Shown piece after piece: positions 1 to 63,111 of a DNA stretch of 63,111 nucleotides. The DNA comes from Cytophagales bacterium (GTDB lineage: Bacteria; Bacteroidota; Bacteroidia; Cytophagales; Cytophagaceae). Position 1 is the first letter of the stretch; every line of letters starts with the position of its first letter. The translations under genes and the position numbers were made by a program. Below the pieces are notes generated by a model. That model made no database searches and was not told where the DNA came from. It saw nothing but the letters and a program-made list of their open reading frames with translations. The stretch covers positions 1-63,111 of the forward strand of contig JAAFID010000001.1 in NCBI GenBank assembly GCA_013297765.1. Reading direction: 5' to 3'.

Positions 1-3
1 GAA

Positions 4-534
4 ATGCAACATCATATACCTATCGCAACACTAAATTCGGCGTTGGCCTCTTATCCGCAATACCAGCTTTCAATAGATGGGGCGGCGACAGAAAGTTTTT
101 GGGCCAATAAAATGGTATGGAAAAAAGCAAGTGCCAATACCATCAATTGTTTGGTAGGTTGCTCTATTGGCGATTTTGGGATGATTATTTATTTGCAAAA
201 CTACCACCCCCAAATGAATATGTTTTTAATGATGGGCTTGGCCATGGTTACTGGGCTTACTACCTCAGTGATATTAGAAACAGTTTTGCTACACATCAAA
301 GAAAAATTTAATTGGCTATTGGCATTGAAAACTGCCTTCAGTATGTCGTTCATCTCTATGTTGGCCATGGAACTTGCTGAGAACACTACCGACTTTATGC
401 TTACTGGTGGGCAGGTGGCTACCACCCATTATTTTTATTGGGTAGCGTTGGGCATCTCCTTATTAGCAGGCTTTATAGTCCCATTGCCTTATAATTATTA
501 TAAATTAAAGAAATATGGCAAGGCTTGCCATTGA
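4..534 (+). CDS. DUF4396-like integral membrane protein
   Basis: 176-aa ORF with several hydrophobic helices and the Cys motif CLVGCSIGDFG that I associate with DUF4396 membrane proteins. It ends 9 nt before the TonB-dependent receptor gene. The ATG lies at the window edge, so the true N-terminus is uncertain. Confidence 0.55.
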   Translation: MQHHIPIATLNSALASYPQYQLSIDGAATESFWANKMVWKKASANTINCLVGCSIGDFGMIIYLQNYHPQMNMFLMMGLAMVTGLTTSVILETVLLHIKEKFNWLLALKTAFSMSFISMLAMELAENTTDFMLTGGQVATTHYFYWVALGISLLAGFIVPLPYNYYKLKKYGKACH

Positions 535-543
535 TTATAAAAA

Positions 544-2865
544 ATGAAAATATACCTATTATTAATTGCCCTGATTTTCACTTCCATCGTTTCCATTGCC
601 CAAGAACAAAAATCAGTAAGAGGAGTGGTGCTGGAAGAAACTTCCAAAGGATCATTTGTGCCACTCGTAGGCACTACCGTTTTTTGGCTGGGTACTACCC
701 AAGGCACTGTTACCGACACCAGTGGCGTCTTTTCACTCCCATTGTCTTTACATATCGACTCTGGCTACACCGAACCCAAGCTAATCATTAGCTACCTTGG
801 CTACCGTAGCGATACCATTGGTGTCAATAATTCCAATACCGGCAAAGTAAGAATTATTTTAAAAGAAGATAAATCACAATCGTTGAAAGAAGTAGAGGTT
901 ACTGCACATAGGCAAAGTAGTTTTATTGATGCCATTTCGCCACTGAACACTACAAACATGAGCGAAAAGGAACTGTTCAAAGCCGCCTGCTGCAACCTGT
1001 CCGAAAGTTTTGAAACCAACCCCTCGGTAGATGTGAATTTTGCAGATGCAGTTTCGGGTGCAAAACAAATACAGGTGCTGGGTCTGTCGGGCATATATAC
1101 CCAACTCACCAACGAAAACCTTCCTGGCACTAGAGGTATAGCGGCAAATTATGGTCTAGGCTATATCCCTGGCCCGTGGATAGAAAGCATACAAGTAACC
1201 AAAGGTGCAGGCTCTGTAGCCAATGGTTATGAAAGTATGGCGGGGCAAATAAATGTAGAACTGAAAAAGACAGACATCACTCTACAGAATGGCGAGCGGA
1301 TTTATTTGAATACCTACGTCAATGATTGGGGAAGACTAGAAGGCAACCTCAACTGGACTCAAAAAATTTCTTCCAGATGGGCTACTACCACATTACTGCA
1401 TACCAACACGCAGTTGAATAAAATAGATCAAAATAAGGATGGCTTTTTAGACATTCCCCTAGGGCAGCAATTCAATGGCATCAGCCGCTGGAAGTACGAC
1501 AATGGGAAAGGTTTTTTATTTCAGGCTGGCGTAAAGGCTTTAAAAGATGAACGTATAGGTGGGCAGTTGCAGTTCAACAAAGACACAGATAAATTAAGCA
1601 CAAATCATTATGGACTGGGGTTAGCCACCCAACGTATTGAGTCTTTCTTAAAAGCTGGCTATGTATTTCCCAAAAAGAAGTATAAAAGTATAGGTTTGAT
1701 GGCCTCGGGGCTGCAACATATTCAAAATAATTTTTTTGGAATAAGCACTTATGATGCTACCCAAAAATCACTTTATTTTAACCTCATTTACCAATCCATC
1801 ATCAACAATACCAACCATAAATTTCGAGTAGGAATAAGTCAAGTGGTGGACAATTATGATGAAAAGTATATTGCGAAAGGCGTAAATGCCACCAATCAAA
1901 ATTTTGCCCGAACAGAAATAGTAACAGGAGGTTTTGTAGAATATACTTGGGCTATTGCCCCTACACTCACTACTATTGCTGGATTACGATTCGATTACCA
2001 CAATATGTTTGGCTTATTTGCCACCCCCCGATTGCATGGCAAATGGGACATTGCCCAAAAAACCCATCTTCGATTTTCTGCTGGTCGGGGACAGCGTACC
2101 GCCAATATATTGGCAGAAAATTCGAGTGTGTTTGCCAGCTCTCGCCAGTTGATCATTACGCCTTCAAATACTGGCTTTCGAGGCAAGGCATATGGGCTGA
2201 GCCCAGAAGTAGCATGGAATTATGGGTTAAGTTTGCATCAGGATTTTAAACTTAACTACAAAGCGGGTGCGATTGTGGTAGATTTTTACCGCACCGATTT
2301 TCAAAATCAAGTAGTGGTAGATTATGATAAAAATCCTAGAGAAATTAATTTTTACAATTTGCAAGGCAAATCTTATTCTAATAGTTTCCAGACAGAAGTA
2401 AACTACGAATTAATCAAGCGTTTGGAAATTCGCCTTGCTTACCGCTGGTACGATGTAAAGACAACCTACAGCGGTCAGTTGCTTTCTCGGCCTTTGCTGG
2501 CCAGTCATAGGGCTTTTTTAAATCTAGGTTATGCAACAAAGACCAAATGGAAACTAGATTACACCATTACTTGGAACGGCAGCAAACGCATACCCAATAC
2601 AGCCACCAATCCACAGCAATATCAGCAACAAGTGCAATCGCCCTCTTATTTTGTAATGAATGCACAAATAGCCAAATCATTTGGTAAGCCCAGTAAACAG
2701 TGGCTAGATGTATATGCAGGCATGGAAAACATCACTGATTTTAGGCAGCAGAACCTAATCGTAGCAGCCGACCAACCTTTTAGCAATTATTTTGACACCT
2801 CATTGGTATGGGGGCCTATTGTAGGTCGTATGTTGTATATGGGTGTAAGGTATAAGCTGAAGTAA
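544..2865 (+). CDS. TonB-dependent outer membrane receptor with N-terminal carboxypeptidase-regulatory-like domain
   Basis: 773 aa with signal peptide MKIYLLLIALIFTSIVSIAQ. A CarbopepD_reg-like beta-sandwich (VRGVVLEE...GTTVFWLGT..GTVTD.SGVFSL) is followed by a plug region and a long beta-barrel with alternating aromatic/polar pattern. Confidence 0.85.
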   Translation: MKIYLLLIALIFTSIVSIAQEQKSVRGVVLEETSKGSFVPLVGTTVFWLGTTQGTVTDTSGVFSLPLSLHIDSGYTEPKLIISYLGYRSDTIGVNNSNTGKVRIILKEDKSQSLKEVEVTAHRQSSFIDAISPLNTTNMSEKELFKAACCNLSESFETNPSVDVNFADAVSGAKQIQVLGLSGIYTQLTNENLPGTRGIAANYGLGYIPGPWIESIQVTKGAGSVANGYESMAGQINVELKKTDITLQNGERIYLNTYVNDWGRLEGNLNWTQKISSRWATTTLLHTNTQLNKIDQNKDGFLDIPLGQQFNGISRWKYDNGKGFLFQAGVKALKDERIGGQLQFNKDTDKLSTNHYGLGLATQRIESFLKAGYVFPKKKYKSIGLMASGLQHIQNNFFGISTYDATQKSLYFNLIYQSIINNTNHKFRVGISQVVDNYDEKYIAKGVNATNQNFARTEIVTGGFVEYTWAIAPTLTTIAGLRFDYHNMFGLFATPRLHGKWDIAQKTHLRFSAGRGQRTANILAENSSVFASSRQLIITPSNTGFRGKAYGLSPEVAWNYGLSLHQDFKLNYKAGAIVVDFYRTDFQNQVVVDYDKNPREINFYNLQGKSYSNSFQTEVNYELIKRLEIRLAYRWYDVKTTYSGQLLSRPLLASHRAFLNLGYATKTKWKLDYTITWNGSKRIPNTATNPQQYQQQVQSPSYFVMNAQIAKSFGKPSKQWLDVYAGMENITDFRQQNLIVAADQPFSNYFDTSLVWGPIVGRMLYMGVRYKLK

Positions 2866-2993
2866 GGACAGTGGTTGAACAATTAGATATAAAAATTCAG
2901 TCCAAAATATAAAAAGGAAATATTTGTTGTTCTTAACTATATTATCAACTATCTTATTATCATATTATAACAAAGCATTTTTTGCTTAGATAT

Positions 2994-3614
2994 ATGATTA
3001 ACACTGACGAAGAATACATTCGCCTTATTAAGCGATTGCAACACAAAGAGCAATGCAGCAATTCACTACTACTCGCTATTCCTGATATGATTTTCTTGAT
3101 GGATATTGAGGGTAGATATCTAGATTTTAAGGGAGGCAATGGAGCTGTTTTTATTCCTGCACAAACCATTATTGGTAGCAATATCAAAGATTCAGGAATG
3201 CCTCAGCAAGTCATAGACGACATTCTTCTCCAAGTTACAAAAACAATAGAGTTGAATGAAATAGTAGAGATTCAATATGTACTTACCATTAATGAAATGA
3301 CACATTACTATGAATCTCGCTCTGCCAGATATGACGATACCAAAGCAATAAGAATAGTAAGAGAAGTAACAGACAAAGCCCTTTATCTAGAAGCTATACA
3401 AAAGAAAAATAAGAAATTAGAGCAATATGCAAAAATAACCTCGCACGAGCTACGTCGTCCACTAGCCAATATTCTGTCTTTATCCATTATCCTTCAAGAA
3501 GATTCGAATGAACGCCAACAGGAAGCTCTTGGAAGGTTATTGACCTCGGCAAAAGAGTTGGATTTAATCATTCATAAATTAAATCAATTAGTGCAATCAA
3601 AATCTTTGGACTAG
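2994..3614 (+). CDS. PAS-like sensor domain fused to a HisKA (DHp) domain; no HATPase catalytic domain
   Basis: H-box ITSHELRRPLANILSLS lies near the C-terminus, and the ORF stops about 50 aa later. Only 21 nt separate its stop from the convergent rpiB stop, so there is no room for a kinase ATPase domain. ATG at 2994 is preferred over the TTG at 2982. Confidence 0.7.
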   Translation: MINTDEEYIRLIKRLQHKEQCSNSLLLAIPDMIFLMDIEGRYLDFKGGNGAVFIPAQTIIGSNIKDSGMPQQVIDDILLQVTKTIELNEIVEIQYVLTINEMTHYYESRSARYDDTKAIRIVREVTDKALYLEAIQKKNKKLEQYAKITSHELRRPLANILSLSIILQEDSNERQQEALGRLLTSAKELDLIIHKLNQLVQSKSLD

Positions 3615-3635
3615 TATTAGAAGAAATTTATCTGC

Positions 3636-4067
3636 CTAGCACCCCATCTTCGCTACTCTAGTGGCATGGCGACCACCTTCAAATTCGGTAGCTACAAATT
3701 TTTCTACGCAATCTTTAGCGGTGCCTAAATCAATAAATCTGGCTGGTAGGCATATTACGTTTGCGTTGTTGTGCTGCCTTGCAAGGCTAGCTATTTCTAC
3801 ATTCCAGCATAGTGCCGCTCTTACGCCAGCATGTTTATTGGCTGTGATGGCTACCCCGTTTCCGCTTCCACAAATTAGAATACCTAGGATGCAACTTTCT
3901 GATTCGACTGCATTAGCCACTGGATGTGCAAAGTCTGGATAATCTACCGAAGCCTCGGTATGTGTTCCAAAATCTACTACTTCATGCCCCATACCTTCAA
4001 GCATGATTTTAATTTCTGATTTGTAAAATGGGCTGGCATGATCGCCACCAATGGCTATTTTTGACAT
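3636..4067 (-). CDS. rpiB: ribose-5-phosphate isomerase B
   Basis: 143 aa. Typical RpiB/LacAB signature: MSKIAIGGDHA..., GILICGSGNGVAITANKH, NANVICLPARF. Confidence 0.9.
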   Translation of the reverse strand: MSKIAIGGDHASPFYKSEIKIMLEGMGHEVVDFGTHTEASVDYPDFAHPVANAVESESCILGILICGSGNGVAITANKHAGVRAALCWNVEIASLARQHNNANVICLPARFIDLGTAKDCVEKFVATEFEGGRHATRVAKMGC

Positions 4068-4087
4068 CGCTAAAGTTTTTTATATAA

Positions 4088-4900
4088 TTAAGAATTCATA
4101 AATTCATCGTGAGCTATTTGTCTTGATTTAAAAACACTAGCAGAGATAAATATACTTATTTCATACAATAACAAAAGAGGTACTGCTACTATGGTTTGTG
4201 TGAAGAAATCGGGTGATGGGGTAATAATGGCAGCAACAATGAAGATAACCACCACCGCATGACGTCGGTATTTTCGCATCAGCACAGGGGTTACGATACC
4301 AATTTTTGAAAGTACAAATATCAGAACTGGCAATTGAAACATAATACCACTGCCCAATACCATAGCGGTAAGCAACGAAATATAGTTGGTCAAATCTATC
4401 ACATTGGGTATGCTCTCGTCAATCTTATAATTGATTAAAAAATTAAAAGATAATGGCACTATCACATAGTAACCAAAAAGAACACCCAAAAAGAAAAGCA
4501 TACTTACAAAAAACACTGCCCCACGGGTTGCTTTTTGTTCTGGGGCGTACAATCCTGGCTTGATAAATTTCCACAATTCCCAAATGATATAGGGAAAAGA
4601 GCAACACAAGCCAAACACCAATGCTGTTTTTATGTGCATCATAAACTGACCAGTCATGCTGCGGTTTTGCATTTGAAAATTGATGCCAGAGATACATAAC
4701 GAATCGCTCAGTTCGCATAGCATTCTATAGGTCCAAAAATCGTCTCGCATGGGTGCAAGTAGAATCTCTCGGAATATAAAACTGATGCCAAAAAAACCAA
4801 TGGTAGTAAAGATAATCATAGCAATCACCGAGCGTACCACGTGCCACCGCAAATCTTCTAAGTGATCTAGAAAGGACATTTCGCCACCTGTGGGCTTCAT
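4088..4900 (-). CDS. tatC: twin-arginine translocase subunit TatC
   Basis: 270 aa. Has the MSFLDHLEDLRWHVVRS N-terminal TatC motif and six hydrophobic helices. Confidence 0.9.
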   Translation of the reverse strand: MKPTGGEMSFLDHLEDLRWHVVRSVIAMIIFTTIGFFGISFIFREILLAPMRDDFWTYRMLCELSDSLCISGINFQMQNRSMTGQFMMHIKTALVFGLCCSFPYIIWELWKFIKPGLYAPEQKATRGAVFFVSMLFFLGVLFGYYVIVPLSFNFLINYKIDESIPNVIDLTNYISLLTAMVLGSGIMFQLPVLIFVLSKIGIVTPVLMRKYRRHAVVVIFIVAAIITPSPDFFTQTIVAVPLLLLYEISIFISASVFKSRQIAHDEFMNS

Positions 4901-4952
4901 GTTTTTGATAAAATCGAATAGGATAATTTTAGAGATTAGAGGGTGAAAAAAA

Positions 4953-4985
4953 TTGTCTCTATCACTAGAATCGGGATAGAGACAA
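4953..4985 (-). terminator. rho-independent terminator downstream of glyA
   Basis: Perfect 11-bp stem TTGTCTCTATC / GATAGAGACAA with an 11-nt loop. On the minus strand it is followed by a U-run (plus-strand A7 at 4946-4952). Confidence 0.6.
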
Positions 4986-4996
4986 TAAAAATTTAA

Positions 4997-6289
4997 TTAG
5001 GCGTACAATGGAAAATTTTTCATCCAAGTATTTACTTCTTGCTTTACTGTTTCCATTTTACCGTCATTTTCATGATTCATTAATACGGTATCTATCAAAG
5101 AAACAATTTTTTCCATGTCGCTTTCTTGCATGCCACGGGTAGTAATAGCGGCAGTACCCACACGCATACCTGATGTTACAAATGGAGATTTATCATCAAA
5201 TGGAACCATGTTTTTATTAATGGTAATGTCGGCTTTGATTAAAGCGTTTTCAGCTTGTTTTCCACTCAGGTTTTTCGAGCGAAGGTCAATCAACATCAAA
5301 TGGTTGTCAGTACCTCCTGATATAATTTGGTATCCTTTTTCTATAAATGCTTTTGCCATAGCTTGTGCATTGTTTTTTACCTGCACAGCATATTGGTAGT
5401 AGTCATCAGAAAGTGCTTCGTGAAATGCAATTGCTTTTGCTGCAATAATATGTTCCAGCGGACCACCTTGCGTACCAGGGAAAACGCCCATGTCTAGCAA
5501 ACTCGACATCATTTTCAAATCACCTTTTGGGGTAGTTTGACCAAATGGATTTTCAAAATCATTGCCCATCATAATCACACCACCTCTAGGACCTCTCAGT
5601 GTCTTGTGGGTAGTAGTCGTTACTATATGACAATGTTGTATAGGATGGTTTAGCAACCCTTTGGCAATAAGCCCGGCAGGGTGCGATATGTCGGCCAAAA
5701 GTATGGCACCTACTTGGTCGGCTATGCTACGCAATCTAGCATAATCCCAATCTCTGGAATAAGCAGAAGCTCCGCAAATCAACATTTTTGGTTTTTCTTT
5801 TAAAGCTATTTCCTCTACTTTGTTCCAATCTATAGTACCAGTTTCACGATCTACACCGTAAAAAAATGGCTGATATAATTTTCCGGAAAAGTTTACTGGT
5901 GAACCATGGGTTAGGTGACCACCATGCGAAAGATCAAAACCTAATATTTTATCGCCAGCACTAAGGCAGGCTAGCATTACTGCTGCATTGGCTTGAGCAC
6001 CAGAGTGAGGCTGCACATTTGCCCAAGTAGCACCAAACAATTCTTTCAAGCGGTCAATTGCTAATTGCTCGGCCTCATCTACTACCTCGCAACCTCCGTA
6101 ATATCTTTTGCCTGGTAAGCCTTCAGCATATTTGTTAGTGAGTACACTTCCTGCCGCTTCCATCACTTGTTTTGATGTAAAGTTTTCAGAGGCAATAAGC
6201 TCTATGCCATGCTCTTGCCTTTGGGCTTCCCTGTTGATGATGTCAAATATTTTTGAATCTCTTGCAATCGATTTTACTGTAGTTTCCAT
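4997..6289 (-). CDS. glyA: serine hydroxymethyltransferase
   Basis: 430 aa. Full-length SHMT pattern including the PLP-lysine region [14 protein letters not shown]. Confidence 0.97.
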
Positions 6290-6384
6290 AGTGTAGAATT
6301 GTATGTTTCAAAATTAAGATTTGTAAGGGTAGCAAACAAAGATTTTGTGATTTGATAGGAATTATTATTTAAAAATAAATACAA

Positions 6385-6418
6385 AAAAGCCGTAGCTCTT
6401 TGCAGAACTACGGCTTTT
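6385..6418 (-). terminator. rho-independent terminator downstream of ahcY
   Basis: Stem AAAAGCCGTAG / CTACGGCTTTT with a 12-nt loop, 20 nt past the ahcY stop codon. A/T runs on both sides make it potentially bidirectional. Confidence 0.6.
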
Positions 6419-6437
6419 AAATATTTAGTAATTAATA

Positions 6438-7745
6438 CTAGTATCTGTATTCGTCAGATTTGAATGGACCAGCAACTGGAACTTTGATATAATCTGCTTG
6501 CTCTTGGGTAAGTGTATCTAGTTCCACACCTATTTTCTCAAGGTGCAACATTGCTACTTTCTCATCCAAATGTTTTGGCAAGGTATATACATCATTTTTG
6601 TAGCTGCTTGCATTTTGCCATAACTCGAGCTGTGCCAATACTTGATTGGTAAATGAATTTGACATTACGAAAGATGGGTGACCTGTAGCACAACCAAGGT
6701 TTACTAATCTACCTTCTGCCAATACCAATACTTCGTGACCATCAACATTGTATTTATCTACTTGTGGTTTAATCTCCACTTTAGTATTGCCGTAGTTTTT
6801 ATTCAACCAAGCCATATCAATTTCATTGTCAAAGTGACCAATGTTACACACAATAGCTTTGTCTTTCATGGATTTGAAATGGCGACCTACAACTATGTTA
6901 TAATTTCCAGTAGCAGTAACGATTATGTCGGCTCTTTTTACAGCATCATCCATTTTCTTTACTTCAAATCCATCCATAGCAGCTTGCAATGCACAAATAG
7001 GGTCAATTTCAGTTACTATAACTCTAGCACCTGCACCTTTCAATGAAGCAGCAGAACCTTTTCCTACATCGCCGTAACCCGCAACTAGGGCTACTTTACC
7101 AGCCATCATTACGTCTGTCGCTCTTCTGATTGCATCTACCAATGATTCTTTGCAACCGTATTTGTTGTCAAATTTAGATTTAGTAACCGAATCGTTGATA
7201 TTGATTGCTGGCAAGGTTAGTGTGCCATTTTTTACTCTATCTTTTAATCTCAAAACTCCAGTAGTAGTCTCTTCAGAAATGCCTTTGATGCCTGAGGCCA
7301 ACTCTGGAAATTTGTCCAATACCATATTGGTAAGGTCGCCACCATCGTCTAGAATCATGTTCAATGGTTTTCTGTCGTCGCCAAAGAACAAGGTTTGCTC
7401 TATACACCAGTCAAACTCTTGCTCATTCATGCCTTTCCAAGCATATACAGAGATGCCAGCAGCGGCAATAGCAGCAGCAGCATGATCTTGAGTAGAAAAA
7501 ATATTGCAAGATGACCAAGTTACTTCTGCACCCAACTCTACTAGCGTTTCAATCAACACCGCTGTTTGAATAGTCATGTGCAAGCAACCTGCAACTCTAG
7601 CACCTTTCAAAGGCTTAGAAGGGCCAAATTCTTTTCTTATAGACATCAAACCTGGCATTTCTGCCTCGGCAAGTTGTATCTCTTTACGTCCCCATGCCGC
7701 AAGCGACATGTCTTTTACTTTATATTTTACAAGCGTTTCAACCAT
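6438..7745 (-). CDS. ahcY: adenosylhomocysteinase
   Basis: 435 aa. Conserved AdoHcyase features: [20 protein letters not shown]-binding GYGDVGKG, C-terminal [10 protein letters not shown]. Confidence 0.97.
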
Positions 7746-7885
7746 GATTGTGTTTTATTTTACAAGTACTGATAATTTAGAATTTACAAATATAAGTCAA
7801 TGTTTTATTAACCCCAAAAATAAACCTAGAGGTTACTTTTTCATAACATTGCATTTAAAACAAAGTAAAGTGGTGAATCCAAATT

Positions 7886-8647
7886 TTAAAATACATATTG
7901 AATTTGTTTCAAATCAAAAAAGGCAGTTGTATTATTTATACTTAATTTTAAAAGTCCTGTTTCCGTTACGCCAAGAATTGTTGCCAACACATTATTGTCA
8001 TCTATAATAAATTCACTTGGAATATATTTTCTGTACAAATGTGACTCATATTCCATTTTTAGTTTATCAAAATTTTTGTCAAATAATTTTCGATGTTCAA
8101 TTTCCAATTTTTGTAGTACAACACTTAAAACGTCCTCTAGTTTAAAATTGCATCCCAATATTTTTGAAAGAGAAGTAGCTCGTAAATTTTTAAATAATTT
8201 TTGATTGATATTCAACCCTATGCCAACTACGCTTTGTTTGATATTTTTTTTTTGAACGCTATTCTGAATCAGTACTCCACATATTTTATAGTCATCGACA
8301 TAAATATCATTTGGCCATTTGATGGATACTTTATTGTTTTTTAAAAATTCACTTATTGATTTGTGCAAGGCGAGTGCAACCGCCATACTCAAATAAAATT
8401 GTTGGTCTATGGCCAACCATGATGGTTTGAAAACAACCGAAAAGGTAAGATTCATGCCAGCCTCGGCCTCCCAACTATTTCCCATTTGCCCTTTGCCTGC
8501 CGTTTGCTCATGTGCGGCAAACACCGTTCCCTCCAAAATATCGGTAGAATTAAGTTGTTCTAAAGCGTAAGCATTGGTAGAGTGACAGCTTGACAGCCAT
8601 ACCACTTCTTTTGGTATAAATAAGGTGTTAGGTACGATTTTGTACAA
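7886..8647 (-). CDS. birA: biotin--[acetyl-CoA-carboxylase] ligase (group I, no HTH domain)
   Basis: 253 aa. Has the biotin-protein ligase motif GKGQMGNSWEA (variant of GRGRxGRxW) and KWPNDIYV. It is too short to carry the N-terminal repressor domain. Confidence 0.8.
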   Translation of the reverse strand: MYKIVPNTLFIPKEVVWLSSCHSTNAYALEQLNSTDILEGTVFAAHEQTAGKGQMGNSWEAEAGMNLTFSVVFKPSWLAIDQQFYLSMAVALALHKSISEFLKNNKVSIKWPNDIYVDDYKICGVLIQNSVQKKNIKQSVVGIGLNINQKLFKNLRATSLSKILGCNFKLEDVLSVVLQKLEIEHRKLFDKNFDKLKMEYESHLYRKYIPSEFIIDDNNVLATILGVTETGLLKLSINNTTAFFDLKQIQYVF

Positions 8648-8746
8648 GATATTTTTATATTTTTGTTAAATATACATTCATTAAATTTTGCAAGTCTTTT
8701 TTTGAATTTCAATAACAATGCTTGCATGATGCTAAAATAAATTAAA

Positions 8747-9391
8747 GTGGCCAAAAAACAGGAAAAAATTCCAGCAGTAGAAAACTTAAACCTAGTAGAT
8801 CTTGTTGTATTGGGGATGGATGAAATGAAAGCCGAATCGATATCGGTGATTGATTTACGAAAAATAAAAAATGCAGTAGCCGACTATTTTGTAATTTGCT
8901 CTGGTACATCAGACTCGCATGTAGATGCCATAGCCGATTCTATAGAAAAAGAGGTACATAAAGCCAGTGGTCAAAATCCTTGGAGGAAGGAAGGAAAGCA
9001 AAGCCGTGAGTGGATATTGCTAGATTATGTGGACATAGTGGCACATGTATTTAAAAGAGAACAAAGAAAACTATATGCTCTAGAAGAATTATGGGGCGAT
9101 GGCATAGTGACACAAATAAACAAATTGTCACCGGTACTAAAGGCAATGATAGTAAAGGAAGGATCAGCTACAAAACCTGTCGTCAAAAAGAAGGCTTCAG
9201 CTATCGCAGCAGAAGTTGCACCTAAAGCCAAAAAATTGGTGAAGAAAAAAGTAGCAAAGGTAAAGGAAGCAGAAATAGAGATTCCTAAAAAAACAGCGGC
9301 TAAAAAGCCTGCAACTACCGAAAAAACTATTGAAGCAAAAAAAGCAACGGCAAAAAAGCCAGCCGCTAAAAAAGTGACGAAGAAAGAATAA
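8747..9391 (+). CDS. rsfS: ribosome silencing factor RsfS with about 90-aa Lys/Ala-rich C-terminal extension
   Basis: The first roughly 120 aa match the RsfS/Iojap pattern (DYFVICSGTSDSHVDAIADSI, WILLDYVDIVAHVFKRE.R..Y.LE.LWGD). The remainder is a KKxAxKK low-complexity tail. GTG start. Confidence 0.85.
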   Translation: MAKKQEKIPAVENLNLVDLVVLGMDEMKAESISVIDLRKIKNAVADYFVICSGTSDSHVDAIADSIEKEVHKASGQNPWRKEGKQSREWILLDYVDIVAHVFKREQRKLYALEELWGDGIVTQINKLSPVLKAMIVKEGSATKPVVKKKASAIAAEVAPKAKKLVKKKVAKVKEAEIEIPKKTAAKKPATTEKTIEAKKATAKKPAAKKVTKKE

Positions 9392-9439
9392 GGGATAGCT
9401 AACTATCGCACTAAATCAATTCTAAAACGAAATACCTAG

Positions 9440-11548
9440 ATGAGCGAACAAACAAAAGAGCCAATAGAAAACAAAGACTTGAAAGACAATAAGGAGTCTA
9501 AAGATGTGAAAGAACAACCTAAGAAAAAGCGTAAAAATATGCTTATTCCTCCACCCAAATCCAATTATCAGATGTGGGTAATAGGTGGGTTACTTTTGCT
9601 GGTGTTTGGCGTAATGTACATGTCGAAAAACAATGCTGCTGTAGATATTACTCAAAAAAGATTTGAAGAAATGTACCTCAGTCACGATGTGAAAGAAATC
9701 AACGTGATAAAGCCAGAATCCACGGTAGAAGTGACTCTGAAAGACGAGGCATTGAAAAATGAAAAATATAAAGAAATGCTCGCCAATCGCCCTGCGGGGT
9801 TTACTACTGGGCCACATTTTAAATTTCAAGTCATTTCTTCCGAATCTTTTAAAAATGATTTGGAAAAATTGGAAAGTAAAATGCCCAAAGACGAGCGAAT
9901 AGGCTATAAACTAGACCCAAGGGTGGATATATCTACTCCTCTTACTACTTGGGGTTTTATATTATTTCTATTGTTTGGGTTATGGTACATCATGCGTAGA
10001 ATGGGTGGTGCTGGCCCAGGAGGACAAATTTTCAATATTGGAAAATCTAAAGCTGCACTGTTCGATGCTGATAATAAAGTAAAAATAACCTTTGCCGATG
10101 TCGCAGGCTTAGAAGAAGGCAAAGAGGAAGTAAAAGAGATTGTTGATTTCCTTCAAAATCCTACAAAATTTACCAAACTGGGTGGAAAAATTCCTAAAGG
10201 AGCATTATTGGTAGGGCCTCCAGGTACTGGTAAAACATTGCTTGCAAAAGCAGTTGCTGGTGAAGCAGGAGTACCATTTTTCTCACTTTCTGGTTCAGAT
10301 TTCGTGGAGATGTTCGTGGGAGTGGGTGCTGCACGTGTGCGTGACCTATTCAAACAAGCCAAAGAAAAAGCACCTTGTATTATATTTATAGATGAGATTG
10401 ATGCGGTGGGTCGCTCTCGTGGGCGAGGGCAAATGCCAGGCTCGAACGATGAGCGAGAAAACACGCTTAATTCACTATTGGTAGAGATGGATGGTTTTGC
10501 CACAGATTCAGGAGTAATTATATTAGCTGCAACAAACCGACCTGATATACTTGACCCAGCATTGTTGCGTCCAGGTCGTTTTGATAGACAAATAAGCATT
10601 GACAAGCCAGACATCAATGGCAGAGAAGCCATATTCAAAGTGCATTTACAACCCCTAAAACTAGGGCCAGATGTAGACCCTAAAAAATTAGCGGCTCAAA
10701 CTCCTGGATTTGCTGGTGCAGAAATTGCCAACGTGTGCAACGAAGCAGCACTCATAGCCGCTCGAAAAGACAAAACTGAAGTGACGATGATTGACTTCCA
10801 AGACGCTGTAGACCGTGTCATTGGTGGGTTAGAGAAGAAAAACAAACTCATATCTCCAGAAGAAAAGAAAATAGTGGCTTACCACGAGGCTGGTCACGCA
10901 GTGGCAGGTTGGTATCTAGAACACGCAGATCCGTTGGTAAAAGTGAGTATAGTGCCTAGAGGCGTTGCTGCACTTGGTTATGCACAGTATTTGCCCAAAG
11001 AGCAATTTCTGTACACTATAGAGCAACTTACCGATGAAATGTGTATGTCGCTAGGTGGCAGGGCGGCCGAAGATATTGTTTTTGGTAAAATATCTACTGG
11101 CGCATTGAGCGATTTGGAGCGCATTACCAAAATGGCTTACGGCATGGTGACCATTTATGGTATGAATGATAAAATAGGGAATATCTCTTTTTATGATTCA
11201 AAAAGTGGCAACGATTACGCCTTTAATAAACCGTATTCTGAATCTACCTCACAAACGATAGATCAAGAAGTACGCAAAATAGTGGCGGATGCCTATGAAC
11301 GCACAAAGCAGTTGCTGAATTTGAAAAGAAACGAACTGGAAATAGTAGCCAAAGAACTGTTGAAAAAGGAAATTATTTTTCAATCAGATTTGGAAACTTT
11401 GATAGGAAAAAGACCCTATGAAAAGGAAACTACCTATCAGGCTTTTACCAACAATACCAACGGCGACGCAGAAAATAAAGCAACACCACCTGATACTTCT
11501 AGCGAGGTAGCTGTACCCGTGGAAGTGAAAAAAGTTTCAGAAAATTAA
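9440..11548 (+). CDS. ftsH: ATP-dependent zinc metalloprotease FtsH
   Basis: 702 aa. Two N-terminal TM helices, Walker [12 protein letters not shown] second region of homology, and zinc motif HEAGHA. Confidence 0.97.
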
Positions 11549-11566
11549 AATTAACAATACATTTTA

Positions 11567-11602
11567 AAGGCACTTAACAACTACTGTTTAGTGCCTTTTT
11601 TA
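11567..11602 (+). terminator. rho-independent terminator after ftsH
   Basis: Stem AAGGCACTTAAC / GTTTAGTGCCTT (one mismatch) followed by T6. Confidence 0.55.
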
Positions 11603-11627
11603 TTATCCATCATCAACATATTTATTC

Positions 11628-12521
11628 ATGCAATTGCTTGACCCCAAAAATTTTTCAGAATACGAATTGTTAGATTCTGGAAACTATAAAAAGCTAGAAC
11701 GTTTTGGCTCTATCATTACCAGTCGCCCCGAACCACAAGCTATTTGGGATTGTTCGCTTTCAGAAGCAGAGTGGAATAAATTAGCTCATGCCACTTTCAA
11801 AAAAGAGAAACAACACGATTTGGCAGGTGAGCGAGGCGAGTGGGTTTTGAAAAATGGTATTGAAAATAATTGGTACATCAATTACAATCATGCTGGGCTA
11901 AAGATTCGGTTTCGTTTGGGCTTTTCATCTTTCAAACACGTGGGTATATTTCCCGAACAAGGTGCCAACTGGGATTATATTTACCACAATGTTTCCAAAA
12001 TGAAATCGGCAGAAAAACGTGTGTTGAACCTATTTGCCTATACCGGCGGAGCATCGCTTGCCGCTAAGGCTGCAGGTGCTGACATTTTACACGTGGACTC
12101 TATAAAACAAGTAGTATCGTGGGCTAGAGGGAATATGGAAGCCAGCAACCTGACCGACATTCGCTGGGTGATAGAAGATGCCATGAAATTTGTAAAGCGA
12201 GAAGCCAAGCGAGGCAAGCTATACCAAGGAATTATGCTAGACCCACCCTCTTACGGGCATGGTGCAGCAGGTGAAAAGTGGGTGATAGAAGAACACCTCA
12301 AAGAAATGCTCACCACCTGCAAAGAAATACTAGACCCTAAAGAACATTTTTTTATACTTAACCTTTACTCTACAGGCTTCTCTTCGCTAGTAATTGAGAC
12401 CTTGCTCAACGGCATTTACGCCACACCCAAGAATTTGGAAATAGGATCGCTGTACCTCATAGACAAGTTTGCAAAAAAACTTCCTATGGGCAATTATGGC
12501 AGGTTTAGCAATATTGGGTAG
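11628..12521 (+). CDS. class I SAM-dependent methyltransferase (RlmI/YwbD-like catalytic domain)
   Basis: 297 aa. Motif I LNLFAYTGGASLAAKAAG and motif IV MLDPPSYGHG. Resembles the methyltransferase core of the rRNA m5C methyltransferase family, but the target is not assignable. Confidence 0.7.
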   Translation: MQLLDPKNFSEYELLDSGNYKKLERFGSIITSRPEPQAIWDCSLSEAEWNKLAHATFKKEKQHDLAGERGEWVLKNGIENNWYINYNHAGLKIRFRLGFSSFKHVGIFPEQGANWDYIYHNVSKMKSAEKRVLNLFAYTGGASLAAKAAGADILHVDSIKQVVSWARGNMEASNLTDIRWVIEDAMKFVKREAKRGKLYQGIMLDPPSYGHGAAGEKWVIEEHLKEMLTTCKEILDPKEHFFILNLYSTGFSSLVIETLLNGIYATPKNLEIGSLYLIDKFAKKLPMGNYGRFSNIG

Positions 12522-12792
12522 AGGGAGATTTATATTTTTTGTCAAATCGTAATTTCCAATTCTCTTTATAATAAACGCATACAACTCTCGAAAAATCAAA
12601 TTCGAAAAGCTCTGGACAATATGCAGGTTAGTTATATCAAAAATAAACACGACCTGTTCTACCTTAGGTCAGCCCGCAAAGACGATATTGACGCCCTTGT
12701 CAATAGAATGGGGCACAAGAAACTTCCCAACACCGTCACCCAACAAGAAATCAAAAATTATCTTTAAGTGTAGTACACGCCCCAGTTTTAAC

Positions 12793-13818
12793 CTACATTT
12801 CGTACTTTACATATTTTTCCCACTTTGCTATCAAGGCAGTAAAATCGGCGGGTAGCTCGCATTCAAAAAACATTTTCTGCTTCGTTTTTGGGTGAATAAA
12901 CCCTAGCGACTTGGCGTGTAGCGACTGCCGTGGCATGATGGCAAAGCAATTGGCTACAAACTGGCGGTATTTGGTAAAGGTAGTTCCTTTTAAAATTCTA
13001 TCGCCACCATAGGTAACATCGTTGAATAGTGGATGGCCTATGTATTTCATGTGTGCCCTAATTTGGTGTGTACGTCCAGTTTCTAGATTACACTTCAGCA
13101 GACTTACATAGCCATAATCTTTAATCATTTCGTAGTGGGTAATGGCGTGCTTGCCTATCGTTTCATCTTCATAGACGGTGGTAACTTTTCGGTCTTTGAG
13201 GCTGCGACCTAGGTTGGCACGCACTGTACCTTTTTCTGCGGGTACACCCCACACCATGGCAATATAGGTACGCTCGATACTGTGGTCAAAAAATTGTTTT
13301 GCCAAATGTGCCATAGCAATTTCTGTTTTTGCAATAACTAAAAGCCCCGAGGTGTCTTTATCTATGCGGTGTACCAACCCTGGGCGACCTACACCGTTGC
13401 GGGTAGTGGGCAGATTTTCGAAATGGTAAGCCAAGGCATTGACCAATGTGCCACTCCAGTTGTTGTAGGCTGGGTGTACTACCATGCCAGCTACTTTGTT
13501 TACTACCAGTAGCTCGTCGTCTTCATATACTATATTTAGTGGTATGTTTTCGGGTAGCACTACATCGTCTCTGGGTGGCTCGGGCAAGGAAACGGTGATT
13601 AAATCTAATGGTTTTATTTGGTAGCTGGCCTTGGTAGCCAATCCATTGACCAGCACTGCCTCGGCTTCTATGGCTTGCTGCACTTTACTACGTGTAGCAT
13701 TTTCAATCCTTGCCATCAAAAATTTATCTATGCGCAAAGGGCTTTGTCCTTTATCTACCACTATGCGGTGATGCTCGTACAGATCGCCGTCTTCTGCTAT
13801 GTCTAATTCTTCACTCAT
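12793..13818 (-). CDS. rluD: RluA-family 23S rRNA pseudouridine synthase (RluD-like)
   Basis: 341 aa. N-terminal S4 RNA-binding domain and catalytic motif HRIDKDTSGLLVIAK. Confidence 0.9.
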   Translation of the reverse strand: MSEELDIAEDGDLYEHHRIVVDKGQSPLRIDKFLMARIENATRSKVQQAIEAEAVLVNGLATKASYQIKPLDLITVSLPEPPRDDVVLPENIPLNIVYEDDELLVVNKVAGMVVHPAYNNWSGTLVNALAYHFENLPTTRNGVGRPGLVHRIDKDTSGLLVIAKTEIAMAHLAKQFFDHSIERTYIAMVWGVPAEKGTVRANLGRSLKDRKVTTVYEDETIGKHAITHYEMIKDYGYVSLLKCNLETGRTHQIRAHMKYIGHPLFNDVTYGGDRILKGTTFTKYRQFVANCFAIMPRQSLHAKSLGFIHPKTKQKMFFECELPADFTALIAKWEKYVKYEM

Positions 13819-13865
13819 GCTTAATTTTTCTTAACTTTGGCAAGTTAGCAATTATATCCTGCATA

Positions 13866-14783
13866 TTGAGTATTGTTTCACTTCCCCCATCGCCTTTGCA
13901 ACCCCTCATTTGTGACGAAATTGAGGCGGCAGGCATACAACTTTTTATCAAGCGAGACGATTTGCTGCATCCACTGGTATCGGGCAATAAATGGAGAAAA
14001 TTGAAGTACAACTTATTAGAAATGAAGCGTCAAGAGAAGGGTACTTTGCTTACTTTTGGCGGTGCCTATTCCAATCATATTTATGCTACCGCTGCTGCTG
14101 GAAAATTATTTGGGTTTAATACTATTGGTTTTATTCGTGGTGAAGCACATACACCATTAAATAGTACACTTGCCTATGCCACTGCTGCGGGCATGGAACT
14201 TCATTATTTGAATAGAGAAACTTATAGAAATAAAGACGAAAGTAAATTTGTAGAAAATTTAAAATCCAGATTTCAACATTGTTATCTGCTGCCCGAAGGT
14301 GGCAGCAATGAATTTGCCGTGCAGGGCTGTGCCGAATTGGTACCAGAAATCAACATTCCATTCGACACTATATGTGCTGCATGTGGCACTGGTGCTACCT
14401 TCGCTGGAATAATTGAAGGATTACAACCCCACCAAAAGGCAATTGGCTTTTCGGCCCTTCATGCAGATGGGTACTTTGAAACCGAAATCAATCGCTATTT
14501 GAACTTAGCATCGCCTACAGCCGCAAACTATAGTATCTTTTACAACTACCATTTGGGTGGCTATGCTAGAGTGACTAAGGAATTGGTATATTTTATGGAT
14601 TGGTTTAAAGACACTTTCGACATTCAGCTAGACCCGGTGTACACTGGCAAATTGATGTATGGTATATTTGACCTTATCAAAAAAAGATATTTTACCCCAG
14701 GTAGCAGCGTAGTTGCCGTTCACACTGGCGGGCTACAAGGATTAGAGGGAATGAAAGAAAAAATGGAAAAGTGTAGGCAATAA
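13866..14783 (+). CDS. PLP-dependent 1-aminocyclopropane-1-carboxylate deaminase / D-cysteine desulfhydrase family protein
   Basis: PLP-lysine motif SGNKWRKLKYNL and tryptophan-synthase-beta-like fold pattern. The track ATG at 13710 overlaps the rluD 5' end by 109 nt and encodes junk-like sequence. The in-frame TTG at 13866 is a better start, but this is uncertain. Confidence 0.75.
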   Translation: MSIVSLPPSPLQPLICDEIEAAGIQLFIKRDDLLHPLVSGNKWRKLKYNLLEMKRQEKGTLLTFGGAYSNHIYATAAAGKLFGFNTIGFIRGEAHTPLNSTLAYATAAGMELHYLNRETYRNKDESKFVENLKSRFQHCYLLPEGGSNEFAVQGCAELVPEINIPFDTICAACGTGATFAGIIEGLQPHQKAIGFSALHADGYFETEINRYLNLASPTAANYSIFYNYHLGGYARVTKELVYFMDWFKDTFDIQLDPVYTGKLMYGIFDLIKKRYFTPGSSVVAVHTGGLQGLEGMKEKMEKCRQ

Positions 14784-14899
14784 ATGTTTATGTGATGACA
14801 ACAGCTTGTTATATTGATTAGGATAGTAGCTGTTTTAACTAATATAAATTCCTACTTTTAAGTCGAAATCAAAAAATGCTCTCGCTAATCCTTTTTTAA

Positions 14900-15577
14900 A
14901 TGAACAAATATTCGATAATACCTGCTACCTTAGAAGATGCAACATTGATAGCTGAATTTATTGGTGAACTATTGGATGACTTTAACCTCAAAAGCGGGGC
15001 AAATTTTAACATAGATTTAACTGAAATAAAAACTACTTGCCAGCAATTATTGCCTAGAGAAAATTTTGCGGCTTTTATTGCCATAGAAACGCTGGGCTTA
15101 GTACCCATAGGCATGATTACCATAGCACAAGCCACCGCAATCTACAATGGAGGCGACTTTGGTGTCATTACCGAACTGTATGTGAAAAAAAATTATAGAA
15201 GTACTGGCATAGGGAAGCTACTCATCAATGAAGCCATTGCCTTTGCAAAAAGCAAGCATTGGAAAAAAGTAGAAGTTGGTGCCCCTAGCAAAACCGATTG
15301 GCCTAGAACAATAGAATTTTACAAAAAGAATGGATTCGAAGAAAAAGGCCCAAAACTGATAATCAATATTTTAACAAAATACCTCGCAAAGTGCGAACGC
15401 CTCTCACCTTTTTTAATCAATAAAATCAATGGCAGACAAGAACGATTTAGATTTTACCTATACCACAATAGACGAAATATTTCGGCTAAGTATGGGCGAA
15501 AACAGCGACTACAGTGGTGCCAAGTACGATGGCGATTTTTCCATGACCCTAGAGCAGGCTCAAAAAGCAAAACATAA
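14900..15577 (+). CDS. GNAT family N-acetyltransferase (3' end uncertain)
   Basis: The GNAT fold is complete by about aa 157 (motif A RSTGIGKLLINEAIAFA; NGFEEKG). The last roughly 70 aa are very basic, look out-of-frame, and overlap the next gene by 149 nt. Confidence 0.7.
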   Translation: MNKYSIIPATLEDATLIAEFIGELLDDFNLKSGANFNIDLTEIKTTCQQLLPRENFAAFIAIETLGLVPIGMITIAQATAIYNGGDFGVITELYVKKNYRSTGIGKLLINEAIAFAKSKHWKKVEVGAPSKTDWPRTIEFYKKNGFEEKGPKLIINILTKYLAKCERLSPFLINKINGRQERFRFYLYHNRRNISAKYGRKQRLQWCQVRWRFFHDPRAGSKSKT

Positions 15578-16334
15578 ATTTATAGCCGATAGCCTGAACA
15601 TACATAAAGGTAGCAAAGTGCTAGATATGGCTTGCGGCTGGGCACCATTTACCAACTACATTACCAAAGAAAGAGGGGCTACCAGCCTAGGCCTTACCCT
15701 GTCTCAAGGGCAAGCCAATGCCTGCCAAAATAATGGATTTAATGTGATAGTGAAAGATTGCCGCTATGTAAAGCCAGAAGACTTCGGCACGTTCGATGCC
15801 ATAGTGTGTATAGGTGGGCTAGAACATTTTTGTTCGGTAGAAGAATGGCAAAAGGGCAATCAAGAAAAAATATACAAAGATTTTTTTCAAACACTCTACA
15901 ACCTATTGCCTCTAGGTGGTAGATTTTATATGCAAACCATGACATTTAGCAAAAACATGGTAGATTTTAAAGATATAGACATAGATGCCGAAAAAGGTTC
16001 ACCAGCCCATGTATGTGCATTGATGGTAAAAGAATTTCCAGGCTCGTGGTTGCCTTATGGCCCAGAGATGGTGATTAGAAATGCAGAGCCATTGTTCAAA
16101 TTAATATCTCAAAGTAGCGGTAGATTGGATTATATTCAAACTATTGGACAATGGAGAAAAAAATTCAGGGCATTTAATTTGAAAAAATATTTGCTTTACC
16201 TTTCTCTTATTCCCAAGTTTCTTACCGACAAAGAGTTTAGGCATCAAGTAGCTATTTTCAGGGTTAGCCCCAATAGGGTTTGCTTTGAAAAAGAAGTGAT
16301 GGATCACTTTAGGCTGGTATTTGAAAAAGTATAG
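15429..16334 (+). CDS. cyclopropane-fatty-acyl-phospholipid synthase-like SAM-dependent methyltransferase
   Basis: 301 aa. N-terminal YSGAKYDGDFSMTLEQAQKAKHKFI and SAM motif I VLDMACGWAPF, typical of the CFA/mycolic-acid cyclopropane synthase family. Confidence 0.8.
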   Translation: MADKNDLDFTYTTIDEIFRLSMGENSDYSGAKYDGDFSMTLEQAQKAKHKFIADSLNIHKGSKVLDMACGWAPFTNYITKERGATSLGLTLSQGQANACQNNGFNVIVKDCRYVKPEDFGTFDAIVCIGGLEHFCSVEEWQKGNQEKIYKDFFQTLYNLLPLGGRFYMQTMTFSKNMVDFKDIDIDAEKGSPAHVCALMVKEFPGSWLPYGPEMVIRNAEPLFKLISQSSGRLDYIQTIGQWRKKFRAFNLKKYLLYLSLIPKFLTDKEFRHQVAIFRVSPNRVCFEKEVMDHFRLVFEKV

Positions 16335-16351
16335 CTTCATAGCTTCTCTTT

Positions 16352-16398
16352 TATTGTTTCTCTTACAGCCATATTTTATGGCTGTAAGAGAAACAATA
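16352..16398. terminator. 22-bp perfect inverted repeat (strong hairpin) between convergent genes
   Basis: TATTGTTTCTCTTACAGCCATA-TTT-TATGGCTGTAAGAGAAACAATA, followed by T5 on the plus strand. Lies between the methyltransferase gene (+) and a small minus-strand ORF. Confidence 0.75.
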
Positions 16399-16418
16399 TT
16401 TTTAGATTGTAAAATAGA

Positions 16419-16550
16419 TTACAATTGTTGCTGTGTTGGTTTCTTTTTCTGCCAAGGCTTGCTGGTGCGGCTGTACATATCATAGGCGAGATACATCATC
16501 AATAGGGTAAAACCTATGGCAATAAAGAGCAGTACTTTATTTTTCTTCAT
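16419..16550 (-). CDS. unannotated 43-aa single-pass membrane protein
   Basis: My own translation: MKKNKVLLFIAIGFTLLMMYLAYDMYSRTSKPWQKKKPTQQQL. Below the ORF-track size cutoff. Its ATG lies 2 nt after the stop of the upstream ORF 16553..17119 on the same strand. Confidence 0.45.
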   Translation of the reverse strand: MKKNKVLLFIAIGFTLLMMYLAYDMYSRTSKPWQKKKPTQQQL

Positions 16551-16552
16551 TG

Positions 16553-17119
16553 TTAATAGTAGTTTACACTGGTTCGGTATGCCCCATAGCGTTCACCTCT
16601 AGTTTTGCCAGCCTTGCCCAAATATTTGTTTGAATTGAATATAAAAACGATTCCTGTTACTGTAGCACCAAAACCGCCCAAAACCAGCAGTGCAGCTTCT
16701 TGGGGAACAGGTGTGCCTGGATTGGTACTTGCAAATATTGCATTGCCTAGGCTAGAGGCAATAGTTCCTCCTATCAATAACAACATGCCTAGTTTAAACT
16801 TTTTGTGCGATTTGAACAGATTGGTCTGTATCCCTGCAACAACATTTTTATTGTTATCTACTTCTTTTCTTAACGCAATCAATTCTCTTTTTAAGGAATC
16901 TAAACTAGGTGACGAAATATTAGTTTTCGCTTGCTCGCCTAGCGCTTCGTTCACAACTATAGACACAGCATTGCCTTTGTTCTGATTGTTGTAAATGGTA
17001 TCTGGCTTTTGTTTGGAAGAGAAATCTACAATGGTTTCTTTCTGCTGACCAACAGCGGTAAGACCTGTAAGGGTTGCCAATAATAAACTTATAAATATTT
17101 TATTAAGTAAAAATTTCAT
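16553..17119 (-). CDS. hypothetical exported/membrane protein
   Basis: 188 aa. Signal peptide MKFLLNKIFISLLLATLTGLTAVGQ, a short coiled segment, then two Gly-rich hydrophobic helices. I recognise no family. Confidence 0.55.
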   Translation of the reverse strand: MKFLLNKIFISLLLATLTGLTAVGQQKETIVDFSSKQKPDTIYNNQNKGNAVSIVVNEALGEQAKTNISSPSLDSLKRELIALRKEVDNNKNVVAGIQTNLFKSHKKFKLGMLLLIGGTIASSLGNAIFASTNPGTPVPQEAALLVLGGFGATVTGIVFIFNSNKYLGKAGKTRGERYGAYRTSVNYY

Positions 17120-17328
17120 CGTGGTAAAGTTAAAAGGTGGCTCTGATATTAAACTACAATATTACAACAATGTGGCGTATGGAATAAATTTTAACGCTGT
17201 TTTTATGTTGTCGAAGGTTTATTTCAAATACTTTTATTTTCATCAAATACTTACACTTTCATTTTACAGTTGTTTTAAAAGGTTATTTTTAGGTTAGAAA
17301 CAATATTTTAATCGTTACTAAAGAGGTT

Positions 17329-19173
17329 GTGAAGTTAAAAACAGAAATCTTACTGGTATTTTTAATAGTAGGTGCTTGCCTTACTATTGGTACAGGGGTA
17401 TTGTATTTCTACAACGCAAGACAAATAATATTAGAAGCCGCCAGCAACCAACTAGAATCATTGTCGGCAACCAAAAAACATAGATTAGAAAGTATTATTT
17501 ATAAAAAACAAGAAGAATTAAGGCTGGTGCAGTCTCGCCTTTTTCAAGCAGAATATCTATACCAGTACAATGTATTTGGGCAGCTAAGTGATACGGTGGC
17601 ACAAAGCGACAGGCGGCTCATTACTAAAAATATAAAAAAACTTACGCACGATATAGAGAGCTTCAAAAATATACATGTACTGAACAAAGAGGGGATTGTA
17701 ATAGCCTCTACCGATTCAGGTTCTATCCATTTCAATTTTTCATATTTCGACTTTGTGCAAAAAGCGCTGAAATTGGAAAATAGTATTTACCCCATCATTG
17801 ATTACAAAACAGATGATATTTACCTGTGCCTAGCAGGCCCTATTTACTATAAGCAAAAACTGCAAGGTGCACTGCTGATAGAAACTACCACGGCCGACCT
17901 TGCCACCCTTACTGGCGACTATACTGGGCTTGGCAACACAGGCGAAACTACTATTGGTCAGTTGCTGGCCGATACCGTTGCCTGCTTTATCACCCCCACT
18001 AGAAACAAAGAGTGTAAATTTGAAAAAGTATTTTTAAATAAAATCGAACCCCAGTCTATTTTCTTGGCATTGGCTGGCAACGAAAAATTATTTCTCAATG
18101 TGCTAGATTACAATCATAAAAGAGTGGCCGCTTCATGCCGCTACATTGCTGCTACACAGTGGGGCATAGTGACCAAAATAGATATGGACGAGTTGATGGC
18201 ACCAGCCGAGGCATTGAAGTGGATGAGCATTCGGATTGGCTTGGGGGCATTGTTTTTTTTATTTCTCGTGTCGATGATATTGGCCAGTAGTATTGTAAAG
18301 CCTATCAATAAAATATCTGAGGTGGCTCGAAAAGTGAGTCAAGGCGACTGGTCGCAGCAGGTGCGTATTCACAGTAATAATGAGCTTGGCGACCTCGCAG
18401 TTAGCTTCAACCGAATGACCAAAAGCTTGATTGAAGCACAAGAAAACTTAGAATTGAAAATTGAAGAATTGGACAAGTCTAATGTTTCCTTAGAAAAATT
18501 TGCCTTTGTGGTATCGCACGATTTACGGTCGCCACTCAATTCTGTACTAGGTATTGCAGAGTTGCTGGGCACAGGCAACATGGGTTCGCTAAACGACGAT
18601 GGTTTGCAGATGCTAAAATTAATGCAAAACAAAATAGAACACATGAAAGGCATGATAGCTGGAATACTAGAATTTGCCCGACTCAACCACCAACTACCCA
18701 CTCACGAAGTGGTAGATTTGGAATTGTTAATAGCTCGCCTCAAATCTCTTGACTGTGGCAATGTAGCTATAGAAGTAGCCCAAGAACTACCCCCACTAAA
18801 TATGAATACTGTAGTAGCCGAACAGCTTTTCCAAAACCTTTGGAGCAATGCTGTAAAGTATAATAAAAGCGAACAAAAGAAGATTGTTTTTAGTGCATAT
18901 CAAAGCGAAAATGACACGGTGTATTCAGTAACTGACAATGGCATAGGCATAGGAGTGTCTCATTTTGATACCATATTTGAAATTTTTCACACGGTAGGCC
19001 CTAAGGGTAGCGACAGCACCGGTATAGGTCTAGCCATAGTGAAAAAAATAGTAGAAAGTTACGGCGGCAAAATATGGATTAAATCTCAATTAGGCGAGGG
19101 CAGCACATTTTTCTTTACGCTACCTTATGCACAAGTAAATAGTACCATAAAACAAGTGCTACAAACCTACTGA
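17329..19173 (+). CDS. sensor histidine kinase (periplasmic Cache-like domain, HAMP, HisKA, HATPase)
   Basis: 614 aa. Two TM helices flank an extracytoplasmic domain of about 270 aa. Then HAMP, H-box FVVSHDLRSPLNS, N-box NLWSNAVKYN, G1 DNGIGI and G2 GTGIGLAIV. GTG start. No adjacent response regulator. Confidence 0.9.
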   Translation: MKLKTEILLVFLIVGACLTIGTGVLYFYNARQIILEAASNQLESLSATKKHRLESIIYKKQEELRLVQSRLFQAEYLYQYNVFGQLSDTVAQSDRRLITKNIKKLTHDIESFKNIHVLNKEGIVIASTDSGSIHFNFSYFDFVQKALKLENSIYPIIDYKTDDIYLCLAGPIYYKQKLQGALLIETTTADLATLTGDYTGLGNTGETTIGQLLADTVACFITPTRNKECKFEKVFLNKIEPQSIFLALAGNEKLFLNVLDYNHKRVAASCRYIAATQWGIVTKIDMDELMAPAEALKWMSIRIGLGALFFLFLVSMILASSIVKPINKISEVARKVSQGDWSQQVRIHSNNELGDLAVSFNRMTKSLIEAQENLELKIEELDKSNVSLEKFAFVVSHDLRSPLNSVLGIAELLGTGNMGSLNDDGLQMLKLMQNKIEHMKGMIAGILEFARLNHQLPTHEVVDLELLIARLKSLDCGNVAIEVAQELPPLNMNTVVAEQLFQNLWSNAVKYNKSEQKKIVFSAYQSENDTVYSVTDNGIGIGVSHFDTIFEIFHTVGPKGSDSTGIGLAIVKKIVESYGGKIWIKSQLGEGSTFFFTLPYAQVNSTIKQVLQTY

Positions 19174-19184
19174 AAAAATCAAAA

Positions 19185-19403
19185 TTAAGATTTTTTCAAA
19201 AATTCTGTTTTCAGTACCATCATTGTTTTTTCTACTTTCCCTTCTATTTCTCCCGCATTACCCGTTAGGCGAATGTTTTTCACTACAGTACCCTGCTTTA
19301 TAACACTAGAAGAACCTTTTACCTTCAAACTTTTAATTACGGTTACAGCATCGCCTCCTTTCAATAGATTTCCGTTGCTATCTTTTACTTCGATTTCTTC
19401 CAT
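19185..19403 (-). CDS. PhnA/YjdM C-terminal-domain protein
   Basis: 72 aa. The pattern VKDSNGN.L..GD.V..IK.LKVKG.S..IK.GT.VKNIRL....EIEG matches the PhnA C-terminal domain. The N-terminal zinc ribbon is absent. Confidence 0.7.
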   Translation of the reverse strand: MEEIEVKDSNGNLLKGGDAVTVIKSLKVKGSSSVIKQGTVVKNIRLTGNAGEIEGKVEKTMMVLKTEFLKKS

Positions 19404-19415
19404 GGATTTTATATG

Positions 19416-19760
19416 TTATTTTAAAATTTTCTTGATGATGCTTACAAATTCACGAAAATCGTCTTTGCTTTGTGTCGCAATTGCTATCCCATCAGTAGAA
19501 AGACCATAGTATTTTCTTATCCTTTTACCTGTATAAAAAGACTCTGATTGCACCAAACCCAATGCCTCTAGTTTGTGCAAAGTAGGGTATAATGCCCCTT
19601 CGGTTAGTTGCAACTTGTCTTTTGATAAGTCTTTTACCAATTTTACTATTTCGTATCCGTATAGCTTTCCTTGTTTGTGCAGCAAGTGCAACACTATGGT
19701 TTTCAATGTTCCTTTGTACAATTCGGGGTTATACATGTATGCTCGTTTGGTGAGCTGCAA
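19416..19760 (-). CDS. PadR family transcriptional regulator
   Basis: 114 aa. Winged-helix signature LYGYEIVKLVKDLS...LTEGALYPTLHKLEALGLV. Confidence 0.9.
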   Translation of the reverse strand: MQLTKRAYMYNPELYKGTLKTIVLHLLHKQGKLYGYEIVKLVKDLSKDKLQLTEGALYPTLHKLEALGLVQSESFYTGKRIRKYYGLSTDGIAIATQSKDDFREFVSIIKKILK

Positions 19761-19853
19761 AAGTACACAAACTAATAGATTTCACTATTTGCGAGGGGCA
19801 AATATATTTTGAGCGATTATAGCATAATTAATGGCAGCTAGAATGCTTATTTA

Positions 19854-21155
19854 TCAATGCCCATCGGAAGTTTGTGCTTCTATATGGGCGGTCATGTGAA
19901 TGAATTTTTTGTACAATACCAGTAAAATTACCCCCGAAACAAATGTAAAACTACCCAATATCAAATAGGCATAACGTACATTTGAGGCATTGTGAAAAAA
20001 TGGAAGGCAAAATATTAGAATAAACATCATTCTAAAAACAGTATTGATAACGTTAAATATACTATTTACACGACCGGTTAGCTCATTGGGAATTAGTTTG
20101 AATAAAAATGAAACTCTAAAAATTCTAGAGCCCGAGTTGGTAAACCCAATAATAAAGGATACGAGGAAAAAGACATACAAACTTTGAGTAATAGCACAAA
20201 TTATAAATGCAAAGGTCGTGAGAAAAGTAAGAATGATGATGGATTTTGGAATAGGCATACTGTTCAGCACTTTGCGAATAATTAAACCTGAAATTAAAGA
20301 ACCAGAAGCATACATAAACTCTGAAAGCCCTAATATACTGGGCGATTGATGCAAGTGGTTGTAAACATATAGCGATAGTAAGCAAAATATTTCTACCAAA
20401 ATAATGATAAAAATAGAAAAAGCACAAATACCAAATATGGTAACATAAGGATTATTGATTAGGTATTTGAACCCTGATTTTAGACGTTCATTTAGGTCAC
20501 CTTCTTCGCTAAACACCACATTTTTCGCAGGACGGTATTTGATAAAAATAATAAGTAAAAAAGAAATAATGTACGTGACGCCATCGAGCAAAAATATTTC
20601 ATGCAATGGCCAAGGATTGATATGTATAGGAAAATGAAAAGTAGAGCCAAAAATAGAATAAGACTCTTGAGCATCTAACCCATTTAAAAGTACAGCACCA
20701 AGTGCCGCAGAGGCCATAGAGGTAAACTGCCCTATGATTTCTATATAGGATATTACCTTTAGATAATCTTTTGGATCTGATACTTCTTGTACAAAAGCAT
20801 AAAGATTGGGATAATGAATATGATAGCCGTAATAGGTCACTGTAAATACTAAGATAATAAGAATAGGAGGCAAAACTTCAGAAAAACCAAGTATAGCCAC
20901 AGCCAGTATTATCAGGCCTTCCATAAAGTTAGTACCTAAAAACACATCTTTTCTATTGAACCCATCAATAAGTGCTCCAGCATACAAACCCCAAAACAAC
21001 GAGCCTAATGTAATAATGCTAAAAAATATAAAAAATAATTCCGATTGATTATTGAGCGTGAAGTAAGATGGTATAGCCAACATGGTAATTCCTTGGGCGA
21101 AACCAGAAACCCCATTGGCCAAAAAAAGTAATATTAACGCCTGTTTATTTTTCAA
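19854..21155 (-). CDS. MFS transporter
   Basis: 433 aa with about 12 hydrophobic helices and MFS-like loop motifs. Lies upstream of padR on the same strand. Confidence 0.8.
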   Translation of the reverse strand: MKNKQALILLFLANGVSGFAQGITMLAIPSYFTLNNQSELFFIFFSIITLGSLFWGLYAGALIDGFNRKDVFLGTNFMEGLIILAVAILGFSEVLPPILIILVFTVTYYGYHIHYPNLYAFVQEVSDPKDYLKVISYIEIIGQFTSMASAALGAVLLNGLDAQESYSIFGSTFHFPIHINPWPLHEIFLLDGVTYIISFLLIIFIKYRPAKNVVFSEEGDLNERLKSGFKYLINNPYVTIFGICAFSIFIIILVEIFCLLSLYVYNHLHQSPSILGLSEFMYASGSLISGLIIRKVLNSMPIPKSIIILTFLTTFAFIICAITQSLYVFFLVSFIIGFTNSGSRIFRVSFLFKLIPNELTGRVNSIFNVINTVFRMMFILIFCLPFFHNASNVRYAYLILGSFTFVSGVILLVLYKKFIHMTAHIEAQTSDGH

Positions 21156-21344
21156 AAATCTACTATTTATGGGCTTTTCAAAAACTACTTCTTTAAGTTA
21201 AGCATTTCCTATTTTCAAAAATGCTTTAATATTCTCGAAGTCATCTCAAAAATATGTATTCAAAACGATATTATATAATATTGGTTATGTTTTAATTAAT
21301 ATTATTCCTCAATTTGTATTTGGATAGCTATATTTAGCATACAA

Positions 21345-21821
21345 ATGTTACATTTTTTTATGGAGTTTCACCGTGAGTATTATTTAAAAATGGCCGATTA
21401 TTGCAACTATCAAGAACGATGTACGCAGGAGGTATTGACCAAGCTACAAGAACTAGAGGCAAAAGCAGAATGGTTAGAGCCTATTTTGGATAAGTTGCGA
21501 AATGAAAATCTGCTTAACGACAATCGTTTTGCTCACAGCTATGCGAGGGGAAAATTTAGATTCAAAAAATGGGGCAAATTAAAAATTAAGTACCACCTGA
21601 AGCAGAAGCAACTACCCCAAGCATACATCATAGCTTCCTTGGCTGCCCTAAATCAAGAGGAATATTTAGATAGTTTAAAAAAAATGCTAGAAAAGAAAGT
21701 AAATTCAGAAAAACTCAAAAATAACCTTTCAGATAAAGCCAAACTATACCGCTATGCGGTAGGTAAAGGTTATGAAAATGATTTGATTCAACAAGTAATT
21801 CAGTCACTTTGGAAAGATTAA
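21345..21821 (+). CDS. recX: RecA regulator RecX
   Basis: 158 aa. Helical-repeat protein with the YCNYQERCTQEV motif typical of Bacteroidota RecX. The start codon is uncertain. Confidence 0.75.
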   Translation: MLHFFMEFHREYYLKMADYCNYQERCTQEVLTKLQELEAKAEWLEPILDKLRNENLLNDNRFAHSYARGKFRFKKWGKLKIKYHLKQKQLPQAYIIASLAALNQEEYLDSLKKMLEKKVNSEKLKNNLSDKAKLYRYAVGKGYENDLIQQVIQSLWKD

Positions 21822-21897
21822 AATTATTCTATTTAAAAATTTGGGATTTTAAAAAAAACCTCGTACGTTTGCAGTCCCTAAAATAAAGGAAAATATT

Positions 21898-21972
21898 GGG
21901 AGCTTAGCTCAGCTGGTTCAGAGCATCTGCCTTACAAGCAGAGGGTCGGGGGTTCGAACCCCTCAGCTCCCA
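21898..21972 (+). tRNA. tRNA-Val (anticodon TAC)
   Basis: Manual cloverleaf folding. Acceptor GGGAGCT/AGCTCCC, D-arm AGCTCAGCTGGTTCAGAGC, anticodon stem-loop TCTGC-CTTACAA-GCAGA, T-arm GGGGGTTCGAACCCCC-like. Discriminator A; CCA is not encoded. Confidence 0.9.
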
Positions 21973-21978
21973 CATTAA

Positions 21979-22002
21979 AACCGCTTTATTGCGGTTTTTT
22001 TT
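21979..22002 (+). terminator. terminator after tRNA-Val
   Basis: Stem AACCGC / GCGGTT with a 6-nt loop, followed by T8. Confidence 0.65.
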
Positions 22003-22112
22003 ATGTCTAGAATTTATGCCTGTTGTATATATTTTAGTTCAATTGAAAAACTACCGTTGAATTTTGCTCTTCGACTCGCCTGACCCAAAACCCTTGCGTG
22101 CCGTTCGTTGCT

Positions 22113-22661
22113 CTATTCGCCTGTTTTTATTTCATACTCTAATAAAGCAAGGTATAAATTTCTGTATTGAATTGGTAAATTTTCAGTTATTGGTGTCGTG
22201 AAATTTTCAATAAATTTAAAGCCAAAACTTTGGTAATATTTTATAATGTTTTCATTGTCGCCCCAAGTGTCCATCCTAATATTTTTTAGTTTGTGATTTT
22301 GAGCGTATTGAATTGTCCAATTTAATATTTTTTCAAACTGTTTTTGTCCCTTAAATTCTGGATTTACAACAATTCTATGCAAATAGATTGCATTTCCGTT
22401 TTCTCTTTCACGCCAAATTATTGAGTCACTAAAACAAATACTAAACACGCATAAAATATTCTTGTCTTCAACTATTTTAAATTGCAGTTTGTTTTCAATG
22501 TCTGTTTTTAGGAATTTCTTGTCGTAGCCATTCCAAACTGGGTAACCTTTATTTTTTTGGTAATTTATTGCCTGGTCAAAAAGATGACAAATAAATTCTA
22601 AGTCTTCAATTTTAGTATTTTGAATTTGTTCTGTTTTGTCTTTTTGTTGAATAATATACAT
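22113..22661 (-). CDS. GNAT family N-acetyltransferase
   Basis: 182 aa. Has the GNAT core (IYLHRIVVNPEFKGQKQFEKILNW...FGFKF). Visibly more AT-rich than the surrounding genes. Confidence 0.8.
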   Translation of the reverse strand: MYIIQQKDKTEQIQNTKIEDLEFICHLFDQAINYQKNKGYPVWNGYDKKFLKTDIENKLQFKIVEDKNILCVFSICFSDSIIWRERENGNAIYLHRIVVNPEFKGQKQFEKILNWTIQYAQNHKLKNIRMDTWGDNENIIKYYQSFGFKFIENFTTPITENLPIQYRNLYLALLEYEIKTGE

Positions 22662-22975
22662 TTATTTGTCTGTAATTTTTTTCAGTTTTTATTTTGTTCC
22701 TGAGTTTTTTTGCAAAGACGGCTAACAAAAACATAGACGCAATCGTAAATCGATTAGGACTCAAAAAAACTCCCTAATACAACTCCCAGCACAGAAATCA
22801 AAAACTAACTTAATAGTGTGGGGCAAGCCCTAAAAAACAACAATTTGATTGCTAATAACTAAGACCTTATAGGTGTCAAACTCGGGAGAAATTATCTATT
22901 AGCAAAGAACACAAATAGTAATATATGGGGATATATAAGATTGAAAGCCGACAAAACAGTGTTTGCCATTTCCTT

Positions 22976-25816
22976 CTACTCTACCAATACAAATGCTCCC
23001 CAATAATATGGTTCTTTGTACTTCTCTCTCAAGGCTAATTGTGCATCTTTAAAAGATTTCTGTTTGTTGCCATTGGCTACATAATTTTTGTAAAAGCTGC
23101 TCATCAATTCTTGTGTTGCGGCATCGTTTACTTTCCATAAACTCATGACAATGGTTTCAGCACCTGCCACTCTGAACGCACGCTGTAGGCCATAAACACC
23201 CTCCCCATTTTTTACATCGCCTAGTCCAGTTTCACAGGCACTCAATGTAACTATTGCAGTATTGTTAAGCGACAGATTGGTGACTTCATAAGCCGTCAAA
23301 ATTCCATTTTCCGATTTTCCAGCAATGGCTTTTTCTGCATCAGCCACCAACAATCCCGAGCGCAGCAGCGGGTTATCGTTCGATTTATTTAATGCAATTC
23401 CGAATACTTTATCAGCTTTAGAATTTAGCACCTCGGGCATAAAGAATCCATGTGTTGCTATGTGCAATATCTTAGGATTCCTTACGCTTTTAATATTTTC
23501 TTCCGATGCCTCCTCTTGCACCCAAGTAGTGGTATTGTAAGGTTTGCCCTGAAGTATTTTTTTAATGTTGTCTATCTCTGTCTTAGTTCCTGGCAATCGC
23601 TCTACAGTACCCCTGCTTCCATATAGCGGATAACCTATCAATACCGCCGATTGTGCTTTTCCCTCTTCTCCTCCAGTATTATTCTTTAAGGCTATTATTT
23701 CTTTGGTGTTAGTTAGTATCACCATGTTTTTATGGTCTATGAGATACTGCCCAGAAGGAAGCTGGATGGTCGCTAAATTTATTTGATTAAAAATTCCATC
23801 GAGAGATATATAAAGTGTTTTCTTATTTGCCAAATGTTTTTCCATTCTTTCCCAATAATGCTTGTATGATTGGTCGTCGACGATTTTCTGTTTGATGGCA
23901 TTTTTATAAAAATTATAATATTTCTTTTCCATATCGCCACCATTCTGCATAAGCACTACCTCTAAGCCGCCTGCTGCTTTGTCTTTAGATAAAATCAGGG
24001 CAACATATTGCACCGAATCGGTCAATACATTTTGAAATTTCTGCAATTGCACTATTTCTATTGCAGCCTCGTCGGGCAGTAGTTTCTCTACAATATTTTT
24101 GTATGTGATTTTATTTTTCGAGTACCCTTTGGCAAATACCACAGATTTTACGGCAAGCTCTCTTTCTCTAGCATTGGCTATATTTTCTAAAGAATCTACA
24201 TTCACCAATTCTTCAGCTAGTTGCTGCTTGTTTAGCGTGTACAGCCGGGCTAGGTTTTCTTTTGCATCTAGCCATTCGTAGTACTTTCTTATCAAGTCGG
24301 TATCTTTGCTTTGTAAAATTTGCTGCTTGGTATTGTTGGTAGCGTTCAAGATCAATGCCTTTGTAGTAAGTTGATAATTGTACATATCAAAAGCCAATGC
24401 AGGCATAGATTTTCGTACATGTATTGCAAAGGAATTGAAGCGTTGAAAACGAGGCCGCATCTTGTCCCAAAATCTTGTTTTCTCTATTTCGCTCAATGGC
24501 GTAAAATAAGTTTCTATTTCTTTTATCGTTTTCTCTGCCGATAGCTTTAGCTGCTTAGAGGCATCTACATTTTTGCCCTGTTGCCAATACAGTAATCCTA
24601 GGTTTTCAATGGAGCTTATGTATTCAGGATGTTCTTCACCAAGCTCTATTTTTCTTATTTCCAATGCTTCTATCAATAACGGTTCTGCATCATTTGACTT
24701 GCCAGTAATACGGTAAAAATTGCCTAGATTAGAGATGGCACTGGCAAACGATGGATGGGTATCTCCAAAGGTTTTTTTGTAAATCGCAACCGATTTTTTT
24801 AACAAATTTTCTACCTCGCCATACTTTTCTTTACCCATGTCGATATACAGCGATGCCAACAAATTCATTGTATGTGCATAATCTGGATGATTAGTGCCAA
24901 ATTTCTTTTCTTTTGATCTTAATACTTTCAGATAAATAGATTCTGCATCGGCAAGCCGACCAGTTTGTTGGTAAAGTACGGCAAGATTAAGCATCAATCG
25001 AGCGTAAGTAGTCGATTTCTCTTTGAGCGATTCACTCGCAATGCCTAGTGCCTCCTGTAGCTTGGGCTCTGCCTCTTTATACCTACCCATCGCCATATAA
25101 ATCATTGCTTCATTGTTTAGCGAAAGACCATAAGCAACACTCCTTTTGTTTAGTGCTTTTTCATTTATTCTCAAGGCTTCGGCAATTTGTATTTCAGCCT
25201 CATTATACCTGCCCATATCTTTATATAGTACAGCCAAGTTATTGATAGAGGCCGCAATGGGCGAGCTTTCAGAAGGTAGTATTCGTTGACGAATGTGCAA
25301 AGCACTATCGGTATATTTTTCCGACAAAGTATAACGACCCATAGTATGGTAAAGCAAACCCAAATTGCTCATAGCAAGTGGATAAACAGGGTCTTGTGTA
25401 AGGCCATTGGATTCAAATATTTTCAAAGATTTCTTAAACGATTCTTCTGCCAATTTATATTTGTTAGAGGCATACAACATTTCACCAGCTTCGTTTAGAT
25501 TCGAGGCATCCTCTTTAGGAGCACTTTGAGTGCCTCCTGCCAATCTTAGAGCTTCAAAGATTACTTTCTGAGAGCGTTTAAACCTTTCTTCGTTTTCATA
25601 GAGTCCTGCATTGTCGCTCAGTGCCACAGCATAATTAAAACTAGCCTCATCATATTCTTTGCGAGTTTCGGCCATTTTATCAACCAAGGCCGCCTTTAGT
25701 TTTTCTATATTTTCCTTACTAGCAGCATTGTCTAATAATTCTTTACCCAAATTGATTTGAGAAAATACAAATGCGGGGAAACAAAGCAAAGAGCATAAAA
25801 AATAATATTTTCTCAT
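22976..25816 (-). CDS. secreted TPR-repeat protein with C-terminal CHAT (caspase-like) domain
   Basis: The ATG at 25816 gives the signal peptide MRKYYFLCSLLCFPAFVFSQ. About 10 TPR units follow (repeated A..Y..A/L..G.Y..A pattern). The C-terminal CHAT domain carries the His/Cys dyad context ILHIATHGFF and VTLSACETGLG. Confidence 0.85.
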   Translation of the reverse strand: MRKYYFLCSLLCFPAFVFSQINLGKELLDNAASKENIEKLKAALVDKMAETRKEYDEASFNYAVALSDNAGLYENEERFKRSQKVIFEALRLAGGTQSAPKEDASNLNEAGEMLYASNKYKLAEESFKKSLKIFESNGLTQDPVYPLAMSNLGLLYHTMGRYTLSEKYTDSALHIRQRILPSESSPIAASINNLAVLYKDMGRYNEAEIQIAEALRINEKALNKRSVAYGLSLNNEAMIYMAMGRYKEAEPKLQEALGIASESLKEKSTTYARLMLNLAVLYQQTGRLADAESIYLKVLRSKEKKFGTNHPDYAHTMNLLASLYIDMGKEKYGEVENLLKKSVAIYKKTFGDTHPSFASAISNLGNFYRITGKSNDAEPLLIEALEIRKIELGEEHPEYISSIENLGLLYWQQGKNVDASKQLKLSAEKTIKEIETYFTPLSEIEKTRFWDKMRPRFQRFNSFAIHVRKSMPALAFDMYNYQLTTKALILNATNNTKQQILQSKDTDLIRKYYEWLDAKENLARLYTLNKQQLAEELVNVDSLENIANARERELAVKSVVFAKGYSKNKITYKNIVEKLLPDEAAIEIVQLQKFQNVLTDSVQYVALILSKDKAAGGLEVVLMQNGGDMEKKYYNFYKNAIKQKIVDDQSYKHYWERMEKHLANKKTLYISLDGIFNQINLATIQLPSGQYLIDHKNMVILTNTKEIIALKNNTGGEEGKAQSAVLIGYPLYGSRGTVERLPGTKTEIDNIKKILQGKPYNTTTWVQEEASEENIKSVRNPKILHIATHGFFMPEVLNSKADKVFGIALNKSNDNPLLRSGLLVADAEKAIAGKSENGILTAYEVTNLSLNNTAIVTLSACETGLGDVKNGEGVYGLQRAFRVAGAETIVMSLWKVNDAATQELMSSFYKNYVANGNKQKSFKDAQLALREKYKEPYYWGAFVLVE

Positions 25817-25917
25817 TCTGTAGTTTTTAAAAGTGGAATCTATTTTTTCTAAGTATTTAATCAAAATTAATTTTTAATGTAAACTTAAGAATATCGCAAA
25901 AGAAATTTAGTAAAAAT

Positions 25918-25942
25918 TTAATCTCTCAAAGAAAGAGATTAA
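25918..25942. promoter_or_regulatory. 9-bp perfect inverted repeat in the CHAT/gltB divergent intergenic region
   Basis: TTAATCTCT-CAAAGAA-AGAGATTAA. The same 9-mer AGAGATTAA recurs at 26263..26271, 39 nt upstream of the gltB ATG. Confidence 0.3.
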
Positions 25943-26309
25943 GGATTTTGAATCCAATTTTTTTAATTGTTTACTTTATCAATCAATGAAACAAATTGGT
26001 AAATTACTAGCCTTTCAGCTAATTATTCTTTAAATTTTAGTATTACAAAACAAAAATATTCCAATACCAATTATTAATTGCACTATTTGTATAAAGTTTA
26101 ATTGAATTCAAACAAAGCAAGATTTCAATATTATTTTTTTAATAATTTAGATTAAATTTGTAAAGGATTCTTTTTAAAAAATGTGTTCTATAATCGTTTA
26201 AAGGGTCTTTTTGTTTTTTCTCTAAATATTCGTGCCGCCAATATCTATCTATTTGTGGCAGTAGAGATTAAAATTAACATCTTAGAATTTTACAATAAGT
26301 TAATAATTG

Positions 26310-29300
26310 ATGGCTGAACTAAACAACCAAGGATTGTACGACACCAGTTTTGAGCACGACTCATGCGGTATTGGTTTTGTGGCAAATTTGAAAGGCAAAA
26401 AAGACCACGATATTGTTGAAAATGCCTTGAATATGCTAGAACGCATGGAGCATCGTGGAGCATGCGGTTGCGAAAGCAATACAGGCGATGGTGCAGGTAT
26501 ATTGATACAAGTTCCCCACGAATTTTTTGTAGATGAGTGTGTGAAGTTGGGTTTTAAACTTCCTGCTTTTGGTCATTATGGTGTTGGTACAGTTTTCTTC
26601 CCTAAAGATAAAAAACTTAGGGATGAGTGCAGAGCTATTTTAAATAGAAATATTGAAAAGTTGGGCATGACCTTGCTAGGGTATAGAGAATTACCTACCG
26701 ACAATTCCCCCATTGGTCCAAGTGCCCTAGCAGTAGAACCACTGATGGAGCAAGTTTTTATAAAACGATCTGACGATGTAAAAGATGCCGATACATTTGA
26801 AAGAAAATTATTCATACTTCGCAATTATACTACCCGATTAGTGCGTGAAACCTACGGGTTGGAAATAAAAAATATTTACGATGCCTTTCATATTGCCAGT
26901 TTATCGTACAAGACAATTACCTACAAAGGACAATTCACTACAGGGCAAGTACGCCAATATTTTCCCGACCTTCGTCAGAAAGGTGTAGTTTCGGCCATAG
27001 CAGTTGTACACTCTAGGTTTTCTACCAATACATTTCCTTCGTTCCGCTTAGCACAACCATTCCGCTATATTGCTCACAATGGCGAAATAAATACGGTAAA
27101 AGGCAACGTAAATTGGATGAAAGCTCAAGAAGCTGGCCTTACTTCCAAGTATTTTACCAGAGAAGAAATGGAAATGATTACGCCTATTTGCGACATTACC
27201 CAGTCTGACTCTGCAAACCTAGATAACGCTGTTGAACTACTCGTTCTCAGCGGCCGCTCACTGCCACATGTGATGATGATGCTGATACCCGAAGCATGGG
27301 ATGGCAACACCGACATGACAGAATCAAAAAGTGCATTTTACGAATATCACGCAGCATTGATGGAGCCTTGGGATGGCCCTGCATCTATTTCATTTACCGA
27401 TGGTAAAATAGTTGGTGCAACACTCGACAGAAATGGATTAAGACCTTCCAGATATATTGTTACCGACGACGATGTAATTATTATGGCATCAGAGGCTGGA
27501 GTAATAGAAATAGACCCAGCAAAAATTGTTAAAAAAGGCCGTCTGCAACCAGGTAAAATGTTCGTAGCAGATTTAGAACAAGGCAAAATCATTAGCGATG
27601 ATGAGTTGAAAGCTGAAATTTGCTCTAAACAACCCTATAGAGAATGGTTGAAAAACAAAATTAAAATTAAAGATTTGCCTCAGCCCCAAGGGGAGTTTCA
27701 TCAACCAGATGAACATGCTCTACTAAGGAAACAGCAAGCTTTTGGCTATACCAAGGAAGACTTGAAAGTGATAGTAACCGAGATGGCAGAAACTGGAAAA
27801 GAACCTATTGGTTCTATGGGTACAGATACGCCACTTGCTATACTCTCTGATCAAAGTCAGCACTTATCAAGTTATTTCAAACAATTATTTGCACAAGTAA
27901 CAAACCCACCCATTGACCCAATACGTGAGCGTTTGGTGATGTCGTTGGTGTCTTATGTAGGTGGTTCACTAAACTTGCTAGACGAGTCGCCACTTCATTG
28001 CAGAATGGTGGAGTTACATCAACCAGTTCTTACCAATACCGATTTAGAAAAATTAAGATATTTAGACCAATCTCATTTTCAAACCAAAACCATCAGTGCA
28101 TTTTTTAAATCTGATGGCTCGGCGGGTGCTTTGGAAAAAGCATTGAATAGAATTTGCCAATATGCTGCCGATGCAGTAGAAGATGGTTTTTCTATTATCC
28201 TTATTTCTGATAGAGCAATCGACAGTAGTCACGCACCTATTCCATCACTGCTAGCTACTTCAGCAATCCACCATCACCTTATTAAAAAAGGTTTGCGTGG
28301 CAAAGTGGGTATTGTGGTGGAGGCAGCCGATGCTTGGGAAGTACATCATTTTGCAACTTTGATCAGTTTTGGTGCTTCGGCGGTCAATCCTTATTTGGCT
28401 TTTGAAAGCATTGTTCAATTGCAAAAAGATGGAGAAATAGATGAAAAATTAACCGTAGAAAAATTATTCTACAATTATACCAAAGCCATAGACGACGGTT
28501 TGTTAAAAGTATTCTCTAAAATGGGAATCTCTACCTTGCAGTCGTACCAAGGGGCACAAATATTTGAAGCACTTGGCATCAATGCTGAAGTAGTGGACAA
28601 ATATTTTACTGGAACTGTTTCTAGAATTGGTGGTTTGAAATTAGACGACATCGCCAAAGAGGTATTGATCAAACACAAATTGGCATATCCAGACGTACCT
28701 GTTGCCAAAACTCAGTTAGAAGTAGGCGGTGTTTACCAATGGAAACGCAGGGGAGAATATCATTTATTCAACCCTCAAACGATACATTTATTACAGCAAT
28801 CTACCAAGAATAACGACTATCAAGTATTTAAAAAATATAGCAAACTAGTCAATGATCAAAGTGTAAAAGCATGCACACTGCGTGGATTGTTGAAATTTAA
28901 AACAGCCAACGAATCGGTGCCATTGGAAGAAGTAGAATCGCTAGAATCTATTTTCAAAAGATTTGCAACAGGTGCTATGTCGTTTGGCTCTATTTCACAC
29001 GAGGCACATTCTACCTTGGCTATAGCCATGAATAGAATTGGCGGGAAAAGCAATTGCGGAGAGGGTGGAGAAGATGAAATAAGATTTGCAAAGAAAGAAA
29101 ATGGGGATTGGGAACGCTCTGCGATTAAACAAGTAGCGTCTGGTAGATTTGGTGTGACCAGTTATTATTTGACCAATGCCATAGAACTACAAATTAAAAT
29201 GGCTCAGGGTGCTAAGCCTGGAGAAGGTGGTCAGTTGCCTGGCCATAAAGTAGATGAGTGGATAGGTCGTGTTAGGCATTCTACCCCAGGTGTAGGCTTG

Positions 29301-30866
29301 ATTTCGCCACCACCTCACCACGATATTTATTCCATTGAAGATTTGGCACAGTTGATTTCAGATTTGAAAAATGCCAATCCAAGTGCAAGAATAAGTGTAA
29401 AATTAGTTTCAGAAGCTGGTGTAGGTACTATTGCCGCTGGTGTTGCCAAGGCACATGCCGACCATGTATTGATATCTGGTCACGATGGCGGTACAGGTGC
29501 ATCGCCTATTAGTTCTATTCGCCATGCAGGTTTGCCATGGGAATTGGGACTTTCTGAAACCCACCAAACATTGGTAAGAAATAAATTGCGTAGCCGTATA
29601 GCGGTTCAAGCCGATGGACAAATGAAAACAGGTCGTGACCTTGCTATTGCAGCATTGTTAGGTGCCGAAGAATTTGGTGTAGCCACCGCAGCATTGGTTA
29701 CGGCTGGTTGTATCATGATGCGTAAGTGTCATTTGAACACTTGCCCAGTAGGAGTAGCGACACAAAATAAAGAATTAAGAGCATTATTTACAGGCAAGCC
29801 CGAACATGTGGTAAACCTATTCACTTTCTTAGCGTCCGAACTCAGAGAAATAATGGCAGAGCTAGGCTTCCGTACCATCAACGAGATGGTAGGCAGGGTA
29901 GATAAATTGGAAATGCGTTCAGACATTACCAACTGGAAACTAAAAACAATAGATTTAGCCAAAGTATTATACAAAGAAAATGCAGGGGCAGATGTAGGCT
30001 TATATAAAACAGAAGAGCAAGATCACGGGTTAGAAGATGTGCTAGATTTAACACTAATCAAAGACAGCCAACCTTCGCTAGCCAACCAGCAAGCAGTAAA
30101 TTTAGCGTACAAAATTAACAACCTAAATAGGTCTGTAGGTACCATGCTATCGCATGAAATTTCAAAAATTTACAAGGGTGTAGGATTGCCAGCAGGTACT
30201 ATTCATGCTAAGTTTACAGGTAGTGCTGGTCAAAGTTTTGGGGCTTTCTCTGCATCGGGAATTAAATTTGAATTAGAAGGCGAGGCCAACGATTACTTTG
30301 GCAAAGGCTTGTCAGGTTCACGTTTGATATTGTACCCTTCTAAAAGTGCTAAGTTTATTGCCAATGAAAATATTATCGTAGGAAATGTTGCCTTTTATGG
30401 TGCCACCTCTGGCGATGCTTATATTCGTGGTATGGCAGGCGAGCGTTTTTGCGTGAGAAACTCAGGTGCTATAGCTGTAGTAGAAGGTGTAGGTGACCAC
30501 GGTTGCGAATACATGACAGGCGGCATAGCATTGATACTTGGCGATACAGGTAGAAACTTTGCCGCAGGGATGAGTGGTGGCGTAGCCTACATTTACGACA
30601 CTGACAAAAAGTTTGCAAAGAAATGCAATATGGAAATGGTAGCCCTAGAGACACTAGAGCCAGAAGATATCGATACATTAAAATCACTCATTACCAACCA
30701 TAAAGATTTTACAGGCAGCGACGTGGCAACATCTATTTTGAACGATTGGAACAATTCTTTGCAACATTTTGTAAAAGTAATGCCAGTAGATTACAAAGCC
30801 GTATTACTAAAAAGAAAACTAGAACAAAACCAAATAGGAAATAAGGAGGTATTGATACATGGGTAA
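26310..30866 (+). CDS. gltB: glutamate synthase large subunit
   Basis: About 1518 aa. N-terminal amidotransferase cysteine context FEHDSCGIGFVA, followed by FMN and GXGXG domains. ATG at 26310 is in frame with the track TTG at 26307. Confidence 0.97.
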   Translation: MAELNNQGLYDTSFEHDSCGIGFVANLKGKKDHDIVENALNMLERMEHRGACGCESNTGDGAGILIQVPHEFFVDECVKLGFKLPAFGHYGVGTVFFPKDKKLRDECRAILNRNIEKLGMTLLGYRELPTDNSPIGPSALAVEPLMEQVFIKRSDDVKDADTFERKLFILRNYTTRLVRETYGLEIKNIYDAFHIASLSYKTITYKGQFTTGQVRQYFPDLRQKGVVSAIAVVHSRFSTNTFPSFRLAQPFRYIAHNGEINTVKGNVNWMKAQEAGLTSKYFTREEMEMITPICDITQSDSANLDNAVELLVLSGRSLPHVMMMLIPEAWDGNTDMTESKSAFYEYHAALMEPWDGPASISFTDGKIVGATLDRNGLRPSRYIVTDDDVIIMASEAGVIEIDPAKIVKKGRLQPGKMFVADLEQGKIISDDELKAEICSKQPYREWLKNKIKIKDLPQPQGEFHQPDEHALLRKQQAFGYTKEDLKVIVTEMAETGKEPIGSMGTDTPLAILSDQSQHLSSYFKQLFAQVTNPPIDPIRERLVMSLVSYVGGSLNLLDESPLHCRMVELHQPVLTNTDLEKLRYLDQSHFQTKTISAFFKSDGSAGALEKALNRICQYAADAVEDGFSIILISDRAIDSSHAPIPSLLATSAIHHHLIKKGLRGKVGIVVEAADAWEVHHFATLISFGASAVNPYLAFESIVQLQKDGEIDEKLTVEKLFYNYTKAIDDGLLKVFSKMGISTLQSYQGAQIFEALGINAEVVDKYFTGTVSRIGGLKLDDIAKEVLIKHKLAYPDVPVAKTQLEVGGVYQWKRRGEYHLFNPQTIHLLQQSTKNNDYQVFKKYSKLVNDQSVKACTLRGLLKFKTANESVPLEEVESLESIFKRFATGAMSFGSISHEAHSTLAIAMNRIGGKSNCGEGGEDEIRFAKKENGDWERSAIKQVASGRFGVTSYYLTNAIELQIKMAQGAKPGEGGQLPGHKVDEWIGRVRHSTPGVGLISPPPHHDIYSIEDLAQLISDLKNANPSARISVKLVSEAGVGTIAAGVAKAHADHVLISGHDGGTGASPISSIRHAGLPWELGLSETHQTLVRNKLRSRIAVQADGQMKTGRDLAIAALLGAEEFGVATAALVTAGCIMMRKCHLNTCPVGVATQNKELRALFTGKPEHVVNLFTFLASELREIMAELGFRTINEMVGRVDKLEMRSDITNWKLKTIDLAKVLYKENAGADVGLYKTEEQDHGLEDVLDLTLIKDSQPSLANQQAVNLAYKINNLNRSVGTMLSHEISKIYKGVGLPAGTIHAKFTGSAGQSFGAFSASGIKFELEGEANDYFGKGLSGSRLILYPSKSAKFIANENIIVGNVAFYGATSGDAYIRGMAGERFCVRNSGAIAVVEGVGDHGCEYMTGGIALILGDTGRNFAAGMSGGVAYIYDTDKKFAKKCNMEMVALETLEPEDIDTLKSLITNHKDFTGSDVATSILNDWNNSLQHFVKVMPVDYKAVLLKRKLEQNQIGNKEVLIHG

Positions 30867-32334
30867 GCCAACAGGATTTATGGAATTCGGCCGTGAGTTG
30901 CCGAAAAAAAGAGACCCCAAAGAAAGAATCAACGACTTTAAGGAATTATATGTTCCTTTTGATGGCGAAAAAGTAGAGACTCAAGCTGCTCGTTGCATGA
31001 ATTGTGGTGTGCCGTTTTGCCACAACGGTTGTCCGCTGGGCAATATCATACCCGAATTTAACGACGCAGTGTATGAAGGTCAATGGGAAGAAGCAGCAGA
31101 AATATTGCTTTCTACCAATAACTTTCCAGAATTTACAGGTAGAATATGTCCTGCACCTTGTGAGGCAGCATGTGTTTTGGGTATTAATAAGCCTCCTGTT
31201 ACCATAGAAGAAATTGAGAAAAACATCATAGAAATTGCTTACGAAAAAGGCTATGTAAAAGCACAACCACCGCTAGTACGCACTGGCAAAAAAGTAGTGG
31301 TAGTAGGTTCTGGCCCGGCAGGCATGGCAGCAGCAGCACAGCTAAACAAAGCTGGGCACACTGTAACCCTAATGGAACGTGCCGAAAGAATAGGTGGATT
31401 GTTGCGTTATGGTATTCCCGATTTCAAGTTAGAAAAATGGGTGATTGACCGCCGGATGAAGGTTATGGAAGCCGAAGGTGTCATATTTCAGACGAATGCC
31501 AATGTAGGCGATAACATCAAAGTAAAAGATTTATTGAATGATTTTGATGCCATAGTGCTTACTGGTGGCTCTACCATACCTAGAGATTTACCTATACCAG
31601 GCCGAGAGTTGAAAGGCGTGCATTTTGCGATGCAATTCCTAGGTCAGCAAAACGATAGGGTACATGGCAAAACCCTTGACCCTGCTACTGAAATATGGGC
31701 TACAGGTAAAAATGTATTGGTGATAGGTGGTGGTGATACAGGTTCAGACTGTGTTGGTACTTCGAATAGACATAAAGCGGCATCGGTATCGCAGATAGAA
31801 GTAATGCCAAAACCTCCGACAGAACGAAATGATTCTATGCCTTGGCCAAACTGGCCAATGATTTTGCGTACTTCTACCTCGCATGAAGAAGGCTGCGAAA
31901 GAAACTGGGCTATAGCTACCAAAGAATTTGTAGGCGATGCCAATGGAAATCTTACAGGGCTACGAATTGCCGAAATGGGATGGGTAGAAACAGAAGCTGG
32001 CAAGTTACCAAAGTATCAGGAGCTTCCTGGCACCGAGCGAGTATTGCCTTGCGAATTGGCTTTACTAGCCATCGGCTTTGTACACCCACAACACAGTGGC
32101 ATGCTCAACGATTTTGGGGTAGAACTAGACGAAAGAGGCAATGTAAAATGCAGCGATAAATATCAAACTTCGGTAGACAAAGTATTCGCCGCAGGAGATA
32201 TGCGTCGTGGGCAGTCGCTGGTTGTTTGGGCTATATCAGAAGGTAGGGAGGCTGCTAGAAATGTAGACATATACCTAATGGGTGCTTCTAAACTAGAAGC
32301 AAAAGACGTGTCTATGTTAAGTGTAGTGGGGTAA
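30859..32334 (+). CDS. gltD: glutamate synthase small subunit (NADPH)
   Basis: 491 aa. Fe-S motif CMNCGVPFC...CP and dinucleotide fold VVVVGSGPAGMAAA. Overlaps the gltB stop by 8 nt. Confidence 0.97.
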   Translation: MGKPTGFMEFGRELPKKRDPKERINDFKELYVPFDGEKVETQAARCMNCGVPFCHNGCPLGNIIPEFNDAVYEGQWEEAAEILLSTNNFPEFTGRICPAPCEAACVLGINKPPVTIEEIEKNIIEIAYEKGYVKAQPPLVRTGKKVVVVGSGPAGMAAAAQLNKAGHTVTLMERAERIGGLLRYGIPDFKLEKWVIDRRMKVMEAEGVIFQTNANVGDNIKVKDLLNDFDAIVLTGGSTIPRDLPIPGRELKGVHFAMQFLGQQNDRVHGKTLDPATEIWATGKNVLVIGGGDTGSDCVGTSNRHKAASVSQIEVMPKPPTERNDSMPWPNWPMILRTSTSHEEGCERNWAIATKEFVGDANGNLTGLRIAEMGWVETEAGKLPKYQELPGTERVLPCELALLAIGFVHPQHSGMLNDFGVELDERGNVKCSDKYQTSVDKVFAAGDMRRGQSLVVWAISEGREAARNVDIYLMGASKLEAKDVSMLSVVG

Positions 32335-32362
32335 GAGGGAATTACTAGAATTGATTATATAT

Positions 32363-32396
32363 AAGACCAGCTTCCCTAAGACTGGTCTTTTTTTTG
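32363..32396 (+). terminator. rho-independent terminator after gltD
   Basis: Stem AAGACCAG / CTGGTCTT with an 11-nt loop, followed by T7. Confidence 0.7.
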
Positions 32397-32494
32397 AAGT
32401 ACAGCATCTTCTCCATAGTTCCTAAATATATAAAAATAAAAAAAGCAGCCCATAAATAATGAACTGCCTTTTTTAATCTTATATATTATAGGTA

Positions 32495-33373
32495 TTAAAA
32501 CTCCCACAAATTATGCTCATATTCCATAAGTGAAAATGCAGCCCACTGAGAAGCCAAAATACCTTTGTATTGATCGCCACCATATATATCTACTAAGTAG
32601 TTATCTTCTGGATTAGACACCTTCACGATGTAAGAACTAAATAATCTTAATTCAAAAGCATCAGCTAGATTTTTATGTTCTCTATCATTTTGTCTATTGA
32701 ACCATATCGCATTAGGATTGTCCTTAAACAATTTTTCTACCAATTCTTTGTACATGAACGATGCCACCACAGTCTCAATTGCTTTCTTGTTCGATGGCAA
32801 GTCAGAAGGTACAGACATTGTCAAAGATTGAATATCAAAATATTGTCTTGACCTTTGTTTGTCAAAGATAAAGTCTTCTTTGATATTCATTTGATATAAA
32901 TTCTGAGGGAGATAATCAGCATCGCCACCACCAGCTAGAACAGATGAGTCTCCATTTGCTAACGCTATTTGTTTTTCTTCTTCAGTCAATATAGCAGCAT
33001 CAGAAGGCATACGCATTCTTTCATTAAATTCTTCAATAGTTAATTTTCTACCCAAATCAAGTGAATCATTATTATATGGAGTAATTAAGCCTTTGCGAAC
33101 AGCATCAATCAGCAATTTAGTAATTTGTCTATTGGTTGAAAATAAAGGTCTATTTTGAGGTTCTCTCAAATCCAGTGTTCTCACCACAGATCTTTTGTAC
33201 ATAATATCTGATTCATGTATTGGTCGCACAGAATACTTATTGTAACCATCTACAATGACACCATCGTTGGTTGAGCGAGGTTTTTCTGTTGCTGGTTTTT
33301 CAGCAGCCTCTTGAGCGAAACCACTAGAAAGACTTGCTATAAGCAAAGAAACAATAACACATAATTTCTTCAT
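32495..33373 (-). CDS. gldN: gliding motility / T9SS protein GldN (PorN)
   Basis: Last gene of the gldKLMN block. The internal ATG at 33373 gives the signal peptide MKKLCVIVSLLIASLSSGFAQ. Size and position are typical of GldN. Confidence 0.85.
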   Translation of the reverse strand: MKKLCVIVSLLIASLSSGFAQEAAEKPATEKPRSTNDGVIVDGYNKYSVRPIHESDIMYKRSVVRTLDLREPQNRPLFSTNRQITKLLIDAVRKGLITPYNNDSLDLGRKLTIEEFNERMRMPSDAAILTEEEKQIALANGDSSVLAGGGDADYLPQNLYQMNIKEDFIFDKQRSRQYFDIQSLTMSVPSDLPSNKKAIETVVASFMYKELVEKLFKDNPNAIWFNRQNDREHKNLADAFELRLFSSYIVKVSNPEDNYLVDIYGGDQYKGILASQWAAFSLMEYEHNLWEF

Positions 33374-33446
33374 AAGATAGATATTTATAATAATAATTTT
33401 ATGACTTGGATATGTTTCCATACCCAAGTCATAAACAATGCCCTGT

Positions 33447-35045
33447 TTAGTTAAGCGGAATGTTAAGAATTGTTGCAGGAATGTTTACTTCCTCAACTTG
33501 CTTCATAAAATTCGTTCTATTTACTTTTTTAACTTCAATCAAAATCCTATCTCCAGGTTGAGCCAAGCCTGCAAAATCAGGAACTTGACCTATTTGACCA
33601 TTGAAAGTTTTAGTACTTAAAGGTCTTTTACCTCTTACTAAAATACAATCCCAATTGGTTACCGCAAAATTTGCATCTTTAGGCAAGAAAGTTTTAAATC
33701 CTTCATCAGCATCAGCTTTCATTTGAATCGCTCTTACAGAAGAAGCAACCTCACCTTGTTTTTGATTTGCCTCTCTACCACCTATCATGCATTTGATACT
33801 TGGTTTAGGAATAAGACGTACGCCAAATTCTTGAGAACCTATGTAATTTCCACCACTAGATACTTTAAGTTCCACTTTGGTACCTGTAGGTATAAGGGTT
33901 ACTTTACCCTTTTCTGCACCATTGATTACTTGTGCACCAGTAGCTGCAAAGCTAGGATTGTAAACAGAACCCAATGCTGGAACTTGAACATTTAGCTCAT
34001 TACCACAGTTTCTATACAATGCATTTACAGAAGCCGATTGAACAGATATTACAGGTCTAGCTACTGTGTATTCTTCGGACAAATTAAAGGTAGTATCAGT
34101 TCCAAGTTTATTTTTTATTGTGATTGAACCTGACCATTTTTTCATAGCATTACCATCCTTATTAAAAGCTCCACCAGTTGCAGTGAAAGATACTAATCCC
34201 ATTCCTGCTTTTACTTCAATTGGACGACCTTCAAATTTCATAGTAGGAGTTATTGCACTAGAAGATGCAGCCAAAAACATTTCAGCCTCATATTTAGTAC
34301 CAGCAGCAACTACACTTGATTTAGGTCTTACCATCACTTTAATTTGGTCAAAATCTATTTTATCAATACCAAGGTTAGCACCAAGTTTAGCTAAAGCTTC
34401 AGATTCATATTTTAAAATCTGAGATTCCTTCTGAGCCAATACTGCCAATGCAGCAACCATAGGAGTTTCTGCAAAATTAAGTGTAGCAAAATCTTTACGT
34501 TTTTGACTAGCTTCCTTCATTGCCAATGGATCTTCTTTTCCATCAAGCGCTAACTTGGGTACATCCAATTTAGTAGTTTCAGTCAAGAATTTAGCATATT
34601 CGTTCATCTCCGTCTGAAGTTTGTAAGCAACTCCTTTTTTAGAACCTTCAGGACCTACCATGTAATTTACTACTTTTTCCTCTTCCTTTGCACCTTTGTA
34701 AGAAAGACCATCAGTATCTAATCCGCCAGTATCGTCTATCAGAAATTTTCTAGTTTTTCCAATAAATCCAACCAATTCGTCGGTTCTTTTTCTAACTTCT
34801 TCTGCTTTTTTCAAGGTAGCAACGTCATTAGGAGTATTTCCTGATTTAGCAACTGATTTTGCAATGCCTTGTATAGTAGAAGCATTTTCAGAATTTGCTT
34901 TGTTGTTTACTTGCATCAAGCTATCATCCAAAAATTGAAATTTTTGAATGATGGCCGAACTTACCTGAAGTGCTAACAAAGCTGTTAACACTAGGTACAT
35001 CATACCGATCATTTTTTGTCTCGGGGATTCTTTACCTCCTGCCAT
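33447..35045 (-). CDS. gldM: gliding motility / T9SS protein GldM (PorM)
   Basis: 532 aa. Characteristic N-terminus MAGGKESPRQKMIGMMYLVLTALLAL (single TM helix) followed by a long periplasmic region. Confidence 0.9.
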   Translation of the reverse strand: MAGGKESPRQKMIGMMYLVLTALLALQVSSAIIQKFQFLDDSLMQVNNKANSENASTIQGIAKSVAKSGNTPNDVATLKKAEEVRKRTDELVGFIGKTRKFLIDDTGGLDTDGLSYKGAKEEEKVVNYMVGPEGSKKGVAYKLQTEMNEYAKFLTETTKLDVPKLALDGKEDPLAMKEASQKRKDFATLNFAETPMVAALAVLAQKESQILKYESEALAKLGANLGIDKIDFDQIKVMVRPKSSVVAAGTKYEAEMFLAASSSAITPTMKFEGRPIEVKAGMGLVSFTATGGAFNKDGNAMKKWSGSITIKNKLGTDTTFNLSEEYTVARPVISVQSASVNALYRNCGNELNVQVPALGSVYNPSFAATGAQVINGAEKGKVTLIPTGTKVELKVSSGGNYIGSQEFGVRLIPKPSIKCMIGGREANQKQGEVASSVRAIQMKADADEGFKTFLPKDANFAVTNWDCILVRGKRPLSTKTFNGQIGQVPDFAGLAQPGDRILIEVKKVNRTNFMKQVEEVNIPATILNIPLN

Positions 35046-35090
35046 AACACATTAATTTTATACTGTTAAAAAGTTGAAACAAAATTTATA

Positions 35091-35876
35091 TTAACCTTTC
35101 ATAGCAGATAACATGCTACCATAAACATTATTCAAAGAAGTCAAGTTTTTAGTTAATTTAGACAACTCATCTTTGAAGTGTTGGGTATCTTTGCTTGCAT
35201 CGGCCATACTCTCCATTGCAGAAGAAAGATTGCTGTAGAATTTGTTCATTGCTCTCAAATGGTTGTTTGCATCTTGCAATTCCATTTCATAAACAGCATT
35301 CAATGCACCCAAATTTTTAGTAATACTTTGTACTTGAGTGTGATATTCTTTTGCATCTTGTGAAGCATTTGCCATTTCCGACATTGCATCTACAGTTTTA
35401 GCATAAGATTTATTCATTTCTAAAAGTGATTTAGATGCACTTTTAACATTATTAGCATATTCTGAAGATGCACTTGAAGCGTCAGAAAGATCTTTCAATC
35501 CAGAAACTGAAGCTGTTAAACTACTGAAACTTGTTCCTAGTTTAGTAATAGTATCTTGATTAAGACCTCCTTTAGACATCATCTCATCTAGTTTACCTGT
35601 CAAATTAGTAGTTGAAGCCTCTTCTTCCTCATCATAACCCTCATAATCTGCTGCTAATTGCGGATAAACCCTCGACCAATCTGGATCTTTATGCATAGGT
35701 TGAAATGCACTCATTAAAAATATAAATGCTTCAGTACTTAGTCCTATTACAAGCATAGGACCCGCAAAAGGCCAATGCATGATTTTAAACATCGCTCCAA
35801 CAATTACTACCGCTGCTCCAATTCCATAGATCATTGGCATAATCTTGTCAAATAATACACTCTCTTTTGCGCTCAT
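35091..35876 (-). CDS. gldL: gliding motility / T9SS protein GldL (PorL)
   Basis: 261 aa. Two N-terminal TM helices (IYGIGAAVVIVGAMFKIMHWP...) followed by a cytoplasmic helical domain. Confidence 0.9.
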   Translation of the reverse strand: MSAKESVLFDKIMPMIYGIGAAVVIVGAMFKIMHWPFAGPMLVIGLSTEAFIFLMSAFQPMHKDPDWSRVYPQLAADYEGYDEEEEASTTNLTGKLDEMMSKGGLNQDTITKLGTSFSSLTASVSGLKDLSDASSASSEYANNVKSASKSLLEMNKSYAKTVDAMSEMANASQDAKEYHTQVQSITKNLGALNAVYEMELQDANNHLRAMNKFYSNLSSAMESMADASKDTQHFKDELSKLTKNLTSLNNVYGSMLSAMKG

Positions 35877-35943
35877 TTTCGATTAAAATTTAAAAGTTTA
35901 ACAATTATTATTTACCTATTTAATTTATAAAAATACAATTTGA

Positions 35944-36978
35944 TTAAAATTCAGAACCCGAAGATCTACCTAAGTAGGTCATAACACATCTGAAACCTAT
36001 ATAAGATTTAGTAGTGTCTTGATATTCAAAAGTTCTGGTGCCAGTTTCTAAGTAATAGGCAACATCTTTCCATGAGCCACCACGAATTATTTTTCTAGGC
36101 TCATTGTCATCATAATATGTAGGGTTCAAATCCCAAACTACAGGAACAGAAGCATCATAATGAGCATCTTCGCACCATTCTGAAACGTTTCCAGCCATAT
36201 CAAACAGACCGAAATCATTAGAAAAATAAGATGCTACAGGAGATGTGTACATAAAACCATCATCGTAGTAATTTCCTCTACCTGGTTTAAAGTTGGCAAG
36301 CATACAACCTTTTGCATTTCTAATATATGGATTACCCCAAGGATATTTTGCCATATCTCTTCCACCTCTTGCAGCATATTCCCATTCTGCCTCTGATGGC
36401 AATCTAAAGTTTGGCATTCTAAACAAGCCTTGTTCTGCTCTCCAATTATTCATGTGTTTGGTTCTCCACTCACAAAAATATTTTGCTGCAAACCAATCGA
36501 CACCTACTACTGGGTAATCGTCAAATGCAGGGTGAGCATAATAATATTCCATCATAGGATCGCCCATGTGATGTGAAAAATCTTTTACCCATACGGCAGT
36601 ATCGGGATAAAGTTCAGTTTTAATGTATTCTTCACCAAGTGCTTCTAATGAATCAGCCAGCATTACATCTATGAATTGTCTATATTCATTATTTGTAATT
36701 TCGGTATCGTCCATGTAAAAACCACCAATGGTTACTTGCTTATTGTGGTTGATTTGAGATGCTGGTACATCTTCATCTGCTTGGCCCATGTGAAATGTTC
36801 CTGAAGGGCAAGTAGTCATACCAAAAGGGACTGACATGACCCAGCCTTCTCTGCCTTGTACACCGATAAGGTCGCCTCCTCCATCGCTGCCTCCTCCTTT
36901 TTTACCACATGATTGTAGCATAATGCTAGCCACAATAATAGGCAAAGAAAGAAATTTGATCACATTTAATTTAATCAT
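35944..36978 (-). CDS. gldK: gliding motility / T9SS lipoprotein GldK (PorK), FGE-sulfatase fold
   Basis: 344 aa. Lipobox IMLQSCG and formylglycine-generating-enzyme-like motifs (RGGSW, GFRCV). Confidence 0.9.
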   Translation of the reverse strand: MIKLNVIKFLSLPIIVASIMLQSCGKKGGGSDGGGDLIGVQGREGWVMSVPFGMTTCPSGTFHMGQADEDVPASQINHNKQVTIGGFYMDDTEITNNEYRQFIDVMLADSLEALGEEYIKTELYPDTAVWVKDFSHHMGDPMMEYYYAHPAFDDYPVVGVDWFAAKYFCEWRTKHMNNWRAEQGLFRMPNFRLPSEAEWEYAARGGRDMAKYPWGNPYIRNAKGCMLANFKPGRGNYYDDGFMYTSPVASYFSNDFGLFDMAGNVSEWCEDAHYDASVPVVWDLNPTYYDDNEPRKIIRGGSWKDVAYYLETGTRTFEYQDTTKSYIGFRCVMTYLGRSSGSEF

Positions 36979-36992
36979 AACAACTATTTGTT

Positions 36993-37020
36993 TAACCTGT
37001 ATAACCCTATATAACCTGTA
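36993..37020. repeat. three tandem 9-10-bp units directly upstream of the gldK start
   Basis: Plus strand reads TAACCTGTA-TAACCCTATA-TAACCTGTA. On the coding strand this is TACAGGTTA-TATAGGGTTA-TACAGGTTA, ending 14 nt before the gldK ATG. Confidence 0.5.
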
Positions 37021-37147
37021 GTAAAATGTTAAATTAATAAAATATATTGAAATAACGCAATTTTGGTTTCATATTATTTTAATAATTTATATAAGAAAAA
37101 ATCAATTTTCGCTTAAGCCCTGAATTTTAAACTATTGCAAAATCTTC

Positions 37148-38236
37148 TTAATTTTCATCATGTCTGTAACGAGGTGTTCTTATTTTTGGTTTCAAAACAT
37201 CCCAAGGTGGAACAATGATGTATGACAAAAGCACTTCATGCGATGTTCTAGTTTTAGCATTGGCACCGCTGGTTACAAAGTCGAATGCATAGCCAATTTT
37301 CAATGCATTATTGTTCTGTTTATTCTTTAAAAGATTTACCCCAACTAAAAATACAATATCATCATTTCTTAAAGTCTTACCTCCTGTGGCAATATCCTTT
37401 TTGGAGAAAGATTCTCTTACATTGATACCAAACCAAAACTTGTCATTATATGTAGCTATAGCACCTACGAGGTAAGAAAGTTGCTTAAAATCGGTTTGTA
37501 CTAAAGCAGATGGTGTAAGCACAATCATGCTTCCCAAATTAAGATTATAACCACCAGTAAAGTACATGTGATTAGCAACTTTAGAAATAGATTGGTTTAA
37601 ACCATAAGAAAAACTACTTTGTAAAAGATGTGCGAAGCTTGCACCTACATAATATTTGTTGGTTCTGTAGGCTAAACCTACGTTTATATCTGGCTTTGTT
37701 TGGCTGGCAACATTGCCGCCACCACTAACTAAATCTTTATAAATTTGATCTTCTGTATTAATCACTCTATAATCTGCTAAATTTCTAACTGCTTGGTTAA
37801 ATAATCCAGCTCTGAAGCCAATACCTAAATTGCCAGATTTCATTTTCAAGATATAGGAGGCTGAAAGTTGTAATTGTACTGTTCTGAGCGGACCATAAAC
37901 ATCTTGTAAAACATTAACGCCTATCCCTACAGATTTATTCAATAGTGGGGTTAGTGCCTGCACCGTCAATATATTTGTTTGAGGTGCACCACCTGTTTCG
38001 GCATAGTTTGCAGGATAGGTAGGCGATGTTCTATTTGCTGGTAAACTAGGATTATAGCTAAGCCACTGCGTACGATGGATAAATGTGGCTTTCGTAAGCC
38101 CATCTATACCCGTAAAACCAGGGCTATAGTACATGCTATTAAACATATACTGGCTAAATTGAGCATCTTGCTGGGCATATACAATGCTCCCTTGAAGAGT
38201 GATAAGTAAAGCAACAAAATAATAAATTCTCTTCAT
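37148..38236 (-). CDS. porP: type IX secretion system membrane protein PorP/SprF family
   Basis: 362 aa. Signal peptide followed by the hallmark QQDAQFSQYMFNSMYYSPGFTG. Beta-barrel-like sequence. Sits immediately upstream of gldK, as in porP-porKLMN operons. Confidence 0.85.
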   Translation of the reverse strand: MKRIYYFVALLITLQGSIVYAQQDAQFSQYMFNSMYYSPGFTGIDGLTKATFIHRTQWLSYNPSLPANRTSPTYPANYAETGGAPQTNILTVQALTPLLNKSVGIGVNVLQDVYGPLRTVQLQLSASYILKMKSGNLGIGFRAGLFNQAVRNLADYRVINTEDQIYKDLVSGGGNVASQTKPDINVGLAYRTNKYYVGASFAHLLQSSFSYGLNQSISKVANHMYFTGGYNLNLGSMIVLTPSALVQTDFKQLSYLVGAIATYNDKFWFGINVRESFSKKDIATGGKTLRNDDIVFLVGVNLLKNKQNNNALKIGYAFDFVTSGANAKTRTSHEVLLSYIIVPPWDVLKPKIRTPRYRHDEN

Positions 38237-38377
38237 CCGTATGTAAATTATCTAATGATGATGTATAAATATTGCGGTTATAAATATTTGCAATATTTTA
38301 GAATGTTCAAATTAGCAGTAATAAATGACATATTAAAATGTTAATAACATTTTTTGTTTAGGCTTGTACGTAAGATG

Positions 38378-39166
38378 TTATTTAATGTTGTTGGTTTTTT
38401 TCACAAACAACTCGATTGCTCCTGTCATTGATGGGGCATTGGGCATGGGAGCCTCAATATCTACTATAAGTCCAGCATCTCTTACAGCCTTGGCAGTTGT
38501 GGGACCAAAGGTTGCAATTCGTGTTTTTTTCTGTTGAAAATCGGGATAGTTTGAAAATAATGAAGAAACACCAGAAGGGCTGAAAAAAGAAATAATATCA
38601 AAACTATTAGGATCAATATCCGACAAATCGCTTGCTACTGTTTTGTATATAATGGCTTCCGTGAACTGAAATCCATTTTTAGACATAAATTCAGGCAATT
38701 CTTCTTTTCTAATATTAGAACAGGGAAATAGATATTTTTCTTCTCTATGTTTTTTTATGATTTCTTCTAAGTCTTTTGCTGTTCTTTCTCCTGTAAATAT
38801 TTTTCGTTTTCTAATTACTATATATTTCTGCAAATAGTTGGATGTCTGTTCAGAAACACAAAAATATTTCATATCGGCTGGCATCTCGAGCTTGGCTTCT
38901 GCACATATTTTAAAGAAGTTATCTATCGAGTTGCGGCTGGTAAATATAATGGCAGTATGGGATAAGACATCTATTTTTTGTTTTTTAAACTCTTTATAAT
39001 CAAGCGCCTCTACTTGAATGAAGGGGCGAAATTCGACTTTAAATTTATACTTTTCCGCCAATAGAAAGTAGGGCGATTTCTCGTCAGTGGGTCGAGTTTG
39101 AGAAATTAATATACTAGAAACCTTAGTAAGCCTGTCTTTTTGATCTTTGGTTTTTACTTCGCTCAT
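38378..39166 (-). CDS. uroporphyrinogen-III synthase-like (HemD fold) protein
   Basis: 262 aa. Two-lobed HemD-like pattern (ILISQ..., IIFTSRNSIDNFF, IATFGPTTAKAVRDAGL). Whether it truly acts in tetrapyrrole synthesis is not established here. Confidence 0.7.
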   Translation of the reverse strand: MSEVKTKDQKDRLTKVSSILISQTRPTDEKSPYFLLAEKYKFKVEFRPFIQVEALDYKEFKKQKIDVLSHTAIIFTSRNSIDNFFKICAEAKLEMPADMKYFCVSEQTSNYLQKYIVIRKRKIFTGERTAKDLEEIIKKHREEKYLFPCSNIRKEELPEFMSKNGFQFTEAIIYKTVASDLSDIDPNSFDIISFFSPSGVSSLFSNYPDFQQKKTRIATFGPTTAKAVRDAGLIVDIEAPMPNAPSMTGAIELFVKKTNNIK

Positions 39167-39193
39167 TTCTATAATCTAATTATTTCTTATACT

Positions 39194-40396
39194 TTAATTT
39201 AATAAAAATCTAATCAAAAATAAGGTGGGCAATATTTCTGAAATACAAAGGTAAGAAAATAAATATAGATTTCTAAAATGGGTGATTTTTGTTGTGATAT
39301 AAAGATTTTTTATAAGTAAAAGAATTAATGTAAGTATTAAGCACACTCTCAACCAAATTGCGAGTGTTTGGTGAGATATTAAACCACTTAAATCCGCTAT
39401 AAAATAGGTGAGGGAAAGTAAAATCATACATTTTAGCAACAATTTAATGTTGTCGAAAAAATGAATTTTAACCAACTGGTCTTGTTTAAAAAACCAACCT
39501 AGGGTATTTAATGCCAAAAACCGAAGCAGAAAAAAAGCAAAAATCCATGATGACAACAGTAAAATATTTAAAAAGTTATTATCAGAATGATGGGCGAATA
39601 GCTGCTGTGCGGTATCAAAAATAATAGGCGATTGTACCGAATATTGGGCCAAAAATGCCATCAATAATGAAGTCAAATATATAATTCCTAAAATAGAAAA
39701 ACGCCAAAGATGTAGCAATTGTGTGTCTTCTAGCAAATTATTTGAAAGGATATTTCTAAATCCTAAAAAACTAAAGGAAATCTCATTATCCGTATTTTTA
39801 ATGGTGGCAATTAAAAATATAGCGACCAAAAAAATCATGATGCTGCCTTGATGTGCATAGCTTCTTTTTCTAATGGAAGGTTGGAATGCAGAAATCTGGT
39901 TTTTAAAGTTATTGGACGCTAGCATTTTTTCATGTACTGAAACAATATACATTTTAGGAATTTGTACTTGTGCCGCTGTATTGTAAATGCTTACAAAAAA
40001 ATTGCTAGAATAATCGACCATTAAACTACTAATGGGAAGTAATTTGTTGATTGTTGACGAGGACACATTTCTATCTATTAACAAATTATTGATAAATAAG
40101 GTTGATTGCGTGGGCAATACCACCATCAATTCAAAATTTGTGTACGATGCAACATTAATCCATTGATGAAGAATGCGATGGTTTGCAATTTCTTGATTAG
40201 TGACTGGAATATAGGTTGCGTATTGCTTGCTGTAGATAAGCCAATCTTCGTCTAACGATTTTACGATTGTGGTATCTGTAGTTATGGGTTTGCTATGGGC
40301 ATAAATATTCTGAAGAATAAGTATTAACAAAAGTAACAATATGGATTTAAACCAATTAGATGGCAAAGGCAAACGATAAGATGCGAAAAAAACCAT
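39194..40396 (-). CDS. polytopic membrane protein (DUF4271-like C-terminal region)
   Basis: 400 aa. Signal/anchor, then an extracytoplasmic region of about 180 aa, then about 6 TM helices. Family assignment is from memory of the Bacteroidota DUF4271 / HemD-like gene pairing. Confidence 0.5.
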   Translation of the reverse strand: MVFFASYRLPLPSNWFKSILLLLLILILQNIYAHSKPITTDTTIVKSLDEDWLIYSKQYATYIPVTNQEIANHRILHQWINVASYTNFELMVVLPTQSTLFINNLLIDRNVSSSTINKLLPISSLMVDYSSNFFVSIYNTAAQVQIPKMYIVSVHEKMLASNNFKNQISAFQPSIRKRSYAHQGSIMIFLVAIFLIATIKNTDNEISFSFLGFRNILSNNLLEDTQLLHLWRFSILGIIYLTSLLMAFLAQYSVQSPIIFDTAQQLFAHHSDNNFLNILLLSSWIFAFFLLRFLALNTLGWFFKQDQLVKIHFFDNIKLLLKCMILLSLTYFIADLSGLISHQTLAIWLRVCLILTLILLLIKNLYITTKITHFRNLYLFSYLCISEILPTLFLIRFLLN

Positions 40397-40506
40397 TATT
40401 GATTCATTGAATGATGTAAATTTATAACATAATTAGGTTTTTAATATAACTTTTAAAATTTATAGTTTGAGTATTGCACAATAGTCAAGTTTAATTTGGC
40501 TATGAT

Positions 40507-41769
40507 TTAATGCAATAAACCCAATGCATGAAGCAGTTCCAATTTACTTTTTCTATATTCATATTCATTGTTATAAAAAAGTTTTTCCGCATCAAACCAC
40601 GCTTGCTCTGATTCCCAAAGGTCAACTTCGGTTTTTTTGCCTTCTACAAATAATTTTCGCACACTAGTCATTAATAACTGTGAGTCTTCTAACATTCTTT
40701 TTACCCTAGTTTTATTAAATTCATAGTTTTGATACGAAATGAGACTTGTTTTTATTTCCGATTGAATTTGCAAAACAGTATAGCTATTTGTTGCTTTTGA
40801 AATGGATATATTGGTTTTCGCTTTTTGTTTCTCGGCTTGATTTCTGTCAAATAAAGGAATGGGTTGGGTGAGAAAAAAACCAAAATAGGGAATGGTGTTC
40901 TGTGGGTTTGCAATTACCCCAAATTCGGGCGTGGGAAAAGAATTTGAGCGTTGCAAAGCCAAATTAATTTGTTGACTTTTTGTGTCAGAAATTGTTTTCA
41001 AATAATCTGCTCTATGCACATAAGCAAGCTGATAAAGAGAATCTAAGTTTTGTGAAATGGGAGTGTCGAAAAAAGTATCGTTCATATTAATGGTAAGCGT
41101 ATCGACAGTGGCCGTAAGCAATTTCAGCGTTTCTATTTCTTGATTGTAATTGAGACTGGCATAAGCATAAAGCATATCGTACTGGTCGTCCAAAATCTTA
41201 AATCGCAAAAATTCCAAATCTTCAGGTTTCAATTTCTTGGCTTTGGTAAGGTTTTGCAATAAAAGTACAGCTTCATTGGCAATGTCTTTATTGATTTGGG
41301 CAAACCATAGTTCAAGCCAACTAATGGAAACGTCGTAAGCAAGTTTTCTTTTGTAATCTGCAAATTCCAAATGGCGGGTTTGTAAATTCTGATTTTGTAG
41401 GGCAATCTTATTTTTTCGTTGCCCTAGCACTTGCATTCTTTTGGTCAGTTGAAACCAATCTTGACGGTTGTACGGACTGATATACAAATTATTATCAGGA
41501 TAAAAACGTGGGTTAGTCAGCATCAATATTTGTGCATTAAAGGTAGGATTTGGGCGGATTTTTGATTTTTCGACTTCAATTATTGCCAACTGATTGTACC
41601 ATTTTTCTATTTCTACTGCGGTATTTCTATCTAAAGCCAATTGGATAGAAGTACTAAGGGATAGATTTTGTTGTGCGTTTGCTAAACTTCCACCAAGAAA
41701 GCAAAGTACGATTAGAAAAGAAGGCGAAATTTTTGAATACCAGAGTCTCATTGTAAAAAATTTGAGCAT
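40507..41769 (-). CDS. TolC-family outer membrane efflux protein
   Basis: 420 aa. Signal peptide ending ANAQ and two-repeat OEP-like helical/beta pattern. No adjacent membrane-fusion or inner-membrane pump genes. Confidence 0.75.
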   Translation of the reverse strand: MLKFFTMRLWYSKISPSFLIVLCFLGGSLANAQQNLSLSTSIQLALDRNTAVEIEKWYNQLAIIEVEKSKIRPNPTFNAQILMLTNPRFYPDNNLYISPYNRQDWFQLTKRMQVLGQRKNKIALQNQNLQTRHLEFADYKRKLAYDVSISWLELWFAQINKDIANEAVLLLQNLTKAKKLKPEDLEFLRFKILDDQYDMLYAYASLNYNQEIETLKLLTATVDTLTINMNDTFFDTPISQNLDSLYQLAYVHRADYLKTISDTKSQQINLALQRSNSFPTPEFGVIANPQNTIPYFGFFLTQPIPLFDRNQAEKQKAKTNISISKATNSYTVLQIQSEIKTSLISYQNYEFNKTRVKRMLEDSQLLMTSVRKLFVEGKKTEVDLWESEQAWFDAEKLFYNNEYEYRKSKLELLHALGLLH

Positions 41770-41903
41770 CTAATTTACAGAGAAATCATTTGACAAATAA
41801 TAATTGGATGATACAAAACCAAAAGAAATTCAAAAATAAATGTCAATTGCAATTATCTAACCCTTTCTCTACTAATTTTGTGTTCAAGTTTTATTTCTAT
41901 TTC

Positions 41904-43025
41904 ATGGCAGGTATTTACCTTCACATTCCTTTCTGCAAGCAGGCTTGCCACTATTGTGACTTTCATTTTTCTACAAAACTGCAGGGTAAAGCAGATTTTG
42001 TAAAGGCATTAACACAAGAAATTACCTTGACCCAAAATTACCTTGGCAACGAAAGTATAAAAACCATCTATTTCGGTGGCGGTACACCTTCAATATTGAG
42101 CTTGGGTGAGTTGGAAAATATTTTTGAGGCTTTAAATGAAAATTATTCACTAAGCGAAGTACAAGAAATTACAATCGAGGTAAACCCCGACGATGTCGAT
42201 GCCGAAATGCTAATTGGTTATAAAAAATTAGGAATAAATAGACTGAGTATAGGTATTCAAAGTTTTGACGATGGGCATTTAAAATTTACCAATAGAAATC
42301 ATCAAAGTAGCCAAGCCATAAAGTGCGTGAAAGATGCACAGGATGCAGGATTTGATAATATAAGTATTGATTTGATATATGGTATTCCTTCTCCATCGCA
42401 CGCCGTGTGGGAAAAGGATTTGGCAACTGCACTGGCACTAGAGGTGCAACATATTTCGGCCTACTGCCTAACGATAGAACCGCAGACTGTATTTGGCAAA
42501 TGGAAAGCGAAGAATAAAATGACCTTTGCCACCGACGATTTCGAGGCTGCACAATTTGAAATATTGCTGGAAAACTTGAGTGCAGGAGGATTTGAACAAT
42601 ACGAAATTTCCAATTTTTGCATCAATGAAAAATATGCATTGCACAACACCAACTATTGGCTAGGTGAGCATTATCTGGGCCTAGGACCCAGTGCACACTC
42701 GTTCAATGGGCAAGAGCGGCGGTGGAATGTAAGCAACAACAACAAATATACTGCTGCTATAACAAATGGAAATTTATCATTTGACAAAGAGCAATTAACC
42801 GAAAGAGACAAGGCAAATGAATACATTATGATTGGGCTGCGTACCAAATGGGGATTGAATTTGGGAATACTTGCTGAAAAATATTTTACACCAATTTCAA
42901 AAATAGAAAAGTATTTATTGGTTTTAGAAAAAAAGGGTTTAATCGTGATAGAAAACAACATCGTTTACCTTACCCAACAGGGCAAATTGCTAGGTGATGA
43001 AGTTTCTGCCGAACTATTTATTTGA
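41904..43025 (+). CDS. hemW: radical SAM heme chaperone HemW (coproporphyrinogen-III oxidase-like)
   Basis: The internal ATG at 41904 gives MAGIYLHIPFCKQACHYCDFHF (CxxxCxxC), with the HemN_C-like domain at the C-terminus. The upstream 38 codons of the track ORF look non-coding. Confidence 0.85.
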   Translation: MAGIYLHIPFCKQACHYCDFHFSTKLQGKADFVKALTQEITLTQNYLGNESIKTIYFGGGTPSILSLGELENIFEALNENYSLSEVQEITIEVNPDDVDAEMLIGYKKLGINRLSIGIQSFDDGHLKFTNRNHQSSQAIKCVKDAQDAGFDNISIDLIYGIPSPSHAVWEKDLATALALEVQHISAYCLTIEPQTVFGKWKAKNKMTFATDDFEAAQFEILLENLSAGGFEQYEISNFCINEKYALHNTNYWLGEHYLGLGPSAHSFNGQERRWNVSNNNKYTAAITNGNLSFDKEQLTERDKANEYIMIGLRTKWGLNLGILAEKYFTPISKIEKYLLVLEKKGLIVIENNIVYLTQQGKLLGDEVSAELFI

Positions 43026-43081
43026 ATGAACTTTAATTTTAAAATTAATAGTATATTTGCACACATAGGAAAATTTATTTC

Positions 43082-43456
43082 ATGACTTCGGAACAAAAGA
43101 AAGCTTTTTTACTGTTGAAACTAGTGATATTTAATTATCACGGTTTGGATGATGAAGAGAAAAAAATTCTTGAAGACACTGCCGTTAAAATTGATGGCCT
43201 TGCAGAATTGAAATGGGCCTATGATTTTTTGGAAGATGACTTCTACGCCAACCTAGACAAGGCTCGTGCATTTTTTAGTGAAACTATTGGCACCTACGAT
43301 CAAGATACCAAGCTGAACTATCTAAATATGGTTTGGGATGCGACCAAGTCTAAAGGCTATATCAGTGAGATGGAAGCAACTGGCATATTGAAAATGGCCA
43401 AAGACTGGGGCGTACAAAAAGAACTACTTGCCTTGATAAGAAAGCCTGCACAATAA
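43082..43456 (+). CDS. hypothetical helical protein (possibly TerB-like fold)
   Basis: 124 aa, acidic, all-helical. Its loose resemblance to TerB-like modules is a weak call. Confidence 0.35.
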   Translation: MTSEQKKAFLLLKLVIFNYHGLDDEEKKILEDTAVKIDGLAELKWAYDFLEDDFYANLDKARAFFSETIGTYDQDTKLNYLNMVWDATKSKGYISEMEATGILKMAKDWGVQKELLALIRKPAQ

Positions 43457-43464
43457 CAATTGCC

Positions 43465-45117
43465 ATGCACAAGCTAAGTGTTATACTATGCTTTTTGCTA
43501 TTTTTTATTTCCATAGATGTGGTATATCCACAAATCAAATCACCAACATTCATTCCCTCCAAAAACGATACTTTACGAGGTGGTTCTTTTCAAGAACGTA
43601 CTTGCTACGATGTCTTTTATTACGACTTAAAAGTAAAATTTGATTTAAAAAACAAAATGCTGAGTGGTAGCAATACCATATTCTTTCGCACCACTCTAGC
43701 TACTAATTGCATACAATTAGATTTATTTGCCAATATGGTTATAGACAGCATTGTTTATGGGGCTGTGAGGTTAAATACCTCTCGAGTTTTAGGAACTTTT
43801 TATGTGTATTTGCCAAAACTTTTAGAAGCTAATAGGACTGAAACTATTACTGTATATTATCATGACTCACCTACTGTAGCTGCCAAACCACCCTGGGATG
43901 GGGGCATAATATGGCAAAAAGACCCCAACCACAAACCTTGGGTAGGCATGGCTTGCGAGGGGTTGGGGGCAAGTAGCTGGTGGCCTTGCAAAGATATGTT
44001 GAGCGACAAACCTGATAGTATGCAATGTATGTACGAAGTGCCTAAGAGTTTGGCTTGCATAGGGAATGGCACTTTTGTAGGTAAACAAAAATTGTCTCGT
44101 GGTTATCAAAAATATACTTGGAAAATAAGCTACCCTATTAGTGCTTACAATGTAACATTCAACATTGGCAATTACCGACAGTTTCAATACCAGCATCGCT
44201 ACAAAGAAGATTCACTGGCGATGGATTTTTACGTGTTGCCCCACCAATTGACTAAAGCAAAAAAGCACTTTCTTCAAGCAGATACTATTCTTCAGGTATT
44301 CGAGCAATTATTTAGCAAATATCCATTTCAAAAAGATGGGTACGCCCTAGTGTCATCGCCTTACCTAGGCATGGAACATCAAAGTGCTATCGCTTATGGC
44401 AATGAATTTAAAAAGGGGTATTTGAATACAGATTTTATCATACTGCACGAAACCGCACACGAGTGGTGGGGCAACCATGTAGCGGTAGATGATATGGCAG
44501 AAATGTGGATTTCAGAGGCTTTTGCGACCTACAGCGAATGGCTTTATTACGAATATGTGTATGGGAAAAAATACGCTATGCCCTACGCCCTGCATCAACG
44601 CAAAATGATTGAAAACAAAATGCCGATGTTGGGCAATAGAGAAGTTAATTTTCCTAGCCTAGAAAATATTGATATCTATTACAAAGGTGCGTGGATGCTG
44701 CATACCTTGCGAAGCTGGGCAAATAACGATAGTCTATGGTTTGGCACGTTGCGGGCAATTCAAGATACTTTTGGCCTGCATACCATCAACACACCGCTAC
44801 TATTGGATTTTGTGCAAAGGAAACTGAGCGTACCGCTTAAAGTGGTAGCAAATTATTATTTGACCAAAACAGCAATTCCAATCTTTGAATATGAAGCCTT
44901 GCCTTTATCAAGCGAGGAATGTTTATTTCGCTACAGATGGGTGGTAGATGATTGCAATGAATTCAATATGCCAGTAAGGTTATTGATTGGCGGTAAAGAA
45001 AAATTATTGCCGGCGACTACAGCTTGGCAGAGCAATGTATTGACTAATGAGGAATCGAAAAATATTCAATTTCCATCAACTGATTATTTGGTAGCGTTTA
45101 AAAGGAGTGATGAATGA
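43465..45117 (+). CDS. M1 family metallopeptidase (aminopeptidase N-like), secreted
   Basis: 550 aa. Signal peptide, zinc motif HETAHEWWGNH, and downstream WISEAFATY glutamate (HEXXH-X18-E). Confidence 0.85.
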   Translation: MHKLSVILCFLLFFISIDVVYPQIKSPTFIPSKNDTLRGGSFQERTCYDVFYYDLKVKFDLKNKMLSGSNTIFFRTTLATNCIQLDLFANMVIDSIVYGAVRLNTSRVLGTFYVYLPKLLEANRTETITVYYHDSPTVAAKPPWDGGIIWQKDPNHKPWVGMACEGLGASSWWPCKDMLSDKPDSMQCMYEVPKSLACIGNGTFVGKQKLSRGYQKYTWKISYPISAYNVTFNIGNYRQFQYQHRYKEDSLAMDFYVLPHQLTKAKKHFLQADTILQVFEQLFSKYPFQKDGYALVSSPYLGMEHQSAIAYGNEFKKGYLNTDFIILHETAHEWWGNHVAVDDMAEMWISEAFATYSEWLYYEYVYGKKYAMPYALHQRKMIENKMPMLGNREVNFPSLENIDIYYKGAWMLHTLRSWANNDSLWFGTLRAIQDTFGLHTINTPLLLDFVQRKLSVPLKVVANYYLTKTAIPIFEYEALPLSSEECLFRYRWVVDDCNEFNMPVRLLIGGKEKLLPATTAWQSNVLTNEESKNIQFPSTDYLVAFKRSDE

Positions 45118-45252
45118 TGAGTCATGAGTTATGAATGATAAGTTTTGAATAAATGGCCAATGAATTTTCAATAATAATTTTTTAGAAAATCATTCTTAGA
45201 AGAATGAGTGTAAATTTTAAATTAGTAAATTGATATTGTTGTAATTTAAACT

Positions 45253-45711
45253 ATGGAAAGAATATATTTGGACACTTCTATATTTGGAGGATATTTTGAG
45301 CCAGATTTTGAAGTGTGGACAAAAGTACTTTTTGACAGAATTTCTAAAGGAGAATTTAAAGTTCTTGTTTCAAGACTAACAGACATTGAACTTCAAAATG
45401 CACCACAAAAAGTGAGAGATTTGGCTAATTCCATACAAAAAAACAATATTGAGTGGTTAGATATCACAACAGATTCAGTGCAATTGGCAGACAAATATAT
45501 AGGTGAAAAAGTGGTGGGAAAAACTAGCCATTCCGACTGCATTCATATTGCAATAGCGACATTAAACTATGCAGATGTATTGGTAAGTTGGAATTTTAAA
45601 CACATTGTAAATCATATTAGAATTAGAGGTTACAACGCTGTAAATTTTAAATATGGACATAAAATACTTGATATACGTTCACCCAGAGAAATTTTAGAAT
45701 ATGAAAACTAA
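45253..45711 (+). CDS. PIN-like domain protein (putative toxin)
   Basis: 152 aa. N-terminal IYLDTSIFGG (first acidic residue), TDIEL, and SHSDCIHIAIATLNYADVLVSWNFKHIV resemble PIN-fold nucleases of the WNFKHI type. Confidence 0.55.
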   Translation: MERIYLDTSIFGGYFEPDFEVWTKVLFDRISKGEFKVLVSRLTDIELQNAPQKVRDLANSIQKNNIEWLDITTDSVQLADKYIGEKVVGKTSHSDCIHIAIATLNYADVLVSWNFKHIVNHIRIRGYNAVNFKYGHKILDIRSPREILEYEN

Positions 45712-45859
45712 AGAAATAGCAAATGAGAAATCAGTTCTTATGGAACTTCGTAGCATAAGAGACCAAATAAGCAATGAATTAACAGGTATGACACCTGAAC
45801 AAATTGTGGCTTATTTAAAAAAGAAAAAAACACTGCACTCCTTATCAGTTTGGAAATAG
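45701..45859 (+). CDS. unannotated 52-aa ORF overlapping the PIN-like gene stop (putative partner/antitoxin)
   Basis: My own translation: MKTKEIANEKSVLMELRSIRDQISNELTGMTPEQIVAYLKKKKTLHSLSVWK. Its ATG at 45701 overlaps the upstream stop (45709-45711) by 11 nt, which suggests translational coupling. Confidence 0.4.
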   Translation: MKTKEIANEKSVLMELRSIRDQISNELTGMTPEQIVAYLKKKKTLHSLSVWK

Positions 45860-45928
45860 CTGGTTTTATCAGCCTATTTTATGCTTTGAGATTTTGTAAA
45901 GAATAATTTCCTATCCCTGATTTACTTC

Positions 45929-48871
45929 TTACTCAAAAATAGAAAAAATATCATCTTTAGAAAGATTTTTGACAAAGCTTTCTTCCGTAGTGATGAGGTC
46001 GTTGGCTAGTTTCTTTTTGTTGTTTTGTAGGTGCAATATTTTTTCTTCTACTGTATTTTGACTGATAAATTTGTAGGTAAAAACGGTATTTTTTTGCCCT
46101 ATTCTGTAGGCTCTATCTACGGCCTGTGCTTCTACGGCTGGGTTCCACCAAGGGTCTAGTATAAATACATAATCGGCAGCGGTAAGGTTGAGCCCTACTC
46201 CACCTGCCTTGAGCGAAATTAAGAAAACCTTTACCTCTTCATTGTTTTGAAAATATTCTACTTGTTGTTGGCGGTCTTTGGTAGCACCGTCTAGGTAGGC
46301 ATAAGTGAGGTTTTGCTCGTCAAATATTTTTCTAAAAATAGAAAGGTGTTTTACAAATTGACTAAAAATCAAAATTTTGTGACCATTGGACAAGGCACTT
46401 TCTGCCATGTGCAACACATCGTTCAGCTTGCCCGAATTGCCTTCGTAGTCGTCGTTCACCATGCGAGGGTGATTGGCAATTTGTCGCAATTTGGTAAGTC
46501 CTTGCAGCAGCAACATGTGCGAGCCACCTATTCCTTTATGTTCTATGGATAGTAGCATTTCATTTCTAAAAGAAGATTTTACCTTTTCATATTCCTCCTT
46601 TTGATCCGCAGTCATTTCGCAGTAGTGCACATTTTCAATTTTGGGCGGTAGGTCAGTGGCTACTTGCGATTTGTGCCTTCGTAGTATAAACGGTTTAATG
46701 ATGGTATATAATTTTTTGCTGCGTTGCTCATCATTTTTCTTTTCTATGGCATTCAAATATTGAGTTCTAAAGAAATTTTCAGAACCGAGCAAGCCTGGGT
46801 TGATAAAATTCATTTGTGACCATAGGTCAAGGGTACTGTTCTCAATAGGCGTACCCGTGAGTATCAGTCGATGTTTAGAGCGAAGTTCTTTTACCGCTTT
46901 GGCAATGTTGGAATCAGGATTTTTTATCGCCTGCGATTCGTCGAGAATGATGTAATGAAAATAATATTGTTTAAACAGTTCAATATCTGCACGGGTAGTG
47001 CCATAAGAGGTGAGTACCAAATCATATTTTTCAAAATATTCTGGATTTCTATTTCTATTCGACCCTGTATGGTTGTATATGGTGAGTTTTGGGGCAAATT
47101 TTTTGGCCTCCATTTCCCAGTTGTACACCAGCGAGGTGGGCATAATGAGCAAACTGGCATTGGCAACTCCTGCTTCTTTCTGTGCTTGAAGTAAAGCTAG
47201 CGTTTGTACCGTTTTACCCAGACCCATATCGTCGGCTAGGCAACCACCAAAATTGTATTTGTTCAGGAACTGCATCCAGTTATACCCTGCTTTTTGATAT
47301 GGTCTCAATTCGGCCAAGAAGTCGATAGGTAGTGGGCTGTCTTCTATCTCTTCAAAATTTTTGAGGTCTTCGAGTTTTTGTGAAATACTTACTTTCGCAT
47401 GGTTGCTATATTGCAGCTCTTGCACCAAAGCCAAGTGATGCTTTTGCAAAATAAATTTCTTTTCATTGTCGTCACCATCTTCTATGTATGAAAATAAATC
47501 GGCATAGCGGGTAAACCACTCTTCGGGAATTACAGCTACCTCGCCATTGGGCAATATTATTTCTCTTTTTTTGCGAAGTATAAATTGGCGAAGTTGCAAG
47601 AATGGAATTTCGTATTCGCCAAACTTGATAATGGCCATAATGTCGAACCAATCATTGCCTTCGGTTACCTCTACTTGGATAGACGATGCCCCTATAAAAT
47701 ATCTTTTTTCGTCTTTGATGTTTTGCTGTATTTGGTAGCCTTCTGCTAGCAACTGATCTCTATATTGGTTAAGCCAATAGAATGATTGGGCTTTGTCCAT
47801 CGCCGCCTTTCCATGTTTAAGGACTAGCCCCAAACTTTTCATATATTCCAATATTTGTTTTTCAATTTCTCGCAGTCGCTTTACTTTATGAAATATGTAG
47901 CTGTCTGCTGTTTTTTCCATTTTTACAAAACTGGGGGCAGTAGAATCGCTGTTGAACAAATAGTTGCCATATTGAAAACTAAGGCTAAATACTATTTTGT
48001 CGTCGGCATCGTGAACTGCCGCTAATGTATTGTCATTGTTTGCAAAAAGCGTCATGGCCGACCTAGCATTTGCCAATTCTGAAAAAGTAATCACTGGGCA
48101 CACCTCATAAACTTCTGAATTGATGGTAAATCCTTTGGCATGCACATCAAAGGCGGCCACCAACGGGGCAACGAATTTTTCAAAATACGTTTCTTCTACC
48201 TTTTTGGGAATTACAATAAATTTTTTATTTAAAAATGGTCTTAATTTGTTGCCGTCTATGTCTTTGTCAAAGTGATACATCGTTTGGTCCACCAGCAACC
48301 ATGCAGGTGTATTGCACACGATAATCGCATTTTTGTATTGAAAATCTATCTTTTCTCCATTGCATTTGATGGTGGGGAAATAATGCGTATTATCTTCGTT
48401 ACGCATGAAGTGGAATAGTATAGAAGCCTTATGTGGAGAGGTGAACAACTCTTTATGTGTGGGTTCACCATCGTTGCCCATTTCAAAAACCATTTTATTT
48501 TTTAACAATGGCAAGACTTCAGATTTTTTGTCTTCAATAAATCTATGTATGGCTTCTTGAACTAGTGTATCGCCCCTTTCTTTGTGAAACACTTTAAGAA
48601 AAAACTCGTTGGCGGTAACTTTTTTATTGTAAAATTTCTTGACAATATTGTCTTGCTGCATGCTGTCTATCAACTTGAGCAACTGCACATCATCGGCATC
48701 CATACCTGCGGAAAACTCGGGGGCAAGTTGCGAGGTAATGTGCTGGTGCTTTAACGTTAGTCGCTCTTGCTGGTCTAGCTGCACAGCGTAAGCCTCAAAT
48801 ATATAGCCCAAATACTCGTGCTGTAACAGCGAGTAAACCAAACGAAACGGAAGTGATGTAGATACCCTCAT
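45929..48871 (-). CDS. SNF2-family helicase/ATPase with large N-terminal domain
   Basis: 980 aa. Motif I LADDMGLGKT, motif II ILDESQAIKN, motif VI QAVDRAYRIGQ. The first roughly 500 aa resemble the bacterial SNF2-associated N-terminal region. Confidence 0.9.
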   Translation of the reverse strand: MRVSTSLPFRLVYSLLQHEYLGYIFEAYAVQLDQQERLTLKHQHITSQLAPEFSAGMDADDVQLLKLIDSMQQDNIVKKFYNKKVTANEFFLKVFHKERGDTLVQEAIHRFIEDKKSEVLPLLKNKMVFEMGNDGEPTHKELFTSPHKASILFHFMRNEDNTHYFPTIKCNGEKIDFQYKNAIIVCNTPAWLLVDQTMYHFDKDIDGNKLRPFLNKKFIVIPKKVEETYFEKFVAPLVAAFDVHAKGFTINSEVYEVCPVITFSELANARSAMTLFANNDNTLAAVHDADDKIVFSLSFQYGNYLFNSDSTAPSFVKMEKTADSYIFHKVKRLREIEKQILEYMKSLGLVLKHGKAAMDKAQSFYWLNQYRDQLLAEGYQIQQNIKDEKRYFIGASSIQVEVTEGNDWFDIMAIIKFGEYEIPFLQLRQFILRKKREIILPNGEVAVIPEEWFTRYADLFSYIEDGDDNEKKFILQKHHLALVQELQYSNHAKVSISQKLEDLKNFEEIEDSPLPIDFLAELRPYQKAGYNWMQFLNKYNFGGCLADDMGLGKTVQTLALLQAQKEAGVANASLLIMPTSLVYNWEMEAKKFAPKLTIYNHTGSNRNRNPEYFEKYDLVLTSYGTTRADIELFKQYYFHYIILDESQAIKNPDSNIAKAVKELRSKHRLILTGTPIENSTLDLWSQMNFINPGLLGSENFFRTQYLNAIEKKNDEQRSKKLYTIIKPFILRRHKSQVATDLPPKIENVHYCEMTADQKEEYEKVKSSFRNEMLLSIEHKGIGGSHMLLLQGLTKLRQIANHPRMVNDDYEGNSGKLNDVLHMAESALSNGHKILIFSQFVKHLSIFRKIFDEQNLTYAYLDGATKDRQQQVEYFQNNEEVKVFLISLKAGGVGLNLTAADYVFILDPWWNPAVEAQAVDRAYRIGQKNTVFTYKFISQNTVEEKILHLQNNKKKLANDLITTEESFVKNLSKDDIFSIFE

Positions 48872-49101
48872 TTTACAAAAAAAACAATTTCTAAAATACG
48901 GCTTTATATGTTGCGTTCCTAAAAAGTACCGCCGTTTATTGCATAGAAAAATGAAACCGAGGCAAGATTTTTTATTCCCCCATAGGAAAAACGATAGAAA
49001 TAGTGGATTGGTGAATATTTTTATGTCATATTGTCAAATAGTCTAGTTTCGCATAAGAATTGTAACACGAATTTCATTCACTTTTAAAAAATAATAGGAT
49101 T

Positions 49102-49686
49102 ATGAAAACTGTAAAATCGCTTATTTATGTATTGTCATTTGGGTCTATGCTTTTCCTTTCATCTTGCGGCTACAACGGTGGCGTGGAAAGAGATGAGAAG
49201 GTTAGTGCAGCCTGGGGTCAAGTGCAGAACGTGTACCAACGTAGGGCCGATTTGATTCCTAACTTAGTAAGCACTGTAAAAGGATACGCTACACAAGAGA
49301 AAGAAGTATTGGTAGGTGTGATAGAGGCTAGAGCCAAGGCTACATCGGTAAATATTGATGCAAGCAAATTAACGCCTGAGAATGTAAAACAATTTCAAGA
49401 TGCTCAATCGGGCTTGTCTGGTGCATTGTCAAAGTTGATGATGGTAACTGAAAACTATCCTGAATTGAAATCAAACCAAAACTTTTTGGAATTGCAATCG
49501 CAATTAGAAGGTACTGAAAACCGCATTACTGTAGAGCGTCGCAACTTTAATGAAGCGGTACAAGACTACAATACTTTTGGCAGATCATTCCCTAACAGTA
49601 TGTTTTCTAGCATGTGGGATTTTAAAAAGAAAGGTTATTTTGAGGCAGATGCTGCTTCGCAAAAAGCACCTACTGTAAAATTTTAG
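49102..49686 (+). CDS. lemA: LemA family protein
   Basis: 194 aa. Lipoprotein-like N-terminus (LSSCGY) and the LemA pattern AWGQVQNVYQRRADLIPNLV...ENRITVERRNFNEAVQDYN. Confidence 0.9.
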   Translation: MKTVKSLIYVLSFGSMLFLSSCGYNGGVERDEKVSAAWGQVQNVYQRRADLIPNLVSTVKGYATQEKEVLVGVIEARAKATSVNIDASKLTPENVKQFQDAQSGLSGALSKLMMVTENYPELKSNQNFLELQSQLEGTENRITVERRNFNEAVQDYNTFGRSFPNSMFSSMWDFKKKGYFEADAASQKAPTVKF

Positions 49687-49695
49687 TTTATTATT

Positions 49696-49745
49696 GCCAC
49701 CGCCTATTTGATTGGTCTAGCACCTCAAATTGGCGGTGGCTTTTT
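49696..49745 (+). terminator. GC-rich inverted repeat plus T-run between lemA and the TPM genes (possible attenuator)
   Basis: GCCACCGCC-N27-GGCGGTGGC followed by T5. The long loop makes this a weaker terminator call. Confidence 0.4.
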
Positions 49746-49765
49746 ATATTTTAACTAATTCCATC

Positions 49766-50209
49766 ATGGCAAAAGATTTCTTTTCTAAAGTCGAGCAAGA
49801 GCAAATAGTAAACAGCATCAAAGCCGCCGAAAAAAACACTTCGGGCGAGGTGCAAGTTCATGTAGAGGAATATTGCAAGCCAGCACCTATGGAACGGGCA
49901 AAGGAGGTATTTGCAATGATAGGAATGCACAAAACAGCATTGCAAAACGGGGTACTATTTTACCTTGCGGTGAAGGACAAAAAATTTGCCATACTGGGCG
50001 ATGCTGGCATAGACAAAGCCGTACCTACCGATTTTTGGGACAGCATAAAAAATCAAATGACTGTGCAGTTTAAAAATGGACATATTGCGGCTGGACTGTG
50101 CGAGGGAATATTGGCCGCAGGCGAGCAGCTAAAAGCCCATTTCCCTTATCAAAACGACGATACCAATGAACTTCCAGATGAAATTTCATTTGGCAAAACA
50201 GAAAATTAG
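49766..50209 (+). CDS. TPM domain-containing protein (cytoplasmic type)
   Basis: ATG at 49766 (MAKDFFSK...). TPM/TLP18.3-like pattern SGEVQVHVE..., VLFYLAVKDKKFAILGDAGI. Confidence 0.75.
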   Translation: MAKDFFSKVEQEQIVNSIKAAEKNTSGEVQVHVEEYCKPAPMERAKEVFAMIGMHKTALQNGVLFYLAVKDKKFAILGDAGIDKAVPTDFWDSIKNQMTVQFKNGHIAAGLCEGILAAGEQLKAHFPYQNDDTNELPDEISFGKTEN

Positions 50210-50228
50210 TTCCCTTACCTCGGCTTCT

Positions 50229-51026
50229 ATGAACCCTACCTATATTAAAAAAAATTTCAAATATTGCTCTTCAATGCTTTTGCCACTTTTGCTGGTAACG
50301 CAGTTGCTTTTCGCTCAAGAATTCCCTGAGCGACCCAATCCACCAAGGTTAGTAAACGATTTGGCAAATATTCTTTCGGAAGAAGAGAATTATGCCTTAG
50401 AAAAAAAGCTGAACGATTACAGCGACAGCACCTCGACCCAAATTGCGGTAGTGACCATGAAATCGACAGGCGATTATGAAATAAAAGATTATGCCCAACG
50501 CCTTGCACAGCAATGGGGAATAGGGCAAAAGGATAAGAATAATGGAATAATTTTGTTGGTGGCTATCGAAGACCGCAAAATGACTATCCAAACGGGCTAT
50601 GGAATGGAGGGTTCGGTGACCGATGCTGGAACGAAAAACATTATAGAAACCAAAATCAAACCATATTTTAAAGAACAAAATTATTACGCAGGGCTAGATG
50701 CGGGAACTACCGCCATTATTCAATTAGCCAAGGGGGAATACAAAGCAGACCCAAAGGTGAAGAAAAAGGGAATGCCCAAGCAATTGATTATTTTGATTGT
50801 TTTGGTCATTATCATTGTCATCATTAATGCAATACGTGGCGGTGGTAAAGGTGGTGGCAGGTCAGGAGGGTTTTCTTCTGGTGGGTTTGTAGAAGGTGCA
50901 TTATTAGGTAGCCTTTTGGGCGGGGGCGGCAGAGGCGGCAGTTGGGGTGGCGGCTCTGGAGGTGGCGGTTTTGGTGGCTTTGGCGGCGGTGGCTTTGGCG
51001 GCGGCGGCTCTAGTGGCGATTGGTAG
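50229..51026 (+). CDS. TPM domain-containing protein (YgcG-like) with TM helix and Gly-rich tail
   Basis: The ATG at 50229 gives a signal sequence ending LLFAQ. TPM domain (STQIAVVTM..., GIILLVAIEDRKMTIQTGYG), then TM helix LIILIVLVIIIVIINAI, then a tail of GGGxGG repeats. Confidence 0.75.
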   Translation: MNPTYIKKNFKYCSSMLLPLLLVTQLLFAQEFPERPNPPRLVNDLANILSEEENYALEKKLNDYSDSTSTQIAVVTMKSTGDYEIKDYAQRLAQQWGIGQKDKNNGIILLVAIEDRKMTIQTGYGMEGSVTDAGTKNIIETKIKPYFKEQNYYAGLDAGTTAIIQLAKGEYKADPKVKKKGMPKQLIILIVLVIIIVIINAIRGGGKGGGRSGGFSSGGFVEGALLGSLLGGGGRGGSWGGGSGGGGFGGFGGGGFGGGGSSGDW

Positions 51027-51057
51027 ATGTTTTGAGTTATAAGTTAAGCCTTAAATT

Positions 51058-51414
51058 ATGAAAAAAGTGTTCTTTTTATTGCTGGTGGTAATGTCTTTCA
51101 CTGCAATTACAGTCTCAGCCCAACTGATTAAAACTACATTACAAGTTACTGTTCGTAATGGCTTGGGCAACCTAGAGCAAGGAGCAAAAGTGACTTTGTA
51201 TAAGACGAAAGAAGATTACGAAAAATCCATTAACCCAGCAACAGCAATAATAGAAACCGATAAAGCTGGCAAAGCTATTTTTAAAAACATAGAGGCCATT
51301 GCTTACTATATTTTGGTAGAAAAAGGCGACCAAAATAATAACGGAGCTGGAGAAAAGATAGAAAAGCTAGAAGCCAATAAAATCAATAAAGTAACGGTGG
51401 TGATAAGTGATTAG
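51058..51414 (+). CDS. small secreted protein, carboxypeptidase-regulatory-like beta-sandwich
   Basis: 118 aa. Signal peptide ending VSAQ. The pattern VTVRNGLGN.EQGAKVTLY....TDKAGKAIFKNI resembles a prealbumin-like fold. Confidence 0.45.
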   Translation: MKKVFFLLLVVMSFTAITVSAQLIKTTLQVTVRNGLGNLEQGAKVTLYKTKEDYEKSINPATAIIETDKAGKAIFKNIEAIAYYILVEKGDQNNNGAGEKIEKLEANKINKVTVVISD

Positions 51415-51586
51415 GGGGGAAGAGGGAATAAATTGGGGGAAATTAATCTAACAAATCACCATTCAACCTTTTTTTGCATTTAATGCCGTTACCACTATTT
51501 TACCAGTTTTAGCCTACAATTCTTTCATTGCTATTTGGGGAATATTGCCACCTTGTGCAGCTATATTTTTGCTTGTTAATTTTTGT

Positions 51587-51706
51587 CACCAAAGGAAAAT
51601 AACGATTTTCTTATTTTCGTTTGGTGCCACTAAAGTAAAATATAGATTTTCTTATTTTACTTTGGGTGCTCCAAAGTAAAATAAAGGTTCTCTTATTTTA
51701 CTTTGG
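51587..51706. repeat. three tandem 41-bp units, each an imperfect or perfect 14-16-bp inverted repeat
   Basis: Unit A: CACCAAAGGAAAATAA-CGATTTTC-TTATTTTCGTTTGGTG. Unit B: CACTAAAGTAAAATA-TAGATTTTCT-TATTTTACTTTGGGTG. Unit C: CCAAAGTAAAATAA-AGGTTCTC-TTATTTTACTTTGG. The core TTATTTT recurs at 51611, 51652 and 51693, an exact 41-bp period. Confidence 0.85.
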
Positions 51707-51759
51707 TTCAAATAGGTTTAAATACGATTCATATATATAAATTCTATTATTTTATCATT

Positions 51760-52026
51760 CTAAAAAAGCTGTTGTGTATCCGCAACATTGGAAAGTGTCA
51801 TTTTGCCGTCTGCTGCAAGCATTTTCCGAACGATACAATTTGTAACGGTTTTGTATTCCTTTTTCTTTAAGCGTTTTTTCATCTCCCTCCAAAAATCTTG
51901 CAGATTAGGGATATCGGTAAGAATAGCTATAACATCAACAATTGATATATTACATTTCTCTTGATCAGCAACTAAGGGCTCATGCCTGAATTTTTCAAAT
52001 AATTGGATGGCATTGGCATGTGTCAT
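51760..52026 (-). CDS. Bro-N-like (phage antirepressor-type) domain fragment, C-terminally truncated
   Basis: 88 aa. SIVDVIAILTDIPNLQDFWREMKKRLKK...KMLAADGKMTLSNVADTQQLF resembles the conserved core of Bro-N family proteins as I remember them. It stops where the family normally continues for about 80 or more aa. Confidence 0.4.
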   Translation of the reverse strand: MTHANAIQLFEKFRHEPLVADQEKCNISIVDVIAILTDIPNLQDFWREMKKRLKKKEYKTVTNCIVRKMLAADGKMTLSNVADTQQLF

Positions 52027-52244
52027 TGATTAGTTAGTGTATTAAATCTATTCTTTATTTATAGCGTTTGAGCTAATTTACATTCACAAAAAACATTGAA
52101 TTGACATATTATTTTACGTTCAATCGCTTATGTCATTTATAGTTAGAAAAATACTACAAGGTTTTATGATGCATATTGTATCCATTCATGTTAACGGTAG
52201 GATTCGCCAGCATTTAACTATTTTATGATTGCAATTTCCTCCAA

Positions 52245-52277
52245 AAAACATCCCCAATTAATAGTTTCTAATTGAGG
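52245..52277 (-). terminator. terminator downstream of the NAMPT-like gene
   Basis: Minus-strand hairpin CCTCAATTA-GAAACTAT-TAATTGGGG (one G-U pair), followed by a U-run (plus-strand A6 at 52243-52248). Confidence 0.5.
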
Positions 52278-52307
52278 TTTTTTGAAGGAAAATGCGCCAC
52301 ATCTTAA

Positions 52308-53768
52308 TTAAGATTTAATTTTATTTAATTGGTTTCTAATCTCAGCCAACGATTGGTCTACCAATAATTTACCATCTCTAAAAACTTCTTTCATTTCGCC
52401 TTGTTGTTCCTGTTCCCACGAGGCTTGATCGATAAGTTTGTAAATTCCGTTTTCGATTTCAATTTTCATTAATCCTTTTGCAGATTTTTTTGTTCCATCG
52501 TCTGTAATTGGGTCTTTAAAAATCTCTCTTCCATTGCCATTTACCTCGCCATAAGTGGCTTTCATGGCAAACCCAAAGGTATCTCTTGTATTGTATTGGT
52601 AAGTGTAAGACCCAATTCCCAAAACTACATTTGTAGATGCAAAACCTTTGTTTTTTAAACGTTCACAAATTTGAGTTGCCCTAGCAACTGTGATGCTGTC
52701 TCCATAGATAGCTCCAATATGTGGATCTAATTCTCTAAATCCTTTCGAATTAGTATGCCCGCCAAAAGTTTGCCAAAGCAATTCAATAACTCCTTTTCTT
52801 TCTGCATCATTTTTACCCTCAGAATTGCCGCAAATAATATCAACTGGGTCGCCGCTATCAGGTCTTATTACAACTTTACCAGCTCTACTCAAAATTTCGT
52901 TTTTCAATTTTGGTAGATATTCGGTAAGCACTTTCCACAAATCCCAAGTGTCTGAAACTATTGAGATTATTCCTTTGGGGTATACTTCACAAACCAACCT
53001 GCGAAAGGTGCCAATTTCATCTTCAATTGTTCCCATACACATGACACTATGTTCGGTGGCTGCAACAGAACCTCCAATCAATTCTTTATCAGAATTTGCA
53101 TTGTAATACTTCTCTAGTAAACTAATTGCGGGAATAGTATCTGTACCGCTAAAACTTAAAAGATGGCCGCTAGCAGAAATCAAACTTGCTTCAATACCAG
53201 CCATTCCTCTCATAGAAAAATCGTGACCTTGCCAATCTACAAATTCAGGAATAGTCGAAGTTTCACCAGCATACCTATCCAATACTTTTCTATATTGCTT
53301 AGCAATAGTTGCAGAGGTGCAAGGCATCCATACCACTGCTGAAACCAATGTTTCAAAATAGTTGGTAAGCCAGAAAAATTCTGGCAAAGTATTATACATC
53401 GTAAACATAGGCACTCTCATAGGTACGCTTACACCTTCAGGAAGAGCCTTAATAACCATAGGAATGTACCCGAGATCATGCAAATCTTCGATATGCTTCG
53501 TCCCAACTTGATTTTCGCCCAAATAATTATTTATTCTACGGCTATATTCAGCTACTACTATTTCTTTAAGTTGTTTAAAGAAATAGGTCTCAAAATCTTC
53601 CAAGATATATTTTTTAATAAAATACTGTAGTCCAAACAATACAACTTCTTCTACACCATCAATTCGACTTTTTCTTGGTGTCCAATTGGAGTATACCAAG
53701 GTAGTTCCTTCTGGATATTGTCTTCTATGGTCTACTTTGTAACCATCGGTTAATAGTAAGGGATTCAT
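52308..53768 (-). CDS. nadV: nicotinamide phosphoribosyltransferase family protein (NadV/NAMPT-like; possibly Namat-like)
   Basis: 486 aa. MNPLLLTDGYKVDHRRQYPEG N-terminus, HDFSMRG (phospho-His context) and VIRPDSGDP align by eye with NAMPT along the full length. Confidence 0.88.
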   Translation of the reverse strand: MNPLLLTDGYKVDHRRQYPEGTTLVYSNWTPRKSRIDGVEEVVLFGLQYFIKKYILEDFETYFFKQLKEIVVAEYSRRINNYLGENQVGTKHIEDLHDLGYIPMVIKALPEGVSVPMRVPMFTMYNTLPEFFWLTNYFETLVSAVVWMPCTSATIAKQYRKVLDRYAGETSTIPEFVDWQGHDFSMRGMAGIEASLISASGHLLSFSGTDTIPAISLLEKYYNANSDKELIGGSVAATEHSVMCMGTIEDEIGTFRRLVCEVYPKGIISIVSDTWDLWKVLTEYLPKLKNEILSRAGKVVIRPDSGDPVDIICGNSEGKNDAERKGVIELLWQTFGGHTNSKGFRELDPHIGAIYGDSITVARATQICERLKNKGFASTNVVLGIGSYTYQYNTRDTFGFAMKATYGEVNGNGREIFKDPITDDGTKKSAKGLMKIEIENGIYKLIDQASWEQEQQGEMKEVFRDGKLLVDQSLAEIRNQLNKIKS

Positions 53769-53770
53769 AT

Positions 53771-54172
53771 TTATATATATTTATGTTTAGATAAAATTTT
53801 AGTGACATTATTTAACTCATCATACACTTGTCTTAATCCAGCCCTATCATCTAAATAGGCATTGGCATAGACTTTTCGACTTGTGGATTTATGAAATGGT
53901 GGATTTTCGTTGATAGCATCAAATGGAATTCTATTTTCTATTAAGTATGTTTTTACAAAATCTAAATCTTCTTGACCTGTCCAACATATTAAATAGCAAT
54001 TAATTGATTTTAATGTTTGTAAAAGGCTAACTACTTCGCTATAGATTCTGCCTTTTTTGTGAAAATCATATACTGTATCGTCGAAATCAAAGGCAATTAC
54101 CAACGAATTGTATTTAATATATTCATCAATTAATCTATTGGTTGAGTTTTCAATATCTAGATAGTAATCCAT
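53771..54172 (-). CDS. minimal HAD-superfamily phosphatase-like protein
   Basis: 133 aa. Motif I FDFDDTV (DxDxT), motif II ICWTG, motif III/IV K..YANAYLDDRA. No cap domain. Overlaps the prs-like gene by 23 nt and ends 2 nt before the nadV-like start. Confidence 0.55.
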   Translation of the reverse strand: MDYYLDIENSTNRLIDEYIKYNSLVIAFDFDDTVYDFHKKGRIYSEVVSLLQTLKSINCYLICWTGQEDLDFVKTYLIENRIPFDAINENPPFHKSTSRKVYANAYLDDRAGLRQVYDELNNVTKILSKHKYI

Positions 54173-54992
54173 TACTTAATTTGATTTGAGTTAAACCATC
54201 GCTTTCCATATTTCTAAAAGAATCCGTTGTAAAAATTCTTTCAAAACATTTCAAATCATCAAAACCTTTACTAAAAATCCCATGACTAACTGCTAAATAT
54301 AATTTTCCGGCATTTTTATTTTTGAGTTCTGTGGCTAGGCCTATAAAAGTGCCACCCCCATCACAGATATCGTCGACTATCAAGCAATCTTTGCCATGTA
54401 AGTCTTCTGAATACACTTTAAACCCCTTTAAGTTTCCAGTCTTCACATCTCTACTTTTGCTACACTCTACTACCTCTATACCACCCAAAGATTCAGAAAC
54501 TTTGTATATTTTTTTCAATGCACCACCATCTGGAGAAACCAATAAAACATCATTTCCTATTTCTTGAACTACTTCCTTAAGGAATGAATGATTGGTAATT
54601 ACCTCACAATTATTTAATACAGCAGCTGTAACTTCCGAATGAGCATCAAATACTATAACCTTTTCAAAATTAAAATTGTTGATAATATCAGCATAGACTT
54701 TTACTGATAAAGGTTCACCCAAAATCATAACTCGGTCTTGCCTAGCAGAAGGGAAATATGGAATAATTAAAACTTTCAATTTAATTTTCATTCTCTGCAA
54801 TGCATCTACTGCTAAACATAGCAAACCTAGATCTTGAAAGGAGTTCAATCTATGTGTGATTGTGACACCCACTGACTTGTCAAAGTTTGGATTTATTTTA
54901 ATGTGAGGCTCGCCCCCTGCAAAGGTGAAATTTTCAAATTGTATTTCTTCGCCAGGTAATGGTTTAAAATTTTTATCTAAATTAAGTATCAT
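54150..54992 (-). CDS. divergent ribose-phosphate pyrophosphokinase family protein (Prs-like; possibly Adps-like)
   Basis: About 280 aa from the ATG at 54992. Has FAGGEPHIKI, IPYFPSARQDR and the PRPP-loop LIVDDICDGGGT. It is shorter than, and divergent from, housekeeping Prs of about 315 aa. Confidence 0.8.
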   Translation of the reverse strand: MILNLDKNFKPLPGEEIQFENFTFAGGEPHIKINPNFDKSVGVTITHRLNSFQDLGLLCLAVDALQRMKIKLKVLIIPYFPSARQDRVMILGEPLSVKVYADIINNFNFEKVIVFDAHSEVTAAVLNNCEVITNHSFLKEVVQEIGNDVLLVSPDGGALKKIYKVSESLGGIEVVECSKSRDVKTGNLKGFKVYSEDLHGKDCLIVDDICDGGGTFIGLATELKNKNAGKLYLAVSHGIFSKGFDDLKCFERIFTTDSFRNMESDGLTQIKLSNGLLSRY

Positions 54993-55020
54993 ATTTTTAC
55001 ATTTAGTGTAATTGTTACGC

Positions 55021-55040
55021 AAAATAAATTAAAATAAATT
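55021..55040. repeat. perfect 10-bp tandem duplication in the nrtR/prs-like spacer
   Basis: AAAATAAATT occurs twice back to back (55021-55030 and 55031-55040). Confidence 0.6.
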
Positions 55041-55065
55041 ATCGAACAAATATTATGTGTATTAT

Positions 55066-55758
55066 TTACGCAAAGTTAATTTCAAATAAAATTCCTTCCT
55101 TAATTAATTTGTTGTATTTCAATTTATTAAATTTATAAAGCTTTGCTGGCCTTCCTTTTATATTATTTCCATACTTGTCAGTTTCCTCAACAATACCAAA
55201 ACTCAATATTTTTTTCCTAAAATTTCTACGGTCAATTTCTTTTTCCAAAATGGTACAATATAGATTTTCAAGTTCAGAAAACAAAAATTCTTTGGGTAGC
55301 AAATCGAATCCAATAGGTTGATAAGTAAGTTTACTTTGAAGTCTATTTAGAGCCATTTTCAGTATAGATTCATGGTCAAAAGCCAGCATGGGTAATTCTT
55401 TAATAGAAAACCATTTCGCTTCTTCAGCATCACTATCTGCTTTTAAATTTAATTTGCTTGAATTGACCAATGCAAAATAAGCCACAGAAACCACCCTAAA
55501 TCTTGGATCTCGCTCAATATCATCTCCAAAAGTATATAGCTGTTCTAAAAAATTTACTTTTATGCCAGCTTCTTCTACCAGCTCTCTATTTACTGCATTA
55601 ATTAACGTTTCATTGTCTTTGACAAATCCACCTACAAGTGCCCACTGATTTTTTAATGTTCCAAACTTCTGTTTAATAAGCAAAACATTTAATCTATTAT
55701 CTGCATAACCAAAAACAATAGCATCAACTGCTATTTTAATATTTTGTTGAAAATCCAT
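55066..55758 (-). CDS. nrtR: NrtR-type Nudix-related transcriptional regulator (Nudix domain plus C-terminal winged helix)
   Basis: 230 aa. Complete Nudix box GFVKDNETLINAVNRELVEEAGI, then a C-terminal domain of about 80 aa (FSELENLYCTILEKEIDRRNFRKKILSFGIV...GRPAKLYKFN) typical of NrtR. Heads a prs/nadV-type operon. Confidence 0.82.
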   Translation of the reverse strand: MDFQQNIKIAVDAIVFGYADNRLNVLLIKQKFGTLKNQWALVGGFVKDNETLINAVNRELVEEAGIKVNFLEQLYTFGDDIERDPRFRVVSVAYFALVNSSKLNLKADSDAEEAKWFSIKELPMLAFDHESILKMALNRLQSKLTYQPIGFDLLPKEFLFSELENLYCTILEKEIDRRNFRKKILSFGIVEETDKYGNNIKGRPAKLYKFNKLKYNKLIKEGILFEINFA

Positions 55759-55943
55759 CCATTATACGTTAGTGAATCAAATACATATTATAACTAATTA
55801 GCTAGATACAACATTTTGAAAGTTTCTAAAAATACATCAAATAATACTAAAAATTATTAATCAAATTTAATGATTAGGAAAAATTTAAAATAATTTTAAC
55901 TCTATGATATTCTTTAATTAACACAACATTATTCACCATCCCC

Positions 55944-56852
55944 CTACAACAAATCCCCCAAAGCCTCTTCTATTTTTTCAAACTGAAACTGAAAACCTGT
56001 GCCTAAAATTTTACTTGGCGACACTCGACTACCGCCCAATACAAAGGATGCTTTCTCTTTGCCCAAAATCATATTCATCACAAAGGCAGGAACGGCGGGC
56101 AACCAAAGGGGGCGGTGCAAAGTGGCGGCAATGGCTTTGGTAAGGGCAGCATTGGTCAATGGCTGTGGCGATGCAGCATTGTACACGCCGCTCATCTGTT
56201 GGGTGGCTATTGCATGAATAAAAATACGACACAGGTCATCTACATGCACCCAAGGTGTCCACTGCTGGCCTGTACCCAAGGGGGCACCCACCATGAACTT
56301 GACAGGTGCTGCCAACTGTTCTAGTGCTCCCCCTGTTTTCGACAACACAATACCTATACGCACCTTTACGGTGCGAATATCGAGAGCTGCCACCTCATCT
56401 ACCGCAGCTTCCCATGCTACTACTACATCGGCTAGGAAACCTGTAGCTGCAGCGTCTTGCTCGCTATGCCAATGAACAGTTGTATCGCTACCATATATGC
56501 CAATAGCCGAGGCTGATACTATACAGTCTGGTTTTTTGTTGGCTTGCCTTATCGCTGCGGCTAACAATTGGGTAGAAAGTATGCGGCTATCTAGAATCTG
56601 ATTTTTATATGCTGGTGTCCAAGCCTTGTCAAACACGCCTGCCCCTGCCAAATGAACGATAACATCGTTGTCAAGAATTGCATTGGGGTCTATATAATTT
56701 TTATCAATATCCCACAAATATGTTTTGACACCTGTAGCCGAAGTTGCTTTGCGACTTAGGTGGGCAACTTCGTAACCATCTTGTTGTAGCAACTGGGTAA
56801 GGCGGCTACCCACTGTACCAGTGCCTCCGGTAATCAATACTTTCTTCTTCAT
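55944..56852 (-). CDS. TIGR01777/YfcH-like NAD-dependent epimerase family protein (SDR fold plus DUF1731-type C-terminus)
   Basis: 302 aa. Rossmann motif VLITGGTGTVGSRL. Conspicuously GC-rich relative to its neighbours, with many spurious overlapping ORFs in the track. Confidence 0.8.
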   Translation of the reverse strand: MKKKVLITGGTGTVGSRLTQLLQQDGYEVAHLSRKATSATGVKTYLWDIDKNYIDPNAILDNDVIVHLAGAGVFDKAWTPAYKNQILDSRILSTQLLAAAIRQANKKPDCIVSASAIGIYGSDTTVHWHSEQDAAATGFLADVVVAWEAAVDEVAALDIRTVKVRIGIVLSKTGGALEQLAAPVKFMVGAPLGTGQQWTPWVHVDDLCRIFIHAIATQQMSGVYNAASPQPLTNAALTKAIAATLHRPLWLPAVPAFVMNMILGKEKASFVLGGSRVSPSKILGTGFQFQFEKIEEALGDLL

Positions 56853-57007
56853 CTAATTTTTGGCTATATAGTGTATTTAATTTACCCAAACTAGGCAATA
56901 CTTATTGCAATGTTCTATTTTTGTAACAATAATGTGCTGCGAAATGTTGTATAAAAATAGTGTTACACATTCGTGCCATTGATGTTTAAATCCAATTGTT
57001 TTTAATT

Positions 57008-57700
57008 ATGAAAAAATACCTTATTGTCCTGTTTTTATTGGCTAGTGGTTCGGTACATTCCCAAAAAATAAAAGTGGTAGAAGAAGCCATTGTACTAGAA
57101 AGAGTGCTGACAAAAGGTTATTCAGTTGTAGTCGATTTAGATGTGTCGCAAATGCAAAAAAAGTGGATCAAGCAATTGAAAACGTATGGAAAACTTACCA
57201 GAGAAATAGATTACATCGTTATCAGCCCAGCAGTAGTGCCTTCGGTAGCACAAACATCGGTAGTAATCTATACCAAAACTACCGAATCGCTGCAAGGGTT
57301 AAAAATATGGATGTGTATAGCCAATGCCAATAAAACCCAAGAGCAAGAAGCCATCAAAAGTGAAGAGGCAGCACAAAAAATATTGCACGATTTTGCAGCA
57401 ACCAACTATACCGAAAATATCAATGAGCAAATAAAACATGCCGAAGCAGCACTGGTATTGGCAAACAAAAATCAAGAAAAAGCCATTAGAAAAAGTGAAT
57501 ACCTCGAAAATCAAATATCAAAAAATAAGGAAAACAAATTGTTGCTAGAAGAAAAATTGAAGAAGAACGGTGAAGACTTAATCTCGCTAAAGAAAGAGCA
57601 ACAAGATAACGTGATAGACAAGCAAAAAACAGTAGAAGAAGTAGAGCGAATGAAACGTGCTACAGAGATTGTAAAAGCCAAACTGAACGAAATATATTAA
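57008..57700 (+). CDS. hypothetical secreted coiled-coil protein
   Basis: The ATG at 57008 gives the signal peptide MKKYLIVLFLLASGSVHSQ. The C-terminal half is Lys/Glu-rich and coiled-coil-like. Confidence 0.5.
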   Translation: MKKYLIVLFLLASGSVHSQKIKVVEEAIVLERVLTKGYSVVVDLDVSQMQKKWIKQLKTYGKLTREIDYIVISPAVVPSVAQTSVVIYTKTTESLQGLKIWMCIANANKTQEQEAIKSEEAAQKILHDFAATNYTENINEQIKHAEAALVLANKNQEKAIRKSEYLENQISKNKENKLLLEEKLKKNGEDLISLKKEQQDNVIDKQKTVEEVERMKRATEIVKAKLNEIY

Positions 57701-57716
57701 TCCCCATATACTTGCG

Positions 57717-58682
57717 ATGCACCAGCAAACCCATATTTCGACAGCTATTACTGCCGCTACAGACCTGCTAAAACAGGGAGAGTGCGTAGCCATACCTACC
57801 GAAACTGTATATGGGCTGGCAGCAAACGCAACCGATGTAGGGGCGGTGGCAAAAATATTTGAAATCAAAAATCGTCCATTTTTCGACCCCCTCATCATTC
57901 ATACCGATTCGATAGAAAAATTAAAAAAATACATTACCCATTTGCCAGAACCAGCAGCCTTGTTGGCTGGTAGATTTTGGCCTGGTCCGCTTACCTTGCT
58001 ATTGCCAAAGACAGATGCCATTCCTGACCTTGTTACCTCTGGGCTAGCACGTGTAGCGGTGCGTATTCCGCACCATCCACTTACCCTTCAATTGCTGTCT
58101 CGGCTAGATTTTCCTCTTGCTGCACCAAGTGCCAACCCCTTTGGCTACATAAGCCCCACAAAAGCAAGCCATGTGTACGAGCAGTTGCAGGGCAAACTAG
58201 CACTAATACTCGATGGTGGCGATTGCGAGGTGGGTTTAGAATCTACCATAGTGGGTTTTGAAAATGAACAACCAATAATCTATCGCCTAGGTGGACTAAG
58301 TGTTGAGGCTATAGAAGAAGTAGTTGGCAAAGTGATAGTAATGCCCCACTCCAGCTCTTCGCCACAGTCGCCCGGCATGCTACAATCGCACTACGCCCCT
58401 AGAAAACCGATGGTATTCGATGATTTTGAGCAAGTCGTTGCAGCATATTCACCTTCAGAAATAGGCACTATATGTTTTGAAAATGCTAAGGCGAATATTC
58501 CCCTAGCCAATCAATGGGTACTATCGCCCAACGGCAATCTAGCAGAGGCCGCAGCAGCACTATTTTCTGCTATGCGAAGTTTAGATGCTGGCACTGTTAA
58601 AGTCATTTTTGCCGAGCAATTTCCAGCTTATGGACTAGGCCTAGCCATCAACGACCGATTGCGACGAGCATCTGCTTTATAA
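57717..58682 (+). CDS. tsaC: L-threonylcarbamoyladenylate synthase (Sua5/YwlC type, with C-terminal Sua5 domain)
   Basis: 321 aa. Has VAIPTETVYGLAANA, the KNRPFFDPLIIH-like motif and SANPFG. Confidence 0.9.
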   Translation: MHQQTHISTAITAATDLLKQGECVAIPTETVYGLAANATDVGAVAKIFEIKNRPFFDPLIIHTDSIEKLKKYITHLPEPAALLAGRFWPGPLTLLLPKTDAIPDLVTSGLARVAVRIPHHPLTLQLLSRLDFPLAAPSANPFGYISPTKASHVYEQLQGKLALILDGGDCEVGLESTIVGFENEQPIIYRLGGLSVEAIEEVVGKVIVMPHSSSSPQSPGMLQSHYAPRKPMVFDDFEQVVAAYSPSEIGTICFENAKANIPLANQWVLSPNGNLAEAAAALFSAMRSLDAGTVKVIFAEQFPAYGLGLAINDRLRRASAL

Positions 58683-58685
58683 GAT

Positions 58686-59663
58686 ATGAGGCTAATAAGC
58701 AAACCCATATTGTGCAACTACTATGTTACCTACCGTTGCAATGCTACGTGTAGCTTTTGCGATATTTGGGAAAAGCCATCGCCATATATTTCTTTAGAAA
58801 ATGTAAAACAAAATTTACTAGACCTTAAAAAACTTGGGGTCAAGGTAATTGACTTTACAGGCGGCGAGCCTTTGTTGCATAGGGAAATAGACCAAATGCT
58901 AAGGCTAGCAAAAGAACTTGGTTTTATTACCACACTAACTACCAACACGCTGCTGTACCCCAAGTGGGCAGAAAAATTAAAGGGATTGGTAGATATGCTT
59001 CATTTTTCGCTCGATGCTGCCGACCAAGCTGCACACGACCTATCTAGGGGTGTGGCATGTTTTGATTCTCTAATTGCCTCTATTGCCCTAGCCAAATCTT
59101 TGGGCGAGCGACCCGATATTTTATTTACTGTATTTGAAAAAAACTATGCTGATATAGGAGCAGTTTATGAGCAAATTTGCCAACCCAATAATTTGATACT
59201 TATTCTCAATCCAGTATTTGAGTACAACCACAAAGGCAGCAGCCTATCTGCCGAGGCGATGAATGCAGCATTGTATTGGGGAAGGCAAAAAGGTGTTTAC
59301 CTGAATGCCGCTTTTATTCAATTGAGAAAAGATGGTGGCAACCATAGTAAAGCCCCTGTTTGCAAGGCTGCCAGCACTACCATTGTGATATCGCCCCATA
59401 ACAAACTGGTTTTGCCCTGCTACCATTTGGGCTTAGAGGAACTGCCTATTGAAAACAAGCTTTACGACCTTTACCAATCGGAAAAAGTAAAGCTACAGAT
59501 TGCCCTAGAGGGCAAGCATACCGCCTGCCAAGGCTGCGTAATCAATTGCTACATGCAGCCCTCATTTGCTGTAGAAATAAATAAATATTGGTGGCTTGCA
59601 TTGCCCAGTACATTGAAATACAATAAGATGAAAAGTACTTGGAAAAAGTTGATTGGTGGATGA
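58686..59663 (+). CDS. radical SAM protein with Cys-rich C-terminal (SPASM/twitch-like) region
   Basis: 325 aa. Has CNATCSFC (CxxxCxxC) at aa 18-25 and GGEPLL. C-terminal cysteines lie in VCKAAS, LPCYH and ACQGCVINCY. It starts 3 nt after the tsaC stop. Confidence 0.8.
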   Translation: MRLISKPILCNYYVTYRCNATCSFCDIWEKPSPYISLENVKQNLLDLKKLGVKVIDFTGGEPLLHREIDQMLRLAKELGFITTLTTNTLLYPKWAEKLKGLVDMLHFSLDAADQAAHDLSRGVACFDSLIASIALAKSLGERPDILFTVFEKNYADIGAVYEQICQPNNLILILNPVFEYNHKGSSLSAEAMNAALYWGRQKGVYLNAAFIQLRKDGGNHSKAPVCKAASTTIVISPHNKLVLPCYHLGLEELPIENKLYDLYQSEKVKLQIALEGKHTACQGCVINCYMQPSFAVEINKYWWLALPSTLKYNKMKSTWKKLIGG

Positions 59664-59684
59664 GGTGACTGGGATATGTAGAAA

Positions 59685-60104
59685 TTATTTTCTTTTCTTG
59701 GGTACTGTAAATAAAATTGGCTGCAACATTTTTAGCCTTACGGGTTTTCCATTATTTTTTCCAGGAGTCCACATGCCATTAGTAAGCCTCATTACTCTTT
59801 CTGCCTCTTCATCGCAACCTCTTCCAATACCTTTGACAGTTTTAATATTCGTTATAGAGCCATCTTTTTCAATGATAAATTCAACAATTACTCTGCCCTG
59901 TATTCCTTTCTTTTGGGCAAGTAATGGAATTTGGATGTTGTCAGATAAAAATTTTTTTAAGTCTCCATGAAAAACTTCCTTTTCATAAACAGGAAACTCT
60001 TCTGCTGCGTTCGGTTGTTTAGTATTTTTTACCGTGTCATTTAATTGTGCCCAGCCATCAACACAGGCGATACTAAAGGCAAGCAGGACAATTAATTTTT
60101 TCAT
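59685..60104 (-). CDS. secreted TonB C-terminal-domain protein
   Basis: The ATG at 60104 gives the signal peptide MKKLIVLLAFSIACVDGWAQ. TonB_C pattern P.LAQKKGIQGRVIVEFIIEKDGSITNIKTVKGIG.G.DEEA.RV. Confidence 0.7.
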   Translation of the reverse strand: MKKLIVLLAFSIACVDGWAQLNDTVKNTKQPNAAEEFPVYEKEVFHGDLKKFLSDNIQIPLLAQKKGIQGRVIVEFIIEKDGSITNIKTVKGIGRGCDEEAERVMRLTNGMWTPGKNNGKPVRLKMLQPILFTVPKKRK

Positions 60105-60263
60105 AGTTGGTATCAAGTAAATGGTATAAAGTTTCAAAATTACAGAAATTAATAACTTAATAGTAATGGATTAAAGCAAAATTACCTCAATTACATTTGC
60201 CCAAAAACACAGCTAAGAAAATAATCTTAACTTTGCCCCATAAACACTTTTTTCAAACACATT

Positions 60264-62549
60264 ATGGCCATTGATATTAGAAGAGAAGATGCCTTGAACT
60301 ACCATACGCAAGGGCAGCCAGGCAAAATAGAAGTAGTGCCTACAAAAATGCTTAGCTCGCAGCTGGACTTAGCACTTGCCTACTCACCAGGAGTTGCAGA
60401 GCCTTGCAAGGAAATAGAAAGAGATAAAGAAAACGTATATAAGTACACTGCGAAAGGCAATTTAGTAGCGGTAATATCCAATGGTACGGCGGTGCTAGGG
60501 CTAGGTAACATAGGCCCTGAGGCCTCTAAACCAGTAATGGAAGGTAAAGGTGTATTGTTTAAAAAATTTGCAGGAATTGATGTTTTTGACATTGAAATAG
60601 ACTGTACCGACCCTACCGAATTTATCAAAATTGTAAAATCGCTAGAACCTACTTTTGGCGGTATCAACCTTGAAGACATTAAGGCTCCAGAGTGTTTCGA
60701 GATAGAAACCAAGTTGCGGGAACAAATGAATATTCCTGTAATGCACGACGACCAGCACGGTACGGCTATTATTTCTGGGGCAGCGTTGTTAAATGCATTA
60801 TTGGTTGTAAAAAAAGACATTTCACAAGTTCGCATGGTAGTCAATGGTGGCGGTGCTTCGGCTATATCTTGCACACGCCTGTACCTGTACTTGGGGGTAA
60901 AGAAAGAAAACATCATCATGTGCGATAGCAAAGGCGTAATACGTGCCGACAGAACTGACCTTGACGCTACCAAAGCTGAATTTGCTACCAATCAAGATTT
61001 TCATAAACTAGACGATGCCATTCGCAATGCTGATATTTTCATAGGGCTGTCAAAAGGCAATGTACTTACGCCCGAGATGTTGCTGAGTATGGCTGCAAAC
61101 CCTATTGTTTTTGCCCTCGCAAACCCTACACCCGAAATAGATTATCACTTGGCGATGCAAACTAGAAATGACATTATCATGGCAACTGGCAGGTCTGATT
61201 TTCCTAATCAAGTAAATAATGTACTGGGCTTTCCCTACATATTTCGTGGGGCACTGGATGTAAGGGCGACTGAAATAAACGAAGCCATGAAGCTAGCGGC
61301 AGTGCATGCCATCGCCGACCTTGCCAAAGAGCCTATTCCAGATATTGTTTCCAAGGCTTATGGAGATGAGAAAATTGTATTTGGCATTAAGTATTTGATT
61401 CCCAAACCACTTGACCCAAGATTAATTACCAGCATATCGCCCGCTGTAGCAAAGGCCGCTATGGATTCTGGAATTGCCAAAAACCCCATTACTGATTGGG
61501 AGCAGTATCACGAGCAATTGCAAAAAAGAATAGGCATAGACCAAAAGCTAATGTCAAGAATAATCAATCGTGCAAAACAAGACCCCAAAAGAGTGGTATT
61601 TGCAGAGGCAGACCATTTGAAAATATTAAAAGCTGCACAAACACTGCTCGACGAAGGCATCGCACATCCTATTTTACTGGGCAATGTAGAGAAGATAAAT
61701 AAGCTGATTGCTGAAAACAATCTTGACTTGAAGGGCTGCACCATCATTAGCCCCACCGACGACAAAGAAAAAAGAAATGCTTATGCCGATTTGCTTTACA
61801 AAAAACGCCAACGCAAAGGCGTAACTCTTGTAGAAGGTCGCAAGCTGATGAAAGACCGCAATTACTTTGGTGCCATGATGGTAGAAATGGGCGAGGCAGA
61901 TGCCCTGATAAGTGGACTTACCAAAGATTACGCAGAAACCATTCGCCCAGCGTTACAAATAATAGGCGTGGAAAAAGGCGTGAAACGTGTTGCCGGAATG
62001 TACATCATGATCAATAAAACAGGGACTTTCTTTTTTGCAGACACTACGGTAAATGTAAACCCTACGGCCGAGGAGCTTGCTGACATTACGACCCTTACCG
62101 CCCGTGGCGTAAGGTTTTTTGATGTAGAGCCACGTATTGCCATGCTTTCTTATTCTAATTTTGGTTCGGTAAAAGGTGAAGTACCTAACAAAGTTGCAGA
62201 GGCTGTAAAAATCATTCATCAAAAGCATCCCGATTTAGTAGTCGATGGCGATATTCAAGCCAATATTGCCCTAGATACCAAGTTGCAACAAGAGGTATAT
62301 CCCTTTAGCCAATTGGCTGCTGAAGGTGCTAACACTTTTGTTTTTCCCGAACTTACTTCTGGAAATATTGCCTATAAATTGTTGCAAGAAATAGGTGGTG
62401 CAGAAGCCATAGGGCCAGTATTGATGGGCATGGCAAAGCCAGTTCATGTGTTACAGCTAGGCAGTTCTGTGAGAGAAATTGTGAACATGGTTGCCATTGC
62501 AGTTGTAGATGCACAAAATTATGCTAAAGGACTGGCAGTAGCACAGTAA
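60264..62549 (+). CDS. maeB: NADP-dependent malic enzyme (malic enzyme plus PTA-like domain)
   Basis: 761 aa. Malic enzyme N-terminal and NAD(P)-binding domains (VVNGGGASA), followed by a phosphate acetyltransferase-like C-terminal domain of about 330 aa. Confidence 0.95.
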   Translation: MAIDIRREDALNYHTQGQPGKIEVVPTKMLSSQLDLALAYSPGVAEPCKEIERDKENVYKYTAKGNLVAVISNGTAVLGLGNIGPEASKPVMEGKGVLFKKFAGIDVFDIEIDCTDPTEFIKIVKSLEPTFGGINLEDIKAPECFEIETKLREQMNIPVMHDDQHGTAIISGAALLNALLVVKKDISQVRMVVNGGGASAISCTRLYLYLGVKKENIIMCDSKGVIRADRTDLDATKAEFATNQDFHKLDDAIRNADIFIGLSKGNVLTPEMLLSMAANPIVFALANPTPEIDYHLAMQTRNDIIMATGRSDFPNQVNNVLGFPYIFRGALDVRATEINEAMKLAAVHAIADLAKEPIPDIVSKAYGDEKIVFGIKYLIPKPLDPRLITSISPAVAKAAMDSGIAKNPITDWEQYHEQLQKRIGIDQKLMSRIINRAKQDPKRVVFAEADHLKILKAAQTLLDEGIAHPILLGNVEKINKLIAENNLDLKGCTIISPTDDKEKRNAYADLLYKKRQRKGVTLVEGRKLMKDRNYFGAMMVEMGEADALISGLTKDYAETIRPALQIIGVEKGVKRVAGMYIMINKTGTFFFADTTVNVNPTAEELADITTLTARGVRFFDVEPRIAMLSYSNFGSVKGEVPNKVAEAVKIIHQKHPDLVVDGDIQANIALDTKLQQEVYPFSQLAAEGANTFVFPELTSGNIAYKLLQEIGGAEAIGPVLMGMAKPVHVLQLGSSVREIVNMVAIAVVDAQNYAKGLAVAQ

Positions 62550-62555
62550 CAGTAT

Positions 62556-62605
62556 GGCTTTCCAAGGCAAGTAAATTTCCTTGGAAAGCCGTTTTTATTT
62601 TTTTT
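62556..62605 (+). terminator. rho-independent terminator after maeB
   Basis: Perfect 12-bp stem GGCTTTCCAAGG / CCTTGGAAAGCC with an 11-nt loop, followed by GTTTTTATTTTTTT. Confidence 0.8.
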
Positions 62606-62621
62606 AGTTCTACGGGGTAAA

Positions 62622-63111
62622 TTACAATTGATTTAATTTCTCTATCAATTTATAGACTTCCGTTGATGGATTTCTCAAAGGAAATCTTTCATCAGAATCT
62701 TTTAAAGCAGCCACTTCAAGTTTCTTGGCATTTTTGATTGCCTTTTCTTCACTGCCTTTGGAACTTAACATTTTGAATATTTTATCATCCGCTTTGTCAT
62801 ATTCCTTTCCTAAGTAAGATTTTAATTTTCTTACCAAATCGTCTCTATGAATATATGCAGTAGAATATTCCATAAAATGAAGCAAATACCAAAGTTCAAA
62901 ACTTTGATTGGATACTATGGCAACTAATCCAAGATCTTTCGCTTGTTGGATTGCGTTTTTTATGGTGGGGTGTTCATCTACATCCATTACACAATAAATA
63001 TCACCATATTCTTCAGTTTGATTTTCCTTGGCTTGTCGTTTCTGTTCCTTTTTTCTATCAATGGCATACTTCACCACAGAGGATGGGCTAGAATCAGCAC
63101 CTCCATCAACC
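62622..63111 (-). CDS. RloB-like protein, 5'-truncated by the window edge
   Basis: The motif VAIVSNQSFELWYLLHF resembles the RloB-family SNPCFELWLLLHF core. The reading frame stays open upstream of the track GTG start to position 63111 (..VDGGADSSPSSVVKYA..), so the gene continues beyond the window. Confidence 0.65.
   Translation of the reverse strand, partial: VDGGADSSPSSVVKYAIDRKKEQKRQAKENQTEEYGDIYCVMDVDEHPTIKNAIQQAKDLGLVAIVSNQSFELWYLLHFMEYSTAYIHRDDLVRKLKSYLGKEYDKADDKIFKMLSSKGSEEKAIKNAKKLEVAALKDSDERFPLRNPSTEVYKLIEKLNQL

What the first reader, a model, noticed from the sequence alone, without database searches (positions are those of the whole stretch)
52308..55943. NrtR-headed Prs-like / HAD / NAMPT-like operon: candidate chromosomal ADP-ribose-to-NAD+ reconstitution module (NARP1-like)
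**Seen in the sequence.** Four co-directional minus-strand genes are tightly packed.
- nrtR is followed by a 73-nt spacer and then the prs-like gene.
- The prs-like gene overlaps the HAD-like gene by 23 nt.
- The HAD-like gene ends 2 nt before the NAMPT-like gene, which is followed by a terminator.
- By eye the block is clearly more AT-rich than the GC-rich gene to its right.
- To its left sit a truncated Bro-N-like (phage-type) fragment and an iteron-like repeat array.
- No NMN adenylyltransferase gene (nadM, nadR or nadD type) lies in or next to the cluster.

**Established knowledge.**
- NrtR repressors are released from DNA by ADP-ribose and often control prs-nadV operons (Rodionov and colleagues, 2008).
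- The phage NARP1 pathway (Sorek laboratory, 2024) consists of exactly a Prs homolog plus a NAMPT homolog. Adps makes ADPR-pyrophosphate from ADPR and ATP. Namat joins ADPR-PP to nicotinamide to give NAD+ directly. This counteracts NAD-depleting immunity.

**Inference.** The Prs-like protein is divergent and short, there is no NMNAT, the regulator senses ADPR, and the neighbourhood is phage-scarred. This locus could therefore be a host-encoded, ADPR-induced NARP1-type NAD+ rebuilding system rather than simple PRPP supply plus NMN synthesis. The extra HAD-like gene is not part of either described pathway.
Basis: partly seen in the sequence, partly recalled or inferred. Interest (0 to 1): 0.8.

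Follow-up and report, generated by a model that had tools for sequence, protein, structure and literature searches.

The report
ADP-ribose-switched NAD+ rebuilding operon
This is a chromosomal bacterial copy of the phage "NARP1" pathway, which rebuilds NAD+ directly from ADP-ribose and nicotinamide; here it sits behind conserved binding sites for a probable ADP-ribose-sensing repressor and carries an extra, uncharacterised small phosphatase gene that also travels with NARP1 in phages.

Summary
Four tightly packed minus-strand genes lie at the stated coordinates: nrtR, a Prs-like gene, a HAD-like gene and a NAMPT-like gene.

- **NAMPT-like protein:** it carries the published Namat signature (GSYTYQYNTRD) and the stacking Arg35. 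It keeps 18 of 20 NAD+-contact residues of the crystallised SPβL1 Namat. It scores 619 bits against that enzyme, versus 247 (human NAMPT) and 210 (Xanthomonas NAMPT).
- **Prs-like protein:** it has the Adps traits. It is 280 aa long and lacks the C-terminal α11–α12 module. It has the DDICDGGGTF PP loop, Lys179 (ICP1 Lys185) and phrog_619 membership. It fails the housekeeping Prs models.
- **Operators:** two 21-bp NrtR-type palindromes (TTTGCGTAA-N3-TTACRCAAA) lie between nrtR and the Prs-like gene and are conserved in 70 Bacteroidota loci.
- **HAD protein:** all catalytic motifs are intact and it has no Pfam family. It recurs beside Adps/Namat in phages and bacteria in four gene orders.

In relatives, the slot the HAD gene occupies holds NADAR, Macro, ADP-ribosylglycohydrolase, PARG or Tpt1 genes instead.

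Chromosomal bacterial NARP1 was already published (2024–2026). What I did not find published is the explicit NrtR wiring, the HAD accessory and the cargo slot. No biochemistry was possible.

The parts
55066..55758 (-). nrtR: Nudix-related transcriptional repressor, 230 aa, with an intact Nudix box (GFVKDNETLINAVNRELVEEAGI)
   Evidence: Pfam hits are NUDIX at 69.7 bits and NrtR_WHD at 82.3 bits. NCBIfam NF050029 scores 157 bits, below its 400 cut-off. The closest PDB entries are B. thetaiotaomicron AraR 5BS6 (161 bits) and S. oneidensis NrtR 3GZ5 (89 bits). An orthologue lies directly upstream of the Prs-like gene in 70 of 80 related loci.
55054..55074 (-). Distal NrtR-type operator, TTTGCGTAAATAATACACATA. 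It overlaps the last two codons and the stop codon of nrtR.
   Evidence: It was found by pattern search. An equivalent site starts 6 nt before the stop codon in 69 of 70 related loci, with the consensus TTTGCGTAAtTTTTACACAAA. It has the 21-bp palindrome and GT-N7-AC core that define NrtR boxes.
55003..55023 (-). Proximal NrtR-type operator, TTTGCGTAACAATTACACTAA. It ends 10 nt before the ATG of the Prs-like (adps) gene.
   Evidence: It is conserved in all 70 loci, matching 19-21 of 21 positions. Its centre lies 50-53 bp from the distal site. It overlaps a Bacteroidetes-type -7 element (TAnnTTTG) in 65 of 70 relatives. In the window itself that element is one T short (TATTTTG).
54150..54992 (-). 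adps-like gene: predicted ADP-ribose pyrophosphokinase, 280 aa, Prs fold
   Evidence: phrog_619 scores 269.7 bits, TIGR01251 scores 130 bits, and every Prs equivalog model is far below its cut-off. Identity is 41-46% to phage Adps of the ICP1 and Bas63 types and 29% to E. coli Prs. Alignment A1 (ICP1 numbering) shows F18, R87, H121, D161, K185, D212 and D213 conserved, the PP loop DDICDGGGTF, no C-terminal α11-α12 module, and F92 replaced by Met.
53771..54172 (-). Small capless HAD-type phosphatase, 133 aa; a NARP1-associated accessory whose substrate is unknown
   Evidence: It has no Pfam family. phrog_1238 scores 93 bits. The HAD motifs D29-x-D31-x-T33, T65, K100 and D108-D109 are invariant. 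The AlphaFold2 model has pLDDT 80.9, and the best fold match is the HAD protein BT_0820 (2OBB; E 4.6e-4). It lies next to Adps/Namat in Bacillus Wphvirus phages, Phass-1, a crAss-like phage and 45 of 80 viral contigs.
52308..53768 (-). namat-like gene: predicted nicotinamide ADP-ribose transferase, 486 aa
   Evidence: It scores 619 bits to SPβL1 Namat (9W5X/9W5W), 247 to human NAMPT and 210 to Xcc NAMPT (7YQO). The SCH motif G386-SYTYQYNTRD-396 and the SCL residue R35 are present. Of the 20 NAD+-contact residues, 18 are identical; the two changes are A362 to S358 and F392 to Y388.
52252..52277 (-). Terminator-like hairpin followed by a T-run, closing the operon
   Evidence: This is weak evidence, because such matches are as common in shuffled sequence.
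55759..55943 (-). AT-rich region upstream of nrtR, presumed to hold its own promoter. No NrtR box is present here.
   Evidence: No site was found within 3 mismatches of the search pattern. At least 30 relatives have a third box ending about 5 nt before the nrtR ATG.

Best explanation
The locus is a horizontally acquired, host-regulated NARP1 module with one accessory enzyme.

**Proposed mechanism.**
1. In the resting state, NrtR binds two 21-bp operators between nrtR and adps. The proximal operator sits on the promoter/-7 region of the adps-HAD-namat operon and represses it. *(The operators are shown; binding is inferred.)*
2. NAD+ is cleaved by NADases, by ADP-ribosyltransferases followed by hydrolases, or by RNA-repair enzymes. 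Free ADP-ribose (ADPR) rises, binds the Nudix domain of NrtR and releases it from DNA. *(Inferred from EMSA work on S. oneidensis and Synechocystis NrtR.)*
3. The Prs-like enzyme (Adps) converts ADPR + ATP to ADPR-pyrophosphate + AMP.
4. The NAMPT-like enzyme (Namat) joins ADPR-pyrophosphate to nicotinamide, giving NAD+ + PPi. No NMN adenylyltransferase is needed. *(Steps 3 and 4 are inferred from signature residues and from homology to assayed enzymes.)*
5. The HAD phosphatase most likely removes a ribose-linked phosphate from an ADPR derivative that Adps cannot use. Candidates are ADPR-1''-phosphate, or the monophosphate left when ADPR-pyrophosphate decays through ADPR-cyclic phosphate. This would return the derivative to the ADPR pool, as the Macro-domain phosphatase Adpp does in phage NARP1-AP. 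*(Contextual inference only; my probability for this sub-claim is about 0.4.)*
6. As ADPR is consumed, NrtR rebinds, so the pathway runs only when NAD+ has actually been broken.
For: **Namat identity.**
- The SCH motif, SCL Arg35 and 18 of 20 NAD+ contacts are present.
- It scores 619 bits to the crystallised Namat, versus 247 and 210 bits to canonical NAMPTs.
- 61 of 62 Bacteroidota orthologues keep the motif.

**Adps identity.**
- It lacks α11-α12 and has the conserved PP loop and catalytic Lys.
- phrog_619 scores 270 bits, while all Prs equivalog models fall below their cut-offs.
- It is closer to phage Adps than to E. coli Prs.
- In the published survey, 97% of Adps-clade genes have a Namat neighbour.

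**Precedent.** A chromosomal bacterial NARP1 makes NAD+ from ADPR and nicotinamide in vitro and rescues cells from a Sir2 NADase.

**Regulation.**
- The regulator has the Nudix plus winged-helix architecture.
- Two tandem palindromes with the NrtR GT-N7-AC core are conserved in 70 loci at fixed positions and 50-53-bp spacing. The proximal one overlaps a -7 promoter element in 65 of 70.
- S. oneidensis nrtR-prs-nadV likewise has two tandem sites, and ADPR releases its NrtR.
- NrtR is linked to Adps/Namat-type genes in three different arrangements: Bacteroidota, Acinetobacter baumannii and a Burkholderia megaplasmid.

**HAD accessory.**
- All catalytic motifs are invariant.
- It is linked to Adps/Namat in four gene orders across unrelated phages and bacteria. 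All 10 closest viral homologues are so linked.
- It occupies the same position as the Adpp phosphatase in the Vibrio phage Gary operon.
- In 62 Bacteroidota loci it is nearly exclusive with NADAR/Macro cargo. Counts are 1 with both, 14 HAD only, 38 NADAR/Macro only and 9 neither.
- ADPR-pyrophosphate is known to decay to ADPR-cyclic phosphate.
Against: **General.** No biochemical or expression data exist for this locus.

**Regulator.**
- The closest solved relative is the arabinose-sensing AraR of Bacteroides (161 bits), not the S. oneidensis NrtR (89 bits).
- The NCBIfam equivalog for the ADPR-responsive repressor is not reached (157 bits versus a cut-off of 400).
- ADPR as the effector therefore rests on context and on an intact Nudix box.

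**Enzymes.**
- One ADPR-contacting aromatic residue of ICP1 Adps (F92) is Met here.
- Validated Namat still makes NMN from PRPP in vitro at about half the NAMPT rate. A contribution to ordinary nicotinamide salvage therefore cannot be excluded.

**Promoter and operators.** In the window itself the -7 element is imperfect, and the third operator upstream of nrtR seen in relatives is missing.

**HAD accessory.**
- 35 of 80 viral HAD homologues have no Adps or Namat within 5 kb.
- The fold search gives no substrate clue beyond 'capless HAD'.
- The exclusivity statistic ignores shared ancestry.

**Genome.** Whether it holds a separate housekeeping prs is unknown, because only 63 kb is available.
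Confidence: 0.75

Rival explanations
1. This is classical NrtR-controlled nicotinamide salvage. The Prs paralogue supplies PRPP, the NadV makes NMN, and an NMN adenylyltransferase encoded elsewhere in the genome finishes NAD+. This is how such operons were annotated in 2008.
For: - Rodionov et al. listed nrtR-prs-nadV operons, including one in Cytophaga hutchinsonii, under this reading.
- The NCBIfam model PRK09198 and the broad Prs subfamily model TIGR01251 are both passed.
- Validated Namat retains NMN-forming activity in vitro.
- From my own memory, not checked here: Acinetobacter NadV was reported to support nicotinamide salvage together with NadM.
Against: - The Namat selectivity-clamp residues are all present, whereas canonical NAMPTs have GSGGGLLQKLTRD at that position.
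- The Prs-like protein fails every Prs equivalog model and lacks the C-terminal regulatory module.
- The 2008 authors themselves called a dedicated Prs for NadV 'quite unexpected' and left it unexplained.
- No NMN adenylyltransferase is linked to the cluster in any of the 80 related loci examined.
Confidence: 0.12
2. This is a remnant phage anti-defence cassette stranded in a decayed prophage or island. It is carried passively, or it serves incoming or resident phages rather than the host.
For: - The block has low GC and GC3 relative to its flanks.
- A truncated gene of a phage-associated family and a repeat array lie next to it.
- All three enzymes fit phage protein families best.
- Namat is at least 90% identical across three Bacteroidota classes, while the two flanking proteins looked up (Sua5-like and YfcH-like) have no relative at 90% identity, which indicates recent horizontal transfer.
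Against: - The module carries a bacterial-type repressor with conserved operators in 70 species-level genomes.
- All genes are intact, with overlapping or abutting reading frames.
- The flanks are ordinary cellular genes: TPM-domain, YfcH-like and Sua5.
- No integrase or nearby tRNA is present; the only tRNA lies 30 kb away.
- Published surveys find NARP1 enriched in non-mobile chromosomal regions.
Confidence: 0.08
3. The core is NARP1, but the HAD protein has a role unrelated to ADPR derivatives. Examples would be a pyrophosphatase that pulls the Namat reaction forward, a pentose-bisphosphate or PRPP-related phosphatase, or a nucleotidase.
For: - Weak fold matches include a phage D-arabinose-1,5-diphosphate phosphatase (9IQW) and the RNA-end phosphatase Pnkp1.
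- 35 of 80 viral homologues are not next to NARP1.
- More distant homologues sit among RNA-repair genes in Listeria phages.
Against: - The closest homologues (48% identity or more) are all NARP1-linked.
- In relatives, the same slot is filled by enzymes that all act on ADP-ribose adducts or derivatives.
- Cellular pyrophosphatase is abundant, which makes a dedicated one unnecessary (general knowledge).
Confidence: 0.3

Closest known systems
Phage NARP1 (Adps + Namat of Bas63, SPβL1 and ICP1; Osterman et al. 2024; structures PMC12774641 and PMC13586617)
   Same: - Both have the two-enzyme core in the order adps then namat.
- Both have the Namat selectivity clamp.
- Both have a truncated Adps with a remodelled PP loop.
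- Identity is 60% to SPβL1 Namat and 41-46% to phage Adps.
   Different: - This copy is encoded in a bacterial chromosome.
- It is placed behind a repressor with operators.
- A HAD gene is inserted between the two core genes.
- Adps F92 is Met.
Chromosomal bacterial NARP1 (Paenibacillus foliorum pfNARP1, PMC12774641; AntiDefenseFinder survey, 10.1101/2024.08.21.608784)
   Same: Both are host-encoded Adps+Namat pairs outside recognisable mobile elements. The P. foliorum pair has been shown to be active.
   Different: - This locus is in a different phylum (Bacteroidota).
- Those papers do not discuss regulation by NrtR or accessory genes, and they state that the physiological role is unknown.
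NARP1-AP (adps - Macro phosphatase Adpp - namat of Vibrio phage Gary; 10.64898/2026.01.28.702374)
   Same: Both are three-gene operons with a phosphatase gene between adps and namat. The role proposed here, returning a phosphorylated ADPR to the ADPR pool, is the same.
   Different: - The phosphatase here has a HAD fold, not a Macro (Poa1p-like) domain.
- Its substrate has not been tested.
NrtR-regulated prs-nadV operons (Shewanella oneidensis, Acinetobacter, Chromobacterium, Cytophaga hutchinsonii; Rodionov et al. 2008, PMC2330246)
   Same: - Both show the nrtR-prs-nadV arrangement.
- Both have two tandem 21-bp operators with a GT-N7-AC core between nrtR and prs.
- In both, the regulated prs is a dedicated prs-like gene distinct from a housekeeping Prs; a second, housekeeping copy is reported for those species but could not be checked in this genome.
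   Different: - Those operons were interpreted as PRPP supply plus NMN synthesis.
- They have no HAD gene.
- The A. baumannii copy I examined carries Adps/Namat signatures as well, so the older class probably needs the same reinterpretation.
NrtR/WYL-regulated ADP-ribosylglycohydrolase-centred systems (Iyer et al. 2022, PMC9503650, section 3.8)
   Same: Both have a Nudix-type repressor presumed to sense ADPR, a conserved core with swappable ADPR-processing cargo (Macro, NADAR, phosphatases including HAD), and an expected off-by-default logic.
   Different: - The core there is an ADP-ribosylglycohydrolase plus a phosphatase, with no Adps/Namat pair.
- Those systems are found in actinobacteria, planctomycetes and proteobacteria.
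- They are proposed to remove viral ADP-ribosylation, not to rebuild NAD+.
NARP2 (NadV + NMN adenylyltransferase of phage KVP40)
   Same: Both include a NAMPT-family enzyme used to restore NAD+.
   Different: NARP2 uses PRPP and needs an NMN adenylyltransferase. Neither feature is seen here.

Membership tests
Namat (NARP1 nicotinamide ADP-ribose transferase) | Selectivity-clamp helix motif GSXΦXΦXΦTRD with aromatic X residues | tested here: met
   The window has G386-S-Y-T-Y-Q-Y-N-T-R-D396. Human NAMPT aligns GSGGGLLQKLTRD at the same position.
Namat (NARP1 nicotinamide ADP-ribose transferase) | Selectivity-clamp loop residue that stacks on adenine (SPβL1 Arg40) | tested here: met
   Arg35 lies in WTPRKSR. 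The same motif is present in 60 of 62 Bacteroidota orthologues (WTPRRSR in one more).
Namat (NARP1 nicotinamide ADP-ribose transferase) | Closer to an assayed or crystallised Namat than to canonical NAMPT | tested here: met
   Bit scores are 619 (9W5X/9W5W), 247 (human) and 210 (Xcc 7YQO). Of the 20 NAD+ contacts, 18 are identical.
Namat (NARP1 nicotinamide ADP-ribose transferase) | Prefers ADPR-pyrophosphate over PRPP and forms NAD+ directly | not testable with these tools
   This needs an enzyme assay.
Adps (ADPR-pyrophosphate synthetase) | PRPS fold lacking the C-terminal α11-α12 module | tested here: met
   The protein is 280 aa and ends where ICP1-type Adps ends. In alignment A1, E. coli Prs continues past that point with its C-terminal region (…[22 protein letters not shown]), which the window protein lacks.
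Adps (ADPR-pyrophosphate synthetase) | Conserved remodelled PP loop and catalytic β-hairpin lysine | tested here: met
   The window has DDICDGGGTF, ICP1 has DDICDGAASF and E. coli Prs has DDMIDTGGTL. ICP1 K185, D212, D213, R87, H121 and D161 are invariant in A1.
Adps (ADPR-pyrophosphate synthetase) | Aromatic and cationic contacts to the adenine of ADPR (F18, R87, F92) | tested here: inconclusive
   F18 and R87 are conserved. F92 is Met in the window and in its Bacteroidota relatives.
Adps (ADPR-pyrophosphate synthetase) | Namat gene in the immediate vicinity (97% of the clade) | tested here: met
   The two genes are separated only by the 133-aa HAD gene.
Adps (ADPR-pyrophosphate synthetase) | Pyrophosphorylates ADPR, not ribose-5-phosphate | not testable with these tools
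   This needs an LC-MS assay.
Housekeeping ribose-phosphate diphosphokinase (Prs) | Reaches the curated cut-off of a Prs equivalog model | tested here: not met
   The best scores are 108.8 (cut-off 297, NF002320) and 104.6 (cut-off 296, NF002095). Only the broad subfamily model TIGR01251 is passed, at 130 against 113.
Canonical NAMPT/NadV | Family-level profile match | tested here: met
   NF006629 scores 594 bits against a cut-off of 405. This model does not separate Namat from NadV, so it does not decide the question.
Canonical NAMPT/NadV | Lacks adenine-binding clamp residues (the SCH-equivalent region is non-aromatic) | tested here: not met
   The aromatic residues Y388, Y390 and Y392 are present.
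NrtR repressors | N-terminal Nudix-like domain plus C-terminal winged-helix DNA-binding domain | tested here: met
   PF00293 covers residues 10-132 and PF21906 covers residues 150-210.
NrtR repressors | 21-bp palindromic operator with a GT-N7-AC core at target genes | tested here: met
   Two sites lie at 55003-55023 and 55054-55074, and both are conserved in 70 loci.
NrtR repressors | Curated equivalog score for the ADPR-responsive repressor (NF050029) | tested here: not met
   The score is 157 bits against a cut-off of 400. The closest solved structure is the arabinose-sensing AraR.
NrtR repressors | DNA binding relieved by ADP-ribose | not testable with these tools
   This needs EMSA. One supporting hint is that the Nudix box is intact here (RELVEEAG) and degenerate in AraR (RVLAELTG).
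HAD-superfamily phosphatases | Four catalytic motifs: DxDxT, S/T, K and DD | tested here: met
   D29, D31, T33, K100, D108 and D109 are invariant, and T65 is nearly invariant, across 13 distant and 35 close homologues.
HAD-superfamily phosphatases | Rossmann-like HAD fold | tested here: met
   The AlphaFold2 model has pLDDT 80.9. The best Foldseek hit is 2OBB (BT_0820), with E 4.6e-4 and TM-scores 0.59 and 0.64. No cap domain is present.
NARP1-AP phosphatase Adpp | Macro domain homologous to yeast Poa1p | tested here: not met
   There is no Macro hit and the fold is HAD. It is therefore not a member of this family; at most it is a functional analogue.
NARP1-AP phosphatase Adpp | Dephosphorylates ADPR-1''-phosphate to ADPR | not testable with these tools
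   This needs an assay with purified ADPR-1''-phosphate.
Prophage or integrative element | Integrase, flanking tRNA or att repeats, and phage structural genes near the locus | tested here: not met
   The only tRNA is at 21898-21973. The flanks are TPM-domain, YfcH-like and Sua5 genes. Only a truncated 88-aa gene fragment and a low-GC signature are present.

The most novel reading that the evidence does not exclude
Two linked claims make up the most novel reading that my evidence does not exclude.

1. The small HAD protein is a third, non-Macro class of NARP1 accessory enzyme. It would convert a phosphorylated ADP-ribose into usable ADPR. The substrate could be ADPR-1''-phosphate from RES-type NADases or from Tpt1 products, or the decay product of ADPR-pyrophosphate.
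2. The Bacteroidota locus nrtR-adps-[swappable cargo]-namat is an ADPR-induced system. It would couple the stripping of ADP-ribose from damaged or attacked macromolecules and metabolites to immediate NAD+ resynthesis.

Together these would supply the so-far unknown physiological role of 'domesticated' bacterial NARP1. They would also explain the dedicated prs paralogue that has been noted as a puzzle since 2008.
Probability: 0.35. Interest if true: 0.75.

Novelty: new variant of a known kind. Interest (0 to 1): 0.55.

Why it matters
**An open question it addresses.** The papers that reported bacterial NARP1 say explicitly that its role in bacteria is unknown. This locus and its 80 relatives offer a concrete, testable answer.
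- The pathway sits behind a probable ADPR-sensing repressor, so it would run only when NAD+ has been broken.
- In relatives, the space between the two core genes collects enzymes that liberate or tidy up ADP-ribose: NADAR, Macro, ADP-ribosylglycohydrolase, PARG, and Tpt1 paired with a metallophosphoesterase.

**An old puzzle it would resolve.** It would retrospectively explain why NrtR regulons contain a dedicated prs paralogue, a point flagged as unexplained in 2008.

**A new candidate enzyme.** The HAD protein is a candidate new NARP1 accessory. It is present in about 6% of sampled viral NARP1 loci and about a quarter of the Bacteroidota ones. It could mark resistance to NADases that yield phosphorylated ADPR.

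**Annotation.** Genome pipelines currently name these genes ribose-phosphate diphosphokinase, nicotinate phosphoribosyltransferase, and 'hypothetical' or 'phosphoheptose isomerase'. All of these names are probably wrong.

Tried and rejected

- An exact look-up of the Namat-like protein in public contigs found nothing.
- Cluster look-ups show that the two flanking proteins looked up (Sua5-like and YfcH-like) have no relative at 90% identity, so the organism could not be named beyond Bacteroidota.
- The PDB copy holds no Adps structure. I used the ICP1-type protein of phage JSF14 instead. Its numbering matches all the residues named in the Adps structure paper that I checked.
- Two of my own regular expressions were wrong and were corrected (and 108 to 109).
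- The 2012 de Souza & Aravind paper and a 2015 review on NAD/ADP-ribose gene neighbourhoods could not be opened. Prior description of these neighbourhoods there cannot be excluded.
- A proper Prs/Adps phylogeny was not built, because only one canonical Prs sequence (E. coli) was at hand. I relied on profile scores and signature residues instead.

**Readings considered and rejected.**
- The PHROG label 'phosphoheptose isomerase' for the HAD protein was rejected. The protein has all the HAD motifs and the predicted HAD fold.
- 'Bro-N' for the 88-aa fragment was rejected because there is no Pfam hit.
- An intact prophage was rejected because no integrase or nearby tRNA is present.
- The idea that HAD-only viral loci would reveal the substrate did not work out. 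One such locus lies next to a Tad2-like gene, and the others lie next to weak radical-SAM matches.

Full report
**1.

Four co-directional minus-strand genes occupy 52308-55758.
- nrtR: 55066-55758, 230 aa.
- A Prs-like gene: 54150-54992, 280 aa from its ATG.
- A HAD-like gene: 53771-54172, 133 aa.
- A NAMPT-like gene: 52308-53768, 486 aa.

The stated spacings are exact: a 73-nt spacer, a 23-nt overlap and a 2-nt gap.

The block is AT-rich. Its GC is 0.328 and its GC3 is 0.21-0.28. The yfcH-like gene to the right has GC 0.474, and the flanking genes have GC3 of 0.38-0.44.

A terminator-like hairpin follows the last gene. Such hits are no more common here than in shuffled sequence.

To the left lie two features.
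- An 88-aa N-terminal fragment of a roughly 280-aa family (phrog_15286; PADLOC PDC-S13). It has no Bro-N Pfam hit.
- Three copies of a palindromic unit at 41-nt spacing.

No NMN adenylyltransferase, and no second Prs, is detectable anywhere in the 63-kb window.

**2. The NAMPT-like protein is a Namat.**

The structural paper on SPβL1 Namat defines a 'selectivity clamp'. It consists of a helix motif GSXΦXΦXΦTRD with aromatic X residues, plus a loop residue (Arg40) that stacks on the adenine of NAD+. Both are absent from NAMPT.

The window protein reads GSYTYQYNTRD at residues 386-396 and has Arg35 at the loop position. Human NAMPT aligns GSGGGLLQKLTRD there.

Of the 20 residues that contact NAD+ in the crystal structure, 18 are identical. 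The other two are conservative changes, A362 to Ser358 and F392 to Tyr388.

The protein scores 619 bits against 9W5X/9W5W, the Namat crystal structures. It scores 247 bits against human NAMPT and 210 bits against the canonical bacterial NAMPT of Xanthomonas, 7YQO.

**3. The Prs-like protein is an Adps.**

The Adps structure paper names three family traits.
- Loss of the C-terminal α11-α12 module.
- A conserved, remodelled PP loop that binds the ATP donor.
- A catalytic lysine (Lys185) on a β-hairpin.

I aligned the window protein with the ICP1-type Adps of phage JSF14. The numbering of that protein reproduces the residues named in the paper that I checked. The window protein ends where Adps ends and has DDICDGGGTF where E. 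coli Prs has DDMIDTGGTL. It conserves F18, R87, H121, D161, K185, D212 and D213. F92 is Met.

It fits the phage family phrog_619 at 270 bits. It falls far below the cut-off of every housekeeping Prs equivalog model. Its identity is 41-46% to phage Adps and 29% to E. coli Prs.

In the original survey, 97% of Adps-clade genes had a Namat neighbour.

**4. Regulation.**

The first gene has a Nudix domain and the NrtR winged-helix domain.

In 70 of the 80 closest Bacteroidota loci an orthologue lies directly upstream of adps. The spacer is 72-75 nt in 63 of those 70 loci (range 65-82).

Within that spacer there are two 21-bp palindromes, TTTGCGTAA-N3-TTACRCAAA. Both have the GT-N7-AC core that Rodionov et al. 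gave as the hallmark of NrtR boxes.
- The distal site begins 6 nt before the nrtR stop codon (window 55054-55074).
- The proximal site ends about 10 nt before the adps ATG (window 55003-55023).
- Their centres are 50-53 bp apart.
- The proximal site overlaps a Bacteroidetes -7 element (TAnnTTTG) in 65 of 70 loci.

This mirrors the two tandem sites that bind NrtR upstream of prs-nadV in Shewanella oneidensis, where ADP-ribose releases the repressor.

There are caveats.
- The closest solved structure is the arabinose-sensing AraR of Bacteroides.
- The curated NrtR equivalog score is not reached.
- ADPR as the effector is therefore inferred. The inference rests on context and on the intact Nudix box RELVEEAG, which is degenerate in AraR.
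- A third box just upstream of nrtR exists in at least 30 relatives but not in the window.

**5. The HAD gene is a recurrent NARP1 companion.**

*What the protein is.* It has no Pfam family, but all the HAD catalytic motifs are invariant. Its predicted structure (pLDDT 80.9) is a capless HAD fold. The closest structural match is the uncharacterised BT_0820.

*Context in annotated phages.*
- Bacillus Wphvirus phages have prs-nampt-HAD.
- Phage Phass-1 has prs-nampt-HAD.
- A crAss-like phage has nampt-HAD-prs.

*Context in viral contigs.*
- Among 80 contigs with a HAD homologue, 45 have Adps and/or Namat within 5 kb, in four gene orders.
- All 10 closest homologues are so linked.
- The linked NAMPT-like genes carry the Namat motif.
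- In a reciprocal sample of 80 viral Adps loci, 5 carried the HAD gene and 8 carried a Macro gene. None carried both.

*More distant homologues are not linked.* This holds for Listeria phages and Ralstonia phage RSL2.

*Literature.* I found no paper in the held library that mentions a HAD protein in NARP1.

**6. The slot between adps and namat is a cargo bay.**

In 62 Bacteroidota loci that contain both core genes, the gap between them ranges from 7 to 4948 nt. It is filled almost exclusively with co-directional genes. Pfam identifies them as follows.
- NADAR, Macro, ADP-ribosylglycohydrolase and Macro-glycohydrolase fusions.
- Tpt1/KptA RNA 2'-phosphotransferase, in 24 loci. In most of the 15 loci that also carry a calcineurin-like phosphoesterase, that gene follows it directly.
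- Microbial PARG, DUF4291, a nucleoside-deoxyribosyltransferase-like protein and a 137-aa unknown.
- Occasional mobile-element insertions.

The HAD gene fills this slot in 17 loci. It is nearly exclusive with NADAR/Macro. The counts are 1 with both, 14 HAD only, 38 NADAR/Macro only and 9 neither. The naive Fisher p-value is 3.5e-7, not corrected for shared ancestry.

Published phage accessories of NARP1 all deliver ADPR to Adps.
- The Macro phosphatase Adpp converts ADPR-1''-phosphate to ADPR.
- The glycosidase RyDEP converts cyclic ADPR signals to ADPR.

ADPR-pyrophosphate itself decays to ADPR-cyclic phosphate. The most economical reading is that the HAD enzyme dephosphorylates a phosphorylated ADPR species. 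This is inference from context only.

**7. Mechanism.**

1. NrtR occupies the two operators and keeps adps-HAD-namat off.
2. NAD+ cleavage raises ADPR.
3. ADPR releases NrtR from DNA.
4. Adps makes ADPR-pyrophosphate from ADPR and ATP.
5. Namat joins it to nicotinamide to give NAD+.
6. HAD salvages phosphorylated ADPR.
7. Falling ADPR restores repression.

What is shown here is the gene order, the signatures, the operators and their conservation. What is inferred is every enzymatic step and the identity of the effector.

**8. What is known and what is new.**

*Already published.*
- Bacterial NARP1 outside mobile elements was noted by Osterman et al. They also pointed to ADPR-dependent transcription as a possible link.
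- AntiDefenseFinder found NARP1 enriched in non-mobile chromosome, with 469 occurrences in Acinetobacter.
- The Paenibacillus foliorum pair was shown to be active.

The central idea of the finding is therefore already published.

*Not found in the held library.*
- An explicit statement that NrtR operators gate NARP1.
- An explicit statement that the 2008 'prs-nadV' regulons are NARP1.

Two further loci I examined support the second point.
- The Acinetobacter baumannii prs-nadV-nrtR locus carries DDICDGGATF and GSFTYNYLTRD.
- A Burkholderia megaplasmid has a divergent Nudix regulator next to a prs-nampt pair that carries GSYTYNMLSRD.

*Related but distinct.* Iyer et al. (2022) described NrtR/WYL-regulated systems centred on ADP-ribosylglycohydrolases, with similar swappable cargo but without Adps/Namat.

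**9. Origin.**

The module is compositionally foreign. Its Namat is at least 90% identical to proteins from Pseudarcicella, Pedobacter and Paenimyroides, whereas the two flanking proteins looked up (Sua5-like and YfcH-like) have no relative at 90% identity. Its flanks differ in every genome examined. It has therefore spread horizontally among Bacteroidota as a regulated unit. Relatives are present in at least 315 species-level genomes.

**10. Verdict.**

The finding is a new variant of a known kind, namely chromosomal NARP1 with NrtR gating and a HAD accessory.

My interest score is moderate. The core idea is published. The HAD accessory, the operator architecture and the cargo slot give a direct experimental handle on the open question of what bacterial NARP1 is for.

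Noticed in passing
L012-L091 (Bacteroidota loci), between the adps and namat genes: The space between the two core genes is a variable, co-directional cargo slot of 7-4948 nt. It holds NADAR, Macro, ADP-ribosylglycohydrolase, Macro-glycohydrolase fusions, Tpt1/KptA, calcineurin-like phosphoesterase, microbial PARG, DUF4291, a nucleoside-deoxyribosyltransferase-like protein and a 137-aa protein with no family.
   Followed up: partly
L041, L044, L046, L047, L052, L055, L058, L059, L061, L062, L067, L069, L081, L090, L091: A Tpt1/KptA gene is followed, directly in most of these loci, by a calcineurin-like phosphoesterase gene. Tpt1 produces ADP-ribose 1''-2'' cyclic phosphate, so the pair may form a sub-module that feeds ADPR derivatives into the pathway.
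   Followed up: no
About 5 nt upstream of the nrtR ATG in at least 30 of L012-L091 (e.g. L012:5208-5228); window 55759-55943: Many relatives have a third NrtR-type box immediately upstream of nrtR, which implies autoregulation. No such site is present in the window at up to 3 mismatches to the search pattern.
   Followed up: partly
window 55066-55758: This NrtR keeps a complete Nudix hydrolase signature (GX5EX7REUXEEXGU), as do 24 of 69 orthologues. According to Rodionov et al., an intact signature correlates with real ADPR pyrophosphatase activity. If so, the repressor might also degrade its own inducer.
   Followed up: partly
window 51760-52026 (minus strand): This 88-aa ORF matches only the first 88 or so residues of families about 275-286 aa long (phrog_15286; PADLOC candidate defence protein PDC-S13). 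It is a truncated gene at the edge of the low-GC block and has no Bro-N Pfam hit.
   Followed up: partly
window 51589-51724: Three copies of a palindromic unit (CCAAAGTAAAATAA ... TTATTTTACTTTGG) occur at 41-nt spacing in the intergenic region left of the truncated ORF. Their function is unknown.
   Followed up: no
window 52308-53768 compared with 55944-56852 and 57717-58682: The Namat-like protein belongs to a 90%-identity cluster of 168 members spanning Pseudarcicella, Pedobacter and Paenimyroides. The flanking YfcH-like and Sua5 proteins are singletons at 90% identity. This indicates recent horizontal spread of the module.
   Followed up: partly
L174 (Acinetobacter baumannii chromosome) 3983-7074; L175 (Burkholderia plasmid pM7012) 3110-6488: The classical proteobacterial prs-nadV-nrtR arrangement also carries the Adps PP loop (DDICDGGATF / DDICDGGRTF) and a Namat-type motif (GSFTYNYLTRD / GSYTYNMLSRD). 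The 2008 NrtR 'prs-nadV' regulons are therefore probably NARP1 as well.
   Followed up: partly
L111:5650-6051: In a viral contig where the HAD homologue is not next to Adps/Namat, the adjacent gene encodes a Tad2-like (Thoeris anti-defence 2) domain. This is another protein that handles ADP-ribose-derived molecules.
   Followed up: no
L176-L255 (viral contigs with Adps): In this sample, a nucleoside-2-deoxyribosyltransferase-like gene (PF15891 type) is the most frequent companion of viral Adps/Namat, at 12 of 80. That is more than Macro (8), NADAR (5) or HAD (5). One viral contig also carries an NrtR homologue.
   Followed up: no
L005 (Listeria phage LP-048) 1-5203: A distant homologue of the HAD protein sits among RNA-repair genes (RtcB-like ligase, RNA ligase, phosphoesterase) and a DUF1768 protein. 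From memory, DUF1768 corresponds to the NADAR family, but I did not check this. This hints at an older link between this HAD clade and RNA-end or ADP-ribose chemistry.
   Followed up: no
L002 (phage Phass-1) 896-4411: A gene annotated as nicotinamidase lies directly upstream of prs-nampt-HAD. A nicotinamidase would remove the nicotinamide that Namat needs, so either the annotation or the logic deserves a look.
   Followed up: no
L033/L038 (IS200-like), L051 (AbiH), L032 (NERD-like), L048 (YhcG nuclease): Mobile-element and defence-type genes are occasionally inserted inside the cargo slot. This is consistent with the slot being a hotspot for gene gain.
   Followed up: no
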